Positions 1-64,000 of a stretch of DNA of 64,000 bases are shown piece after piece. A program made the position numbers and the translations under genes. The DNA lies in NCBI GenBank assembly GCA_963751215.1, contig CAVVTV010000004.1, forward strand, positions 329,226-393,225. Direction: 5' to 3'. The notes beneath the pieces were generated by a model. The model worked only from the letters and a program-made list of their open reading frames with translations, made no database searches and was not told the origin of the DNA. Position 1 is the first letter of the stretch. The number at the start of each line of letters is the position of its first letter. Origin of the DNA: an uncultured Thermoleophilia bacterium. Its GTDB lineage: Bacteria; Actinomycetota; Thermoleophilia; UBA2241.

Positions 1-478
1 GGATCTGGAAGAAGGTGTAAACGATGCCGAGTCCGAACATCGTGTAGATCCAGGTGGCTGTGACGTACGGACTCAGCCCGAAGAAGCGCTCTTCCGCCAT
101 GGTGACCAGACCGGTGTAGCCGTAGGTCGCCAGGAAGGCGAACGTGAGCATCACGCCGCCGAACTGTGCCAACACCCCCGACGCCGCCATCACCGTCCGC
201 CGGATCAGGCCCTCGGGGTTGCCCGCGATGACCGCCCAAGCGAGCAACGCCCCGGCTACGGCGCCGGCCACGGCCGTCGCGGCCGAGAGCTCGACCGACG
301 ACCTGAAGGCATCAACGTACGTAGCGGTGTGCACAAGCTTGGACACGTTCCCGAGCGTCGCGCGCCCGGCGTCGGTCCGGAACGCACCGATGAGCACGAT
401 GGCCGTCGGCCAGAACAGGAAGAGTGCGACATAGACGAAAAACGGGACCACCCCGAGGTAACGGGTTGCGTCTCGCAA
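1..478 (-). CDS. ABC transporter permease (iron/polyamine/phosphonate-type), partial, runs off the window
   Basis: Manual translation from TTG at 478 gives MRDATRYLGVVPFFVYVALFLFWPTAIVLIGAF..., a hydrophobic protein directly downstream of a binding-protein gene. Confidence 0.75.
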   Translation of the reverse strand, partial: MRDATRYLGVVPFFVYVALFLFWPTAIVLIGAFRTDAGRATLGNVSKLVHTATYVDAFRSSVELSAATAVAGAVAGALLAWAVIAGNPEGLIRRTVMAASGVLAQFGGVMLTFAFLATYGYTGLVTMAEERFFGLSPYVTATWIYTMFGLGIVYTFFQI

Positions 479-515
479 GCGTCCTAGTCGAGCCCTCTCC
501 GGCGCAAGCGCAGGC

Positions 516-552
516 CCGTCGCCGGGGGTGGCTAGGCCACCCCCGGCGACGG
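516..552. terminator. Perfect 17-bp stem-loop between the binding-protein and permease genes (mRNA stabiliser or attenuator)
   Basis: ccgtcgccgggggtggc-tag-gccacccccggcgacgg. Confidence 0.7.
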
Positions 553-588
553 CGGGACCGGAGTCTCGGCGGCTCTGCGCTGCTTCAC

Positions 589-1738
589 TCACATACCGGT
601 CCAGTTCTTCTGCAGATAGGCGTCAGCCTTGGTCTGCTGCGCCTGCGTGAGCTGCACCGCCGTACCGACCACCTTCGGCTGCGCCTTGAGGGCGGCCGTG
701 TCGATCGTGTGGTGCTTGGTCATGTAGGCCTGCAGCACCGGGTGAGCGCCCCCACGCAGGAACCAGTTCTGGCCCGTGGTGCTGTAGACGAACTCCTCCC
801 ACAGCCGAGCCGCTGCCGGATGTGGGCAGTTCTTGACAATCGCCTGCTGGTAGTACGAGGACACGATGTCGTTCTTCGGGATGACCCACTTCCAGTGGAG
901 GCTGGGGTAGAGAGCCGCCTCGCCCGCCTGGTTGTAGTCCCAGTCGACGACGATCGGCGTCTGCCCGGAGTCCTCCGTGGCCGGGGTCGGGTCGACAGGC
1001 AGGTAGTTCCCGGCGGACTTGAGGTTCTTGAAGAAGGTCACGCCAGGCCCGATGTTGTTGGCCGAGCCGCCGTTCGCCAGCGCCGCCATCACGACGCCGT
1101 TGAAGCCCGCAGCGGCCAGGAGCGGATTGCCGTTGAGGGCGACCATGCCCTTGTACCTGGAGTTGAGGAGGGCTTTCACGGTCGTCGGCACCGTCTTCAC
1201 GATGTTCGCACAGTAGCCGATCGACTCGTACCCCGTGTAGTCGTCGTACCACACGGCGTTTCCCGCCTTCAGACCCTTGGTGATCGCACTCCACTCCGTC
1301 ACCTCGTAGGGCGTGAAGAGCTTCAGGTTCGCCAGCCATGACGGTCGGGCCCAAGTCGACGACGTCCGGCTGACGGCTCGTGCCCTTCAGCTGGGTGACG
1401 GCGTTGACCTCGTCCTGGCTGTTGCCGTTCGGGTTCTCGGAGTTGATCTTGATATGGTACTTCGCCGTGAAGGCCGAGATGATCTTGCCGTAGTCCGCCC
1501 AGCTTGGGGGCAGGGCGATGACGTTGAGCGTGCCCTCTTTCTGCGCGGCCTTGATCAGTCCGGGCAGGCCTCCGAAGGCTTTGGCCGACGTCGCCGTCTG
1601 CGGGTTGACGGTGCTGCGGGGACCGGCCGTTGCAGTGCGGCGCGCGGAAGCGTACGAGGCGTTCCCCACCACTAACATCACGGCGACGACGCACAGGGCG
1701 ACTAACGTCATCCTGCGATAGCGAGAAGCAGACATCAA
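589..1738 (-). pseudogene. ABC transporter extracellular solute-binding protein with a +1 frameshift near 1336 (real lesion or sequencing error)
   Basis: N-half in ORF 623..1738 (signal peptide, AAQKEGTLNVIALPPSWADY); C-half in ORF 589..1302 (HPAAARLWEEFVYS). Removing one G at about 1336 gives the continuous GPTVMLANLKLFTPYEVTEW. Confidence 0.75.
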
Positions 1739-2119
1739 TCCTCCAATTCCAAGTTTGCTGATCAGCTGTCTTCAACGTGCCGCGTGCATATCGGCAACCG
1801 CATGGGAATGCCTGACCCCGGCGCCTCGTGACGCACGCTTACAGTCTTGGGGGCCGGCGACCCGGCCTCATGGAGCCTCGAATGCCGTCCGCGACCGAGA
1901 AGTAACCCTGAATCTTCATCCGCATCCCCCCTTTGCCTCAGTCATCCCCTGCACCGACCTCGACACTATAGCCGACGCCAACGCCATTATATGGCCTGAC
2001 CTACACATGCACACAGTGGTGAGCCTGGTAGACGACCTGAGTTTCGCCTGGGACTATGCATCAACGCACCCCTCAGGTTTCCACAAACGCGGTGCAAGGC
2101 CGCCGGCGCACCCCAATCG

Positions 2120-2764
2120 TCACACCCGCCGCTTCACGGCCGCGTCGGCGAGCACATCAGCGGCCTCGTTGAGTCGCAGGCCCACCACGTCGAGGCGCCG
2201 CAGCAACTCGCGTGACTTGAGAACGTCCATGGAGAGCTCGCCGCGAAAGAGCCGCCCCAGCTCGAGGTCGAAGAGACGCCGGATCTCGTTGGCCGACTTT
2301 TTCGCGGCGAGCGCGCACTGGCCCGTGCCCCGGGGGTCGCTGGCCATGGCCTGCACAGCCACGTGCAGATCGCCGACACCGCTCGCGGCGGCGTCGAGAA
2401 GACCCAGGAAGGCGTCGGTCGCGGCGATCTTGTAGAGGTCCCACTCGCGGGAGAAGTCGCGCAGGTTGTCGAGCACGTCGTCGATGGAACGCGACAGACG
2501 AAAAAGGTCTTCGCGGTCGATGGGGGCGTCGAGCGTGGTGGCGAGCTTGGCCACGAGCTCTGCCCGCAACGTGTCGCCGCGATGCTCGATCTCGGCCATC
2601 TCCTCATGCGCCTCGGTAGGATCCGTTCTCCCCCCGGCCACCGCGCGCGCCAACCGGCAGGCGGCGATGGTCTCGGCGAGCTGCTGCTCGAGGATGGTGA
2701 CCAGAGAACCCGTGCCGCCGCGGCTGAAATAGCGCCCCGACGTCCGTATCTGCGTCCTCTTCAT
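2120..2764 (-). CDS. DUF47 / PhoU-like phosphate transport regulator
   Basis: EHRGD...PIDREDLFRLSRSIDDVLD motifs; ATG at 2764 chosen over the longer ORF start. Confidence 0.85.
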   Translation of the reverse strand: MKRTQIRTSGRYFSRGGTGSLVTILEQQLAETIAACRLARAVAGGRTDPTEAHEEMAEIEHRGDTLRAELVAKLATTLDAPIDREDLFRLSRSIDDVLDNLRDFSREWDLYKIAATDAFLGLLDAAASGVGDLHVAVQAMASDPRGTGQCALAAKKSANEIRRLFDLELGRLFRGELSMDVLKSRELLRRLDVVGLRLNEAADVLADAAVKRRV

Positions 2765-2879
2765 CACCTGCCCCGCCCCTCGCCGCTGGTGTGACCCCCA
2801 CACACCGCCTATAATAGCGCTCCTGGTACGTACCAACAAGGGGGTGCCGCAAATTGTGTTCGCGTCAGGACAAGGACCG

Positions 2880-3682
2880 TCACAATCGCAGCCGCGAGCC
2901 GAGAAGGACGGCGCCGGTGACGACGGCCGCGATCGTGATGGGGAGGCCCGCGGCGATCATCGCCGGCACCTGGTAGACGAGCATCACGTCGGCGGCGGCA
3001 CCTCCGATGAAGCTGGCCGCTATGCAGGCGCGGAAAGCCGGGCTGCGCCACGCGGTGGCGAAAGCGTCGCGGGCCCGTCCGAGCCTTTCCGCCGGTTCCC
3101 CGTTGACGCTCGTATCCACCAGCGCCGCCGCGATCAGGAAGGCGATCGCCACGCTGACCGCCTCGACGCGAACGGCTCCGCGCCAGCCCGTGAGCTGCAC
3201 CAGACCGGCGGTCAGAGGCAAATAGTTGGGCTGGCGAACGCGCCCAGGATGGTCAGCCTGACGATCGCCCGGTTGGGGCCGCGCGGATGCATACGCGCCG
3301 CGGCGGGCTGCGTGATGTGGTAGAAGCCCAACGCCCCCACCAGCCCGCAGCCGCTGCCGTAACAGGCGGCGAAGGCGACGAAGCAAGTCTGAAACGAGGC
3401 GGCCATCATGGCACCCGCCCCGAGAGTGCCGGCCAGGAAGAACGGCGCCCGCGTGCCGGTGCGGTCGGTCAGCCGCCCTCCGGCCACGCCGATGCCACCG
3501 TTCAGCACGAGTATCACGCAGAACACCGATCCGAGCTGCGACAGCGACCAGCCGGTGCTGGTGTGGATCGGCTCGATGAGCACCCACCAGGCGTAGTAGC
3601 AGGCGCCATAGGCGATGATCGTCACGGCTCCCAACACGGCGATCGTCAGCCGCGGCAGCGGCCATGAAGCGGCGTCCTCCAT
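2880..3682 (-). pseudogene. MFS transporter remnant with a frameshift near 3227 and an internal deletion
   Basis: GRLTDRTGTR MFS motif A in ORF 3212..3823; continues as YLPLTAGLVQLTGWR in another frame; total length too short for 12 TM helices. Confidence 0.7.
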
Positions 3683-3875
3683 CAAGCCCGTTGAGTTTTC
3701 GTCATGCCGCCGGCCACGCTTGGCGACCTCCTGCCCGAGGTTCCGAGTCGCATAGTCTCCCATACCCAAGAGCGGGGCATCTCCATGCGCCAGCCCTTGC
3801 CGCTGCGAGACGCTCACACACAACGCGGTTCTAGAACTATCATATGGGCCTACGGCGATCCACGGAGTCTGACCG

Positions 3876-6263
3876 GTGAGCTCAACACCATCTCCCTCAC
3901 ATCCGCCGAGATCTCAGCCGAGCCGGGCTGGGCAGACTCGGCGAGCGCACCTCCACAGGTGGCTGCCCATCACCGCATGGGCCGGCGGCTACCGCCGGCA
4001 GTTGCTCAGGAGCGACACGATCGCCGCCCTCACGGTGATCGGCCTGCTGCTGCCCGAGAGCATGGCGTATGCACAGATCGCCGGCGTACCGCCTCAGGCC
4101 GGGCTCTACGCCACTCTGGCCGCGCTCGTCATCTATGGGTTGTTCGGAACATCGCGCCAGCTCGCCTGCTCGCCGACCTCGACGGCAGCCATCATGGCGG
4201 CCGCCATCGTGGCCGCCCGCGGCCCCACGACCCCGGCGCAGGCGGGCGTGCTAGTGGCCATGGTGGCCGTCCTGGTAGGCTCGATTAGCCTGGCCGCCGG
4301 CATCGCCCGCTTCGGGTTCATCTCGGAGTTCCTCGCCCGCCCGGTGGTTGCCGGGTACGTCATGGGCCTGGCGCTGACCATCATCGTCGGGCAGGTACCG
4401 AAGCTGCTTGGCCTGAACGTGCCGAGCTCCGTCGATGTCTTCCGGCACCTCTACGCGGAGCTCGCTCACCTCAATCAAACGAGCTTCACGACCGCCGCGG
4501 TGAGTGCCTGCGCCCTCACTTTCCTGTTCGCCGCGCGGCGCTGGCCCGCCATCCCCGGCGCGCTGACGGTGTTGGTGCTGGGCCTCGTGCTTTCGGCGGC
4601 CCTTCACCTCGGTGGCCACGGCGTCGCGCTGGTTGGCTCTATCCCCAGCGGGCTCCCCGCCCCGCGCCTGCCAGGCCTCCTGGGCGCCCCCCTGCTCGGC
4701 CTGCTGCCCAGCGCCGCCGGCATCGCCATCGTCGTCTACGCCGAGGCCTTGAGCGGCGCTCGCACTTTCGCCATCCGGCACGGGTATGAGATCGACGCCA
4801 ACCAGGAGCTGGTCGCCCTCGGTCTCGCCAACATCGCTTCCGGGCTCTTCGGCGGCATCGTGGTCAGCGGCGGCTTGTCGGGCTCGGCTCTCAACGAATC
4901 AAGCGGGGCGAAATCGCAGATGAGCGGCCTGATCGGCGCCGGCGTCATGCTCGTCGCGGTACTCGCCGTCACACGCGTCCTGCACGGCCTGCCAGAGGCC
5001 GTTCTGGGGGCAGTCGTGGTGCGCGCCGTGTGGGGCCTGATCGACGTAAAGGCACTGCGGCGCTTCGCCGGCGTGCGTGCCGTCGACGTGGCGCCGGCGC
5101 TGGCCGCTCTGCTCGGCGTCCTGGCGTTCGGCGTGCTGCCCGGCCTCGGAGTCGCCGTGGGCCTCTCGTTCGTCATCTTGTTCTATCGCTTCAGCCGCCC
5201 CTATGCCGCTGAGCTGGGTCGCGTTCCCGAGGAGCCAACGTACTACACCGACCTCGCACGGCACCCCGACAACGAAGCTCTCCCGGGCGTGCTCATCTTC
5301 CGCCTCGACGGGGACCTCTTCTTCGCCAACGCCGGGCTGGCCGTCGATCGCCTCAACCAGCTCCTGAACGTCACTCACCCGGCGCCGCGGGTGGTGATCT
5401 GGAGCCTCGAGCCCACCACCGACGTAGACGTCACCGCGGCCGAGACGCTGCTCGAGCTGGTGCACAACCTGCGCGACAGCGGACGCGACATCGTCTTCGC
5501 GCATACCGGCGGGAGGGTGCTCGATGTGTTCCGCCGCAGCGGGCTCCTGGAGCTCGTCGGCGAGGATCACCTCTTCCTCACCGTAGACGGCGCAGTGCGC
5601 GACGGCATGCACAGCCGTCTCGCCGTCATCGCGGCCCTGGACGGGCAGCTTGCGCAGACCGTCGCCGCCTGCCGGCTGGCCTGCGCCGTGACGGAGGGCA
5701 CCGTCGCTCCTGGCGAGGCGCGCCGGCAAATGACGGCCGTCGAGCACAGGGGCGACGCCCAGCGCGCCGAGCTCGTATCGCGGCTGTCCGGTGTGCTGAT
5801 CGACCCTATCGACCGCGAGGATTTGTTCCGCCTGTCCCGCTCCATCGACGACGTACTCGACAACCTGCGCGACTTCGTACGCGAATGCGACTTGTACGAC
5901 GTAGCGTCCGCTGCCGAGTTCTTGAGCTTGCTGCAGGCCACGGCCGACGGGATCGGCAGCCTTCACCGGGCGGTTCAGACGATCGCCAGGGACCCGCAAG
6001 AGACGGGCCTGTTAGCCCTCGCCGCCAAGAAGGCGGCCGGCGAGATCCGGCGCCTCTACGATCTCGAGCTGGGGGTGCTCTTCAGCGGCGAGCTCACTAT
6101 GGAGGTCCTCAAGGCCCGCGAGCTCCTGCGCCGCCTCGATGTGGTCGGCCTGCGCCTCAGTGAAGCTGCGGACGTGCTTGCCGACGCGGTCGTGAAGCGC
6201 TGGCGCGACGATCCGACGATGGCTCCGCACGCAACCGCCGGTTCCGCCGCCGTGACGACCTGA
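3876..6263 (+). CDS. SulP/SLC26 anion transporter with STAS domain, fused to a C-terminal DUF47 domain
   Basis: PESMAYAQIAGVPPQAGLY, NQELVALGLAN and STAS RLDGDLFFAN, followed by about 200 aa containing PIDREDLFRLSRSIDDVLD. Confidence 0.9.
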   Translation: MSSTPSPSHPPRSQPSRAGQTRRAHLHRWLPITAWAGGYRRQLLRSDTIAALTVIGLLLPESMAYAQIAGVPPQAGLYATLAALVIYGLFGTSRQLACSPTSTAAIMAAAIVAARGPTTPAQAGVLVAMVAVLVGSISLAAGIARFGFISEFLARPVVAGYVMGLALTIIVGQVPKLLGLNVPSSVDVFRHLYAELAHLNQTSFTTAAVSACALTFLFAARRWPAIPGALTVLVLGLVLSAALHLGGHGVALVGSIPSGLPAPRLPGLLGAPLLGLLPSAAGIAIVVYAEALSGARTFAIRHGYEIDANQELVALGLANIASGLFGGIVVSGGLSGSALNESSGAKSQMSGLIGAGVMLVAVLAVTRVLHGLPEAVLGAVVVRAVWGLIDVKALRRFAGVRAVDVAPALAALLGVLAFGVLPGLGVAVGLSFVILFYRFSRPYAAELGRVPEEPTYYTDLARHPDNEALPGVLIFRLDGDLFFANAGLAVDRLNQLLNVTHPAPRVVIWSLEPTTDVDVTAAETLLELVHNLRDSGRDIVFAHTGGRVLDVFRRSGLLELVGEDHLFLTVDGAVRDGMHSRLAVIAALDGQLAQTVAACRLACAVTEGTVAPGEARRQMTAVEHRGDAQRAELVSRLSGVLIDPIDREDLFRLSRSIDDVLDNLRDFVRECDLYDVASAAEFLSLLQATADGIGSLHRAVQTIARDPQETGLLALAAKKAAGEIRRLYDLELGVLFSGELTMEVLKARELLRRLDVVGLRLSEAADVLADAVVKRWRDDPTMAPHATAGSAAVTT

Positions 6264-8746
6264 TGGGCGGCCTGGGCGAACGCCTGCTGGACGACAGCCT
6301 CAGCGCACAGAGCTTTGCCCCTGTGCCGGCGGGCGCGCCTCCGGCGCGCGCCAGGGCCGTGGTGGTCGGCGGCGGCATCATCGGAGCCTCCGTGGCCTTT
6401 CACCTGGCGAGCCTCGGCTGGAACGACACGGTGCTGCTCGAGCGCGGCCACGTGTCGTGTGGCACCACGTGGCACGCCGCGGGCCTAGTCACCCGCACGC
6501 GCGGCAGTCACGTGCTGACCGATCTGGCTGGCTACAGCCGCGACTTCTACGCGGGGCTCGCCGAGCGCTCCGGCGTCGACGTGGGATACTACGAGAACGG
6601 GTCGCTCTCCCTGGCGCAGACGGACGAGCGCATGGTCGAGCTCGGCTACGCTCTCACCATGGCCCGCCACCACGGGCTTGACGCCCACGCGCTCGGCCCC
6701 TCCGAGATCGCCGGCGTCTCAGCGCTGATCGACCCGAGCGGACTGGTGGGCGGCGTGCTGTTCGCCGGCGACGCCACCGTGAATCCCGGCGTCGCCGCGT
6801 TCGCCATCGCCAAAGCCGCCGCCGAGCGCGGGGTGCGGATCGTGGAGGAATGCCGCGTGACCGGGTTTCGGCTGGCGGGGCGGCGCGTGACCGCGGTTGA
6901 AACCGAGCGCGGCCCCGTGGAGTGCGAGGTTGTGGTACTGGCCGCTGGCCTGTGGTCACGCGATCTGGGCCTGCTGGCCGGGGCGCGGCTGCCGCTGCAT
7001 GCCGCCGAGCATATGTGGGTGCAAACCGAGGCCATCGCCGGCGCCAACCGCCGTCTGCCCATCTTGCGCGATCTCGACGGTCGCATCTACGCGCGGCACT
7101 ACCGCGGCGGGCTGGTGATAGGGGCCTTCGAACCCGACGGCAAGCCCAGGCCGACGTCGTCCATTCCGAAGGACTTCGCCTTCGCTGAGTTCACCCCAGA
7201 CTGGGAGCACTTCGCGCCGCCCCTGGCCGCGGCGCGGCGGCGTATCCCGGCCCTGAATGACGCCCGCTTCGCGCATTTCTTGAACGCCCCGGAGAGTTTC
7301 ACCCCCGACGCCACGTTGCTGCTCGGCGAGACGGCGGAAGTGGAGGGTCTCTTCGTCGCCGCCGGCCTGAACTCTCAGGGCATCATCCTCGGCCCGGGCG
7401 TGGGCAAGGCGCTCGCGGAGTGGATGAGCGAGGGGGCACCAACCGTCGACGCGGCCGAGCTCGACGTGCGCCGCTTCGCGCCGCAGCAGGCCAACGCCGG
7501 CTATCTCTTCGAGCGCACCCGCGAAAGCCTCGGCAGGCTCTACGCGATGCACTGGCCGTTCCGCCAGCCCGAGACGGCACGCGGGCTACGGAGGGTGCCG
7601 CTCTACGATCGCCTGGCCGCCGCCGGCGCCTGCTTCGGCGAGGCCGCCGGGTGGGAGCGCGCCAACTGGTACGCGGCGCCCGGCACAGCCGCCGTCTACC
7701 GCTACTCATACGGTCGCCAGAACTGGTTCGAGGCCGTGCGCCGCGAGCATCTGGCTGCCCGCCAGTCGGTCGCGCTCTTCGATCTCTCCTCGTTTGCCAA
7801 ACTGAGCGTCAAGGGGCCCACCGCGCTCGCCTCCGCGCAGCGCGTCTTCTCGTCAGACCTCGACCGCGAGACGGGCTCCGTGACCTATACGTGCATCCTC
7901 AACCGGCGAGGCGGCATCGAGCTCGACGTGACGGTCACGCGGCTCGCCGACGACGACTTCCTCGTTGTCGGTCCGGCTACGGCCCAGGCCAAGCTGGTCC
8001 ATTGGCTCGGGCGGCACGCCGACGCCGCCACGACAATCACCGACGTCACCTCTGCGTACGGCGTCCTGGCCGTGACCGGACCCCGCTCGCGTGACCTCCT
8101 CGCGGAGCTCAGCGACGCGGCCCTCGACGACACCTCCTTCCCGTTCGCCACCGCACGCCGGATCGATGTGGCATGGGCCACGGTCCTCGCCCTGCGCATC
8201 TCCTACGCCGGGGAGCTCGGCTGGGAGCTGCACGCGCCCGTTGAGTCGCTGGTGCCCCTCTACGAGCGCCTCATGCGCGCCGGTGACGCCTTCGGGTTGC
8301 GGCTCGCCGGCTACCACGCTCTCGACTCCCTGCGCGCCGAACGAGGCTTCCGGCACTGGGGCACAGACATTGGGCCGGCCGACACCCCCGCCGAGGCGGG
8401 CCTCGGCTTCACCGTCTCCTTCAGCAAGACCGCCGACTTCATAGGCCGAGAGGCCTTGCAGCGCCGCTCGCGCGAGCCACTGCATCGCCGCCTGGTGCCG
8501 GTGAGGCTCGCCGCCTCGGAGCCGCTCCTCTTCGGTGGCGAGTCGCTGCTCTACCGCGGGCGCGTGGTCGGCCGGGTGACCTCCGGCGCCTACGGATACT
8601 GCCTCGACGCCGCCGTAGGGATGGCTTTTGTGGAGGCGCCGCCGGACGAGCTCGAGACCATCGTGGCTGCGGGCGTCGTGGAGGTGGAGATCGCCGGCAC
8701 ACCGGTGCCGGCCCTGCTCAGCAGGCGCCCTTTCTACCACGCCTGA
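6263..8746 (+). CDS. FAD-dependent dimethylglycine/sarcosine dehydrogenase-like protein (GcvT family)
   Basis: GGGIIG FAD motif, GTTWHAAG, FTPD, GWERANWY, YAGELGWE; TGATG overlap with the upstream gene. Confidence 0.9.
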   Translation: MGGLGERLLDDSLSAQSFAPVPAGAPPARARAVVVGGGIIGASVAFHLASLGWNDTVLLERGHVSCGTTWHAAGLVTRTRGSHVLTDLAGYSRDFYAGLAERSGVDVGYYENGSLSLAQTDERMVELGYALTMARHHGLDAHALGPSEIAGVSALIDPSGLVGGVLFAGDATVNPGVAAFAIAKAAAERGVRIVEECRVTGFRLAGRRVTAVETERGPVECEVVVLAAGLWSRDLGLLAGARLPLHAAEHMWVQTEAIAGANRRLPILRDLDGRIYARHYRGGLVIGAFEPDGKPRPTSSIPKDFAFAEFTPDWEHFAPPLAAARRRIPALNDARFAHFLNAPESFTPDATLLLGETAEVEGLFVAAGLNSQGIILGPGVGKALAEWMSEGAPTVDAAELDVRRFAPQQANAGYLFERTRESLGRLYAMHWPFRQPETARGLRRVPLYDRLAAAGACFGEAAGWERANWYAAPGTAAVYRYSYGRQNWFEAVRREHLAARQSVALFDLSSFAKLSVKGPTALASAQRVFSSDLDRETGSVTYTCILNRRGGIELDVTVTRLADDDFLVVGPATAQAKLVHWLGRHADAATTITDVTSAYGVLAVTGPRSRDLLAELSDAALDDTSFPFATARRIDVAWATVLALRISYAGELGWELHAPVESLVPLYERLMRAGDAFGLRLAGYHALDSLRAERGFRHWGTDIGPADTPAEAGLGFTVSFSKTADFIGREALQRRSREPLHRRLVPVRLAASEPLLFGGESLLYRGRVVGRVTSGAYGYCLDAAVGMAFVEAPPDELETIVAAGVVEVEIAGTPVPALLSRRPFYHA

Positions 8747-8781
8747 CGCCAACGGCCACGTGGCGAGGCCGTGGCAGAGCG

Positions 8782-9252
8782 CTACGCACGAGGTCGTCGC
8801 CCGGCGCTCGCGCGGAGGCTCTTCACCAGCACATTCTGCTGTTTGGCAAGGCGGAAACCGCGGTGCTCGTAGAAGGCCCTGGCCGCAGTGCGCTCCAGGC
8901 GTGCGCGTACACAGACACGGTTCACACCTCTCTGCCGCGCCCACTCGTCCACCCGCCGTGCCAGAGCAACGCCGAGCCCGTGGCCACGCTGGGTCTCGCC
9001 CACGATGAACGCCATGATCTCCACGAAGGGCTCGTCGGCGAGCCCGATACAGTACTGGCAGTGGAGCCAGCCGGCGACTCTCCCAGCGGCGGACTCGGCG
9101 ACGAATACCATGTGGTCGGTATCGGGGAGGATCCGGCCAAGGCGGCGGCTCGCTTCTGCGGCGGTCTGCGGATAGCCCATTTCGCCGGACAGCGAAGCCA
9201 GGGCTTCGGCGTCCGCCAGTGTCGCCGGTCGGATACGTGTGGTCGCGCTCAC
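8782..9252 (-). CDS. GNAT family N-acetyltransferase
   Basis: GTG start after GGAGG; QRGHGLG acetyl-CoA motif and AFYEHRGF. Confidence 0.85.
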   Translation of the reverse strand: MSATTRIRPATLADAEALASLSGEMGYPQTAAEASRRLGRILPDTDHMVFVAESAAGRVAGWLHCQYCIGLADEPFVEIMAFIVGETQRGHGLGVALARRVDEWARQRGVNRVCVRARLERTAARAFYEHRGFRLAKQQNVLVKSLRASAGRRPRA

Positions 9253-9402
9253 AGCCCTCCGTTGGTGCCGCCCGGGGCGCACTGTATCACGCGCCCGGCT
9301 GCGGCGAGCCGTCGGGTCGGGGTCGATGCCTTGCGCACCCACCGCGACCCCGCCGCGCCACGGGCTCTGGCAGCCGTAGGCCTTGGGCCAGGAGGCGCAC
9401 AG

Positions 9403-9418
9403 ATACCCTAGGGGGTAC
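9403..9418. promoter_or_regulatory. CsoR/RcnR-family operator-like site
   Basis: ATACCCTAGGGGGTAC (TACCC...GGGGTA) next to a TAGTGT -10-like hexamer at 9421-9426. Confidence 0.55.
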
Positions 9419-9453
9419 TGTAGTGTCTCGTCAACGACGCGCGAGGAGTGAAC

Positions 9454-9768
9454 ATGGCGAAGGCGACCATCAACAGCGGCATCTGTGGCATGACGACGAC
9501 GGTCAGCGCCACTGCCAAAGGTCGCGGAGTGTTCCTCGAGTTCGAGAGCGACTGCGGCTACGTGCAAGCTCTCGCCGAGGAGCTGACCGAGGTCGAGCCG
9601 TTCCGCGAGATTAGCTACCGCGGGGAGGGTCCGCTGACCCTCCGCCTCGCGGCGCAGCATCTCGTGCATCCGGCCTGCCCGGTGCCGTCAGGGATCATCA
9701 AGGCGATTGAGGTGGCGTCTGGTCTGGCTCTGCCCAAAGACGCCCATATCAGCCCGGTCAACGAGTAG
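9454..9768 (+). CDS. DUF6951-like small Cys/His protein
   Basis: GAGGAG RBS; GICG, SDC and HPACPVPSGIIKAIEV...LALP motifs. Confidence 0.75.
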   Translation: MAKATINSGICGMTTTVSATAKGRGVFLEFESDCGYVQALAEELTEVEPFREISYRGEGPLTLRLAAQHLVHPACPVPSGIIKAIEVASGLALPKDAHISPVNE

Positions 9769-9898
9769 CGCGGCCGTCCTGGCCTCGTCGGACTCGTCAC
9801 TGGCCGACCCGGAACCGCGGCACGGCCAACCACACTGCTGATATGCTGGCGCCACCGTCGCCGGCGCGCCCGGCATTCACTGCGGAAAGGACCAGAGC

Positions 9899-10879
9899 GT
9901 GCACCCCGTCTACCACATGACCCTCTGGCAGGCGATCGTCATCGGCCTCATCCAGGGCGTGGGCGAGCTCTTCCCGGTCTCGAGCCTGGGCCATACCGTG
10001 CTCATCCCCTCCTGGTTCGGCGGCAGCTGGGCGACTCTGGTGCGCCAGGAATCGAGCCCGGAAAGTCCCTACCTGGCCTTCGTCGTCGGCCTGCACCTGG
10101 CCACGGCGGTGGTGCTGCTCGCCTTCTACGTGCGCGAGTGGCTGCGCCTGGTGAGCGGCTTCGTCCGCAGCGTGGTCCGTTTCCGCATCGTCACAGACAC
10201 CGAGCGACTGGCCTGGTTCATCGTTATCGCCACCATCCCGGTCGGCCTGCTGGGACTCGCCTTCGAGCATCAGTTCCGCGTGCTCTTCGCGAAACCCGCG
10301 GCCGCGGCGCTCTTTCTCATGGCCAACGGCGTCATTCTGCTGGCCGGCGAGCTCTACCGGCGACGCCACGTCCAACAGGCCGTCGCCGCGCCGGCCGCCG
10401 CCGCCGTCCTCAGGCCCGGCTCGGCGCCTGCCAACCAGCCGGCGCGCTTTCGTGACGAGCGCATCGTGGCCATGGACGCTACTGCTGAACGTGAGATGGC
10501 CCAGATCGGCGTGCTCAGCTCGGTGCTCATCGGCGCCTCCCAGGCGCTGGCTCTCCTCGCCGGTATCAGCCGCGAAGGGGTGGCTATGGTGGGCGGGCTG
10601 TTTCGCGGCCTCGACAACGAGAACGCCATGCGCTTCTCGTTCTTGCTCTCCACGCCGGTGATCTTCGCCGCCGGCCTCCTCAAGGTCCCCGACCTGCTGG
10701 GACCGCTGGGCAATGGCATCCGGCTGCAGGTGCTCGCCGGCGCGCTGGCCGCGGCGGCGGCGTCGCTGTTCGCCATCGTCTTCCTGTCGCGCTACTTCAA
10801 GACGCGCACGCTGCTGCCGTTCGCCGTGTACTCGCTGGTCTTCGGGTTCATCTCGGTGGTGCGCTTCGCGCACTTCTAG
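9899..10879 (+). CDS. uppP: Undecaprenyl-diphosphate phosphatase (BacA)
   Basis: QGVGELFPVSSLGH, ATIPVGLLG, AGISREG, FSFLLSTP. Confidence 0.9.
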   Translation: MHPVYHMTLWQAIVIGLIQGVGELFPVSSLGHTVLIPSWFGGSWATLVRQESSPESPYLAFVVGLHLATAVVLLAFYVREWLRLVSGFVRSVVRFRIVTDTERLAWFIVIATIPVGLLGLAFEHQFRVLFAKPAAAALFLMANGVILLAGELYRRRHVQQAVAAPAAAAVLRPGSAPANQPARFRDERIVAMDATAEREMAQIGVLSSVLIGASQALALLAGISREGVAMVGGLFRGLDNENAMRFSFLLSTPVIFAAGLLKVPDLLGPLGNGIRLQVLAGALAAAAASLFAIVFLSRYFKTRTLLPFAVYSLVFGFISVVRFAHF

Positions 10880-10910
10880 ACCACGCCGCAGCGCTCTTCG
10901 CCGCGCCGCC

Positions 10911-11228
10911 TTACGGGCCGCTGCCTCGCTCGCACACGATCCATGGCAGGAGTGCATTGAGGCGCTCTACCGTCACGAAGTCGGTCTGAGGGCCGGGCGC
11001 GCGGGCCTCGCCGGGCCATGGATCCGTGTACGTCGCAACCAGTGTGGCGCGTTGCGGCCACCGCGTGAATGTTCTGTCGAGATGCACTGTCACATGTGAG
11101 CGCCAGGGGCGCCAGGCAGTGACGTACGCGACCGCTGTAGGGCCGAAGTAGCCCGACCACAACGGCGCGAGCAGCATGACGAGTGCCAGTGCGACGGGCG
11201 TGAGAACCAGAAGGCGTCGTCTCGACAT
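10911..11228 (-). CDS. Hypothetical exported or membrane-anchored protein
   Basis: AGAGGAGG RBS; N-terminal basic plus hydrophobic segment. Confidence 0.55.
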   Translation of the reverse strand: MSRRRLLVLTPVALALVMLLAPLWSGYFGPTAVAYVTAWRPWRSHVTVHLDRTFTRWPQRATLVATYTDPWPGEARAPGPQTDFVTVERLNALLPWIVCERGSGP

Positions 11229-11472
11229 CCCGGGCCTCCTCTATCTGTGCCGCTGAGCGCCCGCGCGGCCCGCACCGGGCGCTCGCCGACATGCCACTGC
11301 GCTCCCGAGTGTACCACCCTCCGTGTGCGCGCCGTGGAAGCGTCGCGCCTTCACACAGGCTTTAGGAAGAACGGCCTGGATTTCACTCGGTCTTCATTCG
11401 CCGGGGGGGATAGTGAACTCGAAGGCCGCGCCTGCGATGCTTGTCGCGCGGCCTGATCGGGAAGGAGTGTGG

Positions 11473-11565
11473 ATGGTCGTCTTCGGAGTCTTGTGGGTGT
11501 CGCTGCTCGCGTTAGAGCTGGGAATCGCCTATGAGTTCTTGAAGCACGAGATCTGGCACCACTGA
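11473..11565 (+). CDS. Putative 30-aa single-TM small protein
   Basis: AAGGAG RBS then MVVFGVLWVSLLALELGIAYEFLKHEIWHH. Confidence 0.5.
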   Translation: MVVFGVLWVSLLALELGIAYEFLKHEIWHH

Positions 11566-11708
11566 CCCGCGGGTCGGGTGAGACGCGACGCGAGGTCCGG
11601 GCGGTGGCCGCGCGATATGCACAGCGTGGGTCCCCGCGAGGGTCGCGCGCAAAGGTCGATCGTGCGCAGGGATGCGCAGAGGGCGATAGCGGCGCAGGCA
11701 GAGCGATC

Positions 11709-13547
11709 ATGAGCGACCATCTCACTCGAGAGCAGCCGTCCGGCGTGGCGGAGCGGGCCCGTTTTCTGGCGGGTCGCGAGCCTTTCAGAGAACTAGACCA
11801 GCGCGAGCTCGAACGCATCGCCGAGGCGGCCGTCGAGCGCGTTGTGCCGGCCGGCGAGATGGTGCTCGTCGAGAGCGGTCGCCCGGGCACCGAGCTCTAC
11901 GTGATCCGTGAAGGATCGTTCGAGCTCACCTACAAGCAGACCCTGGTCGCAGTGCTCACCAGCGGAGAGGTGTTCGGTCACCCCGCGCTACTCACCGGTC
12001 TGGCTCCGGAATTCACGACACGCGCGAGACAAGACTCAACGCTCTACGTGATCCCCAGGGAGGTGGCGCTCGAGGTCTTGACCCGCCGCGAGGGGCTGCG
12101 ATTCGTGGCGGGAAGCCTGCGCGAGCGTCTCCTCGACGCCGCGCGCACGATGCGCTCCCTGCCCGATGCCGCTACTCGCCCGGTCACGTCGCTGCTGCGC
12201 AGCGCCCCGCTGTTCTGTGATCCCGCGGACACGGCGCGCCAGGCGGCCAGGCTCATGGAGGCCGAGAACCGCTCGGCGCTGCTCGTGCGCACCCCCAGCG
12301 GGCTCGGCATCGTGACCGACCAGGACCTGCGCAACAAGGTTCTCGCGTCGGGCGCATCACCTGAGATGCCCGTGAGCGCGGTCATGACTCAGCCGGTCAA
12401 GACCGTGCGCTCCGACGCACTCGCTCCCGAGGCCGCCATCGAGATGATGGCGGCCGGTGTGAATCATCTGCCGGTGGTGGATGCCGAGGGCGGCGTGGTC
12501 GGCATTCTCTCCTCGGGCAACCTCATGACGCTCGATGCGCGCAGCCCCTTCGCACTGCGTCGCACGATCCACGACGCGCGCACCCGGGACGATGTCGCCA
12601 AGGCGGCCGCAGACGTGCCACAGCTTTTCGTGGACCTCATGGCGTCTCACCTCGACGCGCCCGCGGTGACGCGCGTGCTCACGTTGCTCCACGACGCGAT
12701 GACGCAACGCCTGCTGGAGCTCGCCGTCGAGGAGCGCGGCGAACCGCCGGTGAGCTACGCCTGGCTGGCCTTCGGAAGCGCGGCCCGCAGCGAGCTCAAC
12801 CCCGTCTCCGATCAAGACAACGGACTGGCCTACGACGACACGGACGACCCGTCTGTAGACGAGTACTTCCGCCGGCTGGCGGAAGACGTAAACGAAGGTC
12901 TGCGCCGCTGTGGCTTCGCCCTCGACCCCCATGGCACGGTTGCGAGTAACTGGCAATGGCGCCTGCCGCTCGCGACGTGGTGCGCCGTGTTCTCGCGGTC
13001 GCTGGAGGGCAAAGACGTGAACCGTCTGGCACGGGCCAGCGTGGCCTTCGATTTCCGGCAGATCGCCGGCGATCTGCCCGTGGCCGCCGCGCTCACCGAG
13101 ATCATCCGTGAGGCGCCCCGGCATCGCCTCTTCATGAGCGGGCTGGAGGCACTCGGCACCAAGAACCCCTCCGCTCTCACCTTCCTACAGCGGCTGCCGT
13201 CCCGCATCGACATCAAGAAAGAGGCATTGCTGCCCATTCAGAACCTGACCCGCTACCACGCCTTCGCCCGAGGCATCAGCGCGCACACCACGCTGGAACG
13301 GCTGGTCGCTATCCTCGAGGCCGGCGGCCTGACCCGGGAGTCGGAGCAGCTGCTGCGGGAGGCGTTCCTGAGCATGTCGCATCTCCAGCTTCGGCACCAC
13401 GCCCACGCCCTGCGCGCGGGCCACAGCCCCGACAACATCATCGACACATCCACGTTGCGTCCGCTCACCCGCGTCGCGCTCCACGAGGCGCTGCGAGAGG
13501 TGGATGCTGCGCCCAAGCGCTTCCTGCGCCCGTCGCCGGCACGCTGA
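11709..13547 (+). CDS. cNMP-binding + CBS pair + DUF294 nucleotidyltransferase-like signal transduction protein
   Basis: LYVIREG...GEVFG (cNMP), GIVTDQDLR and HLPVVD (CBS), FGSAARSE...SDQDN (NTase). Confidence 0.88.
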   Translation: MSDHLTREQPSGVAERARFLAGREPFRELDQRELERIAEAAVERVVPAGEMVLVESGRPGTELYVIREGSFELTYKQTLVAVLTSGEVFGHPALLTGLAPEFTTRARQDSTLYVIPREVALEVLTRREGLRFVAGSLRERLLDAARTMRSLPDAATRPVTSLLRSAPLFCDPADTARQAARLMEAENRSALLVRTPSGLGIVTDQDLRNKVLASGASPEMPVSAVMTQPVKTVRSDALAPEAAIEMMAAGVNHLPVVDAEGGVVGILSSGNLMTLDARSPFALRRTIHDARTRDDVAKAAADVPQLFVDLMASHLDAPAVTRVLTLLHDAMTQRLLELAVEERGEPPVSYAWLAFGSAARSELNPVSDQDNGLAYDDTDDPSVDEYFRRLAEDVNEGLRRCGFALDPHGTVASNWQWRLPLATWCAVFSRSLEGKDVNRLARASVAFDFRQIAGDLPVAAALTEIIREAPRHRLFMSGLEALGTKNPSALTFLQRLPSRIDIKKEALLPIQNLTRYHAFARGISAHTTLERLVAILEAGGLTRESEQLLREAFLSMSHLQLRHHAHALRAGHSPDNIIDTSTLRPLTRVALHEALREVDAAPKRFLRPSPAR

Positions 13548-13662
13548 GCAGGCGGCCTAGGCCGAGGTCTTCCGACCATCGGCAAGCGGTGTACGAGCGC
13601 CGCTATCGCGGGAACAGTATTGGCGCACGTGTCCCAGTGAGTCGCGACAACAGGAGAAGACC

Positions 13663-14064
13663 ATGGACAACATGATCGTCTGGGCGGACATCCCGGTCAC
13701 CGATCTGCAGCGCGCCATGACGTTCTACGGCGCCGTCCTGCAACATCCGTTCATGCAGATGGAGGGCATGCCCGGCATCGCCTTGCCGGCATCGGAGCAG
13801 TCAGACCCCGGGCAGGCGCCGCAGGGTTCCATGCCGGTCGCCTTCGACCTCGCGATCGTCGAGGACCGCAAGCCCAGCGCCGACGGTTGTACCATCTACC
13901 TCAACAGCGGGGGTGACCCCGAGGGTATGTTGCAGCGCGCCGCCGAGGCTGGCGGTGAGATTCTGGCGCCGGTGAGTGACATGGGCGAGATGGTCGGCAG
14001 CATCGGATTCTTTCGAGACTCGGAGGGCAACCGCATCGGCGTGCACAAGCCGCCGCAGAGCTGA
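13663..14064 (+). CDS. VOC/glyoxalase family protein
   Basis: AGGAG RBS; WADIPVTDLQRAMTFY...FRDSEGNRIGVH. Confidence 0.88.
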   Translation: MDNMIVWADIPVTDLQRAMTFYGAVLQHPFMQMEGMPGIALPASEQSDPGQAPQGSMPVAFDLAIVEDRKPSADGCTIYLNSGGDPEGMLQRAAEAGGEILAPVSDMGEMVGSIGFFRDSEGNRIGVHKPPQS

Positions 14065-14209
14065 GCACTCGGGCGCACCACGGCGCCGGCCCACCGCGTA
14101 CCCCCCGCAACCCTGCCTCCGGCAGTCCGCGGGCGTCACCGGAGGCCGGCGACGTCGCGTTCGATCTTGTAGACGAGCGACAGACCCAGACGGGCGACAG
14201 ACCGCGGTG

Positions 14210-14476
14210 CTAGAGACGCCCGACCACCTGCAGCGCCACGATGAGCACAACGAGCCCGATCAAGTAGCTCCAATCGAAGGCGACCGCGCCCACACGCCTG
14301 GGCGGGAGTAGGCGGCGGAAGATTGACAGGTAGGGCTCCGTCAGCGCGAAGAGCACGCCCTGCACGCGATACATGGCCGTACCGGGACGAAGGGTCATCC
14401 AGGTGAGCAGCCCGCGCGCGACGATCACCCAGCTGTAGATCACGAGTACGTAGTAGACGAGGTAGATGAGGTTCAT
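14210..14476 (-). CDS. yggT: YggT family membrane protein
   Basis: AAGGAG RBS; LFALTEPYLSIFRRLLP...FDWS. Confidence 0.85.
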   Translation of the reverse strand: MNLIYLVYYVLVIYSWVIVARGLLTWMTLRPGTAMYRVQGVLFALTEPYLSIFRRLLPPRRVGAVAFDWSYLIGLVVLIVALQVVGRL

Positions 14477-14694
14477 CCAGGCTCCTTGACAGTGCGCCGT
14501 CGAGACTGCACACCGCGCCGCCACACGTGCCAGCCGTGGCCGCGGGTTCTGCCGCCTCTCGCGCACAGACTATCTGGCGAGACCTAGTTTAGCTGGTCTT
14601 CCGCCACGCCGGCGCCGCAGCCTTCGGGTGTCGCCGGGGTCGCCGGCGTACACAGGCGCGACCCTACCGCGGGCGCCGCACCTACGAGACTGGC

Positions 14695-15021
14695 CTAGGC
14701 CGCCTTCCGCCGATCTTCCGCATCCGCGTCACCGCGAATCGGGAGGCCTACCGGCTCGGCTCCAGCCGTGGTGCGCCGGATCGCCCGAGCATCGGCGAGC
14801 AGGGCAACGACCAGGAACACGATCACGATGGCGGCCACAGTGAGCAACGGCGCCACCCCAGGGAAGATGCCGGAGCCCAGCCGGGCGCCGGCGCTGTGGC
14901 GGCCGCGGACCACGACCGCCGAGGCGGCGGGCGTTTCGAGAGCCAGGGCCACAACCAGAGAACCGGCGAACGCCGCCGCCACGGCCAAACGCCGCGCAAG
15001 AGAAGCCTTCACCTGATGCAC
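14695..15021 (-). CDS. Hypothetical membrane protein
   Basis: Signal-like N-terminus and one further TM segment; GAGG upstream. Confidence 0.5.
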   Translation of the reverse strand: MHQVKASLARRLAVAAAFAGSLVVALALETPAASAVVVRGRHSAGARLGSGIFPGVAPLLTVAAIVIVFLVVALLADARAIRRTTAGAEPVGLPIRGDADAEDRRKAA

Positions 15022-15289
15022 CTCAACTTCGACTCCGGCAGCGCACCGCTCGGCGCGTGCCCTATGGCCCTGGTATTCCCCCGCCGCCGGGGGAAAACAC
15101 TGGCGTGTCAGTGGAATGGTTAGGCTTGCGGGGGACTGATGAGGCGAATGCCAACCTCGTCACAGCCATGGCGTGCCGGCTCGCGGGCGCGACGGCTGCC
15201 CGGCGTTCGTTTCTGGCTCGTGGGCGAGAGGCATAACATCGTCGGGTTACTAGGTAACTCGACTGTGGCGAGGCTAGGGGAGAGCGGGA

Positions 15290-16708
15290 TTGGGTCGGCG
15301 CGACCACGACGAACCGGGAATCAGCGAGGGGAAGGCCGCGCGCGGGCAACGCCCAGGGGGAAGCCCCCACCCTGCCTCCCCGCCCGTGCTCTCCCACGAG
15401 GACCTCGACCGCGCCGCCGACCGCTCGCGGGTATTCTGGGCCCGGCGCGGCCATCGGCGCTGGCAGCTTCTGTGGCTGCTCATCGGCCCGGGAGTGCTCG
15501 CCATGATCGGCGAGAACGACGGCCCCAGCATGATCTCGTACGCCACCAGCGGCGCAACCTACGGCTACGGCTTCTTTCTGCCCTTCATCGTGCTCACGTT
15601 TGCGGCCGCGATCGTCTGCCAGGAGATGTGTATGAGGGTTGGGGCGGTGACGCATCGCGGCTACGGGGAGCTCGTGATCCAGCGCTACGGCACGGTGTGG
15701 GGCTGGTTCAATGCCGGCGACCTGGTGCTCACCAACCTCGTGACGCTCATCGCCGAGTTCGTCGCCCTGCGTGTGGGCCTCGCCTACTTCCACCTCCCCG
15801 CCTGGATAGCCGTGGTGCTCGGTCTTGCCCTCGTCGCCTTCGCCCAGAGCGGCCACCGCTACTGGCGCTGGGAGCGCATCTCCCTGGGCCTCGCGCTGTT
15901 CAACGGCCTCTTCCTGTTGGCGGCGCTGCTCGTCAAGCCGGACTGGGCAGCGTCCGGCAAGGCTTTCGCCACGCTCTCGCCCTTTCCCGGGGGCAACTTC
16001 AACACGATCCTGCTGCTTGTCGCCTCTACGATCGGCGCCACCGTGACCCCCTGGATGATCTTCTTTCAGCAGAGCGCCACGGTAGACAAGGGCATGACCC
16101 CGCACGACATCAGGGAGGGTCGCACCGATACCGTGCTCGGCGGTGTGCTGGCGGCCGTCTTCGGCTGTGGCGCATTCCTCGTCGGGGCCGTGCTCGCCGC
16201 CCATCACGCCGGCGGCGTGCAGGGTCTCGCCGGGGCCGGCTTTCCGGCGGCGCTGCAACGCTCCGTCGGCTCGGCCGCGGCGACGGTGCTGGCCTTAGGG
16301 CTCATCGAGGCCGGGGCGCTCGCTCTGCTCACCATCTCCGCGAGCACCGGCTACGCGGTGGGCGAAGCCCTGGGCGTACATCACAGCTTCAACTACTCGC
16401 TACGCCGCGCGGGTCTCTTCCACCTCAGCAACATCGGCGCCGCGCTCGTCGCCGGCGTGGTGATCCTCATCCCAGGGGCGCCGCTGCTGGCCATCGCGCT
16501 GAACGCCAACGTGCTCGCCACCGTGCTTCTGCCGGTGGCACTCGTCTTCCTACTCATGCTGGCCAACGACCACGACCTCATGGGCAGCTGGACAAACGGG
16601 CGGCTGACCAATGCCGCCGCGATCGTGGTCGTGATCGCCGTGGCCGTCTCCGGCGCCGCCTACGGCATCGACTCGTTCCTCGTCGTAACGCACGTCATAG
16701 GGCCTTGA
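15290..16708 (+). CDS. NRAMP-related divalent metal transporter (NrmT/Mg2+-type motifs)
   Basis: GPGVLAMIGENDGPS, QEMCMRVGAVT, GATVTPWMIFFQQS, LANDHDLMG. Confidence 0.88.
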   Translation: MGRRDHDEPGISEGKAARGQRPGGSPHPASPPVLSHEDLDRAADRSRVFWARRGHRRWQLLWLLIGPGVLAMIGENDGPSMISYATSGATYGYGFFLPFIVLTFAAAIVCQEMCMRVGAVTHRGYGELVIQRYGTVWGWFNAGDLVLTNLVTLIAEFVALRVGLAYFHLPAWIAVVLGLALVAFAQSGHRYWRWERISLGLALFNGLFLLAALLVKPDWAASGKAFATLSPFPGGNFNTILLLVASTIGATVTPWMIFFQQSATVDKGMTPHDIREGRTDTVLGGVLAAVFGCGAFLVGAVLAAHHAGGVQGLAGAGFPAALQRSVGSAAATVLALGLIEAGALALLTISASTGYAVGEALGVHHSFNYSLRRAGLFHLSNIGAALVAGVVILIPGAPLLAIALNANVLATVLLPVALVFLLMLANDHDLMGSWTNGRLTNAAAIVVVIAVAVSGAAYGIDSFLVVTHVIGP

Positions 16709-16728
16709 CGGCTCGCCCAACGGGAAGC

Positions 16729-16950
16729 ATGAGAGACATGAAGCACAAGCCGCGGAGACGAAAGCAACGGGTCGCGCCCGAGGAGATGGTCGGCTACCTC
16801 GAGCGCGACCAGCTCGAAGAAGTGATGGACACGCGCCTGGCGCGCGCCGCCCTCAGCCGCTGGAGCCGAGCGGGACTCTGGGCCCTACGCGTGTTCGTCG
16901 TCGCGATCGGCGCGATGGTTGTTTATACCTTCGTCTCACTGCTGCACTAG
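16729..16950 (+). CDS. Small single-TM protein downstream of the NRAMP gene
   Basis: ...YLERDQL...GLWALRVFVVAIGAMVVYTFVSLLH; starts 20 nt after the NRAMP stop. Confidence 0.65.
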   Translation: MRDMKHKPRRRKQRVAPEEMVGYLERDQLEEVMDTRLARAALSRWSRAGLWALRVFVVAIGAMVVYTFVSLLH

Positions 16951-17024
16951 ACGTTCACGTCTCGCGTCCATATGCAGCCGCAGCCGTGCGGCCGGCCGGA
17001 GGCCGGCCGCACGATCCTCCCGCC

Positions 17025-18284
17025 TCAGTGAACGCCGACGGCCAGCTGATGCAGAGTGGTCGACGGAACCATGCCGGCGGCGACGAGCGTCACACCGCTG
17101 TGCTGCCAGCCGATCACGTCGATCAGCGAAGTCGAGAGCTCATAGGCTTGGGCGCCACCGACCGACGTGGTCGCGACGAGCCCCCGCGGCAGCGCGGACA
17201 ACTGCTGCTGCAGGCCGCTCGACGGCCCCGCAGCGGCGTTGGACTCGACCAGCACCACCGAACCGAAGCCATTGCCGTAGTGCAAGATGGCAGTCGCGCC
17301 GTGACCGCCGGCCGCCGGTAGCACCGCGGCGCCGTTGAAGGGCAGCGAAGCGGATGGGGTCGCCGTGAGCAGATTCAGACCGTAGATCTGCGCCTTGGCT
17401 TGGGCCTGCGTCAAAGTGAGGGCGTGACCGCTGCCGGTGGGCGTGACCATGGCGCCACCGGCGGCGTGTGCCGACGACGGCAGCGACTTATACTGCACGG
17501 TCGCACCGGCCGGCGGCGTGAACGTGAACAGGCTCGCCGCGTTGTTGGCATAGGAGACGCCGGTAAAGCCGGCCGATAGCGAAGGAGTGTGGTTGTCACC
17601 CTTGGCGAAGACCTGCACGCGCAGAGGAACGAAGGTCTTGCCGTCGATAGCCACCTGCAATGAGCCGAACGTGGTGGTGGTGCCGGCCGCAGGAGTGACC
17701 GTAATGATGTAGCTTGGCTGCCCGGCCACGGAGCCATGGTTATTCACGGTCACCGTGCCGGTGGAGGCGAAACGCTGCAGATCGGCGGTGATGACCGAAA
17801 GCGGGTCGAGCGTCGAGGTCTGCGGGCTCGGCGTCGCCGTCGCGCTTGGGGCGCCCGCCGGCCGTGAGTAGTTCACCGCCGTGTTGGTGCCCGAGCTGTA
17901 GGTCCAGAGGCCGCCCTTGCCGGCCACCACCACGAAGTCGGAGCCGCTGCCCTGGGCCTCGAGCCGCACGCCGCTGCCCTTCTGGATCCAGAGCCGCCCC
18001 GAGCCGCCCATGGCGAGCGACGTCAGGCTGCTAGGAGACGAGCCCTGGCCGCTCAGCAGGCTCGAAAGATCGGATCCCGGGATGAGCCCGTTGGACCAGG
18101 AGAAGTCGCCGCTGACGGCAGTCGTGGTCGGCGCTTCAGCGGCGACCTTGGTAAGCAGCTGGGCAGCGCTCATGGTGGGCAGGGCCGGCGTGCTCCCCAG
18201 GGCCCTGCTCGCCACTACGCCGACTACAGCGGACGCGGCTACGACGGCCGCGACCAGCAGATAGATCAAGGCTTTGCGAGACAT
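17025..18284 (-). CDS. LolA/RseB-like exported protein
   Basis: AAGGAGGAG RBS; signal anchor; IDGKTFVPLRVQV and FTFTPPAGATV. Confidence 0.75.
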   Translation of the reverse strand: MSRKALIYLLVAAVVAASAVVGVVASRALGSTPALPTMSAAQLLTKVAAEAPTTTAVSGDFSWSNGLIPGSDLSSLLSGQGSSPSSLTSLAMGGSGRLWIQKGSGVRLEAQGSGSDFVVVAGKGGLWTYSSGTNTAVNYSRPAGAPSATATPSPQTSTLDPLSVITADLQRFASTGTVTVNNHGSVAGQPSYIITVTPAAGTTTTFGSLQVAIDGKTFVPLRVQVFAKGDNHTPSLSAGFTGVSYANNAASLFTFTPPAGATVQYKSLPSSAHAAGGAMVTPTGSGHALTLTQAQAKAQIYGLNLLTATPSASLPFNGAAVLPAAGGHGATAILHYGNGFGSVVLVESNAAAGPSSGLQQQLSALPRGLVATTSVGGAQAYELSTSLIDVIGWQHSGVTLVAAGMVPSTTLHQLAVGVH

Positions 18285-18347
18285 GTCTCCTCCTTGCGCA
18301 GCGCCATCCGGCGAATCGCCGCCGGACGGTGGCAATGGGTGCCGCCG

Positions 18348-19157
18348 CTAAACAAGTATGTCCTTGCGGCGGAACACATACCAGGCGACCGTCATCAGCC
18401 CGCCGATGTAGATCGCGAAAGCGATGAGGCCGTTGATGATCGGATGCCAGGCAACGGGCTGGCTGAGCAGGTTCTGCCAGGCGTCCAGGTGGCTCGTGAA
18501 CAGGTAGGGCTTCATGAAGTCGAAGTAGCTGAAGGCGCCCAGGATGTTCATGACTATGACCACCACCAAGGCGGCGATGGCCGCCGTGAGGCTTGAGTTG
18601 GTGAAGGTCGCGAAGAGCAGGGCCAGCGAGAGCACGCAGATCACACCGGCCAGCACGTACAGGTACGACAAGAGGCTCAGCCAGAGCCCGTGGCTCACGC
18701 TCACCGTCTGGCCGCTGAGCAGGGCGGGAGCATGCAGGCCGAAGGCCAGGCCACCGGCCACGAGCCCGCCGATCGCCACCAGAACGAGCCCGATGGCGAC
18801 GTAGATGATGGCCACACCCCACTTCGAGGCGAGCACGCCGCCGCGGCTGATGGAGTGCATGAGCCAGGTCTTGATGGTGCCCGTCTCGGCCTCGCCGGCC
18901 AGCTGGTAGCTGCCCACCATGGAGGCCAGCAGCGGCAGCAGGAAGGCCGATAGAAGCGTGATCGCGGCGATCGGCATGAGCAGGCCGTTGTGCATGGCCA
19001 GCGAGATCACCCCACCGGGACCGTGATCACGATGGTTGTTGCGGTTCAAGTACAGCGCCAGAGTGATCAGCAGAGGCACGGCCAGCAGTCCGCCCCAGCC
19101 CACATAGCTGCGCTTCTGAGAGAAGAGCTTGGTGAGCTCACGTCGCAGCAGCATCAT
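18348..19157 (-). CDS. ABC-2 type exporter permease
   Basis: LAGEAETGTIKTWL...SRGGVLASK; about 6 TM segments; overlaps the ATPase stop. Confidence 0.88.
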   Translation of the reverse strand: MMLLRRELTKLFSQKRSYVGWGGLLAVPLLITLALYLNRNNHRDHGPGGVISLAMHNGLLMPIAAITLLSAFLLPLLASMVGSYQLAGEAETGTIKTWLMHSISRGGVLASKWGVAIIYVAIGLVLVAIGGLVAGGLAFGLHAPALLSGQTVSVSHGLWLSLLSYLYVLAGVICVLSLALLFATFTNSSLTAAIAALVVVIVMNILGAFSYFDFMKPYLFTSHLDAWQNLLSQPVAWHPIINGLIAFAIYIGGLMTVAWYVFRRKDILV

Positions 19158-20212
19158 CGTGTGCCTCCCAGCGCGGCAGGGGCACGGTCGGCGTCCACGT
19201 CTGAGCTCTGTGTAAGGCCCAGGAAGAAGTCTTCGAGACCCTGCTCGCGGGCGGGAATCACGGCGTCGATGCCGATGTTCTCCGCGACCAGGGCACGCAC
19301 CATCTCGCGCACGGTGCCGTCGCTGGCCTCGACGATCAGGTACTCCTCGTCGACGCACACCTTCTGCGCTCCCACGAGGGCGGCCATCACGGCATGGGCC
19401 CTGGTCTGGTCGTCGGTCAACAGCTTGACCGACGAGTGCTCCGGATGCAGCTCGCTCACCGGTCCCTCGATCACCACGCGGCCCTTGTTGATGATGGCCG
19501 CACGGTTACAGACTTGCTCGACCTCGTGCAGCAGATGCGACGAGAGCAGAACCGTGGTGCCGCCGATGCCCAGCTCGCGGACCAGCTCGCGCACATCTTT
19601 CATGCCCTGCGGGTCCAAGCCGCTCGTAGGTTCGTCCAAGATGACCAGCTCCGGCTTGTTGATCAGCGCGTTGGCGATGCCTAGGCGCTGCTTCATGCCG
19701 TGCGAGTAGTCGCCCACCTTGGAGTCGGCGCGCTCACGCAAGCCGACGACGTCGAGCACCTCGTCGATGCGCTTCTCGTCGACCGCGGCGTTCAGGCTGC
19801 CCATCAGGCGCAGGTTGCGCCGCGCGCTCATATTGCCGTAGAAGGCCGGCACCTCGACGAAGCCGCCCATGTGCGCCAGGGCGGCATCCTTGTCGCGCGG
19901 CACCTGGTGGTCGAGCACGACCGCGTACCCGCTGGTGGGATAGATCAGCCCGACGATCATGCGAATCGTAGTGGTCTTGCCCGCCCCGTTGGGGCCGAGA
20001 AAGCCGAACACATCGCCGCGGCGCACCGTAAGATTGAGGCGGTCGACGGCCACCGTGTTGCCGAACCGCTTGGTCAGATCGTGGGTGGCCAGCACGATCG
20101 GCGGCTCGTCGCCGCTGGTCGCCGGCGACCCATGTTGGTCGGCGCCGGGGACGAGCTCAGGGTTGAGATCGGGCGCCGGCTGCCCAGCGCTTCGATCCGC
20201 TGACATCGTCAT
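19154..20212 (-). CDS. ABC exporter ATP-binding protein
   Basis: GPNGAGKT, YSHGMKQRL, LDEP, SSH. Confidence 0.93.
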   Translation of the reverse strand: MTMSADRSAGQPAPDLNPELVPGADQHGSPATSGDEPPIVLATHDLTKRFGNTVAVDRLNLTVRRGDVFGFLGPNGAGKTTTIRMIVGLIYPTSGYAVVLDHQVPRDKDAALAHMGGFVEVPAFYGNMSARRNLRLMGSLNAAVDEKRIDEVLDVVGLRERADSKVGDYSHGMKQRLGIANALINKPELVILDEPTSGLDPQGMKDVRELVRELGIGGTTVLLSSHLLHEVEQVCNRAAIINKGRVVIEGPVSELHPEHSSVKLLTDDQTRAHAVMAALVGAQKVCVDEEYLIVEASDGTVREMVRALVAENIGIDAVIPAREQGLEDFFLGLTQSSDVDADRAPAALGGTR

Positions 20213-20325
20213 TAGGCGTTTCCTCTCGTTTGCAGCGCGGCGCTAAGGCCGCAGGATATACGGTCCGTCACTGCACCATACCCGTTCATCCATAAGGATG
20301 GTGTAAAGAGGTGTGACGGCACTGT

Positions 20326-20799
20326 TTAGCTGTAGCGCGCCACGGCCATGGTGCCCAAGGCGAGCACGAGGAGGGCCAGGGCGATCAGGCGAAGAGGGCC
20401 TTCCTGCAGAATACGCGGGGGCGTGCGTGCCGGGCTCGCCACCTCACCGCGACGCCGCTCGTCCCTTCTCAGCAGCGACTCCACGACCACGGCGATGACG
20501 ACCGCCGCCACCGAGGCGAGCGCCCCGACGACCAGGGAGACTCCCCAGCGCGAGTGTGCCAGCGGTCCCGGGTGCGTGGTATGCAGCTCGACCATCATCG
20601 CCAGGCCGCTGACGATCGTGGCGAGAGCGCTCACCATGAGCAGAGGTGTCATGGTCGCCCTCAGCGACCTCTTCAGAGCGACGGCCTGCGACGCGTCGAC
20701 AGCGCGCAGCTTAGGGAGCACGAGCACAACGTAGAAGAAGGCGCTGCCCAGCCAGATCGTCGCGAATATGAGGTGCACCACGGCAACGGTGATCTTCAT
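20326..20799 (-). CDS. 4-TM membrane protein (CopD/DUF4149-like)
   Basis: GAGGAGG upstream; VHLIFATIWLGS and hydrophobic helices. Confidence 0.65.
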   Translation of the reverse strand: MKITVAVVHLIFATIWLGSAFFYVVLVLPKLRAVDASQAVALKRSLRATMTPLLMVSALATIVSGLAMMVELHTTHPGPLAHSRWGVSLVVGALASVAAVVIAVVVESLLRRDERRRGEVASPARTPPRILQEGPLRLIALALLVLALGTMAVARYS

Positions 20800-21057
20800 C
20801 GGCAGGAGCCTCCTCGGACGCCGGGTTTTGGCAATGATACCCGAGCTAGGGGCGCCGCGCGCGAGGTGCTCGCACCAGACCGGCGTTCCGCAACGGGGCG
20901 CGGCGGAACTACCCACGATGTGCGCACGGCTTCACGGCAAGCCAACCGCGCTTCACACAAACGCAGCATCACCGCACGACGATGGCGTCGGTTAGGTTTT
21001 TCGAGGACGGTCGCGCCTGTGCCGCTCCTCGGGCAGGCCACTCGAAGTGAGGTGCAC

Positions 21058-21285
21058 ATGAGCCAGGCTCTCTATACCAAGGAGCAGATACTCGACGCGG
21101 AACGCGTGTCCTGGGCGCGGCCCCGTAACGCTGAGGTGCGGTACTCATACGATGGCATCAGCTTCTGGCGCCACCGGCAAGGCGGCGTCCGCACGCTCAC
21201 GCACGCCGAGGAGGTCCCGGCCAGCGGCTGGCGGCACCGCGAGGGCTGCAACTGCAAGCTCTGCCGGGAGGCCTACACGCGGTAG
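21058..21285 (+). CDS. Hypothetical 75-aa protein with C-terminal HxxxCxCxxC motif
   Basis: GAGGTG RBS; MSQALYTKEQ...WRHREGCNCKLC. Confidence 0.65.
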   Translation: MSQALYTKEQILDAERVSWARPRNAEVRYSYDGISFWRHRQGGVRTLTHAEEVPASGWRHREGCNCKLCREAYTR

Positions 21286-21362
21286 GGTGGCGCCCACCAG
21301 CGGTGTCGCGGCAATCACCGCTTGTTCTGGCGGGCGATACGGGCTACGATGCGTGATGGACA

Positions 21363-21380
21363 TTGTGATCTGATTCACGG
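21363..21380. promoter_or_regulatory. Rex- or CRP/FNR-like operator upstream of TM1266-hydG
   Basis: TTGTGATCTGATTCACGG fits TTGTGAA-N4-TTCACAA and TGTGA-N6-TCACA with few mismatches. Confidence 0.55.
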
Positions 21381-21390
21381 GAGCTTTCCG

Positions 21391-21678
21391 GTGGAAAAGA
21401 GGCTCGGTACTATCTCCATCATCGTGGCACGACAGATCGCTCCGGTGCCTACCGTCAATGAGCTGATCTCGGGGTTCGGCGACGGCATCATCGGACGGCT
21501 CGGACTGCCGTATCCCGAACGCGGCGTGAACATCATCACGCTGATCACCGACTCTTCCGTCGAGCGCCTCAGCGCGCTCACCGGCAAGCTGGGCAAGCTC
21601 CCCGGTGTGCAGGTCAAGTCCATGATGGCCAAGCCCCCCGCAGAAGGAGTCACCCAGCATGATTCGCCCGAACAGTGA
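21391..21678 (+). CDS. TM1266-family [FeFe]-hydrogenase system putative regulator
   Basis: KRLGTISIIV...IIGRLGLPY...LTGKLGKLPGVQVKS; overlaps hydG. Confidence 0.85.
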   Translation: MEKRLGTISIIVARQIAPVPTVNELISGFGDGIIGRLGLPYPERGVNIITLITDSSVERLSALTGKLGKLPGVQVKSMMAKPPAEGVTQHDSPEQ

Positions 21679-23065
21679 AGGCCTGACCGACTTCATCCCC
21701 GCCGACCGCTTCGAGGAGCTGCTGCGCCGCCCGCCGGCGCTGGCGGGCGAGGTCCGCGACGTGCTCGCCAAGTCGGCCGCCAAGAAGCGCCTGGAGCTGC
21801 CCGAGATGGCCGCCCTGCTCTCGGTCGATGAGCCTTCGCTGCTCGAGGAGCTGTTCGCGACCGCCCGCGATCTCAAGAAGGAGGTGTACGGCAACCGCAT
21901 CGTCTTGTTCGCCCCGCTCTACGTGGGCAACAAGTGCACCAACTCCTGCGCGTATTGTGGCTTTCGCGCCGAGAACGCCAAGGTAACGCGACGCACCCTC
22001 TCCAACGAGGAGCTGCGCGCCGAGGTGCTGGCCCTGATCGGCAAGGGCCACAAACGCCTGGTGATCGACTACGGCGAGCATCCCGACTACTCGGCCGAGG
22101 TGATCGCCCGCGCCGTTGAGCTCATCTACGCCACCAAGTCGGGCAATGGCGAGATCCGCCGTGTCAACGTCAACTGTGCTCCGCTGGACGTAGAGGGCTA
22201 CCGCATGATGAAAGCGGTAGGCATCGGCACCTACCAGATCTTTCAGGAGACGTACCACCGGGCCACTTATGCGGCCATGCATCCGAGGGGCAACAAGGCC
22301 GATTTCCTCTGGCGCCTGTACGGCCAGGACCGCGCCATGGAAGGAGGCTGCGACGACGTCGGTCTGGGCGCCCTCTTCGGCCTCTACGACTGGCGTTTCG
22401 AGGCGCTCGGGCTGCTGGCCCACGCCATTCACCTCGAGAACAGCTACGGCGTGGGGCCACACACGTTCTCGTTTCCGCGCATCAAGGACGCGAGCAACCG
22501 GGCACTCGATCCGCAGTACGCCCTGAGCGACCGCGACTTCAAGCGACTGATCGCAGTCTTGCGCCTCTCGGTGCCCTACACCGGTATGATCCTTACGGCT
22601 CGCGAGCCGGCGAGGCTGCGCCGCGAGCTCATCGAGTTCGGCTGCTCGCAGATCGACGGTGGCACGCACATCGAGATCGGCGGCTACAGCCAGAGTGACG
22701 GTGAGCAGGATCTCGACCGCGAGCAGTTTCGCATCGGCGACGAGCGACCGCTGGACGAGATCGTCGGCGAGCTGCTCGACATGGGCGAGATTCCGTCGTG
22801 GTGCACGGCCTGCTATCGCAAGGGACGCACTGGCGAGCACTTCATGGAGTTCGCCATCCCCGGCTTCATCAAGCGCTTCTGCACGCCCAACGCCCTGCTC
22901 ACGCTGAGCGAGTACCTGTGCGACTACGCCTCGGACGAGGTCGCGGCGAAGGGCCGGCGGCTGGTCGCCGACGAGCTCTCCGGACTGCCCGAGAGTGACG
23001 CCAAGAGTGTGCTCGTCGAGCGTCTCGCGGCGATCGAGCACGGCCGGCGCGATCTCTACTTCTAG
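21659..23065 (+). CDS. hydG: [FeFe]-hydrogenase H-cluster radical SAM maturase
   Basis: CTNSCAYC, FQETYH, GPHTFSFPR and the C-terminal CX2CX22C motif (CTAC...FCTPNA). Confidence 0.92.
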   Translation: MIRPNSEGLTDFIPADRFEELLRRPPALAGEVRDVLAKSAAKKRLELPEMAALLSVDEPSLLEELFATARDLKKEVYGNRIVLFAPLYVGNKCTNSCAYCGFRAENAKVTRRTLSNEELRAEVLALIGKGHKRLVIDYGEHPDYSAEVIARAVELIYATKSGNGEIRRVNVNCAPLDVEGYRMMKAVGIGTYQIFQETYHRATYAAMHPRGNKADFLWRLYGQDRAMEGGCDDVGLGALFGLYDWRFEALGLLAHAIHLENSYGVGPHTFSFPRIKDASNRALDPQYALSDRDFKRLIAVLRLSVPYTGMILTAREPARLRRELIEFGCSQIDGGTHIEIGGYSQSDGEQDLDREQFRIGDERPLDEIVGELLDMGEIPSWCTACYRKGRTGEHFMEFAIPGFIKRFCTPNALLTLSEYLCDYASDEVAAKGRRLVADELSGLPESDAKSVLVERLAAIEHGRRDLYF

Positions 23066-23106
23066 GCGACCCGCAGGGTCGCTGCGGCCACCGGAGCGGA
23101 CGGCCT

Positions 23107-24201
23107 TCAGCGCATCCAGGATATCTTGCGGATAGTGTTGTCGTCGTGATCGGCGACGTAGAGGTTGCCGGCTGAATCGCGGGCAATGCCCCAGGGCCCG
23201 TCGAGGCTCGCCGCCGCGTCGCCGACGGCGAGCGCCGCGGCGCTCGGCTGGCCAACGAGCGTGGTGACCAGCGCGGCGGGCGTGATCTTGCGAATGGTAT
23301 TGTCGAGAGCGTCGGTGACGTAGAGGTTGCCGGCCGCGTCGCAGGCGATGCCGGCGGGGCCGTTGAAGGTCGCTGCCGCGCCGCGGCCGTCGGCGCCGCC
23401 CGGTGTGCCGGCCTGACCGGCCAGGGTGGTAACCGCACCCTCGGGCGTGATCTTGCGAATGGTGTAGTTGGCCGTGTCGGCGACGTAGAGGTTGCCGCCC
23501 GCATCGCAGGCGATGCCATAGGGCTGGTTGAAACGCGCCGCGGCGCCGCGGCCGTCGGCGCTGCCGGGTAAGCCGGCCGCGCCGGCCAGGGTCGAGACCA
23601 CTCCGCCGGCAGTGATCTTGCGGATGGTGTCGTTCAGCGTGTCGGCGACGTAGAGGTTGCCGGCCGCGTCGCAGGCGATGCCGGACGGTGCCGCAAAGCG
23701 CGCCGCGGGGCCGCGCCCGTCGGCGCTGCCCTGCGTGCCGGGCTGGCCGGCCAGGGTGCTGACTACTCCCTCGGGCGAAATCATGCGTACAGCGTTGTTG
23801 AGGGTGTCGGCCACATACAGGTTGCCGGCGGCGTCGCAAGCCACGGCGGATGGGTAGTGAAAGCGCGCCGCGGGGCCGCGGCCGTCGGCGCTGCCGGGCG
23901 AGTCGGCCGCGCCGGCCAGCGTGGTCACGACTCCTGCCGGCGTGATCTCTCGAATGGTGTCGTGCAGAGTGTCGGTGACGTAGAGGTTGCCGGCGGCGTC
24001 GCGGACCATGCCGGCGGGCCCCTTGAAACGTGCCCCACCGGCGCGACCTGCGGCGTGAGGCCCGGCGGCGACGGTGATCAGCGGAGCACCGGCCGCCGTC
24101 GTTTCGGCCGCGGTCTGCCCCCCACCGCACGCCACCACCACGGCGGCGAGCACCGTAAGAACGAGAACGGTTGCGAGCGGCGCGCCCGGCCGTGCCTTCA
24201 T
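23107..24201 (-). CDS. NHL-repeat beta-propeller lipoprotein
   Basis: Lipobox VVAC; six GNLYV(A/T)D..N.TIRKIT repeats of about 56 aa. Confidence 0.88.
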   Translation of the reverse strand: MKARPGAPLATVLVLTVLAAVVVACGGGQTAAETTAAGAPLITVAAGPHAAGRAGGARFKGPAGMVRDAAGNLYVTDTLHDTIREITPAGVVTTLAGAADSPGSADGRGPAARFHYPSAVACDAAGNLYVADTLNNAVRMISPEGVVSTLAGQPGTQGSADGRGPAARFAAPSGIACDAAGNLYVADTLNDTIRKITAGGVVSTLAGAAGLPGSADGRGAAARFNQPYGIACDAGGNLYVADTANYTIRKITPEGAVTTLAGQAGTPGGADGRGAAATFNGPAGIACDAAGNLYVTDALDNTIRKITPAALVTTLVGQPSAAALAVGDAAASLDGPWGIARDSAGNLYVADHDDNTIRKISWMR

Positions 24202-24286
24202 GCGGACTCCTAGTCGCCGACCTGCCGCATGCTAGCACGCCTGGTTCGACGACGAGTCAGAAGGCGGCAGCCGGTGTGCCCACGGC

Positions 24287-25711
24287 TCAGCCGGCGACGG
24301 TCCGCCGGTAGTCGGCGATCACGCCGTCGATGTGCTGCTGGAGATCTGCCGACAGCGGCACGACGTCGTGCGTGGCGATCAATTCGCGCGCCCGTTCGCT
24401 GGCTTCACGCACCAGGGGACGTCGCTCGTAGGCCGCCCAAGCTTCGCGCTGAAAGACCCTGGGCCACCAGATCTCGCCCGCCCGGTGCCGTTCGCGGGTG
24501 CTCTTGCGTCCCAGAAAGTGCCCACCTATCCCGACCGCGGCGATGTCGTCGAAGAGCGCCGTGGCCTCGTCGATCCGGCTGGGGCGCATGAAGCGCTCGA
24601 TCATGCCCACGGAGTCGCAATCGAGCACCATCTTGGCGAAGCTCACGGTCTCGGCGCCGTCCAGGAGGCCGAAGGCGAGCAGGCTGTCGGCGCCCGACAA
24701 AGCGCAGGCCATGCCCGTGAGCATGCCCTCGGAGCCGGCCTGGAAGTTGGTGCCCTTGGCGTCGCCGCTGATGGCGCTGGCGGTGACGGGCAAGCCGTAG
24801 TGGTGGCTCATCTCCGTGCAGATCGCATTGATGAGCCCCACCTCGGGAGTCGCGCACAAGTAGGCGCCGCTGCGCAGGTTGGCGACCGCCGAGCCGATGC
24901 CCGAGATGAGGCCGCAGCCGGGTTGCGCGAGCTGAAAGAGCACAACCGCCGAGAGCAGCTCCGCCATATTGACGATGCACGAACCGAGCACCGTCATCGG
25001 TCCCGTGGTGCCTGTGAGGGCCATGGGCAGGATGAGCACCGGCACACCGGCCTTGACCAGCTCCATGGTCGCCTCGGTCATCTCGCGCTCATGCATCAGC
25101 GGCGCCACCGTGCAGTTGATGGTGCTGAAGATAGGCCGCTCCCAGAGTGCTGCGCCGGCCACGGCCTCGAAGATCTCGAGCAGCGGCTTCACGTGGGCTA
25201 CCTCGCGCACCTCGTCCTGCAGGTGCTTGCTGCAGTTGCGCAGGGCGATGCCCTCGATCTCGAGGCCGGCGGTCAGCGGATCGAGATCGCGCGCCGAGAT
25301 GGGCGGCCAGGTGTAGTCGACCTCAGGCAGCGCGTCGAGGAGGCGCATGGCTCGGCGCATATCTTCGGCCGTGCCCTCGGTGCGCAGCCCGGTCAGGTCG
25401 TCGTACATGAACGTGCCGGTGCCGTCACTGCAGAAGAGCAGCGAGCCATCGCCGAGCACGCGGTCGTACCGCGGATCGCGGGCTGCCAGCCTGATCTGCC
25501 GCGGGCAGGTTGCCAGGCAGCGCTCCACGAGCTCCCACGGGAGCGTCGCGCGCAGCCGTTCGCGATCCACCCTGGCGCCGGCCTCCTCGAGCAGGTCTAT
25601 GGCCAGGGGTGAGTTGTAGCCGATGCCGACCTCGGCAAGGACCCGCGCCGTCTGCTCGTGAATGAACTCACGCTCGGCCGCGCTCAGATAGTGCATGCTC
25701 GGTCGTGCCAC
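24287..25711 (-). CDS. MttB-superfamily (trimethylamine/glycine betaine) corrinoid methyltransferase, non-pyrrolysine
   Basis: HEQTARVLAEVG, GTTGPMTVLG, GDAK...QAGSE, VGIGGHFLG; no in-frame TAG. Confidence 0.88.
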   Translation of the reverse strand: MARPSMHYLSAAEREFIHEQTARVLAEVGIGYNSPLAIDLLEEAGARVDRERLRATLPWELVERCLATCPRQIRLAARDPRYDRVLGDGSLLFCSDGTGTFMYDDLTGLRTEGTAEDMRRAMRLLDALPEVDYTWPPISARDLDPLTAGLEIEGIALRNCSKHLQDEVREVAHVKPLLEIFEAVAGAALWERPIFSTINCTVAPLMHEREMTEATMELVKAGVPVLILPMALTGTTGPMTVLGSCIVNMAELLSAVVLFQLAQPGCGLISGIGSAVANLRSGAYLCATPEVGLINAICTEMSHHYGLPVTASAISGDAKGTNFQAGSEGMLTGMACALSGADSLLAFGLLDGAETVSFAKMVLDCDSVGMIERFMRPSRIDEATALFDDIAAVGIGGHFLGRKSTRERHRAGEIWWPRVFQREAWAAYERRPLVREASERARELIATHDVVPLSADLQQHIDGVIADYRRTVAG

Positions 25712-25762
25712 TTCGACCTCCCGCCTCCGACCATTCCACGAAATCTCGCTCCGTCCCCGCGT

Positions 25763-25792
25763 AAACTAGGCACAGGTGCCCATCGTCGTCAA
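25763..25792 (-). promoter_or_regulatory. Principal-sigma promoter for the MttB gene
   Basis: TTGACG-N18-TAGTTT on the minus strand. Confidence 0.5.
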
Positions 25793-26018
25793 CGCCGATC
25801 AGCCGGGCGCCGCTCGAGCTGACCCTCACCCTGCCCCGGCCGGCAGAGGCCGGGGAGGCCGGGCTCTGCGAGCTGGCAGCAGCCGTCGCTGCGAGCCTGG
25901 CGCACCCACAGAGACCTCGGTTGGATCAAGGGGCGCTATACTGACGAGGATTCCACGAATGGTGCCGCGGTCGGCGCTGCCCGACAGCCCGGTCGCGCGA
26001 TGCAAGGAGCGCCCAACA

Positions 26019-26135
26019 ATGATCGCTGCTGCGCACGTGAACGTGCACTACTTGGCCATCTTGCTGCTGCCGTCGGTGGCCGCCGTCGTCATTGTGGCGG
26101 TGACGTGGCGCATGCGGATCACGCGCCGGCGCTAG
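26019..26135 (+). CDS. Putative 38-aa single-TM small protein
   Basis: AAGGAG RBS; MIAAAHVNVHYLAILLLPSVAAVVIVAVTWRMRITRRR. Confidence 0.55.
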   Translation: MIAAAHVNVHYLAILLLPSVAAVVIVAVTWRMRITRRR

Positions 26136-26186
26136 TGAGGGGTGCACCTTCGGCGCCCCCCTCGTTAGCCCGCCCGCGGTGGCTAG
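26136..26186. repeat. 51-nt double-hairpin REP/MITE-like element, diverged copy
   Basis: Aligns without gaps to 53309-53359 and 58790-58840; preceded by and ending in CTAG. Confidence 0.75.
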
Positions 26187-26211
26187 CCCCGCAGCGAGGC
26201 TGCCCCGCTCC

Positions 26212-27300
26212 TCACTCCCCGATCCTCAAGCAGGCGGCGTAGTGGTCCCCGGCGATCTGCACGTCGGCGGGGTCGGTCTCGGAGCAGGCCGCGATGGCCT
26301 CCGGGCATCTCGGGTGAAAGCGGCAACCCGAGGGGATGTCGACCGGGTTCGGGGTCTCGCCCTTCAAGATCACGTGCTCCCGCTTGGCCAGCGGGTCGGG
26401 CACCGGGATCACGCTGATCAGCGCCTTGGTGTAGGGGTGCCGGGGGTGGGCGACGACCTCCTCGGTCTCGCCGATCTCGACGATCCGTCCCAGGTACATC
26501 ACGGCGATGCGATCGCTGATCACCCAGGCGAGCGAGAGGTCGTGCGTGATGAAGATGTAGGTGACGCCGAGGCGCTCCTTCTGCTCGACCATGAGCTTCA
26601 AGATGTCGTTGCGGATCGAGACGTCGAGGGTGGCCACCGGCTCGTCGGCGACGATCACGTCGGGTGAGAGCACCGTGGCGCCGGCGATGCAGACGCGCTG
26701 CCGCTGCCCGCCGGAGAGCTCGTGCGGGTAGCGGTAGAGATACTCGGTGGCGGGCCGCAGGCCGGCCTCGCTGATCGCCTTGATGACGCGCTCCTCCTTC
26801 TCGCGCTCGCTGGCGCAGAGGCCATTGACCTCGAGCGGCTCGGCGACGATGTCGAAGATCGTCTGCTTGGGGTTGATCGAGTTGTAGGGGTCCTGGAAGA
26901 TGATCTGCGCCTTCTTGCGGTACTCGTGGAGCGTCTTCTGCGTGAAGCGCTCCACGGGCAGGCCCTTGTAGAGGATGTGGCCGCCGGTGGGCTCTTCGAG
27001 GCGCAAGAGGGTGCGCCCGGTGGTCGTCTTGCCGCAACCGCTCTCGCCGACCAGGGCGAGGATCTCGCCCTGGCGGACCTGGAAGGAGATGCCGTCGACG
27101 GCGCGCACGAACTTCTTCTCGGAGGAGACCAGGCCGCGGAAGAAGCCCTGCTGGATGGGGAAGTGCACCTCGAGCGCGCGGATATCGAAGAGCACGCCGT
27201 CGGTGATCTGGGCCGCGGCGAGGTCGCGGACGGCGACCTTGCCCTTCTCGTAGGTGGGGCCGGGAGCGCTGCCGGCGGGGGCCTGCTGTGTGGCAGCCAT
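26212..27300 (-). CDS. oppF: Oligopeptide ABC transporter ATP-binding protein
   Basis: [29 protein letters not shown]. Confidence 0.9.
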
Positions 27301-27305
27301 CGCTT

Positions 27306-28324
<1,019 letters not shown>

Positions 28325-28328
<4 letters not shown>

Positions 28329-29749
28329 GGTGCGCCCCCTTTCTCACTGTCTGGCCGCTGGCCGTCCCAGGCAGCCCCGGCGGTAGCCAGCGACGGCGTC
28401 TCGCCGGCGGCGCTGAAACGGCTCTCGGTGCCGCTCTCTTCGCGCTTGCGCAGCTTGGGATCGAGAACCTCGTCGAAGGCGGTGCCCATCAAGTTGAAGG
28501 CCAGCACCAGCAGTACCACGGCGATCCCGGGCGCCATCAGGTAGGCGGTCGCCGAGGGCATCTCCGTGCCGCCCGCGTCGAAGACGTGCTCCAGCATGGT
28601 ACCCCAGCTGAAGTTGAGCGGGTCGCCGAGGCCGAGGAACGAGAGCGTGGTCTCGGCGAACACGGCGATCGCCACGGTGAGCACGGCGTTCGCGAAGATC
28701 AGCGGCATGACGTTGGGCAGGATGTGGCGGCGCATGATGTGCAGGTTGCTCGAGCCGACCGCGCGGGCGCGCTCCACGAAGGGTGCCTCCTTCACCGAGA
28801 GCACCCCGGCGCGCACCACCCGGGCGGTGCCCGCCCAGCTCGTGAAGGCGATGACGAGGATGATGATCGCGTAGTTCTGGCCCCAGGCGGCGGCCAGCAC
28901 CATGGCGAAGGGCAGCCAGGGCAGCACCAGAAAGACGTCGACGACGCGCATCCCGAGCTCGCCGATCCAGCTGCCGTAGTAGCCCGTGAAGACGCCCGCC
29001 CCAGCGCCCACAACGGTCGTGATGACGGTGGCCAGAAGGCCCACGAAGAGCGAGATGCGGCTGCTCCACACGAACTCGGCGAGCACCGAGAGGCCCTGCT
29101 CGTCGCTGCCGAACCACAGCAGGTAGCTGTGCAGGCTGGGGGCGGCGAAGCCGGTCTGCGAGACTTGCGCGTTGGGCGCCAGCCAGGCGTGGTTTACGAG
29201 GAATGGGGCGAGCAGCGCGAGCGCGGCGAAGAAGAGCAGGATACCGAGCCCCAAAAGGCCCTGCCAGCTGCCGCGAAAGAGACGCCAGATCTCGCGAATG
29301 TTCCAGATCGCCAGCTCGGTGCGCTCGGGGTGCTCGGCGGCCCAGCTCCAGACGAGCAGCGCGACGAGCACCACGAGCACGCTCTGCAAGAGCCAGGAGA
29401 AGCTGCTCCCGCGGCCCCCCAGGCTGAGCTGTGTGAAGCCCATCTGGGCCGCTGCCCAGAGGCCGGCCACGGCAGCCATCGCAAAGAGCACGAAGGGCAC
29501 GCGCGAGCTGCGCTCCTGGCTGCGGCGCTGCAACAGCCCGGCGACCAGGAGCACGAGGGCACCGAGCCACAGCGTCCAGGCGGGGTAGCTGGCGATGCGC
29601 TTGTCGACAAAGCCGCCGAGGACGTGCGTGAGGCCGCTCGAGACGGGCCGGTCCTTGGGGAACATGATGAGCTCGAGCACGATCCAGGCGACGACGCTCC
29701 AGACCACGATCCAGCGTTTGAGACGGGAGGGAATCGCGCCCTGGTTCAT
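28325..29749 (-). CDS. oppC: Oligopeptide ABC permease with an extra N-terminal membrane extension
   Basis: FGSDEQG, FVERARAVG, HILPN, LSFLGLG. Confidence 0.88.
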
Positions 29750-30717
29750 GCCTTCACCCGGGGGTCGAGGTAGTAGTACATGATGTCGGCGATCAGGTTG
29801 AAGAGGATCACGGCCACGCTGGCGAGCAGGAAGACCGCCTGCATCACGGGGTAGTCACGGGCCAGCATGGAGTTGTAGCTGAGCAGGCCGAGGCCAGGCC
29901 AGTTGAACACGGTCTCGACGAGGATCGCGCCCGAGAGCACGAAGCCGAAGTTCATCATGATCAGGGTCACGGAGGGCAGCATGGCGTTGGGCACCACGTG
30001 GTGCCACAGCACCTTGTTCTCGGAGAGGCCCTTGGCGCGCGCCGTGAGCGCATAGTCTTCGTTCATCACGCCGGTGATCGAGTTGCGCATGATGAGCACG
30101 TACTCGGCCGCATAGGTGATGGCGAACACGAAGGCCGGTAAGAAGAGGTGGTGCAGAAAGGCGCCGGCGTGGCCCAGGAAGCCGCTGTAGACGGCGCCCA
30201 CGTCGGCCATGCGGCCGGTGGGAAACCAGCCGAGCTTGACCGAGAAGTAGAGGATGAAGAGCATCGCCACCCAGAAGGTGGGCATGGAGTAGAAGACCAT
30301 GCTGAGGTTGGTGGCCGTGACGTCGAAGGCGTGGTTACGCCGCCAGCCGGCGATCACCCCGATGACGACGCCGATGATGGTGGCCAGCAGGGTGCCGATG
30401 CCGACCAGCACCAGGGTGGGCACCAAGGCGCGGCCCACGACCTGTATGACGGGCTGATGCTGGGCATAGGAGTCGCCGAAGTTGCCCTTCAGGGTGTCGA
30501 CCCAGTAGTAGCCGAACTGCTGCCAGAGCGGCTTGTCCAAGTGGAAGACCTTCATCTGCTTGGCCAGCGCCAGGGCCGAGTAGTGGCCCTTGGGCAGAAG
30601 CAGCCGCGCCGGGTTACCCGGCAGAATGCGAAAGAGCATGAAGTTGAAGCACGCCACCAGGATGATGGTGAACAGGGCGTTCAGGACCTTGCGAAGGAAG
30701 TAGCGGCGCTTATCCAC
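29746..30717 (-). CDS. oppB: Oligopeptide ABC permease
   Basis: LPGNP, EDYALTARAKGL, VETVFNWPGLG, RDYP. Confidence 0.9.
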   Translation of the reverse strand: MDKRRYFLRKVLNALFTIILVACFNFMLFRILPGNPARLLLPKGHYSALALAKQMKVFHLDKPLWQQFGYYWVDTLKGNFGDSYAQHQPVIQVVGRALVPTLVLVGIGTLLATIIGVVIGVIAGWRRNHAFDVTATNLSMVFYSMPTFWVAMLFILYFSVKLGWFPTGRMADVGAVYSGFLGHAGAFLHHLFLPAFVFAITYAAEYVLIMRNSITGVMNEDYALTARAKGLSENKVLWHHVVPNAMLPSVTLIMMNFGFVLSGAILVETVFNWPGLGLLSYNSMLARDYPVMQAVFLLASVAVILFNLIADIMYYYLDPRVKA

Positions 30718-30795
30718 GGCTTAGCCGGCGCCGTAGCGCGTCGCGAGAGAGCACGGGCGCACCGGCCACTGCCACGATGCGCCGGCGACGAACAC

Positions 30796-32661
30796 TCACA
30801 CTTCCTCCTCGACGTGCCGCGTGCGCCGCCGCAAGAGCAGAAACGCAGCACCCGCCACGACGATCACGACGACGACGATGGCTATCACACTAGAGCTTGA
30901 CCCGCCGGCGGACGTTGAGGCCACTTTCGGGGTCAGGTTGAGGTAGGACGCGTTGTTCCCCTCAATCTCCCATGCCCCACCGGTGCCGTTGAATTCCTGC
31001 GTCCAGCCGGTCCACTTGGCGGTGTTGATGGCCTCTAGATATGCCGGGTAGGTAAGCACAATCCAGGGCGACTGTTGGTACATAAGCTGCTGCATCTGCC
31101 AGACGATGGCTTTGCGTTGCTGCGGGTCGACGGCGCTCGCTTGCTCGACCGCCAGCTTGTCGTACTGGGCATCCGACCAGTAGGGCTCGTTGAGGTTGCC
31201 GATTTCCGATGTCGCCAGAGCATTCAACGTCTGGCCCGGGTCGAAATACCCAGTCCAGTCCCATACGACCAGGTCGAAGTTCGGCGCCCAGCTACTGCCA
31301 TGGGCGTTGTAGATATCTGAGGTGAGCGTGCCTGAATCGATCACCGAGAGTTTGATCTGAAGGCCGAGCTGCTGCAGCCAGCCAGCGATGAGTTTGGCAT
31401 CGGTTTGGGCCGGAGGGTCGTCCGTGGTCGCCTGCAGGCGCAAGACAACCGGCTTGCCCTGCTTGTTGAGGCGCACGCCGTTCTTCAAGGGATAGCCGGC
31501 GACCGTGAGCATCTGCCCGGCCTTGGCAAGATCGAAGCTGTAGGCCTCACCAGCTGGCGGCTGCCAGTGGTAGCTGGGACTGGCCCAGAAACCTGGCGGA
31601 ATGATCGTCGTGCCCGGCTGAGCTAGGCCCTCGTAGGCGACGCTAGCGAGTCTCTGCCTATCGATTGCATAGTTCAGTGCCTGGCGGAACTTGGGGTCGC
31701 GCAGCACGGGGTTGCCCAGCGAAGTCGGCTGGCCATAGCAGTTGAACTCTAGGTAGTCAAAGTCATAGAAGGGGTAGGCTATCGCTTTGATGCCCTTTGC
31801 TGACTGCAGCGACTTGAACTCGGCTTCGGGGATCCCCCAAGCCCCATCGAGGCGGCCGGCACGCAGGTCACTAACCATAGTGTCGGCGTTCTGGTAGGTC
31901 TCGAAGTAGATCTCGTCTATGGCTGGGCGCTTTCCGTAGTAGTAGGGGTTCCTGACCATCTCAATGTAGCTGCCCTTGACGTAGCTCACTGTCTCAAAGG
32001 GGCCGCTGCCGATGATCGGCGGCTTATCTCCGTAGCTTGTCGCTGCCGCGTTGGGCGAGACGCCCTTCCAGATATGCTCGGGCAGTATCGGAACCGAGTT
32101 GGTCTCCATGTAACCGGGAGCCATAGGATGGGCACAAGTGAACTGCACTGTAGTGGGATTCAGCGCCGTCACCTTCTCGATTCCCACCACGTAGTTGAGC
32201 AGGTTCGCCATCTGATTCTTGATGATGTAGTTGTAGGTGAACGCCACGTCCGCAGCGGTAAGCGGCACCCCGTCCTGGAACTTGACGCCGTTCTTGATGT
32301 GAATCGTCCAGGTCTTACCGTCGGCGGAGATGCCGCCATTCTGCTGTGTGGGGAACTCGCTTGCCAGATCAAGGGCAGGCTGATTGTGGTCGCCGCAGCC
32401 GAAAAGGAAGCTGTAGTTTAAGGCCCAGATCTCATAACTGGTGTTTTGATAGCCAATAAATACACTAAGGTTGTCGGGCTCCTGCGTCCATCCCAGCCTG
32501 AGCACCACTTGACCGGCAGCGGCGGATGGAGACGGGCTTGCGGCACGTGCGCCAGCCATTCCCCAGGTGAGACTCCCGGCAAGCACTAGGACGAGAACAG
32601 AGACGAGCACACGAGCCTTCGAAACCGCTGGTCGAGCGTTGCACACGTCAGCACTCCCCAC
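30796..32661 (-). CDS. Family 5 (OppA-like) solute-binding protein with C-terminal TM anchor
   Basis: DGKTWTIHIKNGVKFQDGVPLTAADVAFTY, IGSGPF; hydrophobic tail plus RRR. Confidence 0.9.
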   Translation of the reverse strand: MGSADVCNARPAVSKARVLVSVLVLVLAGSLTWGMAGARAASPSPSAAAGQVVLRLGWTQEPDNLSVFIGYQNTSYEIWALNYSFLFGCGDHNQPALDLASEFPTQQNGGISADGKTWTIHIKNGVKFQDGVPLTAADVAFTYNYIIKNQMANLLNYVVGIEKVTALNPTTVQFTCAHPMAPGYMETNSVPILPEHIWKGVSPNAAATSYGDKPPIIGSGPFETVSYVKGSYIEMVRNPYYYGKRPAIDEIYFETYQNADTMVSDLRAGRLDGAWGIPEAEFKSLQSAKGIKAIAYPFYDFDYLEFNCYGQPTSLGNPVLRDPKFRQALNYAIDRQRLASVAYEGLAQPGTTIIPPGFWASPSYHWQPPAGEAYSFDLAKAGQMLTVAGYPLKNGVRLNKQGKPVVLRLQATTDDPPAQTDAKLIAGWLQQLGLQIKLSVIDSGTLTSDIYNAHGSSWAPNFDLVVWDWTGYFDPGQTLNALATSEIGNLNEPYWSDAQYDKLAVEQASAVDPQQRKAIVWQMQQLMYQQSPWIVLTYPAYLEAINTAKWTGWTQEFNGTGGAWEIEGNNASYLNLTPKVASTSAGGSSSSVIAIVVVVIVVAGAAFLLLRRRTRHVEEEV

Positions 32662-32819
32662 TAAGGGACCCCCTGCGCGCTCTCTCGTGACGACGGCACT
32701 ACGCTTTCAGGCTAGCGTGCAGGCGAACGAATTGTCAACAAACTCCACAGCAATCATCAACTACTCGCAGCGCGGCACTTCGGATGTGCCGCAAAACGAT
32801 TCGTTGGTCAGCCGCGCAC

Positions 32820-32867
32820 TTGACAGCCACGGGCTGCACGCCTAGGTTTCGTTCGTCGGGACGAACG
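32820..32867 (+). promoter_or_regulatory. Principal-sigma promoter followed by a palindromic operator
   Basis: TTGACA-N17-TAGGTT, then CGTTCGTC-GG-GACGAACG at 32850-32867. Confidence 0.65.
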
Positions 32868-32989
32868 GAGCCCGGTGGCGCGGGCACGGTCTTGCCCCCG
32901 GCGAGCGGCGTGGGGTGTCTGGCCGGCGAGCCTGCAGACCCCGCAATCGCCGGCGAAGCGCACGGTCATGAGCGGAATCGGAGGTTCTG

Positions 32990-34840
32990 ATGGTATGCAG
33001 ACTCTCGCGTCACCACGGTCGCTGGCTGGGGCTGACCGTAGCCGCGCTGCTGCTGGCCGGCCTCTCGTGGGGAGCCACGACAGTGTTCGCGGCGAGCCCC
33101 GCACCGTCGCCCGGCGCCGGCAACACGACCCTCAAGATCGGCTGGACCGAGGAGCCCGACAACCTCAACGTGTTCATCGGCTACCAGAACACCACCTACG
33201 AGATCTGGGCCCTGAACTACGACACACTCTTCGGTGCCGGTGACCGCAATCAGCCAACGCTCAACCTGGCCGCGCAGTGGCCCACCAAGCAGAACGGCGG
33301 CATCTCGGCCGACGGCAAGATCTGGACGATCCACATCAGGAGCGGTGTGAAATTCCAGGACGGCACGCCGCTGACGGCCGCCGACGTGGCCTTCTCCTAC
33401 AACTACATCATCAAGAACAAGATGGCCAACTTGCTCAACTACGTGCAGGGAATCAAGACGGTCACCGCGCTCAACCCGACCACGGTGCAGTTCATCTGCA
33501 CGCACCCGATGGCCCTGGGCTACATGGAATCGTATTCGATCTACATCCTGCCCGAGCACATCTGGAAGAACGTCTCGCCGAACGCCGCCACCACCTCCTA
33601 CGGCAACAAGCCGCCGATCATCGGCAGCGGCCCTTACGAGACCGTCGCCTTCGTCAAGGGCAGTTACATCAAGATGGTCAGAAACCCCTACTACTGGGGC
33701 AAGAAACCGGCCGTCGGCACGATCTACTTCGAGACCTATCAGAACGCCGATACCATGGTCGCCGATCTGCGCGCCGGGCGGATCGACGGTGCCTGGGGCA
33801 TCCCGGTAGGAGAGTTCAAGCAACTGACCTCGGTCAAGGGCATCAACGCGATCGCCTACCCCTTCTATTCCTGGAGTTACCTCGAGTTCAACTGCTACGG
33901 CAAGTCGAGCTCGATGGGCAATCCCGTGCTGCGCGACCCTAAGTTCCGCCAGGCGATCAACTACGCGATCGACAAACAGCGTCTCGTCGATCTGGGCTAC
34001 AACGGGTATGCCTCGCCGGCGGCGACCATCATCAATCCCAACACCTGGGTCAACCCCGACTACCACTGGCAGCCGCCGGCCAGCGAGGCTTACACCTTCA
34101 ACATCGCCAAGGCCGGCCAGATGCTCACCGCCGCCGGCTACCCGCTCAAGAACGGCGTGCGTGTGAACAAGCAGGGCAAGCCCATCGTGTTGCGCCTGCA
34201 GGCCGCGGCCGACGACCCGCCGGGGCAGTCTCAGGCGAAGCTCATCACCGGCTGGCTGCAGCAGCTCGGCCTCAAGATCAAGCTCTCGGTGATCAACTCG
34301 GGCACCCTGACCTCGAACATCTACAACGAGCGCGGAAGCACCTGGGCGCCGAACTTCGACATGGTCGTGTGGTGGTGGACCGGCTACTTCGACCCCGGGC
34401 AGACCCTGAACGCGCTCATGACCTCCCAGATCGGCAACCTGAACGAGCCCTTCTGGTCGAACGCTGCCTACGACAGACTGGGCGCCGAGCAGGTGGCGGC
34501 CATCGACCCCACCCAGCGCCAGGCCCTCATCTGGCAGATGCAGCAGCTCATGTACCAGCAGTCGCCCTGGATTCCGCTGACCTACCTTGACAACCTCGAG
34601 GCCTACAACACGTCCAAGTGGAACGGATGGACGAGAGAGTTCGGAGGAAGCGGAGGTGCCTTCGAGCTCGAGGGCAACATTGCCACGTACCTCAATCTTC
34701 GTGCTAAGGTGGCGACAGCATCCACCGGCGGCGGCTCGGGCACGGTGCTGATCGTTGTCGTGGTGGTCGTGGTGATCGTCGTCGCCGGGGTCGCCCTCGT
34801 GGTGATGCGGAGGCGCCGGCAGGTGGAGGAGACAGACTGA
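32990..34840 (+). CDS. Family 5 (OppA-like) solute-binding protein with C-terminal TM anchor; paralog of 30796-32661
   Basis: GGAGG RBS; same motifs as the paralog along its whole length. Confidence 0.9.
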   Translation: MVCRLSRHHGRWLGLTVAALLLAGLSWGATTVFAASPAPSPGAGNTTLKIGWTEEPDNLNVFIGYQNTTYEIWALNYDTLFGAGDRNQPTLNLAAQWPTKQNGGISADGKIWTIHIRSGVKFQDGTPLTAADVAFSYNYIIKNKMANLLNYVQGIKTVTALNPTTVQFICTHPMALGYMESYSIYILPEHIWKNVSPNAATTSYGNKPPIIGSGPYETVAFVKGSYIKMVRNPYYWGKKPAVGTIYFETYQNADTMVADLRAGRIDGAWGIPVGEFKQLTSVKGINAIAYPFYSWSYLEFNCYGKSSSMGNPVLRDPKFRQAINYAIDKQRLVDLGYNGYASPAATIINPNTWVNPDYHWQPPASEAYTFNIAKAGQMLTAAGYPLKNGVRVNKQGKPIVLRLQAAADDPPGQSQAKLITGWLQQLGLKIKLSVINSGTLTSNIYNERGSTWAPNFDMVVWWWTGYFDPGQTLNALMTSQIGNLNEPFWSNAAYDRLGAEQVAAIDPTQRQALIWQMQQLMYQQSPWIPLTYLDNLEAYNTSKWNGWTREFGGSGGAFELEGNIATYLNLRAKVATASTGGGSGTVLIVVVVVVVIVVAGVALVVMRRRRQVEETD

Positions 34841-35031
34841 GGCACTCCGGGCGCATCATTCCCCCTGAGATTCCTCGCGGTTCCCGCGAGCGTCACGGGC
34901 CGACAAGACTGCGATCGCGCGTTTGAGCTGAGCAGTCCTGCCCCTCGAGGGCCAGGATTGTGGCGAGCTCCCCGAGCCCTCCTATCTGCTCTCGCGGGTC
35001 ACGAAGCGCACAGACCTGCGGCGCTCGCGCT

Positions 35032-37113
35032 CTAGACGAGGTCGCGCGGCTCCTCGTGGCGCCACGTGCGCGCGAACAGCTCGCGCTCGGCTCCCTCGAC
35101 ACCCTCGTAGACGGCGACCCGGTCTTCCACGAAGAAGGTGGACGCGTCACACCACATCGCCCCGTGCGTAACTATATGAAAGCGCCCCTGCTCGCCGCGC
35201 ACGAGCACCGACTCGATGTCTACGGTAACGCGCGCCGAAAGCGGCTCGCCCTCGCGCACGGCGTAGCTGACCTGGTTGTGCTCCTCGCTCTGCCAGCCGT
35301 TGGGGAGCACCACGTTGCCGCCGTCGACGTAGCGGTACGCCCACTCGACCCCGTCCTGTACCAGGTCGCGCACATACCGCCGCCCCCCGGGACCGCCGCC
35401 GACGGTGGTCGCGCCGAGTCCCTCGGGCACCAGCGGCGCCTCGAACGGCGGCAGATTCTGGTCTTCTTCGCGCGGTGGTCGCCGAGGCAGCTCAAGGGCG
35501 CTGCCCTCGCTCGCCACCGTGAGGGTGACCGGCTCCGGCGACGGCCATGCCCAGGGCCAGTACGTCGGCGAGAGCGCGAGACGCAAGCGATGGCCGGCCG
35601 CAAAGGCATAGGCGGTGGCGTCGAGCGCGATCTCGGCCGTGTACTGGCACCCCGGTTCAAGCCTGGTCGGCGTCTCGTGACTCTTCAGATGAGTGAGGTT
35701 AAAGATCTGCTGGGCGACGACGCGAGAGACACCATCCGCGGCCACATCGTCGAGGCGCGCCGCCACCAGCGCGAGGGGCCGGTTCGCGGCAAAGCGCAGG
35801 GTCAGCCTGGGATGGCCGAGGATCTCGAGGGGCTCGGCGAGTGGAGCCGACGTGAAGCAGAGCGACTGGCCCTCGGCGGCGCGTTGGTCAGGCGCGGCGT
35901 CGCTCGGCTGACCCTCGGCGCACCACGCCCCGGCGTCGGCGCCGCAGAGCTGCGAGCCCGTGATGCGCAGGCGGCCGGCGCCGTCGGCGCCGCAGGCCGC
36001 CGCCGCTTCAGCGCACTCGGGCTCGCCGCCGGCAGCGTCTCGCAACACTCCGTCGGCAGCAAGACGCCAGCGCGGGGCGCGCAGGCGTGGCGACGGCCAC
36101 CGCTCCTCGGCCACCCAGCGGCCGGGAATCTCGTCCGCCCACTGCGACGGCGGAGCGGCCTCCTGCATCCAGACGCGGAGCATCGGCTCGTCCATGATCC
36201 CCGTGTCGACGCCCTTGAGCCAGTGGTCCCACCAGCGGAGCGCCTCCTGAAGATAGCCGATCCGGGGACCAGGGGTCGCGAGGTGAGGGAAATCGTGTGG
36301 CCAGGGGCCGACAAGGCCTTTGCGCGGCCCCGGCAAACCCTCCAGCAGCCGCAGCACGGAGTTGGTGTAGCCATCGATCCAGCCGCCGATCGCATACACC
36401 GCGGCCTGAATTGCCCCGTAGTCCTCGCACACCGAGCCGTGCTTCCAGTAGCCATCGCGACGCTGGTGAGCAAGCCAGGTGTGGCTCCACGGCCGGTTGG
36501 CCGCGAGACGCTGGTCCCACAGCTCCCGCCAGCGGCCGCCCACCGCCGTCTCGTGCGGTGGCTCGCACTGCCAGTGCAGCATGCAGGTGCTCCAGTGAAG
36601 GAGATCGGTGGCAAGCAGGCAGCCGCCTTTGTAGTGCACGTCGTCGGCGTAGCGGTCGTCGGAGCTCATGAGGGCGATGACCGCCTTGAGCGCCGGCGGG
36701 CGACGGGCAGCCACCTGAAGGCTGTTGAACCCGCCCCACGAGATGCCGGTCATGCCCACGGCGCCGCTGCACCAGGGCTGCTCCGCGATCCAGGCGATGG
36801 CCTCGAGCAGATCGTCTTGCTCCTGCAGTGCGTACTCATCCTCGAGGATACCGTCGGACTCGCCGCTGCCGCGTAGATCGAGGCGCACGCACGCATAGCC
36901 GTGCGCCGCCCAGTAGGGATGAACGAGAACGTCGCGCATGACCGTTCCATCGCTGAGACGATAGGGCAACGCCTCGAGGATGGCGGGCACGGGCGCTACC
37001 TCGGCGTCAACCGGCAGCCAGATCCGGGCCGCCAGCCGCGCCCCGTTGCGCAGAGGCAGCCATGTGTAGTCGAGCCGTCGAATCTCACGCACGGCTTCCC
37101 GGTTCATGACCAT
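35032..37113 (-). CDS. CocE/NonD family serine hydrolase
   Basis: GGAGG RBS; DLRGSGESDG, GISWGG nucleophile elbow, GPWPH. Confidence 0.9.
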   Translation of the reverse strand: MVMNREAVREIRRLDYTWLPLRNGARLAARIWLPVDAEVAPVPAILEALPYRLSDGTVMRDVLVHPYWAAHGYACVRLDLRGSGESDGILEDEYALQEQDDLLEAIAWIAEQPWCSGAVGMTGISWGGFNSLQVAARRPPALKAVIALMSSDDRYADDVHYKGGCLLATDLLHWSTCMLHWQCEPPHETAVGGRWRELWDQRLAANRPWSHTWLAHQRRDGYWKHGSVCEDYGAIQAAVYAIGGWIDGYTNSVLRLLEGLPGPRKGLVGPWPHDFPHLATPGPRIGYLQEALRWWDHWLKGVDTGIMDEPMLRVWMQEAAPPSQWADEIPGRWVAEERWPSPRLRAPRWRLAADGVLRDAAGGEPECAEAAAACGADGAGRLRITGSQLCGADAGAWCAEGQPSDAAPDQRAAEGQSLCFTSAPLAEPLEILGHPRLTLRFAANRPLALVAARLDDVAADGVSRVVAQQIFNLTHLKSHETPTRLEPGCQYTAEIALDATAYAFAAGHRLRLALSPTYWPWAWPSPEPVTLTVASEGSALELPRRPPREEDQNLPPFEAPLVPEGLGATTVGGGPGGRRYVRDLVQDGVEWAYRYVDGGNVVLPNGWQSEEHNQVSYAVREGEPLSARVTVDIESVLVRGEQGRFHIVTHGAMWCDASTFFVEDRVAVYEGVEGAERELFARTWRHEEPRDLV

Positions 37114-37148
37114 CACTGACCTCCACAAGATCTGATCGCTCGCCGCTC

Positions 37149-37448
37149 CTAGCTCAGGCGCAGCACGCCGTGGAGCGTGGCGGGGTCTATGGTGCCGCCG
37201 GTGACCGGCAGCGGAATGGCGACGTTGGCCTCGCCCAGAGAGATAGTGCTCGGCTTGACCGGTATGACCACTCCGCCGGCGCCCCAGAGCTCGACGAAGG
37301 TCTGGGCCTGGTCGGTGGTGAGGATGCTGCTGCCGCCGGTGACGGTGACGGGGCTCTTGCCGCCCGCCGCGGCCGTCGTGATCAACACGAGAGCAAGCAA
37401 TGCGGCGCCTGCCGCAAGGATAATCAACGTAAGACGACGGCGTGCCAT
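37149..37448 (-). CDS. Secreted hypothetical protein, possibly truncated
   Basis: Signal peptide; ends abruptly after LPVTGGTIDPATLHGVLRLS. Confidence 0.55.
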   Translation of the reverse strand: MARRRLTLIILAAGAALLALVLITTAAAGGKSPVTVTGGSSILTTDQAQTFVELWGAGGVVIPVKPSTISLGEANVAIPLPVTGGTIDPATLHGVLRLS

Positions 37449-37544
37449 GGAACCCCCTCATAGAAGTGCCGATGCGGTTTCGGCCACTGTACCACTGGCC
37501 GGCGAACGCATCGTGCCGGATCGGGTCCGCCGCCGCGCTACGCT

Positions 37545-38978
37545 CTAGCCTCGTCGTGCCGGGTCATGACGGTGCTCCTCCCGTGGTCGCACCCTCCAGC
37601 CGCCGGCATGCTGTGCCGGTCGTGCGGCCGGGAGATTGACCGTGACGGCGAGGCCGCCGGAGGGCGCGTCAGCGAGCACCAACGACCCTCCGGACGCTTC
37701 GGCCAAGGCGCGCGCAATCGGCAGTCCGAGCCCGGTGCCGGGCTTGGCGTGATCCAATCGCCAGAAGCGTTCGAGGGCCTGCGCCTTCAGCTCGTCGCCG
37801 AGGCCGCGACCTTCGTCGGCGACGACGAGGCGGTGCGCGGCCTCGCCGCGGGCGACGGTCACCGACACGTGGGAGCTCGCCGGCGCAGCGGCGATCGCAT
37901 TGTCGATCAGGTTGTCTAGAATCTGCTCGACCCCGGCTGAGACGGCGCAGACGACCACGGAGTCACCGGGAGAGACGAGATCCAGCGCCACATCGGCCTC
38001 GTCGGCCATGGCCGACCACGTATCCACGCGGTCGCGGGCGAGCTTGACCAGATCGACCGGCCCAAGCTTCGCGGCTTCCTCGGCTCTCGCGAGCTCGAGG
38101 AGGTCTGCCACGAGGACGGCCAGCCTGTTCGTCTCCTCGATCGCGGCGTCGAGGTCTTCGGCGCCCTCCGACCCCGCAAGGCCGCTTTGCAGGTTCTCGA
38201 GGCGCAGCCTGAGAGCGGTGAGCGGAGTGCGCAGCTGATGCGAGGCGTCGGCCACAAAGGCTCTGTGCTCCGCCAGGAGCTGCCCCAGCCGCCGTGCCAT
38301 GGTGTTCATGGTCGCGCCCAGGGCGGCGAGCTCGGGAGGTGCGTCGCGATCCAGCTCGGCGGTCGTCAGATCGCCGGTGGCGAAGCGATCGGCCGCCTGG
38401 TGAAGCCTGCGGATAGGCCGGCTGACCGAGCGCGCGATGGCCCAGCCGATCCCGGCGATCACCGTGAGCACGACCGCGGCCACACCGGCGAGGCCAAGCC
38501 AGTAGCGATGCACGAGAGCGTTCACCGCGCTCGTATCGAGCGTGAGGCGCACGGCGCCGTGCACGGTGCCTCCCGAGGCAATAGGCACGGCCACATAGAG
38601 CAGGTCGGTATTGAGGGTGTTGGAGTGGCGCGTGCCCGCGGCGACGAGGCCCCTGAGCGCCTTGCGAAACTCGGCCCGCGACGAGAAGCCACGATGCGCG
38701 GGGCCCGAGGTGTCGATCAGAGAGAGACCGGCCTTGTCGACGATCACGACCCGGGCACCCGTGCGGGCCGTGTACCTGGACGCGTACGCCGAGTTGAGCT
38801 GATTCCCTTGCTCGAGGGCGTCTTCGTAGTAACTCGCCAGGGCGGTCGCGTCGCGTTCCACGTACACGCTCAGGCGGTCGGTCTCACGCTGCTGATAGAA
38901 GAAGGCCAGAGGCACCTCGAGGATGAGGAGCACGATGGCCGCGATGATGAGATAGCTCAGCAGGAGTCGTCTGGTCAC
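37545..38978 (-). CDS. Membrane sensor histidine kinase (HAMP, HisKA, HATPase)
   Basis: DASHQLRTPL, NLIDNA, DEGRG, GTGLGL; GTGA overlap with the regulator. Confidence 0.92.
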   Translation of the reverse strand: MTRRLLLSYLIIAAIVLLILEVPLAFFYQQRETDRLSVYVERDATALASYYEDALEQGNQLNSAYASRYTARTGARVVIVDKAGLSLIDTSGPAHRGFSSRAEFRKALRGLVAAGTRHSNTLNTDLLYVAVPIASGGTVHGAVRLTLDTSAVNALVHRYWLGLAGVAAVVLTVIAGIGWAIARSVSRPIRRLHQAADRFATGDLTTAELDRDAPPELAALGATMNTMARRLGQLLAEHRAFVADASHQLRTPLTALRLRLENLQSGLAGSEGAEDLDAAIEETNRLAVLVADLLELARAEEAAKLGPVDLVKLARDRVDTWSAMADEADVALDLVSPGDSVVVCAVSAGVEQILDNLIDNAIAAAPASSHVSVTVARGEAAHRLVVADEGRGLGDELKAQALERFWRLDHAKPGTGLGLPIARALAEASGGSLVLADAPSGGLAVTVNLPAARPAQHAGGWRVRPREEHRHDPARRG

Positions 38979-39646
38979 GGCGAGCCGGAACGGTCGACCA
39001 GTCGGAACCCGATGCCGCGCACGGTCTCGATCAGAGTGAAAGCGAGCTTCTTGCGCAGCGAGGCGACGTGCACGTCGAGCGTCTTCGTGGAGCCCCACCA
39101 GTTCTCGTCCCAAACCGCATCGATGATCTGCTCGCGCGTGTGAACCGTCTCCGGGTCGCGGGCGAGGTAGACCAGCAGATCATGCTCCTTGGGCGTCAAG
39201 GTCACATGCTGGCCGGCGAAGGTCACGATGCGGGTCCGGGTGTCGATGCGCAGCGGCCCCACGTCGATCTGCACGGGGAGCTCCGGTGCATGGCTGGCCG
39301 TCGTACGACGCAAGACGGCGCGAATGCGGGCCACGAGCTCGCGAAACCCGAACGGCTTTACCACGTAGTCGTCGGCGCCGAGCTCGAGCAGCGTCACGCG
39401 GTCGATCTCCGCGGCGCGCGCGGTCAGCACGATGATCGGCACGTTCGAGCGCTCGCGTAGTTCTCTACAGACCACCCGCCCGTCGAGATCGGGAAGGCCG
39501 AGGTCGAGCAGCACGAGATCGCACCCCGAGGCATTGAGCGCCGCGGCGCCGGTGGCGACCAGATCGACCTCGAAACCTTCGCGCTGCAGACCCGTGCGCA
39601 GAGGTTCGGCGATCGTAAGGTCGTCTTCTACGACAAGCAGGCGCAT
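38975..39646 (-). CDS. OmpR-family response regulator
   Basis: MRLLVVEDD, LLDLGLP, GADDYVVKPF, ETVRGIGFR. Confidence 0.93.
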   Translation of the reverse strand: MRLLVVEDDLTIAEPLRTGLQREGFEVDLVATGAAALNASGCDLVLLDLGLPDLDGRVVCRELRERSNVPIIVLTARAAEIDRVTLLELGADDYVVKPFGFRELVARIRAVLRRTTASHAPELPVQIDVGPLRIDTRTRIVTFAGQHVTLTPKEHDLLVYLARDPETVHTREQIIDAVWDENWWGSTKTLDVHVASLRKKLAFTLIETVRGIGFRLVDRSGSP

Positions 39647-39705
39647 GGTCACATGTTCGCATGAAATAGGCGCGGCAGCGCGCGCGGCGCCGGTTCGGCG
39701 TCGGT

Positions 39706-39723
39706 CTTTACCAAGACTTAACC
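39706..39723. promoter_or_regulatory. OmpR-type direct repeat
   Basis: CTTTACC and CTTAACC with 11-bp periodicity between the regulator and the divergent operon. Confidence 0.5.
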
Positions 39724-39807
39724 CTCCGCTGGGCGTGACTTGGCGTGCCGTTGCGTAGGGTGCGCGCCAGCACGTTGTCAACGCGTCGTTCGAGAGAGGA
39801 GCCGGAA

Positions 39808-40395
39808 ATGACGCATCGCGCCGCCCTGCTAGCCGCGGCCTCTATCGGCGTAGTGATCTTCGCCGCCGCCGTGGCCGTGGGCGCCAATCTGGGCATTCTC
39901 AACGCCGCCGACTCACAGCCCGTGGGCAAGCTGTCGGCCGTGAGCACCACCGAGGCGAGCGTACCGCCGCCGGCCGTAGGCCCCACGGTCGCCGCCGAAG
40001 CCACAGCCCCGCCGCCTCAAAAGTACCTCATCAAGAAGGCGGGCAAGCTCAGCGTCGCCGCCACGAAGGTCGGCCTGCGCCTGCAGGACGTGACCGCCAA
40101 GCGGGGTTGGCGATGGGCGCTGGCACAAACCAGCGACTCGCGCCTCACCGTTACGTTCCAGCACCGCTCGCAGACGTATACGTTCGTGGCCGTGCTCGCA
40201 CGGCACGGGATGATCGCCGCGCGAGTCGACCATCCCGTCACCAGGGCCGCGCCGTCGGCCCCGTCGGCGAGCCAAGTGGTCGTGGCGGCTACCCCGACGA
40301 CCGTCAGAGCAAGCGCGCCGCCGGTGGCCAGCACGCACTCCGGCCAATCAGGTCACGCAGAAGGCGGCTACGATGGAGGCAACGCCGATGACTGA
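39808..40395 (+). CDS. Exported hypothetical protein of the ApbE cluster
   Basis: GAGGAG RBS; N-terminal TM/signal; low-complexity tail. Confidence 0.7.
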   Translation: MTHRAALLAAASIGVVIFAAAVAVGANLGILNAADSQPVGKLSAVSTTEASVPPPAVGPTVAAEATAPPPQKYLIKKAGKLSVAATKVGLRLQDVTAKRGWRWALAQTSDSRLTVTFQHRSQTYTFVAVLARHGMIAARVDHPVTRAAPSAPSASQVVVAATPTTVRASAPPVASTHSGQSGHAEGGYDGGNADD

Positions 40396-40867
40396 CAAGA
40401 CACCGACGCCCGCGGAAGCGGGGCGCGAAGGCCAGAACGCCCAAGCCGGCGGCAGGCCTACCGGCCGCGCCGCTCGCCGGGCAGGGACTCGCCCCGCGGC
40501 TCGCCGTTCACGCATCGCCGCGGTGGGGATCGGAGTCGCCGCCATGGTTGGCCTCGTGAGTACCATGGAGGTCAGCGGCAGCCACGCCCAAGCAACCGGC
40601 GCCGCGGCGACCGCGGGTCCTTCGCTCGCGCTCGACGCCGCCTACCACCGTGCCATGGCACTGCGAAGGGCGACCGCCGCCGCCCTCAACCGGCCCATCG
40701 TCCTGACTCCGCACACCGTAGTTCACGCCGTGGGCGGATCGTCCTCGGGAGGGTCAGGGGGCTACGTATCGTCCGCGGGATCCGGCTACACGACCACCTC
40801 GTCGGCCTCATCGGCCCCGGCGGCGCCCGCGGCCGCGCCGGTGGCGAGCACCAGTGGCAGTCACTGA
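40388..40867 (+). CDS. Membrane-anchored Ser/Gly/Ala-rich protein, candidate ApbE substrate
   Basis: GGAGG RBS; RRSR before a hydrophobic helix; ends VASTSGSH; overlaps apbE. Confidence 0.7.
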   Translation: MTDKTPTPAEAGREGQNAQAGGRPTGRAARRAGTRPAARRSRIAAVGIGVAAMVGLVSTMEVSGSHAQATGAAATAGPSLALDAAYHRAMALRRATAAALNRPIVLTPHTVVHAVGGSSSGGSGGYVSSAGSGYTTTSSASSAPAAPAAAPVASTSGSH

Positions 40868-41783
40868 GCACAGGTTCCGCGTCATGGCGAGCGACGCGCA
40901 CGTGATCCTGGTGGACCCGGCCCCGGGGGCCGCAGACCACGCGCGCCGGCGTCTCGAGGAGCTGGAACAGCGCTGGAGCCGGTTTCTGCCTCAGAGCGAC
41001 ATCTCGCGCCTCAACACCGCGCCGGAGGCCTTGCTGGTCGTGTCTCCCGATACCGTGGCGCTGGTGAGTGCCATGAAGGAGGCGTGGCGCCTGACCAACG
41101 GAGGCTACGACCCCACCATGCTCGCCGCCATCATCGCCGCCGGCTATGCGACCAGTATCGACGGGTCAAGCAGGACGGGCCTGCCGGCCACACGATCGTG
41201 TGGCCGGGGCACGATCGCCGATGTGCTGGTCGAACCGGCGCCTGCGACCGTCCTGGTTCCCGCCGGCATGGGCCTCGATCCCGGCGGGATCGGCAAGGGT
41301 CTGGCCGCCGACAGGGTCGTCGTCGAGCTGCTGGGCGGCGGCACGGCCGGGGCCCTGGTTACGGTGGGTGGAGACCTGGCCGCCGCCGGTACCCCGCCTA
41401 CCACGGAGGGGTGGTACGTCGCGGTCGAGCATCCACTAGACGCCTCCCGAACGCTCGTGACCCTGGCGCTCAACGCCGGCGGCATGGCCACGTCGAGCAC
41501 CCTGTCACGCACGTGGATGCACGCCGGGCACCGCCGTCACCACGCCCTCGACCCAGCCACCCAGACATGCTCGGCCACGGACCTCGCTGCAGTCACGGTG
41601 GCAGCCCGAGCAGGGTGGCAGGCGGAGGCGCACGCTACCGCCGCCCTGCTGTGCGGTAGCCAGCGCGTTCTCGACTACTTCGGCACCCACCGCCTCGCCG
41701 GCCTCGCCACAACCCTCGACGGAGTCACCACGATGAGCCCCGGCCTGAAAGCGGCCGGTGTCGCCCAAGGGAGCGCCGCATGA
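40854..41783 (+). CDS. apbE: FAD:protein FMN transferase
   Basis: WSRFLPQSDISRLN, YDPT, DPGGIGKG, GGD, ATSS, HHALDP. Confidence 0.9.
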   Translation: MAVTEHRFRVMASDAHVILVDPAPGAADHARRRLEELEQRWSRFLPQSDISRLNTAPEALLVVSPDTVALVSAMKEAWRLTNGGYDPTMLAAIIAAGYATSIDGSSRTGLPATRSCGRGTIADVLVEPAPATVLVPAGMGLDPGGIGKGLAADRVVVELLGGGTAGALVTVGGDLAAAGTPPTTEGWYVAVEHPLDASRTLVTLALNAGGMATSSTLSRTWMHAGHRRHHALDPATQTCSATDLAAVTVAARAGWQAEAHATAALLCGSQRVLDYFGTHRLAGLATTLDGVTTMSPGLKAAGVAQGSAA

Positions 41784-42376
41784 ACCTGCAGATCTGGTGG
41801 TACCTGTCCCGCGCCGCGGGCATCGTAGCCTGGCTCATGCTCACCGCGTCGGTGCTCCTCGGCATCGTCCTCGCCACAGACCTGTTTCCCGCGTGGCGGC
41901 GTCCGGCATGGATCCTCTCTATGCACCGCTGGCTCGCCGGGCTCACGATCTTCTTCCTCGCGGGGCACCTGGGCGCCCTCCTCGTTGATCAGAGCGTGCA
42001 TTTCCGCCCTGTGGACGTGCTGGTCCCGTACGCGAGCTCGTGGCGCCCCACGGCGGTCGCCATCGGGGTGGTCGGCGTCTGGGCGCTGATCGCCGTGATG
42101 GCAACCGCCCTCGCCATGAAGCGGCTGGCGAAGAAATGGTGGCGTGACGTACACCTCGCCAGCTACTGGATCTTCTGGGGTACGTGCATCCATGCGGCGC
42201 TCGCCGGGACCGACACATCCAAGACGCTCTACGTCGCCACCGCGCTGGTCGCCCTGGCGACGATCGCTTTCGCCACGTCCTACCGGGCGCTCACCCACCA
42301 CCTGCCCAAGCGCCGGCCGCGACGCGAGGGCGGACGGCCCTCCCTGCCGTTCTCACCGCCCGCTCGCCGGCCCTGA
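41780..42376 (+). CDS. Ferric reductase-like (MsrQ-like) haem b membrane protein
   Basis: WYLSRAAG with His residues in MHRWL, AGHL, WRDVHLASY and CIHAAL. Confidence 0.85.
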   Translation: MNLQIWWYLSRAAGIVAWLMLTASVLLGIVLATDLFPAWRRPAWILSMHRWLAGLTIFFLAGHLGALLVDQSVHFRPVDVLVPYASSWRPTAVAIGVVGVWALIAVMATALAMKRLAKKWWRDVHLASYWIFWGTCIHAALAGTDTSKTLYVATALVALATIAFATSYRALTHHLPKRRPRREGGRPSLPFSPPARRP

Positions 42377-42618
42377 ACGAAGCGCTCACGATCGCCGGGC
42401 AAGCTGGTTGTGTCATACGCCTGCGGTTTCCCCCTTTCCGCGGCAAAGAGGTCTGGCGGTGCCCCCCACACCGCCAAGATCGGCGCATCGGGCCTGCCGC
42501 CCCCAGTGACTTCCGGGCGGCAGGCCCTTCGTGCTTTCGTGGCGACACTTTGTGCGGGCGGCGCCACTCGACGGGTCGCCTGGTATGCTCGTCGCCACAG
42601 CCATCGTGGAGGTATGCG

Positions 42619-42801
42619 ATAACGAGGCGGCAACTCATCGTGCTGATCGTTTTCATCGGCCTGGAGGCCGGCGGCGGCGTGCTCGCCGAGGTCAAACCGG
42701 GCGGCGCGCCTGTGTGGATGGCCCCGGCCATCATGACCATCGCCCTAGTGGCCTTCATGGTATGGCTGTACGTGGAGTCCCGGCGGACACACCGAGGATA
42801 G
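42619..42801 (+). CDS. Putative 2-TM small protein with an apparent ATA start
   Basis: GGAGG at 42608-42612 precedes in-frame ATA; ITRRQLIVLIVFIGL...AFMVWLYVESRR. Confidence 0.4.
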   Translation: MTRRQLIVLIVFIGLEAGGGVLAEVKPGGAPVWMAPAIMTIALVAFMVWLYVESRRTHRG

Positions 42802-42963
42802 GACTAACCGAGGGCAAGACTCCCCGGCGGCCCGCAAGAGAAGGGCAACCTTAACCCTCAGGCTAAGAGTAAGAATAGCTCGCCAGGGGGAGCCACGAGG
42901 CGTGACAACGACCCCTCACGAAGCCCGGCCGGTTCACCCTACGCTCCCGACCCGAACCGCCGG

Positions 42964-44586
42964 CTACTTCACAGTCAACCGGTTGCCGCCCACCGCGCTC
43001 TGGTGGTTGCCGGCGGCGTCGGTGGCATACACGAAGTAGCGATAGTGCCCTTTGGCGAGCCAGCAGACGAAGCGCGTGCTGAGCGTACTATTGACCGGCC
43101 CGCGCGCGGTGATCGTCTTTACGGAGCGCCCGGCCAGCGTGCGGACCTTGATGACCACGGTGGCCGTCGGCGACCCGGGCCGCGCGTCGCTCACATAGTA
43201 GCGCAGGCTCGCCGTATGGCCACGCGCCACGGTCGCCGCCCAGTTCGAGTAGGTCCGGGGCTGGCGTGTGTCGATCCTGACCGTCACGGTCCGCGCACTC
43301 GCCACGTTGCCGGCCACGTCGGCCGAGCGTACCAGCACCTGCCGCGGTCCGTCGCCGGAGTGGTCCGCGGGCGCGGCAACCGTGAACGAGGTGCCGCGAG
43401 TCCAAGTGGCGCCGCCGTCGCTCGAGTACTCCGTGTACGCGACGCCCGAGGAGCCCGCGACGATGCCGGTACTCGCCTCCGGCTTGGGGTCGGCGGCCGT
43501 GAGGGTGACGGTAACGGCCTTGCTGTGCCAGGCGACGCCGGCGTTATCTGCCGTGGCCGGCGCGGTGGTGTCGATCCGCACCTTGCAGCTCTTGCCGGCC
43601 TCGACGTTGCCGGAGTTGTCGACCGAGCGGTAGGTGACGGTGTGCGCGCCGTCGGCACTGTGGTTGAGCGGCGCGCTGACCGTTACCATGTTCCCCCGCG
43701 TCCACGTCTTGCCCCCGTTCAGCGAGTACTGGGTGTAGGCCACGCCCGAGCCGCCGGTATTGTCGGCGCCGGTGAAGCTCAGCGTCACAGCCTGAGCATG
43801 CCAGGCACTGTCGACGCCCGACACGGTGGTCACCGGCGGCGTCACGTCACCGATGGGATCGCCGAAGTAGCGCCAGTAGACCGTCCAGAAGAGCTGGTTG
43901 CCGGCGATCCAGGGCGTGTACGTATAGAGCGAGTAGGTGGACACGTTGCTCGGCGAGACGGCGCCGTCAGAGCACTTCTTGGTGATGCCGGCGTACCAGT
44001 TCTTGCCGTCGACGCTCAGCGAGTCGGCCCCGTACCACACCTGCTTGCCGAAGCCCTTGTAGAACGTGTTGACCGAACCCGAATCGGGCACGCCGCAGCC
44101 CATCGCCTCGTTCAGAGCCCAAGCGCTGGGGGCCATGGCGGTGAGCAGGCTCTGCTCCTTCTGCAGGGTCGCGAGCACCACCTTGGGATTCACGTCCCAA
44201 TGCTGCGCAGCCTCCCAGATGATCTGGCTCGCCGGCTTGATGACGCCGTTGACGTCGGGCGCCTGGTACGTCTTCAGGATGCCGGCCTGGGCGGCGAGGA
44301 AGCTCTGCACCTGCGCCTGAGTCATGGAGCCCACGAAGCGGAAGACCTTGTCGGAGATCACTGTGTTGGGGTCGAAGGTGGCCCCGGCGGCCTGCGCCGC
44401 GGCGGCCAGGTTTGGTGACTGAGAAAGCGTCGCGGCGTAGGGATTGACACCGGCAGACGCAGACGCCGGTCCGGCGAGGACCAGCGCGGCGAAGAGCGCC
44501 GAGACAAGCAAGACCAGGGGGAGAGCAGCCTTCGGCGGTCGGTGGGCGGGGCGCAGGCTACGCGATGGCGCGGTGCTGCTTCTCAC
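42964..44586 (-). CDS. Secreted protein with a lysozyme-like domain and bacterial Ig-like repeats
   Basis: GAGGAGG RBS; VNPKVVLATLQKEQSL, AMGCGVPD, LYTYTPW; DTTAP/SGVAYT/D..GN repeats. Confidence 0.8.
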   Translation of the reverse strand: MRSSTAPSRSLRPAHRPPKAALPLVLLVSALFAALVLAGPASASAGVNPYAATLSQSPNLAAAAQAAGATFDPNTVISDKVFRFVGSMTQAQVQSFLAAQAGILKTYQAPDVNGVIKPASQIIWEAAQHWDVNPKVVLATLQKEQSLLTAMAPSAWALNEAMGCGVPDSGSVNTFYKGFGKQVWYGADSLSVDGKNWYAGITKKCSDGAVSPSNVSTYSLYTYTPWIAGNQLFWTVYWRYFGDPIGDVTPPVTTVSGVDSAWHAQAVTLSFTGADNTGGSGVAYTQYSLNGGKTWTRGNMVTVSAPLNHSADGAHTVTYRSVDNSGNVEAGKSCKVRIDTTAPATADNAGVAWHSKAVTVTLTAADPKPEASTGIVAGSSGVAYTEYSSDGGATWTRGTSFTVAAPADHSGDGPRQVLVRSADVAGNVASARTVTVRIDTRQPRTYSNWAATVARGHTASLRYYVSDARPGSPTATVVIKVRTLAGRSVKTITARGPVNSTLSTRFVCWLAKGHYRYFVYATDAAGNHQSAVGGNRLTVK

Positions 44587-44748
44587 TCTCGTTACCTCCT
44601 CGCACAGGGCGCTGCCCCCGACTCTAACCGATTTGCAGGCTCGGTGCCCCCCGCTGCCTGTCTCCCCCGGCCGCCCGCGCCCCGTCAACGTCGCGGCGAT
44701 GTGCGTGAGAGGGTAGTGTGTGCGCGAACGACCCACAGGAGGACCACC

Positions 44749-45162
44749 ATGACCAGCATCCCTCAGGAACTGCACGACCTTCTCGCCGGCGGCCATAACG
44801 TCTGGGTTGCCACCGTAGGACCAGACGGGGCACCCAACGTGTCCATCAAGGGCAGCGGCGCGTTGCTCGACGACGAGCACCTCTACTTCGCCGACATGTT
44901 CAGCCGCAAGACGCGGGCGAACCTCGAGCACGATCCCAGAGTGGCGATCGGCATCCACGATCCCGAGAGCAAGGTGGCCATGCAGGTGAAGGGCCGGGCC
45001 GAGCTCATCGACCAAGGGGAGGTGTTCGACACGGTCAACGAGAAGCTCATGGCCATCAGCGAGCAGCTTCACCTGCCGCCGATGAAGTACGTGGTGCGCA
45101 TCACGGTCGACTCGGTGTGGGATATGGGGCCGGGACCGCACGCCGGTGAGGAGCTCGTCTGA
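44749..45162 (+). CDS. Pyridoxamine 5'-phosphate oxidase-like FMN-binding protein
   Basis: AGGAGG RBS; VATVGPDGAPNVSIKG, KTRANLEHDPRVA. Confidence 0.88.
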   Translation: MTSIPQELHDLLAGGHNVWVATVGPDGAPNVSIKGSGALLDDEHLYFADMFSRKTRANLEHDPRVAIGIHDPESKVAMQVKGRAELIDQGEVFDTVNEKLMAISEQLHLPPMKYVVRITVDSVWDMGPGPHAGEELV

Positions 45163-45240
45163 GCACCGCGTACCCAACCACTGCGATGCCGTCCGGTCCG
45201 CGCGGTGCCTGGTGCTGGCCGGACGACATACTGATCTCGG

Positions 45241-46632
45241 CTACTTGATGGTTATCTTGGCATGGCCGGCGGGGTTACGCTGCGCCTTGCCGGCCGCGTC
45301 TTTGGCGTACACCGTGTACTTGTAGATGCCCTTCGAGCTGAGCTTGCAGTTCACGCCGAACCACGTGTTTAGGCGCTTGGTGCCAAGGTTGAAGCTCTCA
45401 ACCAGCGAACCCGAGGAGCTCCTCACAACGATGACCACCGACCTGGCCCTGGGGCTGTACTTGTCGACGATCTTGTAGTGCAGCTTGAAGGTCGAGTCAC
45501 GCGTCGCCGTCACGCCTTGGGCGTAGGTCTTGGGCCCCCTCGGCGGCGTGATCTTCACGATCACGGAACGGGCGGCCTCAACGTTGCCTTGGGGCTGCGC
45601 AAGGTCGATGGCGCGATACCACACTTTGTTCTCACCGGGCTGAGACACGGTGACCGCGTTACCCTCGGTCCAGGAACGGGGCGCCGCGGCGATAGAGGGC
45701 GTAAGGCTGTACTCGATAGAACCCACGCCGGACTTGCCATGATCGGTGGCCGAGAAGCTCACGGTCACCGGGGTGGCATGCCATTGGCCGTCCCAGCCAG
45801 TCGCCGTAGTCGTGGGCGCCGTGTCGTCGATGACCACGTGGGACTGATCGTACCTGTAGATACGGGTCGACAGAGTACGACCGCCCGCGGAGATGCGGCG
45901 AGAGCCTAGGATCAGGTAGTTCTCGAGGTTGCCGGCGTAGTCCGTGGAGTAGAAATCGATGGTGTGGGCGGTTCCTGTACCGCCCGCGAGCATGAAGCTC
46001 GTGGCGAGCGCGCTGGCGCTGCCTGCGGGAGCGGAACTCGTCGCGGTGTTCCATGGACCAGCGTCAACGCGATACGTCGTGCTGGCGACACCCGAGAGGC
46101 CGACCTGGTCGACGGCCGTGAGCTCGTAGGGGTAGGCACTGTTCCACCAGCCGCTGTCGCCGCCGGTGACCGGGGGCTGCGTGTCCAGGATCGTGGTGGC
46201 CGTCGCGGTCGCCGTCCATGTCGTCCCGCCGTCTGTGCTGAACGCGGCCGTGACCGTGTGTGTTCCATCGGCCGTCGCGTCTCCGGTAAGGCCGTAATTC
46301 AGGTCCCACTCGCCGGCCGGTGGCTCGCTGCTGTAGTCGTAGCCGCCGGCGGGGTGAGTTGCGAAAGCTTCAGGAGTGGACCAGGTCGTGCCACCGTCGC
46401 TCGAGAACCTCATCTCGTTGGCGCCCCAGCCGTTGTCGGCGAGGGTAAGTGGGACCCAGGTATCGTTGACGAACGCCGCCGCCGCCGAGGACGAAACGCT
46501 CGGGTTGATCGTAACCGTGGGAGTGGCCGCCGCACCTGCCGCCGCCGGCAGGGCGAGGGCGCACAGGGCCACAACCCCGAAGACCAGCAGAAGCAGCGGC
46601 CTCCTGCACAAAGACAACGTCTTATCTGGCAT
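45241..46632 (-). CDS. Secreted Ig-like repeat surface protein
   Basis: Signal peptide ending AGA; DTQPP, DDTAP and SGV repeats. Confidence 0.8.
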   Translation of the reverse strand: MPDKTLSLCRRPLLLLVFGVVALCALALPAAAGAAATPTVTINPSVSSSAAAAFVNDTWVPLTLADNGWGANEMRFSSDGGTTWSTPEAFATHPAGGYDYSSEPPAGEWDLNYGLTGDATADGTHTVTAAFSTDGGTTWTATATATTILDTQPPVTGGDSGWWNSAYPYELTAVDQVGLSGVASTTYRVDAGPWNTATSSAPAGSASALATSFMLAGGTGTAHTIDFYSTDYAGNLENYLILGSRRISAGGRTLSTRIYRYDQSHVVIDDTAPTTTATGWDGQWHATPVTVSFSATDHGKSGVGSIEYSLTPSIAAAPRSWTEGNAVTVSQPGENKVWYRAIDLAQPQGNVEAARSVIVKITPPRGPKTYAQGVTATRDSTFKLHYKIVDKYSPRARSVVIVVRSSSGSLVESFNLGTKRLNTWFGVNCKLSSKGIYKYTVYAKDAAGKAQRNPAGHAKITIK

Positions 46633-46916
46633 GCCGTGAACCCCCTAATCAAGGTCCTGCACCATGGACCTTCGTCGAGAGAACCACAGGGCCCCATGCC
46701 CGTGGCATGTTGAAACGCGGTTTGGGCTTCGACGTGCGCTCCGCCTCACCTGCTCGCCACCGGGCGCGACGGGAAGTCCCGACGCAGCTCAATCTAGGAG
46801 CCGAGGGCTGCCGGCTGGCCGCCTCACCGGCGTGAACCGGAGGGCGCTCGGGTAGACACGACCGTAGGTTGGAGAGCCGGGCTCAGAACAATCCGCCCGA
46901 ACCATGGAGGGAGATC

Positions 46917-47492
46917 ATGCGAGCAGACATCGTACCGGGCGCGGTCTTTCCCGACTTCGAGCTCCCGGACGAGAGGGGCCAGCGCCGACGCCTTTCACAG
47001 ATCCAGGGCGCCGACCCTCTCTGCCTCGTCCTGGCGCGCGGGCATTGGTGTCCCAAGGACCAGCGCCAGCATCGCTGGCTCGTCGACCTGGAGCCGGAGG
47101 TCGCCGTCTCCTACTCTAAGGTGGTCACGATCTCTTCCACCGACAGCATCTTCGAGTGCCTGGAGTGGAAGACGTCGCTGGGCGCCCACTGGCCCTTCCT
47201 CGCCGACCAGCGCCATGTGGTGCAGCAGGAGCTCGACATCACCGAGTACACCGACCCGCACCACAATCCGGCCATCCCGCACACGTTCATGCTCGAGCCG
47301 GGCCTCGTGATCCACTCCATCTACAACGGCTACTGGTACTGGGGCCGGCCCGCGCCCGACGATGTGCGCCGCGACTTTCGCGCCATCACACAGAAGGTGC
47401 GCTCCGACTGGGACCTCTCCGCGCCCGGGCTGCGAGAGCAGTGGGACGCCGGCGAGCGTGACGCCTTCTGGCCCTACGGAGAGCCGTACTGA
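46917..47492 (+). CDS. Redoxin / AhpC-TSA-like protein
   Basis: GGAGG RBS; FPDFELPD, RGHWCPKD, YNGYWYWGRP. Confidence 0.82.
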   Translation: MRADIVPGAVFPDFELPDERGQRRRLSQIQGADPLCLVLARGHWCPKDQRQHRWLVDLEPEVAVSYSKVVTISSTDSIFECLEWKTSLGAHWPFLADQRHVVQQELDITEYTDPHHNPAIPHTFMLEPGLVIHSIYNGYWYWGRPAPDDVRRDFRAITQKVRSDWDLSAPGLREQWDAGERDAFWPYGEPY

Positions 47493-47633
47493 TATCGGTA
47501 GCCTGACCGTCGCCACCGAGTACATGGCCCTCTCTCGCGCCCTGCCGTCGGCGCGGCGGCCACCGGCGCTCAGATCCGGCGGCGCCCGCACCGTGACCGC
47601 ACAAGCCGTTCGGCGGCGCCAGAGGGCAGAACC

Positions 47634-49106
47634 ATGACCGGCGCACAGCATCCCCAGGGCAACGCCGGCAGCAACCTCGGCGCGGCCGCGACCCCACAGA
47701 TGTCGCGCCGTCAGCTACTTGTCGGCGGCGCCGTTCTCGGCCTCTCGTCGGGCGCCGCCGGCTTCCTCCTGTCGCGGGAGGTCGTAGGCGTCGGTGGCGG
47801 CGGGAATCGCGGAACGGGTCAGTCTGCGACAGTGGGCCAGCCGACGTTCCCGCAGCTGGGCACCCCCATGCCGGGCGACCCACGTCCGGACGCGCCGGAG
47901 CTTGCCTATCGCGGCCGGTCCGGCGTCGGCGTGCGCACCATGCACGTCACGAACCCCGACCAGCTCGACATCCTGAACTACAGCGCCGCCAACCCGGAGC
48001 CACGCTACAACCGGCCGCTCACGCTCGAGGCGTGGTATCCAGCGACCATTCCTGCCGGCACACCAGAGCTCACCACCTACGCGGACGTTCTGGGCAGCGG
48101 GCCCGGCGACCCCACGCGTCCCAACCTCCCGTTCACATTTGCCGGCCGCGCCCTGCGCGGGGCGCGTCCCGACGCCGGCAGAGGCCCCTACCCGCTCTTG
48201 ATCGTCTCGCACGGGTATCCCGGCTCGCGCGTGCTCCTCACCAACCTGACCGAGAACCTGGCCTCCAAGGGTTATGTGGTCGTCGCCATCGACCACACGG
48301 ATTCCACCCACGCCGACGCGGCCGACATGGCCAGCACTCTTCTCAACCGCACCCTCGATATCACCTTCGTCCTCAAGCAGATGGCCGAGCTGGGAAAGAA
48401 GGGCTCGGGCAGCTTCCTGGCGGGCGTGGTGGACGCAGACAACACGGCGCTCATCGGCTACTCGATGGGAGGGTACGGCGTGCTCATCTGCGGCGGCGCG
48501 GGCATTACCTCGGCGTTCGCCGCTTCGGGCGCCCCAGGTGGCGCCCTCAAGATCCTGCAATCCGGCACGGCGGAGTACGCGGCCCTCGTTGATCCGCGCA
48601 TCAAGGCGATCGCGCCCATAGCTCCTTGGGGTGGCACGTATGGCGTTTGGGACGCGAAGGGGCTGCGAGGACTCAAGATCCCCGCCCTGTTCGTGGCGGG
48701 CAACCGGGACCAGACGGCGCCGTACGAGGGCGTGCGGTTCATCTTCGCGCATGCCGTCAACTGCGACCGCTATCTCCTCGTACATCAGAGCGGCGACCAC
48801 GAGGTCGCCGTGAACCCGGCGCCGCCCGTTACCTTCACACGCTGGCGGGAGTACACGCATTACGCGGAGCCGGCCCTGGACAACACGCGCACCAACAACG
48901 TCAACCAACACTTCCTGACGGCGTTCCTGGGCGTGCATCTGAAGGGGGCCGCCTACAAGGACTACCTCGACTTGACCTACCCCGACGCGAACGACAGCAA
49001 CACGAAGGCAAACCATCCCGGCGGCATCTGGAAGGGCTTCAAAGAGTGGTCTGCCGTCGGTCTCGAGATGCACCGCCTGCGGCCGCAGTCGCCTGACGGG
49101 CGCTGA
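47634..49106 (+). CDS. Tat-exported alpha/beta hydrolase (dienelactone hydrolase / PAF-AH-like)
   Basis: SRRQLL twin-arginine motif; SHGYPG, AIDH, GYSMGG. Confidence 0.85.
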   Translation: MTGAQHPQGNAGSNLGAAATPQMSRRQLLVGGAVLGLSSGAAGFLLSREVVGVGGGGNRGTGQSATVGQPTFPQLGTPMPGDPRPDAPELAYRGRSGVGVRTMHVTNPDQLDILNYSAANPEPRYNRPLTLEAWYPATIPAGTPELTTYADVLGSGPGDPTRPNLPFTFAGRALRGARPDAGRGPYPLLIVSHGYPGSRVLLTNLTENLASKGYVVVAIDHTDSTHADAADMASTLLNRTLDITFVLKQMAELGKKGSGSFLAGVVDADNTALIGYSMGGYGVLICGGAGITSAFAASGAPGGALKILQSGTAEYAALVDPRIKAIAPIAPWGGTYGVWDAKGLRGLKIPALFVAGNRDQTAPYEGVRFIFAHAVNCDRYLLVHQSGDHEVAVNPAPPVTFTRWREYTHYAEPALDNTRTNNVNQHFLTAFLGVHLKGAAYKDYLDLTYPDANDSNTKANHPGGIWKGFKEWSAVGLEMHRLRPQSPDGR

Positions 49107-49344
49107 TCCTCGCGCCCGCACGGGTGCAGCCGACCGGAAACCCCAAGCTAGGACCTCGGTGGGATCGTCGATCGGCCGCCCCCACCCTGGTCAGATGACC
49201 CAGATGAGGACTGCACAAGGAGCTGCCCGAGAACCGTTCCGCCAGCCGATGCGCAGACCCTGAGTCGACTCCTACACTGATCGTGCATGCTGCTCTCGCA
49301 AGATGCCGTCTTGCGTGCCCAGCGGCCGACAGGGAGGTTAGGTC

Positions 49345-49653
49345 ATGACACTGGTAGCTCTTCGGGACCTCGTGGGCCTTCAGGCCTTCTCCGAGGACGG
49401 CACGAAGATCGGCAAGGTAAAGGATGTCATCACGGACCGCGACGCGGCGGCCGAGTATCTCGTGATCGGCCGCTTTCTGACACAGCTGGTCGTCCCCGCC
49501 GAGGTCGCAAATAGCCCGGGCGAGTGCGTTGTGGTCCCGTTTTCCAGCTCATTCCTCGACATGGCCCCATCCATCAAGGCGAAAGGCACGATTTCGCCCG
49601 AGGATTGCCGCCGGCTGAAGGCCTTCTACCACGTAGAGCACGGGCAGCACTGA
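49345..49653 (+). CDS. PRC-barrel domain protein
   Basis: GGAGG RBS; LVGLQAFSEDGTKIGKVKDV. Confidence 0.8.
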   Translation: MTLVALRDLVGLQAFSEDGTKIGKVKDVITDRDAAAEYLVIGRFLTQLVVPAEVANSPGECVVVPFSSSFLDMAPSIKAKGTISPEDCRRLKAFYHVEHGQH

Positions 49654-49665
49654 TCGCTCGACTGG

Positions 49666-49830
49666 GTGAGCTCCGTGACTTCTGCCGACATAGCCAGCCT
49701 CGTGATGATGCTGGTCCTGACAGTGACCTGCGTCGTGCTGGCGCTGGCCGTGCACAGCCGCTCTAAGCGGAAGTCGGCGGCCGCCAAGACGGCGGGCCGG
49801 GCCGCCGATCCCCCCAGGCGAGAGAGCTGA
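49666..49830 (+). CDS. Putative small single-TM protein
   Basis: ...DIASLVMMLVLTVTCVVLALAVHSRSKRK...; weak RBS. Confidence 0.35.
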   Translation: MSSVTSADIASLVMMLVLTVTCVVLALAVHSRSKRKSAAAKTAGRAADPPRRES

Positions 49831-49980
49831 AATGAGTGTCACGTGCGCCGGCGGACGCCCCACGAAGAACCACGACTTCCAAGCCCGACCGCGGGGGGCC
49901 GGGCACGATCCTGGGGACCAGGCACCACAGACGCCCGGTCCCCGGGTCACCGTAGGCGCGCGGCACAAGCACTGCAGCCT

Positions 49981-51423
49981 CTAGCCCGCCGCCGGATCCT
50001 CGTGCGCGCTGGAGAGCCCGCTCACATCGGCCAGGGCCTGGCCGCGCAGACGCAGGTTGATGCGTCCGCGCTCGTACTCTTCCATGAAGTCCGTTGAGCT
50101 CCCGTCCCGGTAGGCCAGATCCTTATCGCGCAGCACGCGAGCGAGCACCTCGATGTAGCGGCCTTCCAGGGTGCGATCCGCCACGAGGCGCAGTTCCTTG
50201 AGGGCCTCAAATGAGCTGCGCGCCGCGTGGTAGGGCCGGTCGGAGGTCATGGCGTGGTACGAGTCGGCCACAGCCAGGATCTTGCTGGCCTCGGGAATCT
50301 GATCGCCGCGCACGCCGCTCGGGTAGCCGCTGCCGTCCAGCCGCTCGTGGTGGTAACGCACGATGTCGGCCACGTCCTGGTAGTTGGCCAGGTGGCTGAG
50401 CACTTCGGCGCCCTTCTCGGGATGCTCGTGGATGCAGGCCCAGTCGGCCTCGTTCAGTATCGTGGTCTTGCGCAACACGGCATCGGGCACGCCTACCTTG
50501 CCTAGGTCGTGCAGCAGGCCCGCCACATGCAGGGCGTCACTCTCCTCCTCGGGCAGGTTGAGCGCCACGGCCATGTCGCGACAGTACATGGCCACGGCCG
50601 CCGAGTGCTGGGCCGTGTACTCGTCCTTGCTGTCGAGCAGCACCACCATGGCCGCCGCCAAGCCGATGTTCATCTCCAGGTATTGGTCGCTGAGTTCTTT
50701 TTGCTTCGCCAGATGGGCCTTCTCGCGCACCAGCAGCCTGAACATGTACTGGCTCGCCAGCAACGGGATGAACAGCAGGGCCACGGCCACGATGCCCGAC
50801 TTGGCGTAGAGCGCCGCCACAGCCAAGCCGAGCAGCGCCAGAATCGCCAGCGATCTCAGGAAGGGCGGCATCTCCTCGCGCCAGAACGCCCCTATATCCT
50901 TGCCGTACCTGGTGTGCATGCCGATGCTCACGGCGACCAGGTTGGTGACCTCATAGACGGCGGCGGCGGCGGCGCCCGCCACGAGCAGCTGCACAGAGAC
51001 ACTCGTGAGTGAGACGCCAAGCACGACCACGAGCCTGTCGAACACCAGCGAGGCGAGGAAGGCGGATACCGCGAAGTTGGCGGCGTTATAGACGACCACC
51101 GCCCAGCTGTTCTCACGCCACGCCCCCCATAGACCTACGATCAGGGCGACGAGAACGGCGGGCAGACGGCCCGTGTACATGACGGCGAGGAGGATTGGCA
51201 GGTTGCCGGCCGCCAGAGTGACCCGATCGGCGACCTCCACGGCCATCTCCTCGGCCACGATCGCGAGCACGCAGAAGATGGCGGCATCGCGCAACACGAC
51301 CGCGACGAGAGCTACCGGCCCCGCGTATAGAAACGCGAACCCGATGGCACACGCCGCAATCACGGCGAAGACTACGGTCAGAGTTTGGTAGTTGCGCTCA
51401 GAAGACAGCAAGGCACCCCACAA
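49981..51423 (-). CDS. HD-GYP phosphodiesterase with an N-terminal multi-TM sensor domain
   Basis: About 240 aa hydrophobic N-terminus; TAQHS, LHDLGK, HHERLDGSGYP, VADSYHAMTSDRPY. Confidence 0.92.
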   Translation of the reverse strand: MWGALLSSERNYQTLTVVFAVIAACAIGFAFLYAGPVALVAVVLRDAAIFCVLAIVAEEMAVEVADRVTLAAGNLPILLAVMYTGRLPAVLVALIVGLWGAWRENSWAVVVYNAANFAVSAFLASLVFDRLVVVLGVSLTSVSVQLLVAGAAAAAVYEVTNLVAVSIGMHTRYGKDIGAFWREEMPPFLRSLAILALLGLAVAALYAKSGIVAVALLFIPLLASQYMFRLLVREKAHLAKQKELSDQYLEMNIGLAAAMVVLLDSKDEYTAQHSAAVAMYCRDMAVALNLPEEESDALHVAGLLHDLGKVGVPDAVLRKTTILNEADWACIHEHPEKGAEVLSHLANYQDVADIVRYHHERLDGSGYPSGVRGDQIPEASKILAVADSYHAMTSDRPYHAARSSFEALKELRLVADRTLEGRYIEVLARVLRDKDLAYRDGSSTDFMEEYERGRINLRLRGQALADVSGLSSAHEDPAAG

Positions 51424-51486
51424 CTGTGAGCAGTGCCTATTCTATCGGCACGCCAAAGTCGGACCTTGAAAAGCCGGTATCGCGCG

Positions 51487-51564
51487 CTAGTGCATCTTGC
51501 TGCCGCCGCTGGTGACGATCGCGAACAGCAGGGAAGCCAACGTCTTCTCGATCTTCTTACTCAT
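51487..51564 (-). CDS. 25-aa peptide MSKKIEKTLASLLFAIVTSGGSKMH, candidate signalling-peptide precursor
   Basis: GAGGA RBS just upstream of ATG; GC3-rich codons; co-oriented 63 nt upstream of the HD-GYP ORF. Confidence 0.7.
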   Translation of the reverse strand: MSKKIEKTLASLLFAIVTSGGSKMH

Positions 51565-51947
51565 TGTGAATCCTCACTGAGTTGATACCCTACGGTTCAG
51601 TGCATGCGGACGCTGGTACGCATCGTCCCTCCTCAAGTTTTCGCCACCATCTGCCGATACATAATGGTTGACGTTCGTTCTGACCGCACTCTACGTGAGG
51701 CGGGACGCGGCGTGCACGTTGTATCTATTTGGCCGTTGTGTCTATATTGACAACACTTTTTGGCCGACGTGTACTCCGCTGCCGGGAGGACATCGTCAAC
51801 CCATTGACCGGGGCTCCGCCGTAGGGTGTAGTAAGGCGCGCGGGTCGCCGGAGGACGCGCCGGCGGCAGGGGCCTACCACCGAGGGGACCGACACCATAG
51901 ACGCGCAAGCGGCCGGCACAACGGAATCGACGCAATCGTCAACCCCA

Positions 51948-53132
51948 TTGGCCCGCAACCGTGCCTTCATCCTGCTCTGGTCGGGCCAGTTCGTCTCGCA
52001 GATGGGCGACCGGCTGGCCATGGTCGCCTTTCCCGTGCTCGTCTACCACCGCACCGGCTCCGCCCTGAGCACAGGTCTTATCTTCGCCCTCTACACCCTG
52101 CCCTACGTGCTGTTCGGCACCTTCGCGGGCGCTGTGATCGACCGGTTCAACAAGCGCACCATCATGATCATCGCCGACCTGTTACGCGTGGGCCTCGTAG
52201 TACTCGTTCCGCTGTTCGCCACCCGTTCTCTTCCGGCCGTCTTCGTGCTCAGCTTCGCCATCTCGAGCGCGGCCGTGTTCTTCGATCCCGGCAAGATCGC
52301 CATCGTGCCCGACATCGTGGGTCCCGGCATGCTCCTGCGCGCCAACTCGCTGCTCGCCAGCGGCGAGAACCTCACTGAGATCCTGGGCTTCAGCCTGGCG
52401 GGCTTCACGCTCGCCTATGTGTCCACCGCCACCGCCTTCCGTGTTGACGCCGTCACATTCGCGGCGTCGGCCGCGGCCCTGGCGCTCATGCGCTACCGGG
52501 CTCCGCTACGCGTGGCGGCCGCGCAGCAGGCGGAGTCGCTGGGGCGACAGGTGCGCGAGGGCCTGAGCTTCCTTCGCCACCATCGCGGCCTGCTGGTGAA
52601 CACGGCCATGGTGGTAGCTTCAGTGGCCGGTCTGGGAGCCTCCTACCCGCTCACGTTCTTCCTCGCCGTTCGCGTGTTGCATGGCGGGCCACAGGCGTTT
52701 GGCCTGTTCGAGGCGGCCGTCGGCTTGGGGTATCTGGTCGGCTCGCTGATTCTGGCGGCGCTGGCGACGCGCGTGCGACTGGGCTATGCCATCACGCTCG
52801 GCCTCATGGTGATGGGCCTCGGCCTCGTGATCGTGGCGGTGACCGGGGCGGTGTGGCAGGCCTGCATGCCGTTTGCCCTGGTCGGCCTGGCCAACGCTGC
52901 GGCGCTCATATCCGTTGACACGTATCTGCAGAAAGTGGTTCCCGAACCGCTGCGCGGCCGCGTGCTGGGCGCCCGCTTCACCCTCACCCAGGGCACGTAT
53001 GCGCTTTCGGTGCTGATCGGCGGTGCGCTGGCCGGCGTGTTCGACGTGCGCGCCCTCTTTCTCGTGGCCGGCGCCTTGGTGGGCGTGCCCGCGCTGGTGG
53101 GGCTGTGTGTGAAGGAGATCCGCGAGGTCTGA
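51948..53132 (+). CDS. MFS transporter (DHA3/macrolide efflux-like)
   Basis: FILLWSGQFVSQMGD, GAVIDRFNKR, LQKVVPEPLRGRV. Confidence 0.9.
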   Translation: MARNRAFILLWSGQFVSQMGDRLAMVAFPVLVYHRTGSALSTGLIFALYTLPYVLFGTFAGAVIDRFNKRTIMIIADLLRVGLVVLVPLFATRSLPAVFVLSFAISSAAVFFDPGKIAIVPDIVGPGMLLRANSLLASGENLTEILGFSLAGFTLAYVSTATAFRVDAVTFAASAAALALMRYRAPLRVAAAQQAESLGRQVREGLSFLRHHRGLLVNTAMVVASVAGLGASYPLTFFLAVRVLHGGPQAFGLFEAAVGLGYLVGSLILAALATRVRLGYAITLGLMVMGLGLVIVAVTGAVWQACMPFALVGLANAAALISVDTYLQKVVPEPLRGRVLGARFTLTQGTYALSVLIGGALAGVFDVRALFLVAGALVGVPALVGLCVKEIREV

Positions 53133-53206
53133 GGGCCAGCCGGCGCGCTGAAACCTCAGGTTGAGCGGGGCCGCCGGCGACACGGGTCGGGCGGCCGCCC
53201 GGCTAC

Positions 53207-53235
53207 GGCGGCGGGCGGTTAGGCCGCCCGCCGCC
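53207..53235. terminator. GC-rich hairpin between convergent genes
   Basis: ggcggcgggcgg-ttagg-ccgcccgccgcc. Confidence 0.55.
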
Positions 53236-53308
53236 TGCCCCCCGGCTCTGGGCTTCCGTGCTCACGCGTCACCGAGGCGACCCCGACGCGGCGCCAGCGT
53301 CTCGCTAA

Positions 53309-53359
53309 TGTGCGGTGCGCCTGCGGCTCATCACACGCTAGCCCGCCTGCGGTGGCTAG
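53309..53359. repeat. 51-nt double-hairpin REP/MITE-like element
   Basis: tgtgcggtgcgcctgcggctcatcacacgctagcccgcctgcggtggctag; its terminal CTA is the YHS gene stop. Confidence 0.8.
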
Positions 53360-53550
53360 CCGCGTCGCACGGCCGCCGCGCCCGCGTACTGCTCAGGGTG
53401 CAGCGCGAAGCGCATGCGGCAGCGCTCCGAGCAGAAGGGGTGCAGCTCGCCGTCGTGCTCGGCGACGAGCAGCGCCTGCGCCACGGTGATCTCTCTCCCG
53501 CACACGGGGTCGCGCGTCTGGTGCTGGATGCTGTCGTCGGTGGCTTGCAT
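53356..53550 (-). CDS. YHS/TRASH domain protein
   Basis: DPVCG...FCSERC...F...PEQY. Confidence 0.85.
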   Translation of the reverse strand: MQATDDSIQHQTRDPVCGREITVAQALLVAEHDGELHPFCSERCRMRFALHPEQYAGAAAVRRG

Positions 53551-53563
53551 GGTGCTTCCTCGC

Positions 53564-53698
53564 CTACTCCGCAAGGCCTTCGAGGGTCTCTGCCTCGCCG
53601 GCCTCGTCCCCGGCGGCACTATCGCCGGCGGCCGGCGCGTCTTCACGATCGCTGGAGTCGTCTTCGCTCAGCTCGCCTCTCAGCAGCTCGTCGTTCAT
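53564..53698 (-). CDS. Putative 44-aa acidic peptide
   Basis: AAGGTGA RBS; MNDELLRGELSEDDSSDRED...; ends 13 nt before the YHS start. Confidence 0.45.
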   Translation of the reverse strand: MNDELLRGELSEDDSSDREDAPAAGDSAAGDEAGEAETLEGLAE

Positions 53699-53796
53699 CT
53701 GCTCACCTTTCTCTTGGAGTGCCTTACGGCCACAGTTGTAGCGCCCGCCCATGAGGTGCGCGTGAGCAGCAGGTTCAGGGTCCGCAGCCGGAGCCA

Positions 53797-53994
53797 CTGC
53801 TACTCTTCCTCGAGGGCTACACCCATCCGGCGCGCTACGCCGACCTGGCCAAGCGCGGCGTGATCCCCGCCGCGGTCACCGCCCAGCTGCCGCCGGCCGC
53901 CGCCTACGCCGCCATCCAGTTCGCGACGCAGGACCAGATCGCCGCGGCCACCAAGGTGGTCACGGCGCAGTGGGGGCCCAAGGTTGCGGGCTGA
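53797..53994 (+). pseudogene. Orphan C-terminal fragment of an ABC solute-binding protein
   Basis: LLLFLEGYTHPARYADLAKRGVIP...QDQIAAATKVVTAQWGPKVAG-stop; no start codon; resembles the C-terminus of the 589-1738 protein. Confidence 0.65.
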
Positions 53995-54021
53995 CGACCA
54001 GCTCTCGCACCGGCGATCTGC

Positions 54022-54894
54022 CTACCTGCCCCACCAGTGGTCGACCATGCGGCGCACGAGGCGCCCGTATCTGAGCGGACTGAACACGCTGCTCAGGCGG
54101 GCCGCGCCAGTCTGCGGCCCCGGGCGCGGCGGCACGCCACCGCGAGCCAGCTCGGCGACGGCAGACATGCGACGCCGGTAGACCGTGTGGGAGACCAGGG
54201 CCCCAACGGGCAACAGCATCACCAGCCCGCCACCGATATACCCGCCGGGGACACGCGGCCCTGTGCCCGGCGCCGCCGCCCGGCGTACCCTCGTCCTGGA
54301 GATAGGCTGACCGCTCGGCGAGGGCTCGGGCGTGGTGTACGCCGCCCCGCTTTCGCTCGGCGAGGGCGTGGGAGAGGCCGACGAGGCGCTCGCGTCAGCG
54401 GCGGTGGCGCCGGCCGGCGAGTCGCCGGCGGAGCTCGACGACGTGCTGCCGCCGGGGGACGGGTCGCCGGCCGCGGAGCCGGCGTCCGAGCCCGAAGCGC
54501 CGCCCGAGTCCGGCTGCGACGCCGGCCCGGATGAATCCGGGGCGGCCACCGCGAAGGTGTGCCGCGCAGTCGTCGTGTTGCCGACCTTGTCGGCGACGGT
54601 CAGGCGCACCGAGTGGTTCGCGTACTCGAGGCTCGTGGCCTTGAACGAAAGCGCGGCGCCCGGGTCTTCGCCGGCCGCCACCACCGCCGGCATGGCCCAA
54701 GGGGTCAACTCGGGAGCCTCTGTGCCCCGGCCGAAGCCACCGCTGCCGACCTGACTGGCGTGCAGGTAGTCGAGGGCTCGCGTAGCCGGGGTGGAGCTCG
54801 TGGCGGCCCGGGCCGAGGGCGTGAACGGCACGAACACGCCCAGCGCCACGCCCGCGAGCGCCAGCGCCCGCGCCACGCGCATCGACCTGTTCAC
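54022..54894 (-). pseudogene. Surface protein with a prenyltransferase/squalene oxidase-type repeat, apparently internally deleted
   Basis: Signal peptide and a single ALDYLHASQ..GGF repeat, then a jump to a partial Ig strand (TVADKVGN), Ser/Pro linker and C-terminal TM. Confidence 0.55.
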
Positions 54895-55251
54895 AGTGAA
54901 GGTCACGCCCTCAAGGCCGGCGCACCGCGCGGGCCTGGACCCGCAGCCTGGCTCGCTCGCCGAGTCCGCTCGTCGCTCATGGGTTCGTCTCGTCCGTAGG
55001 AGATACCGGGCGAGTCTTTCTACTCCCCTACCGTGAGCGAAGCGTGAACCTCGTGCTGGCTTGACGTGAAGACCCGACGGCGGGCATACCTCCAGGCGCC
55101 GGCGGGCATGCTTCCGCAAGCCCGCGGTGATAGCCTTGGTGCGATGCCCGTGGCACGGTCGTGGGGCCGTGCCGTCGGGTGACGAGGCCTGGGGCAGGCC
55201 TCCCGACCCTTACGCCAGGTGGTCACGCGCCACGGATGCGCCAAGGAATCG

Positions 55252-56631
55252 ATGACTCAGCCGCACGACCCACAGACACCAGCACTCCCCGCCGCCGGCC
55301 GCACCAGCTGGCTGCAACTCGGCGTGGTTGCGGCCGGAAGCTTCGTCACGTGGACGGGTTTCGGCGTCATCATCCCCTACCTGCCCATCTTCCTGAAGAC
55401 GCAGGCGCACAGCTCGCTGCTCATGATCGGCCTCGTCACCAGCATGTTCTACGCGGGCACGCTGCTCTTCTCGTCACCGCTCGGATGGTTGAGCGACATC
55501 GTGGGTCGCAAACCCGTGATGGTGGCCGGGGCAGCCGTGTACGCGGTCGCCCTACTGCTGTTCACCACCACCACCGACCCGCACTGGTTTGTGCTCTTCC
55601 GGCTGCTGGAGGGCATCGGCACGGCCGCCTTCGGGCCCGCCGCCCTGTCGTTCGTCGCCGACGTGACCACCGAGGCCAACCGCAGCAAGGCCTACGGCTT
55701 TCTCACCACGGCGCAGTTCGGCGGGCTCGTGTTTGGGCCGGCCCTGGCCGCGCCCCTCTATCACCTGGCAGGCGGCGGCCTTAGCGGCTTCTATGCGATC
55801 TTCTACTTCGGCGCCGTACTGGCCGGTCTGGCCTTCGTCTCGGTGATCGTGTTCGTGCGCGAGCCCGCGGCACACGGAGTGCGGCGTAGCCAGCGCCGCG
55901 CCGACCGCACGCGCGTCAAGCGCAAGGGAGGCCGCCCTTCGTGGAGCGTTATCCTCAGCCCGGCCGTCGTCGCTTTGCTCATCATCGCCTTCACCAACAA
56001 CTACGCGATGGGGGCCTTCGAGGTGATCTGGAGCCTGTGGCTGCAGCATCTGGGGGCGTCGCTCACCTTCATCGGCCTCACCTGGGTGGCGTTCAGCGTG
56101 CCCATGCTGCTCAGCTTCCTGGGTGGCATCCTCGCCGATCGCTACAGCCGCTTCTGGCTGTTCGTCGTCGGCTACGTGCTGTCGGAAGTGGCCTGGATCT
56201 ACTATGGCGTCTCGCACAACCTGCAGCTCTTCATCACCGTCAATGTGTTCGAAGGTCTGGCGGTCGCTTTCTCGTACCCCGCCAAGCAGGCGCTCCTGGT
56301 GCAGGTGAGCCCGCCGCGCTGGGTGGGCACCATCACCGGCGTGGAGAGCTCGGCCACTCAGCTCGCCGGCCTGCTGGGCTCCCTCACCGCGCCTCTGCTC
56401 TACGGCGTGGTCTCGGGCAAGGTGCTCACCATCAGCGGGCTTCTGGGCCTCGCCGGCATGGCAGTGGCCGCGCCCATCCTGGGCCGTGCCCTCAAGCAGC
56501 TCAAGGATGCCGGGCCGGCAACACTCACGGCTGGCCCGGACGCTGCGGCCGGCGACAGCCGTGGGCCACAAGCCTCGGCCGGCGACGGCCGCGGGCCAGG
56601 CGCCGCGCAGCCGCCAATACAGACGGAGTAA
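55252..56631 (+). CDS. MFS transporter (DHA1-like)
   Basis: AAGGA RBS; GWLSDIVGRK, FRLLEGIG, GLVFGPAL. Confidence 0.9.
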   Translation: MTQPHDPQTPALPAAGRTSWLQLGVVAAGSFVTWTGFGVIIPYLPIFLKTQAHSSLLMIGLVTSMFYAGTLLFSSPLGWLSDIVGRKPVMVAGAAVYAVALLLFTTTTDPHWFVLFRLLEGIGTAAFGPAALSFVADVTTEANRSKAYGFLTTAQFGGLVFGPALAAPLYHLAGGGLSGFYAIFYFGAVLAGLAFVSVIVFVREPAAHGVRRSQRRADRTRVKRKGGRPSWSVILSPAVVALLIIAFTNNYAMGAFEVIWSLWLQHLGASLTFIGLTWVAFSVPMLLSFLGGILADRYSRFWLFVVGYVLSEVAWIYYGVSHNLQLFITVNVFEGLAVAFSYPAKQALLVQVSPPRWVGTITGVESSATQLAGLLGSLTAPLLYGVVSGKVLTISGLLGLAGMAVAAPILGRALKQLKDAGPATLTAGPDAAAGDSRGPQASAGDGRGPGAAQPPIQTE

Positions 56632-56814
56632 CCAGCCGGGGCAGCGCACGCAGTAGGCAAGCCGCTCTCCGGCGGCACCGCATTCGCCAACGCCGCGCAG
56701 CAACGGCCTGCCGAGCGCAGCGAGCGAAGTGAGACGCCCTCCTCTCGCCCGCCGCCGCGGTGCCCCGCCGGCCCACCAGCGCGCGAGCCGGTGGGCCACC
56801 GAGGCTCAACGCAC

Positions 56815-56850
56815 GAGCGGGGCGGGCGCTCGCCAGCGCCCGCCCCGCTC
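56815..56850. terminator. 16-bp perfect hairpin between convergent MFS and APC genes
   Basis: gagcggggcgggcgct-cgcc-agcgcccgccccgctc. Confidence 0.7.
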
Positions 56851-56872
56851 TTCGCCTACTCAGTGGCGCCGC

Positions 56873-58474
56873 TCAGGCGGCCTTGGAGATCTCCGTCTCG
56901 CGCGCCAGCTGCGCTTCTACCACATCCGGTGGATCGATGTATGGCCGCATCGTGTCCACCGTCTCCATGGTGCGGCTGAAGAACGGCTTGGAGCGCTTTA
57001 TGAAGAGCGACACCACAACCATCACAACGACTCCCGACAGGATGAATCCCACACCCAGGACGAACGGTGGCCCGACGCCGAACCAGGAGGTGCCCGAGGC
57101 GGAGTTGGCCGGGTACCACAGCGAGTCCAGAGAGGCGATGAACACCCACAGCAGAGAGAGTCCACCGATCAGCGGGAAGAGAGCCAGGAAGACGAACTTC
57201 TTGAAGCTCTCCAGCACGTGATGACGGTAGAACAGGGGCACGGCGAACCCGTTGATGCCGTAGTAGAAGGCGATCGTGAGACCCAGGGCGGCGATGCTGT
57301 CGGCCAGCACGTTCTGGCTGAGCAGCGTAAGCCCCACATACCAGACGATGGAGAGCACGCCGTAGATGGCGGTGCCCCACACCGGGGTCTGGAAGCGCGG
57401 GCTCATGCGCGCCCAGATCTTGGGGATGGCCCCGTGCGAAGCCATAGACAGCGTTGTCCGGGCACCCGGCAGGATGGTGGTCATGGTGCTCGCCGTCGCC
57501 GAGGTCAGCACCACGGCGATGAGCAGCTTACTCAGGGTGCCGCCCAGTACCGCCGAGCCCAGCGGACTCAGCACGTCGGCGGAGTTCTTGCCCAGGTAGG
57601 CTGGGCCATGGAACGACTGCGCCGCCGCCGTGGCCAGCACGTAGATGAACACCAGCGCCAGCGTGCTCAGCACGGCGGCGATACCCGGGACTATTGACTT
57701 GCGCTCGGTCTCTTCGTTCACCGAGACGGCGGTGTCCCAGCCCCAGTAGATGAACAGGGCCAGCAGCACGCCGCCGGCCAATGCGCCGAGGTTCATATTG
57801 GGCACGAACCACGAGAGCGCTGGATGCACCGAGCCGGCCGGGGCCGGGCTCGCAGAGTACACCTTGACGAGCGCGACGACGCTGAAGATCACGAGCATCG
57901 TGTACTCGAAGCCCAGCAGGATCCACTGGAGGCGCGCGCTCACCTCGATGCCGATGGCCGTGACCACAGACATGAGCACCAGAAACGCGACGCCCACGGT
58001 GGTAACCCAGAACAGCGAGTTGGCGAGGCTGTGGAGCCCGAGCAGCAGGAAGAAGTACGTGCCCGTAATCTGCGCGAGGCTAGCCATGACGATGATGTCG
58101 GCGGCGACCATGACCCAGCCGGTGACCCAGCCGGTACGCGGCCCCATGGCGCGCGTTACCCAGCTGAAGGTGGTGCCGCAATCGGGATCGACCTTGTTGA
58201 GGTAGTAGTAGGAACTGGCGATCAGGATCATGGGGAAGAACGACACGATCATGATGGCCGGGCTCTTAAGGCCCACGCCAGCGACGACCGCGACCAGCCC
58301 AAGCGTTACCGCCAGGCTGTACGCGGGCGCCGTCGATGCTACCCCGATGACGACACTGCTGAGCAGACCGACGGCGTTGCCCTTGAGGCCCTTGCTTGTC
58401 TCCGGTTCGGCGACCACGCCAGGTACGGGCTTGTCCCCTTGTGGCACGGGTAAGGCAGCCAGCGAGCCTTCCAT
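56873..58474 (-). CDS. APC family amino acid/polyamine permease
   Basis: AAAGGAGG RBS; GVASTAPAYSL, PDCGTTFSW, FIYWGWD, NEET. Confidence 0.92.
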   Translation of the reverse strand: MEGSLAALPVPQGDKPVPGVVAEPETSKGLKGNAVGLLSSVVIGVASTAPAYSLAVTLGLVAVVAGVGLKSPAIMIVSFFPMILIASSYYYLNKVDPDCGTTFSWVTRAMGPRTGWVTGWVMVAADIIVMASLAQITGTYFFLLLGLHSLANSLFWVTTVGVAFLVLMSVVTAIGIEVSARLQWILLGFEYTMLVIFSVVALVKVYSASPAPAGSVHPALSWFVPNMNLGALAGGVLLALFIYWGWDTAVSVNEETERKSIVPGIAAVLSTLALVFIYVLATAAAQSFHGPAYLGKNSADVLSPLGSAVLGGTLSKLLIAVVLTSATASTMTTILPGARTTLSMASHGAIPKIWARMSPRFQTPVWGTAIYGVLSIVWYVGLTLLSQNVLADSIAALGLTIAFYYGINGFAVPLFYRHHVLESFKKFVFLALFPLIGGLSLLWVFIASLDSLWYPANSASGTSWFGVGPPFVLGVGFILSGVVVMVVVSLFIKRSKPFFSRTMETVDTMRPYIDPPDVVEAQLARETEISKAA

Positions 58475-58739
58475 GGTCCCTCCTTTCTCTGCTATGGACC
58501 GGGACTCCAGCCGAGGCGCCGGCCCCGATCACTCCGCGACCATGTAGACGGTCACAGCGGCGAAGCCATCACACTCCGCCGGAGTGGTTAACTGCAGGGT
58601 TTCCACTACGCCCGCATGTATAACTCCCGAGCCGTAGAGGACGGGCTGGGCCTGGCGCAGGCCCCGGCCGCGGCCGAATGCCGCGCTCAGGGTGCGAGCC
58701 CACCGCCAGCGTGGGCGGGCTCGCGGCCGGCAGTTCACC

Positions 58740-58840
58740 GTGTGGTGCGCCTGCGGCTCACCACACGGTGGCCCTCCGGCGGTGGCTAGTGTGTGGTGCG
58801 CCTGCGGCTCACCACACGTTAGCCCGCCTGCGGTGGCTAA
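58740..58840. repeat. Two tandem copies of the 51-nt REP/MITE-like element
   Basis: gtgtggtgcgcctgcggctcaccacacg occurs twice, each followed by ...gcggtggcta; the last CTA is the mqnC stop. Confidence 0.85.
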
Positions 58841-59916
58841 TACCGCCGGACTACGCCGTATAGGGTGTCGCGCTGCACCGGGGTGTGCCCGGCGGCGCGG
58901 ATGAGGCGCACCATCTCGGCCACGTCGCACTGGTTGCGCACGCCGGCCGCCGCCACCACGTTCTCCTCGATCATCGTGGAGCCCATGTCGTTGGCGCCGA
59001 AGGCGAGTGCCACCTGTCCCATCTTCAGACCCTGCGTGACCCACGAGGCCTGGATGTTGGCCACGTTGTCGAGGTAGATGCGGCTCACGGCGAGCAGACG
59101 TAGGTAGTCGACACCCGTGGCGGGGCTGTGCCCGGCCTGCAAGGCGGTGTTGCCGGCCTGGAAGGTCCAGGGGATGAAGGCCGTGAATCCGCCGGTTTCG
59201 TCTTGCAGGTCGCGGATGCGACGCAGGTGCTCCACGCGCTCGCTCGGCGTATCGAGTGACCCGAACATCATGGTCGCCGTGGTCTTCATGCCCAGGCCGT
59301 GGGCCACACGCATCACGTCGAGCCACCTGTTCGTGGGGATCTTATGCGGGCTGATGGCCGTGCGCACGCGATCGACCAGGACCTCGGCGCCGCCGCCCGG
59401 CAGAGAATCCAGCCCTGCCGCACGGAGACGTCTCAACGTCTGGTTGAGGGTGAGACCGCTCACCTTCGCGATGTGCGCGACCTCCGGCGGCGAGAGCGAA
59501 TGAATGTGAATGGGGTAGCGCTCCTTGATGCCGCTGAAGACCTTCTCGAACCAGCGAATGTCGAGGTCGGGGTGCAGGCCGCCCTGCATCATGACGGCCG
59601 TGCCGCCCAGCGCCAGGGTCTCTTCGATCTTGCGATGGATGTCGGCCTCGTTCAGCAGATAGCCCTCGCCGCTCCCCGGCTCCTTGTAGAAGGCGCAGAA
59701 GCGGCAACCGCTCAGGCAGTAGTCGGTATAGTTGATGTTGCGGTCGACGATGAACGTGGCCTCGTCGCCGGGATGCAGACGGCGGCGCAGGGCGTCGGCC
59801 TGCGCGCCGAGCGTCAGAAGATCGCCGCCCTCGAGCAGGAAGACGGCCTCGTCGTCGCCGAGGCGTGATGTGGACGGCGGAGCTGCGGAGGCCGGCTCGG
59901 GCGTGGCGGCGCTCAT
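58837..59916 (-). CDS. mqnC: Cyclic dehypoxanthine futalosine synthase
   Basis: DRNINYT, CLSGCRFC, QGGLHP, PGGGAE, FIPWTFQ, GSTMIEENVV. Confidence 0.92.
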   Translation of the reverse strand: MSAATPEPASAAPPSTSRLGDDEAVFLLEGGDLLTLGAQADALRRRLHPGDEATFIVDRNINYTDYCLSGCRFCAFYKEPGSGEGYLLNEADIHRKIEETLALGGTAVMMQGGLHPDLDIRWFEKVFSGIKERYPIHIHSLSPPEVAHIAKVSGLTLNQTLRRLRAAGLDSLPGGGAEVLVDRVRTAISPHKIPTNRWLDVMRVAHGLGMKTTATMMFGSLDTPSERVEHLRRIRDLQDETGGFTAFIPWTFQAGNTALQAGHSPATGVDYLRLLAVSRIYLDNVANIQASWVTQGLKMGQVALAFGANDMGSTMIEENVVAAAGVRNQCDVAEMVRLIRAAGHTPVQRDTLYGVVRRY

Positions 59917-60425
59917 CTGCCGGCCTCGCCGTCGAGCTGCAGCTCGAAGCGCACCACATGGTCGCCTTGCGGGCCGTGATCGACGCTCACCGGCAGCCCA
60001 TCCACCACTTCGTCGCCGGGCAGGATGGTGAAGCCGAGGCCCGTGTGAAAGGCGATCGAGGTCTTGTTCAGCGGGGCGGTGACGCAGCGCACCACGGTGC
60101 GGCCGTTGGCCCGGGCGACGGCGAAGAAGCGCCGGTACAGGTCGGTCGCCAGGCCAGACCGGCGCCAAGAGGGGTCGACGCCGGCAAAGTGCACGTAGGC
60201 CTCGTCGGCGTGATCGGGGCACATGAAGCCCACCAGGAAGCCGAGCAACGTGTCTTCATGCTCGGCCACCAGCGACGTGGCGCAAAAGTGCTCGAAGAAG
60301 ATCCGCGGCAGCATGGGGCGCAGGTCGCGGCCGCCCCACCACTCCACCATCACGCCCAGGACGCGCTCGTAGTCGGCGGCGGTTGGAGGACGAAAGACCA
60401 GGCTGGTGCAGGGCACGTCGGACAC
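59913..60425 (-). CDS. GNAT family N-acetyltransferase inside the mqn operon
   Basis: WWGGR, YVHFAGVDP..RRSGLA, N..SIAFH..LGF. Confidence 0.85.
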   Translation of the reverse strand: MSDVPCTSLVFRPPTAADYERVLGVMVEWWGGRDLRPMLPRIFFEHFCATSLVAEHEDTLLGFLVGFMCPDHADEAYVHFAGVDPSWRRSGLATDLYRRFFAVARANGRTVVRCVTAPLNKTSIAFHTGLGFTILPGDEVVDGLPVSVDHGPQGDHVVRFELQLDGEAGR

Positions 60426-60431
60426 CCGACC

Positions 60432-61307
60432 TTAGCTCGCCTCGCTCACGCCGGCCGGCGCGGCACCAACGTCGGGCACGTGCTCGAGCTCGCCGATGGC
60501 CGCCGCGCGCCGGTAGAACTCCTGCAAACCGGCGCGGTACTCGGCCGTGAAGCCGAACTTGAGCTTGTCGAAGTACTCCATGAGATAGGCCTGGCTGAAG
60601 TCGTAGATGAGGGCCGCCTCGGCGGCCGTCTGCGCCGGCTGCGCCGCGCAGCGGTCACGGCTGGCCAGCAGGGCCGCGCCGACGGCCGCGGCCGCCTGCG
60701 GCCGCGCGGCGACGAAGTCGCTCCGCGCGGCACATACCGCGAACACCATAGGCAGGCCGGTGGCCTTGCGCCACTCCTCCCCGAGGTCGAAGTTGTAGGG
60801 GAAGAAGCCGGCGCGCAGCACGTGCAGAGCCTCGTCGCCGATGAGCAGCAGCCCGTCGTGGTCTTTGAGCACCTCGGCCAGCGAGCCGCGGCGCGGCGCG
60901 AACGCGGGCTGCAGGCCCCACTCGTGGCAGAGCACGCGCAGCAGGCACACGGAGGTGGCGCTCTTCTCGGTGAGCGCGATGCTGCGCACCTGCTCCAGCG
61001 GCACGCGCGTGAAGAGCTGAACCGAGTCGACGGCGCCCAGTGAGCTGATGCTCACCTGCGGCACCAGCCGCAGCGCGCCGGCCTGCCGCGCGAAGGCTAT
61101 GGACGAGGGCAGAGTTACGTCGATGCGACCCTCCACCAGAAGGCGGTTGAGCGCCGCCGGGTGGCCTTCCACCACGGTAGCGCTGGCACCACGCTGGGCC
61201 AGCTCGCCGGCGAAGTGGTCGTAGAGGGGGAAGCAGTTGACGAACTCGATGCGCCCGACGCGCACCGGCGCGCCCGCACCCCCTTCGAGAGCGCTCGCCG
61301 GAGCCAT
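60432..61307 (-). CDS. mqnA: Chorismate dehydratase
   Basis: VGRIEFVNCFP, SATSV, LLIGDEAL, DLGEEW...TGLPMVFA. Confidence 0.92.
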   Translation of the reverse strand: MAPASALEGGAGAPVRVGRIEFVNCFPLYDHFAGELAQRGASATVVEGHPAALNRLLVEGRIDVTLPSSIAFARQAGALRLVPQVSISSLGAVDSVQLFTRVPLEQVRSIALTEKSATSVCLLRVLCHEWGLQPAFAPRRGSLAEVLKDHDGLLLIGDEALHVLRAGFFPYNFDLGEEWRKATGLPMVFAVCAARSDFVAARPQAAAAVGAALLASRDRCAAQPAQTAAEAALIYDFSQAYLMEYFDKLKFGFTAEYRAGLQEFYRRAAAIGELEHVPDVGAAPAGVSEAS

Positions 61308-61309
61308 GG

Positions 61310-62443
61310 TCAGGCGGGCTCGTCGGAGCCATCGTAGCGATGTACCACGTTGTAGAGCGTGTCGCGCTCCACCGGCACGCGGCCGGCGGCGCGGATCACA
61401 CGCACCAGCTCAGCTCTGCTGAGCTCCTGCTCGGTTTCGACGCCGGCCGCATGGCTGATGCGCTCTTCCACCACCGTGCCGTCGAGATCGTCGACGCCGA
61501 ACGCCAGCGACACCTGGGCGAGCTTGAGACCCACGTTGATCCAGAACGCCTTGACGTGACGGAAGTTGTCGAGCACCAGACGCCCGACGGCCAGCATTCT
61601 GAGATCGTCCATGCCCGTAGGCCCGGGTAGCTCGCTGAGGCCGGTGTTGGCCGGCTGAAACGAGAGGGGGATGAAGGCGTCGAAGCCACCGGTGTCGTCC
61701 TGAAGCTCGCGCAGGCGCAGCAGATGGTCGGCCAGCTCGGCCGCCGTCTCTACATGGCCGTAGAGCATGGTGGCGTTGCTGCGCAGGCCGACGCCATGAG
61801 CGGCACGCATGACCGCGAGCCACTGCGGGCCGCTGATCTTGCGCTCGCAGATGATGTCGCGCACGCGCGCGCTGAACACTTCGGCGCCGCCACCGGGCAG
61901 CGAGCCGAGGCCCGCCTCCTTGAGCTCGGCCAGAACCTCGGGCACCGTCTTGCCGCTGATTCTCGCGAAGTGAGCCATCTCGCTGGCCGTGAAGGCCTGG
62001 ATGTGCACGTCCGGCGCCAGCTCGCGCAGGGCTCGCATCATCTCGAGGTAGTAGCTGAACGGCAGGTCTGGATGCTCTCCGCCCACGATGTGGATCTCGC
62101 TGATGCCCCCCACAGCCAGCGTCTCGCGGGCTTTGTCGACCACCTGGTCGACGGTAAGGGTGTAGGCGTCGGCGTCGCCCTCGTCGTGGCTGAAGGCGCA
62201 GAAGAGGCAGCGGTTGCGGCACACATTGGTGTGGTTGATGTGCCGATTGCGGATGAAGAACACGTCGTCGCCAACGTCTCTCGCGCGCGCGAAATCGGCC
62301 ATGGCTCCCAAGGCCAGGATGTCGGTGCTCTCGAGGAGAGCGCACGCCTGTGACTCATTCAGGCGCGTGCCGGCCGCGACGGCCTGCCAGACGCTCTCGA
62401 GGCCGGCCCGGGCGGCCAGGGCGCCGATGTCACGTGAGTGCAC
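61310..62443 (-). CDS. mqnE: Aminofutalosine synthase
   Basis: NRHINHTNVCRNRCLFC, EIHIVGG, NATMLYGH, DGTVVEERISH. Confidence 0.92.
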   Translation of the reverse strand: MHSRDIGALAARAGLESVWQAVAAGTRLNESQACALLESTDILALGAMADFARARDVGDDVFFIRNRHINHTNVCRNRCLFCAFSHDEGDADAYTLTVDQVVDKARETLAVGGISEIHIVGGEHPDLPFSYYLEMMRALRELAPDVHIQAFTASEMAHFARISGKTVPEVLAELKEAGLGSLPGGGAEVFSARVRDIICERKISGPQWLAVMRAAHGVGLRSNATMLYGHVETAAELADHLLRLRELQDDTGGFDAFIPLSFQPANTGLSELPGPTGMDDLRMLAVGRLVLDNFRHVKAFWINVGLKLAQVSLAFGVDDLDGTVVEERISHAAGVETEQELSRAELVRVIRAAGRVPVERDTLYNVVHRYDGSDEPA

Positions 62444-62457
62444 GGGGCTCCAGACTG

Positions 62458-63441
62458 TCAGTTGTAGCGGTCTACGACCTGCGCGGCCACCTGCTCGAGC
62501 AGATCGCGTTCCACGAGGTCCGGGCAAGCGCCAAGAGCCTCGCGGGCTCCTCCAATGTACCGCAAAGCGACGGCGCGGGCACGCCGCAGGGCGCCGGTGC
62601 CGGCCACCGCGTGAAGCACTGCCGCCACATCGTCATCGTTCGGCTCGGGTTTGCTCAAGAGCGGCGCCAGCCCGGGCTGAGCCTCGAGCGCGAAAATGAG
62701 CGGCAGCGTGATAGTGCCGTCGCGCACATCGGTGCCGGAACACTTGCCGGTGGCGGACTGGTCACCGCTGAGGTCAAGGATGTCGTCGAACACCTGAAAG
62801 GCGAGGCCGATGAGGCGGCCGTACTCGGAGAGTGGCTCGGCCGCTTGTTCGCCGGCGCCCGACAGCACCGCGCCCAGCCAGCACGCGGCCGCGAACAAAT
62901 CGGCCGTCTTGCCCTGGCAGCGGCGCTCGTACTCCTCGCGAGTGACCGTCACACGGTGGGCGGCCTCGCGTTGCAGCACCTCGCCCTGCGAGAGACTCTC
63001 GGCGGTGGCGCTGAGCAGGTCCACGGCGGCTGCGTCACCGCTGCCGACGACCTCGCTGAACGCCCTGGCGAGCAGGAAGTTGCCGGCCGATACCGCCGTC
63101 GCCACGCCGTGCTCGGCAGCCACCGTGGGCCGCCCGCGACGCAACTGGGCGCGGTCGAGCACGTCATCGTGCACCAGTGTGGCCATGTGCAGCAGCTCCA
63201 CGGCGGTGGCCCCTCGCAGCACGGGTTCGGCGAGCGGCGCGTCGCGGCGCGCGCAGAGGAGCGTGAGCAACGGGCGCACGCGCTTGCCGCCGGCCGCCAA
63301 CATAGAACGGCAGGCGGCGCCGAGCTCGCCGGGGTATTCGCCGGCCACGCCCGTGAGGCGCTTCTCCACCTGGTCCAGGCCCTGCGAGTAGCGCCGCGCT
63401 TGCCGCGCGGAGCGCCAGATGAGCAGCGGCCGGCTCGTCAC
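62458..63441 (-). CDS. Long-chain polyprenyl diphosphate synthase
   Basis: GGKRVRP, first DDVLD and second DDILD motifs, KT. Confidence 0.9.
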   Translation of the reverse strand: MTSRPLLIWRSARQARRYSQGLDQVEKRLTGVAGEYPGELGAACRSMLAAGGKRVRPLLTLLCARRDAPLAEPVLRGATAVELLHMATLVHDDVLDRAQLRRGRPTVAAEHGVATAVSAGNFLLARAFSEVVGSGDAAAVDLLSATAESLSQGEVLQREAAHRVTVTREEYERRCQGKTADLFAAACWLGAVLSGAGEQAAEPLSEYGRLIGLAFQVFDDILDLSGDQSATGKCSGTDVRDGTITLPLIFALEAQPGLAPLLSKPEPNDDDVAAVLHAVAGTGALRRARAVALRYIGGAREALGACPDLVERDLLEQVAAQVVDRYN

Positions 63442-64000
63442 GCCGTACCTCGAGCCGTGCGCGCTCCGGGAACCTCGCCCACGTGCAGCGCCACGGCACC
63501 CAGGCCGAAGCGCCGGTAGCGCACCCGTTCAAGCCCAACGCCGGCCATGATGGCGGCCAGCTCGGCGGCTCGCGGAAAGGACTCGACGGAGGCCGGCAGA
63601 TACCAGTAGGCCGAGGGGTCCCCGCTCACGAGGCCGCCCAGCAACGGTACCAGGCGAGCCGTCCAGAGCCGCTGAAGGCCGCCGCCCAGCCCCCCCGGTG
63701 GCTGCGTCGAATCCAGGCAGACCACCCTGCCGCCGGGCCGCGTGACGCGCTTCATCTCGGCGAAGGCACGAGGCACGTCGGGCACGTTGCGTACGCCCCA
63801 GCCTACCGTCACGGCGGCGAACTCGCCGTCGGCAAAGGGCAGGTGCAGGAGGTCGCCCTGCACAAAGCTGAGGCGCGCCATGGGGAGCGCCGCCGCCTTC
63901 TCGCGGGCGCGCGCCAGCATGGCCGCCGTGAAGTCGAGGCCCACGACCTCGCAGCCGGGGCACGCCCGGCCGAGGGCGAGCGCCAGGTCGCCCGTACCGC
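63438..64000 (-). CDS. menG: Demethylmenaquinone methyltransferase, partial (5' end outside the window)
   Basis: GTGDLA SAM motif, LPFADGEF, GVRNV, RPGG, YLPASV. Confidence 0.9.
   Translation of the reverse strand, partial: GTGDLALALGRACPGCEVVGLDFTAAMLARAREKAAALPMARLSFVQGDLLHLPFADGEFAAVTVGWGVRNVPDVPRAFAEMKRVTRPGGRVVCLDSTQPPGGLGGGLQRLWTARLVPLLGGLVSGDPSAYWYLPASVESFPRAAELAAIMAGVGLERVRYRRFGLGAVALHVGEVPGARTARGTA

Follow-up and report, generated by a model that had tools for sequence, protein, structure and literature searches.

We found that a 25-codon open reading frame on the minus strand of the DNA analyzed here is a genuine gene, and that it belongs to an undescribed family of tiny, signal-peptide-like, putative membrane peptides encoded just upstream of one class of membrane-bound c-di-GMP-degrading sensor enzymes in the Actinomycetota, which makes it a candidate for the unknown input of that sensor. 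The window is a 64,000-nucleotide stretch from an uncultured Thermoleophilia bacterium (GenBank assembly GCA_963751215.1, contig CAVVTV010000004.1, positions 329,226 to 393,225 of the forward strand), and all coordinates refer to it. The features of the locus are as follows.

51948-53132, plus strand: divergent MFS_1/MFS_3 transporter gene.
51735-51756: imperfect palindrome upstream of the −10-like site, in a block conserved in relatives; a candidate operator shared with the divergent gene, for which no binding protein was identified.
51688-51693, minus strand: −10-like hexamer (TAGAGT), conserved in position in alignments of relatives; inferred from conservation only, as a sigma-70 consensus scan found no promoter.
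51643-51672, minus strand: 5′ leader hairpin presenting the near-invariant motif TATCGGCA (51652-51659) in its loop.
51597-51623, minus strand: mini-ORF (uORF1) of 8 codons plus TGA, ending Arg-Met-His, with a strong Shine-Dalgarno (SD) sequence at 51627-51634.
51571-51575, minus strand: SD sequence (GAGGA) of ORF2, 6 nt before its ATG; the equivalent purine-rich site is aligned in relatives.
51487-51564, minus strand: micro-ORF (ORF2), ATG, 25 codons plus TAG, with a basic N terminus, a hydrophobic core, Gly-Gly, and the tail Ser-Lys-Met-His.
51442-51450, minus strand: near-invariant TGCCGATAG between ORF2 and the HD-GYP start, the reverse complement of the 5′ loop motif.
49981-51423, minus strand: MASE9-HD-GYP phosphodiesterase gene, with MASE9 at about 50746-51267 and HD-GYP at about 50176-50649.

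The first-pass annotation, made from the sequence alone, had described the 25-residue peptide gene with its own ribosome-binding site, the co-oriented HD-GYP sensor gene 63 nt downstream, the comparatively AT-rich region and divergent MFS gene upstream, and the absence of AgrB or a C39 peptidase from the window, and every element of that description was confirmed. The 63-nt gap is measured to the listed TTG start (51423) of the 480-residue downstream ORF; alignment with orthologues suggests that the real start is the in-frame TTG at 51411, which makes the gap 75 nt. A Pfam search identified MASE9 at residues 53 to 226 of this ORF (26.5 bits, cut-off 24.3) and a complete HD_5/HD-GYP domain at residues 259 to 416 (E = 4e-39, profile positions 3 to 163 of 170), with the HD and GYP motifs visible in the translation. 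The GC content is 0.54 to 0.55 over positions 51400 to 51799, compared with 0.62 to 0.70 in the flanking coding DNA. Searches with the AgrB (PF04647) and C39 peptidase (PF03412) models returned no match anywhere in the 96%-complete genome, while the control for the C39 model was detected in 7 of 14 known genomes. The first-pass annotation missed uORF1, which ends in the same Lys/Arg-hydrophobic-His-stop as ORF2, and also the conserved leader hairpin; both leave a cis-regulatory reading open.

We next asked whether ORF2 is conserved as a coding sequence. The same ORF lies upstream of the orthologous gene in 63 of 66 Thermoleophilia loci of the family with at least 200 nt of upstream sequence, and in 28 of 30 further loci. 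Among 47 distinct nucleotide versions, column entropy at codon positions 1, 2, and 3 was 0.65, 0.39, and 1.11, respectively, and pooled pN/pS was 0.37. These substitutions are of the coding type, and the ORF is far beyond chance. Matches were obtained in 46 of 55 genomes of the family, with only noise-level hits (E = 0.002 to 0.008) elsewhere in the class, and the gene is single-copy in the genome studied here (E = 4.1e-13; next hit, E = 0.95). However, one complete genome of the genus keeps the sensor orthologue (60% identity) but has two 8-codon ORFs ending Lys-Leu-Arg and no ORF2 anywhere, so the peptide is dispensable there. No terminator-like site was found on the minus strand between ORF2 and the sensor gene.

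A search for similar short ORFs upstream of other sensors of this class, which had been proposed beforehand as a test, showed that the pairing is much wider than this family. An ORF of 19 to 32 codons with a basic start, a hydrophobic core, a small-residue pair, and a 4- to 6-residue basic/aromatic tail precedes MASE9-HD-GYP genes in 12 of 15 loci of a second family, each with a strong SD sequence, and 20 of 21 Pfam-confirmed MASE9-HD-GYP genes in a phylum-wide sample, but only 1 of 6 MASE9-histidine kinases, so it is not a general requirement of MASE9. With the same strict criteria, no such ORF lay upstream of about 477 other ORFs. Four loci carry two or three tandem identical copies. Only two variants were found as called "hypothetical" genes; a 514-residue member of one peptide cluster showed no likeness to the 26-residue peptide, and we treat it as clustering noise. 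The MFS transporter is a conserved neighbor in this family only (hits in 92 of 103 family loci, 0 of 27 second-family loci, and 0 of 30 phylum loci) and was therefore rejected as a part of the module.

The peptides share a physicochemical pattern although their sequences have diverged. Length is 25 to 26 residues in both families and 19 to 29 in the phylum sample, net charge at the start is positive, and the median longest uncharged stretch is 16.5 to 19 residues (15 to 19 residues in this family and 17 to 22 in the second family). A small-residue pair is present in 61 of 61 peptides and a basic residue in the tail in 59 of 61. Seven of 43 peptides weakly matched the signal-peptide part of the Phr precursor model TIGR04429 (best E = 8.8e-4), although the peptide from the window had no hit. 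A Cys before the tail occurs only in some lineages with no consistent lipobox, and a lipoprotein reading was rejected on this basis. Conservation along the putative helix showed no helical periodicity (permutation P = 0.37). A complex prediction of the MASE9 domain (alignment of 53 rows) with the peptide alignment scored 0.17 and 0.19 against a mark of 0.32, but because the peptide is shorter than anything in the calibration of the method, these scores are not evidence either way.

We further examined the leader. In relatives, uORF1 comprises 1 to 4 in-frame units, each ending Lys/Arg-hydrophobic-His and repeated with different periods in different lineages. All 46 distinct leaders carry such a frame ending 70 nt or less before ORF2, 38 of them with an SD sequence plus ATG or GTG, and the gap from uORF1 to ORF2 is only 5 to 60 nt. 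In ORF2, the His before the stop is invariant in 32 of 32 distinct versions, and Lys/Arg at −3 is at least 90% conserved. By a hand count among roughly 21 non-Met lineages, the hydrophobic tail residue matched between uORF1 and ORF2 in about 9 against about 6 expected, which is not convincing, and the lineages are related. A stem of at least 5 bp flanks the 5′ loop motif in 32 of 41 distinct leaders, against 14.6% of shuffled flanks, with 25 distinct 3′ arms, although the minimum free energy fold of the window's own leader did not contain it and was no better than shuffles (z = −0.58). RNAalifold on 41 leaders returned as its only consensus helix the ATCGGC:GCCGAT pair between the loop motif and its downstream complement, but this pair never varies, and there is thus no covariation support. 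A possible pairing between CTTTAG/CTTGAG and CTCAAG/CTAAAG was dropped because the changes, judged by eye on the alignments, were not consistently compensatory. In 19 phylum loci, duplexes between the regions upstream and downstream of the micro-ORF had z-scores of −3.3 to +1.4, with only one locus below −2, and in other families a downstream complement of the loop motif was found at a single locus. No Rfam family matched positions 51300 to 52100 at E values up to 1.

Taken together, these data show that ORF2 is under peptide-level selection and single-copy, that it is always co-oriented with and 15 to 140 nt upstream of the sensor gene, and that the same architecture (a basic start, 15 to 22 uncharged residues, a small-residue pair, and a 4- to 6-residue tail with a basic plus an aromatic or hydrophobic residue) recurs in distant families. 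The remainder is inferred from sequence alone, including translation, membrane location, and binding. Our preferred, though tentative, reading is that ORF2 is co-transcribed with the sensor, that the peptide inserts into the membrane after release from the ribosome with its N terminus inside and its tail at the outer face, and that it stays there as a bound partner or modulator of the MASE9 domain, setting how actively the cytoplasmic HD-GYP domain hydrolyzes c-di-GMP. In this view, uORF1 and the 5′ hairpin would form an extra layer in this family that probably tunes translation of the module. A basic-then-hydrophobic pattern kept while the sequence diverges is what membrane targeting demands and not what the ribosomal tunnel demands, and MASE9 has been argued to bind its ligand within the membrane (Galperin and Chou, bioRxiv 10.1101/2021.11.05.467447). 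Several points weigh against this reading: uORF1 shares the tail but has no hydrophobic part, which a membrane-partner model does not explain; the peptide is absent from the one complete genome described above and from five of six MASE9-histidine kinase loci; the uncharged stretch in this family is short for a membrane span and fits a cleavable signal peptide as well; helical periodicity is lacking; and tandem identical copies suit a high-dose signal better than a 1:1 subunit.

A less likely alternative is that uORF1 and ORF2 are purely cis-acting leader peptides with no function after release, such that ribosomes terminating or stalling at the shared tail and stop, together with the 5′ hairpin and the downstream complementary element, would decide whether the HD-GYP start site is open. 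This is favored by two adjacent ORFs of otherwise unrelated sequence ending in the same Lys/Arg-hydrophobic-His plus stop, by the in-frame repetition of the unit in uORF1, by the short gap between the ORFs, by the supported hairpin and the near-invariant complement of its loop just before the sensor's start, and by the genome that keeps two mini-ORFs but no ORF2. On the other hand, a basic-plus-hydrophobic, signal-peptide-like pattern kept across a phylum while the sequence diverges has no role inside the exit tunnel, and a 25-residue chain cannot reach the membrane machinery while still on the ribosome. In addition, uORF1 and the shared tail are confined to this one family whereas the micro-ORF is phylum-wide, the long-range pair never varies, the window's leader folds no better than shuffles, duplexes were unremarkable in 18 of 19 phylum loci, the loop complement is lacking outside this family at all but one locus, and no Rfam family matched.

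The first-pass annotation had proposed that the peptide, either whole in the membrane or cleaved after Gly-Gly to release the tail, is the ligand or regulatory subunit of the receptor in a quorum-like system of Agr/ComC layout. This interpretation was partly supported: the peptide gene and the polytopic HD-GYP sensor do form a conserved pair, but the Agr/ComC analogy fails on its defining parts, and cleavage, export, and quorum-like accumulation remain inference only. In an amended version, which we consider unlikely, ORF2 would be a minimal precursor consisting of a Sec-type signal peptide followed by only 4 to 6 residues; signal peptidase I would cut after the small-residue pair, and the C-terminal peptide would accumulate outside the cell and be sensed by the MASE9-HD-GYP protein, giving density-dependent control of c-di-GMP. 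The n-, h-, and c-region layout with small residues before the tail in all 61 peptides, an uncharged stretch nearer in this family to signal-peptide than to membrane-span length, tails that differ between lineages but are stable within them, as pheromone specificities are, tandem copies, which are common for secreted-peptide precursors, and the weak Phr matches fit this version, and because no dedicated exporter would be needed, the absence of AgrB and C39 does not count against it. Against it, the outer loops of MASE9 are described as short and poorly conserved, with ligand binding expected inside the membrane (Galperin and Chou, bioRxiv 10.1101/2021.11.05.467447), a Glu, a Ser, and an Ala inside the supposed signal peptide are at least 90% conserved in this family, which is unusual for a disposable signal peptide, and uORF1 carries the same tail without any export signal. 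Small hydrophobic peptides of this size include toxins of type I systems, but an unrelated toxin-like or housekeeping membrane peptide merely sharing the promoter region is very unlikely, as the linkage to one sensor subfamily holds across at least three separately sampled groups, none was found upstream of about 477 other ORFs, the gene is single-copy, and no antisense RNA family was found in the Rfam search.

We compared the module with known systems. Small membrane-protein modulators of sensors and pumps (MgrB-PhoQ, SafA-PhoQ, KdpF, AcrZ, and CydX) are likewise peptides of fewer than 50 residues with one hydrophobic segment, and the proposed action by contact within the membrane with a polytopic partner is similar; however, none is known to be homologous, none is known to regulate a c-di-GMP enzyme, MgrB and SafA are not known to be encoded in the sensor's own leader, and the peptide studied here is shorter, with binding only inferred. 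In Phr-Rap and other RRNPP pairs of Firmicutes, the precursor gene lies next to the receptor gene and encodes a Sec-type signal peptide, with the active part in roughly the C-terminal 5 residues, often including a basic residue, as would be the case here. Phr precursors are 38 to 57 residues long and need further processing, and their receptors are cytoplasmic TPR proteins reached through Opp import, whereas here the partner is a membrane HD-GYP enzyme and the neighbors (the sensor, an MFS transporter, a PRC-barrel protein, a hydrolase, and a peroxiredoxin) include no such TPR receptor. AgrD/AgrB/AgrC and ComC/ComAB/ComD share the layout of a short peptide gene beside a polytopic receptor gene, but the genome has no AgrB and no C39 peptidase, the peptide has no Cys for a thiolactone ring, and the partner has HD-GYP and no kinase domains. 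Double-glycine leaders are hydrophilic and are followed by a mature peptide of about 17 or more residues, whereas here the Gly-Gly follows the hydrophobic core and only 4 residues remain. Termination-stage arrest and leader peptides such as TnaC and SpeFL are likewise uORFs of about 24 codons in the leader of the regulated gene, with strictly conserved last residues and stop position, a feature that ORF2 shares. Those peptides have not been described as signal-peptide-like, and their effector and arrest are known; here the tail motif is family-specific while the hydrophobic architecture is what is conserved phylum-wide. The downstream gene itself belongs to the known MASE9-HD-GYP phosphodiesterases, which include T. 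maritima TM1467 and S. venezuelae HdgA (Galperin and Chou, bioRxiv 10.1101/2021.11.05.467447); the passages of that study consulted here describe no associated small gene, and literature searches on MASE9 and on HD-GYP proteins with small membrane proteins, signal peptides, or small ORFs, judged largely from listings, found no paper describing such a peptide.

MASE9 is one of many membrane sensor domains of c-di-GMP enzymes for which no ligand is known, and only one member is reported to have been touched experimentally (Galperin and Chou, bioRxiv 10.1101/2021.11.05.467447). A conserved micropeptide gene in front of nearly every MASE9-HD-GYP gene sampled offers a concrete hypothesis that is inexpensive to test. 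It is possible, although we hold this only tentatively, that the micropeptide is the missing input of the sensor and that MASE9-HD-GYP phosphodiesterases across the Actinomycetota are two-part machines whose activity is set by a self-encoded peptide of 20 to 30 residues acting inside or at the face of the membrane; in this Thermoleophilia family, the tail-only mini-ORF with 1 to 4 copies of the same C-terminal epitope would then serve as a cytoplasmic decoy or a translational timer for the peptide. If the hypothesis holds, it would add a peptide-to-second-messenger route that uses no kinase and no dedicated exporter, and it would show that standard annotation misses half of a widespread signaling module, because these ORFs lie below gene-calling cut-offs.

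We first examined the small open reading frame and its neighborhood. A 25-codon ORF with an ATG preceded by GAGGA at a 6-nt spacing and a TAG stop lies on the minus strand, 63 nt before the listed TTG start of a co-oriented 480-codon ORF, and the observation of the first-pass annotation is confirmed as it was described. Alignment with orthologues, however, placed the likely start of the larger ORF at a second in-frame TTG. The features considered here are as follows.

51487-51564, minus strand: the 25-codon micro-ORF (ORF2)
51597-51623, minus strand: an 8-codon mini-ORF, 32 nt upstream of ORF2
51423: listed TTG start of the sensor gene, co-oriented with ORF2
51411: in-frame TTG, the likely start of the sensor gene
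51735-51756: imperfect palindrome, a candidate operator
51948-53132: divergent MFS_1/MFS_3 transporter gene

Pfam assigned MASE9 (residues 53-226, 26.5 bits, cut-off 24.3) and a full HD_5/HD-GYP domain (E 4e-39) to the product of the larger ORF. The intergenic region is lower in GC, at 0.54-0.55 against 0.62-0.70. A search of Rfam returned no family matching this region, and no terminator-like site was found on the minus strand between the small ORF and the sensor gene.

We next asked whether ORF2 is a gene. Of 73 orthologous loci retrieved by two routes, 66 had at least 200 nt of upstream sequence, and 63 of those carry the ORF. Two more loci (L046 and L056) carry it with a disturbed N-terminal frame, and one (L015, from the complete genome G007) lacks it. 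The 64 copies gave 47 distinct nucleotide sequences, with column entropies of 0.65/0.39/1.11 by codon position and a pooled pN/pS of 0.37, and the length is fixed at 25-26 codons. In L046, L056, and a further locus, L079, the ORF2 copies have an internal out-of-frame stretch or a disturbed N terminus while the tail stays in frame, which could represent compensated frameshifts or long-read indel errors. A profile of the peptide found one copy in the genome under study, at E 4.1e-13 with the next hit at E 0.95. The same profile matched 46 of 55 genomes of the family, whereas in 246 other genomes of the class it gave only hits of E 0.002-0.008 inside long ORFs, in 8 genomes. In 28 of 30 further loci, the order is mini-ORF, ORF2, and sensor gene on one strand, with 48-107 nt between ORF2 and the sensor; the other two loci are cut by contig ends. 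Two variants are already called as genes in metagenome annotations, on 65 and 51 contigs, one of them named "hypothetical protein," but the exact peptide of the window was not on record. Taken together, these data show that ORF2 is a gene.

The first-pass annotation missed a second ORF, the mini-ORF upstream of ORF2, which has a strong SD and ends Arg-Met-His-TGA. All 46 distinct leaders of the family have a frame ending Lys/Arg-hydrophobic-His-stop within 70 nt of ORF2, and 38 of these have SD plus ATG/GTG in frame. Those peptides hold 1 unit (15 leaders), 2 units (7), 3 units (14), or 4 units (2) of the tripeptide. Different lineages have different repeat periods of 5-9 codons, and changes within the unit are synonymous or conservative (Met/Ile/Leu/Val, Lys/Arg, and both His codons), so the unit is selected as peptide and not as DNA. 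In a few long-read MAGs, an internal unit is out of frame, which could reflect either sequencing error or biology.

The leader also contains a positionally conserved -10-like hexamer and a 5′ hairpin whose loop shows a near-invariant 8-mer. A stem of at least 5 bp was present in 32 of 41 distinct leaders, against 14.6% of shuffled flanks, with 25 distinct 3′ arms. The exact complement of this 8-mer lies just before the start of the sensor gene; RNAalifold pairs the two motifs, but because they never vary, nothing supports the pairing. The leader of the window as a whole folded no better than shuffles. Duplex and hairpin tests supported a hairpin but not an enclosing helix in the loci analyzed here. 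In a phylum-wide sample of loci (described below), a hairpin with the loop motif TAGCGG, one base different from the TATCGG of this family, lies upstream of the micro-ORF in 7 of 28 loci (L137, L138, L148, L154, L157, L163, and L166) with 7 different stems; this includes L163, where no micro-ORF was found. In locus L143, the same two 8-mers that lie about 200 nt apart in the leader of this family form a local hairpin between the micro-ORF and the sensor gene. Upstream of the -10-like hexamer, the imperfect palindrome and a second related half-site are conserved across the family in the aligned blocks of loci L002-L024. This is a candidate operator between the divergent MFS gene and the leader, although no regulator was identified. 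The divergent MFS_3-type transporter is itself a conserved neighbor in this family (92 of 103 loci) and appears in 3 of 6 loci of other families of the class, but in none of the second-family or phylum loci.

We then investigated how far the micro-ORF extends beyond this family. In a second family of the class, whose sensor is about 41% identical to that of the window, 12 of 15 orthologous loci have a 25-26 codon ORF with a strong SD, 96-137 nt upstream of the sensor gene. The encoded peptide has a basic start, a hydrophobic core, a small-residue pair, and a tail rich in Arg and Trp. In other families of the class, the more distant sensor homologues (33-44% identity; loci L025, L026, and L028) have only very short SD-led ORFs of 6-7 codons in their leaders and no hydrophobic micro-ORF. 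The genome under study also holds about 20 regions matching the HD-GYP query, many in open frames of 750-850 codons, which is a large HD-GYP complement for a 4-Mb genome.

To sample the phylum, we searched for MASE9, which matched in 161 of 401 genomes at E 0.001 or better (this tally includes 8 genomes flagged as unpublished, none of which supplied a locus), and examined the 30 best loci. Of 21 loci assigned by Pfam as MASE9-HD-GYP, 20 have an upstream small ORF, compared to 1 of 6 Pfam-assigned MASE9-histidine kinases, in which the ORF is atypical, and 0 of 2 loci assigned by Pfam as MASE9 only or cut. The remaining locus, L161, which was cut at 233 residues by a contig end and carries no Pfam assignment, also has the ORF. 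Among the 20 HD-GYP loci with the ORF, 16 met strict criteria and 4 more were found once the SD requirement was dropped; L163 has none. The ORFs are 19-32 codons long and co-oriented with the sensor gene. Four loci from low-GC lineages (L147, L150, L158, and L160) hold two or three tandem identical copies, each with its own SD, and in L150 the copies lie about 113 nt apart. As a control, the strict criteria flagged 9 of 486 "other" ORFs of at least 150 codons, but all nine were frames at the MASE9 genes themselves, so that none of about 477 remained. We note that the strict criteria are too harsh for the less hydrophobic peptide of the family studied here (17 of 80), and its presence in this family rests on homology and not on those criteria.

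Across the three groups, the peptides share a net positive charge in the first six residues, a median longest uncharged stretch of 16.5-19 residues, a small-residue pair near the end (61 of 61 peptides), and a basic residue in the last five (59 of 61 peptides). An aromatic residue was found in the last four positions in 29 of 29 peptides outside this family and in 0 of 32 inside it, where Met/Ile/Val/Leu-His takes its place. No curated family covers these peptides, although 7 of 43 weakly matched the signal-peptide part of Phr precursors.

What is conserved phylum-wide is the pattern that membrane targeting needs, a basic stretch followed by a hydrophobic one, while the sequence itself drifts and linkage to one sensor subfamily is nearly complete. 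This points to a peptide that acts as a product in or at the membrane, on the MASE9-HD-GYP protein. The authors who defined MASE9 expect its ligand to bind within the membrane and report no ligand. We therefore tentatively favor a membrane-inserted partner or modulator; the gene, its conserved architecture, and its linkage to the sensor are shown by our analysis, but translation, membrane insertion, and any binding to or effect on the sensor are inferred from sequence.

A purely cis-acting leader is less likely but is kept alive by the family-specific mini-ORF with the same ending, by the hairpin, and by G007, a complete genome of the genus. At L015, G007 keeps the sensor but has no ORF2, carrying instead, about 150-330 nt upstream of the sensor orthologue, two SD-led 8-codon ORFs with nearly identical peptides ending Trp-Lys-Leu-Arg. 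The cis reading does not explain the signal-peptide-like architecture. A released signal of 4-6 residues cut by signal peptidase is a close second within the trans readings, yet also doubtful: the short hydrophobic stretch, the small residues before the tail, the lineage-specific tails, and the tandem copies favor it, but conserved residues within the supposed signal peptide and the poorly conserved outer loops of MASE9 count against it. A layered system is likely, with cis control of a trans-acting peptide, although the mini-ORF does not yet have an explained role in it.

With respect to known systems, the sensor is a member of the MASE9-HD-GYP family, whereas the peptide is not a member of the Agr or ComC families and does not appear to belong to the Phr family: searches of the genome found no AgrB and no C39 peptidase, the peptide has no Cys, and there is no kinase and no TPR receptor. 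For the proposed membrane-partner version, the closest functional analogues are small membrane modulators such as MgrB on PhoQ and, for the released-signal version, Phr-type C-terminal pentapeptides. A literature search, confined to listings and selected passages, found no paper describing a micropeptide coupled to an HD-GYP or MASE9 protein. The interpretation offered in the first-pass annotation, that the peptide is the ligand or regulatory subunit of this receptor and gives quorum-like control of second-messenger levels, is supported only in part. While its mechanism is open but directly testable, the finding is a real, unannotated, and widespread micropeptide-sensor module.
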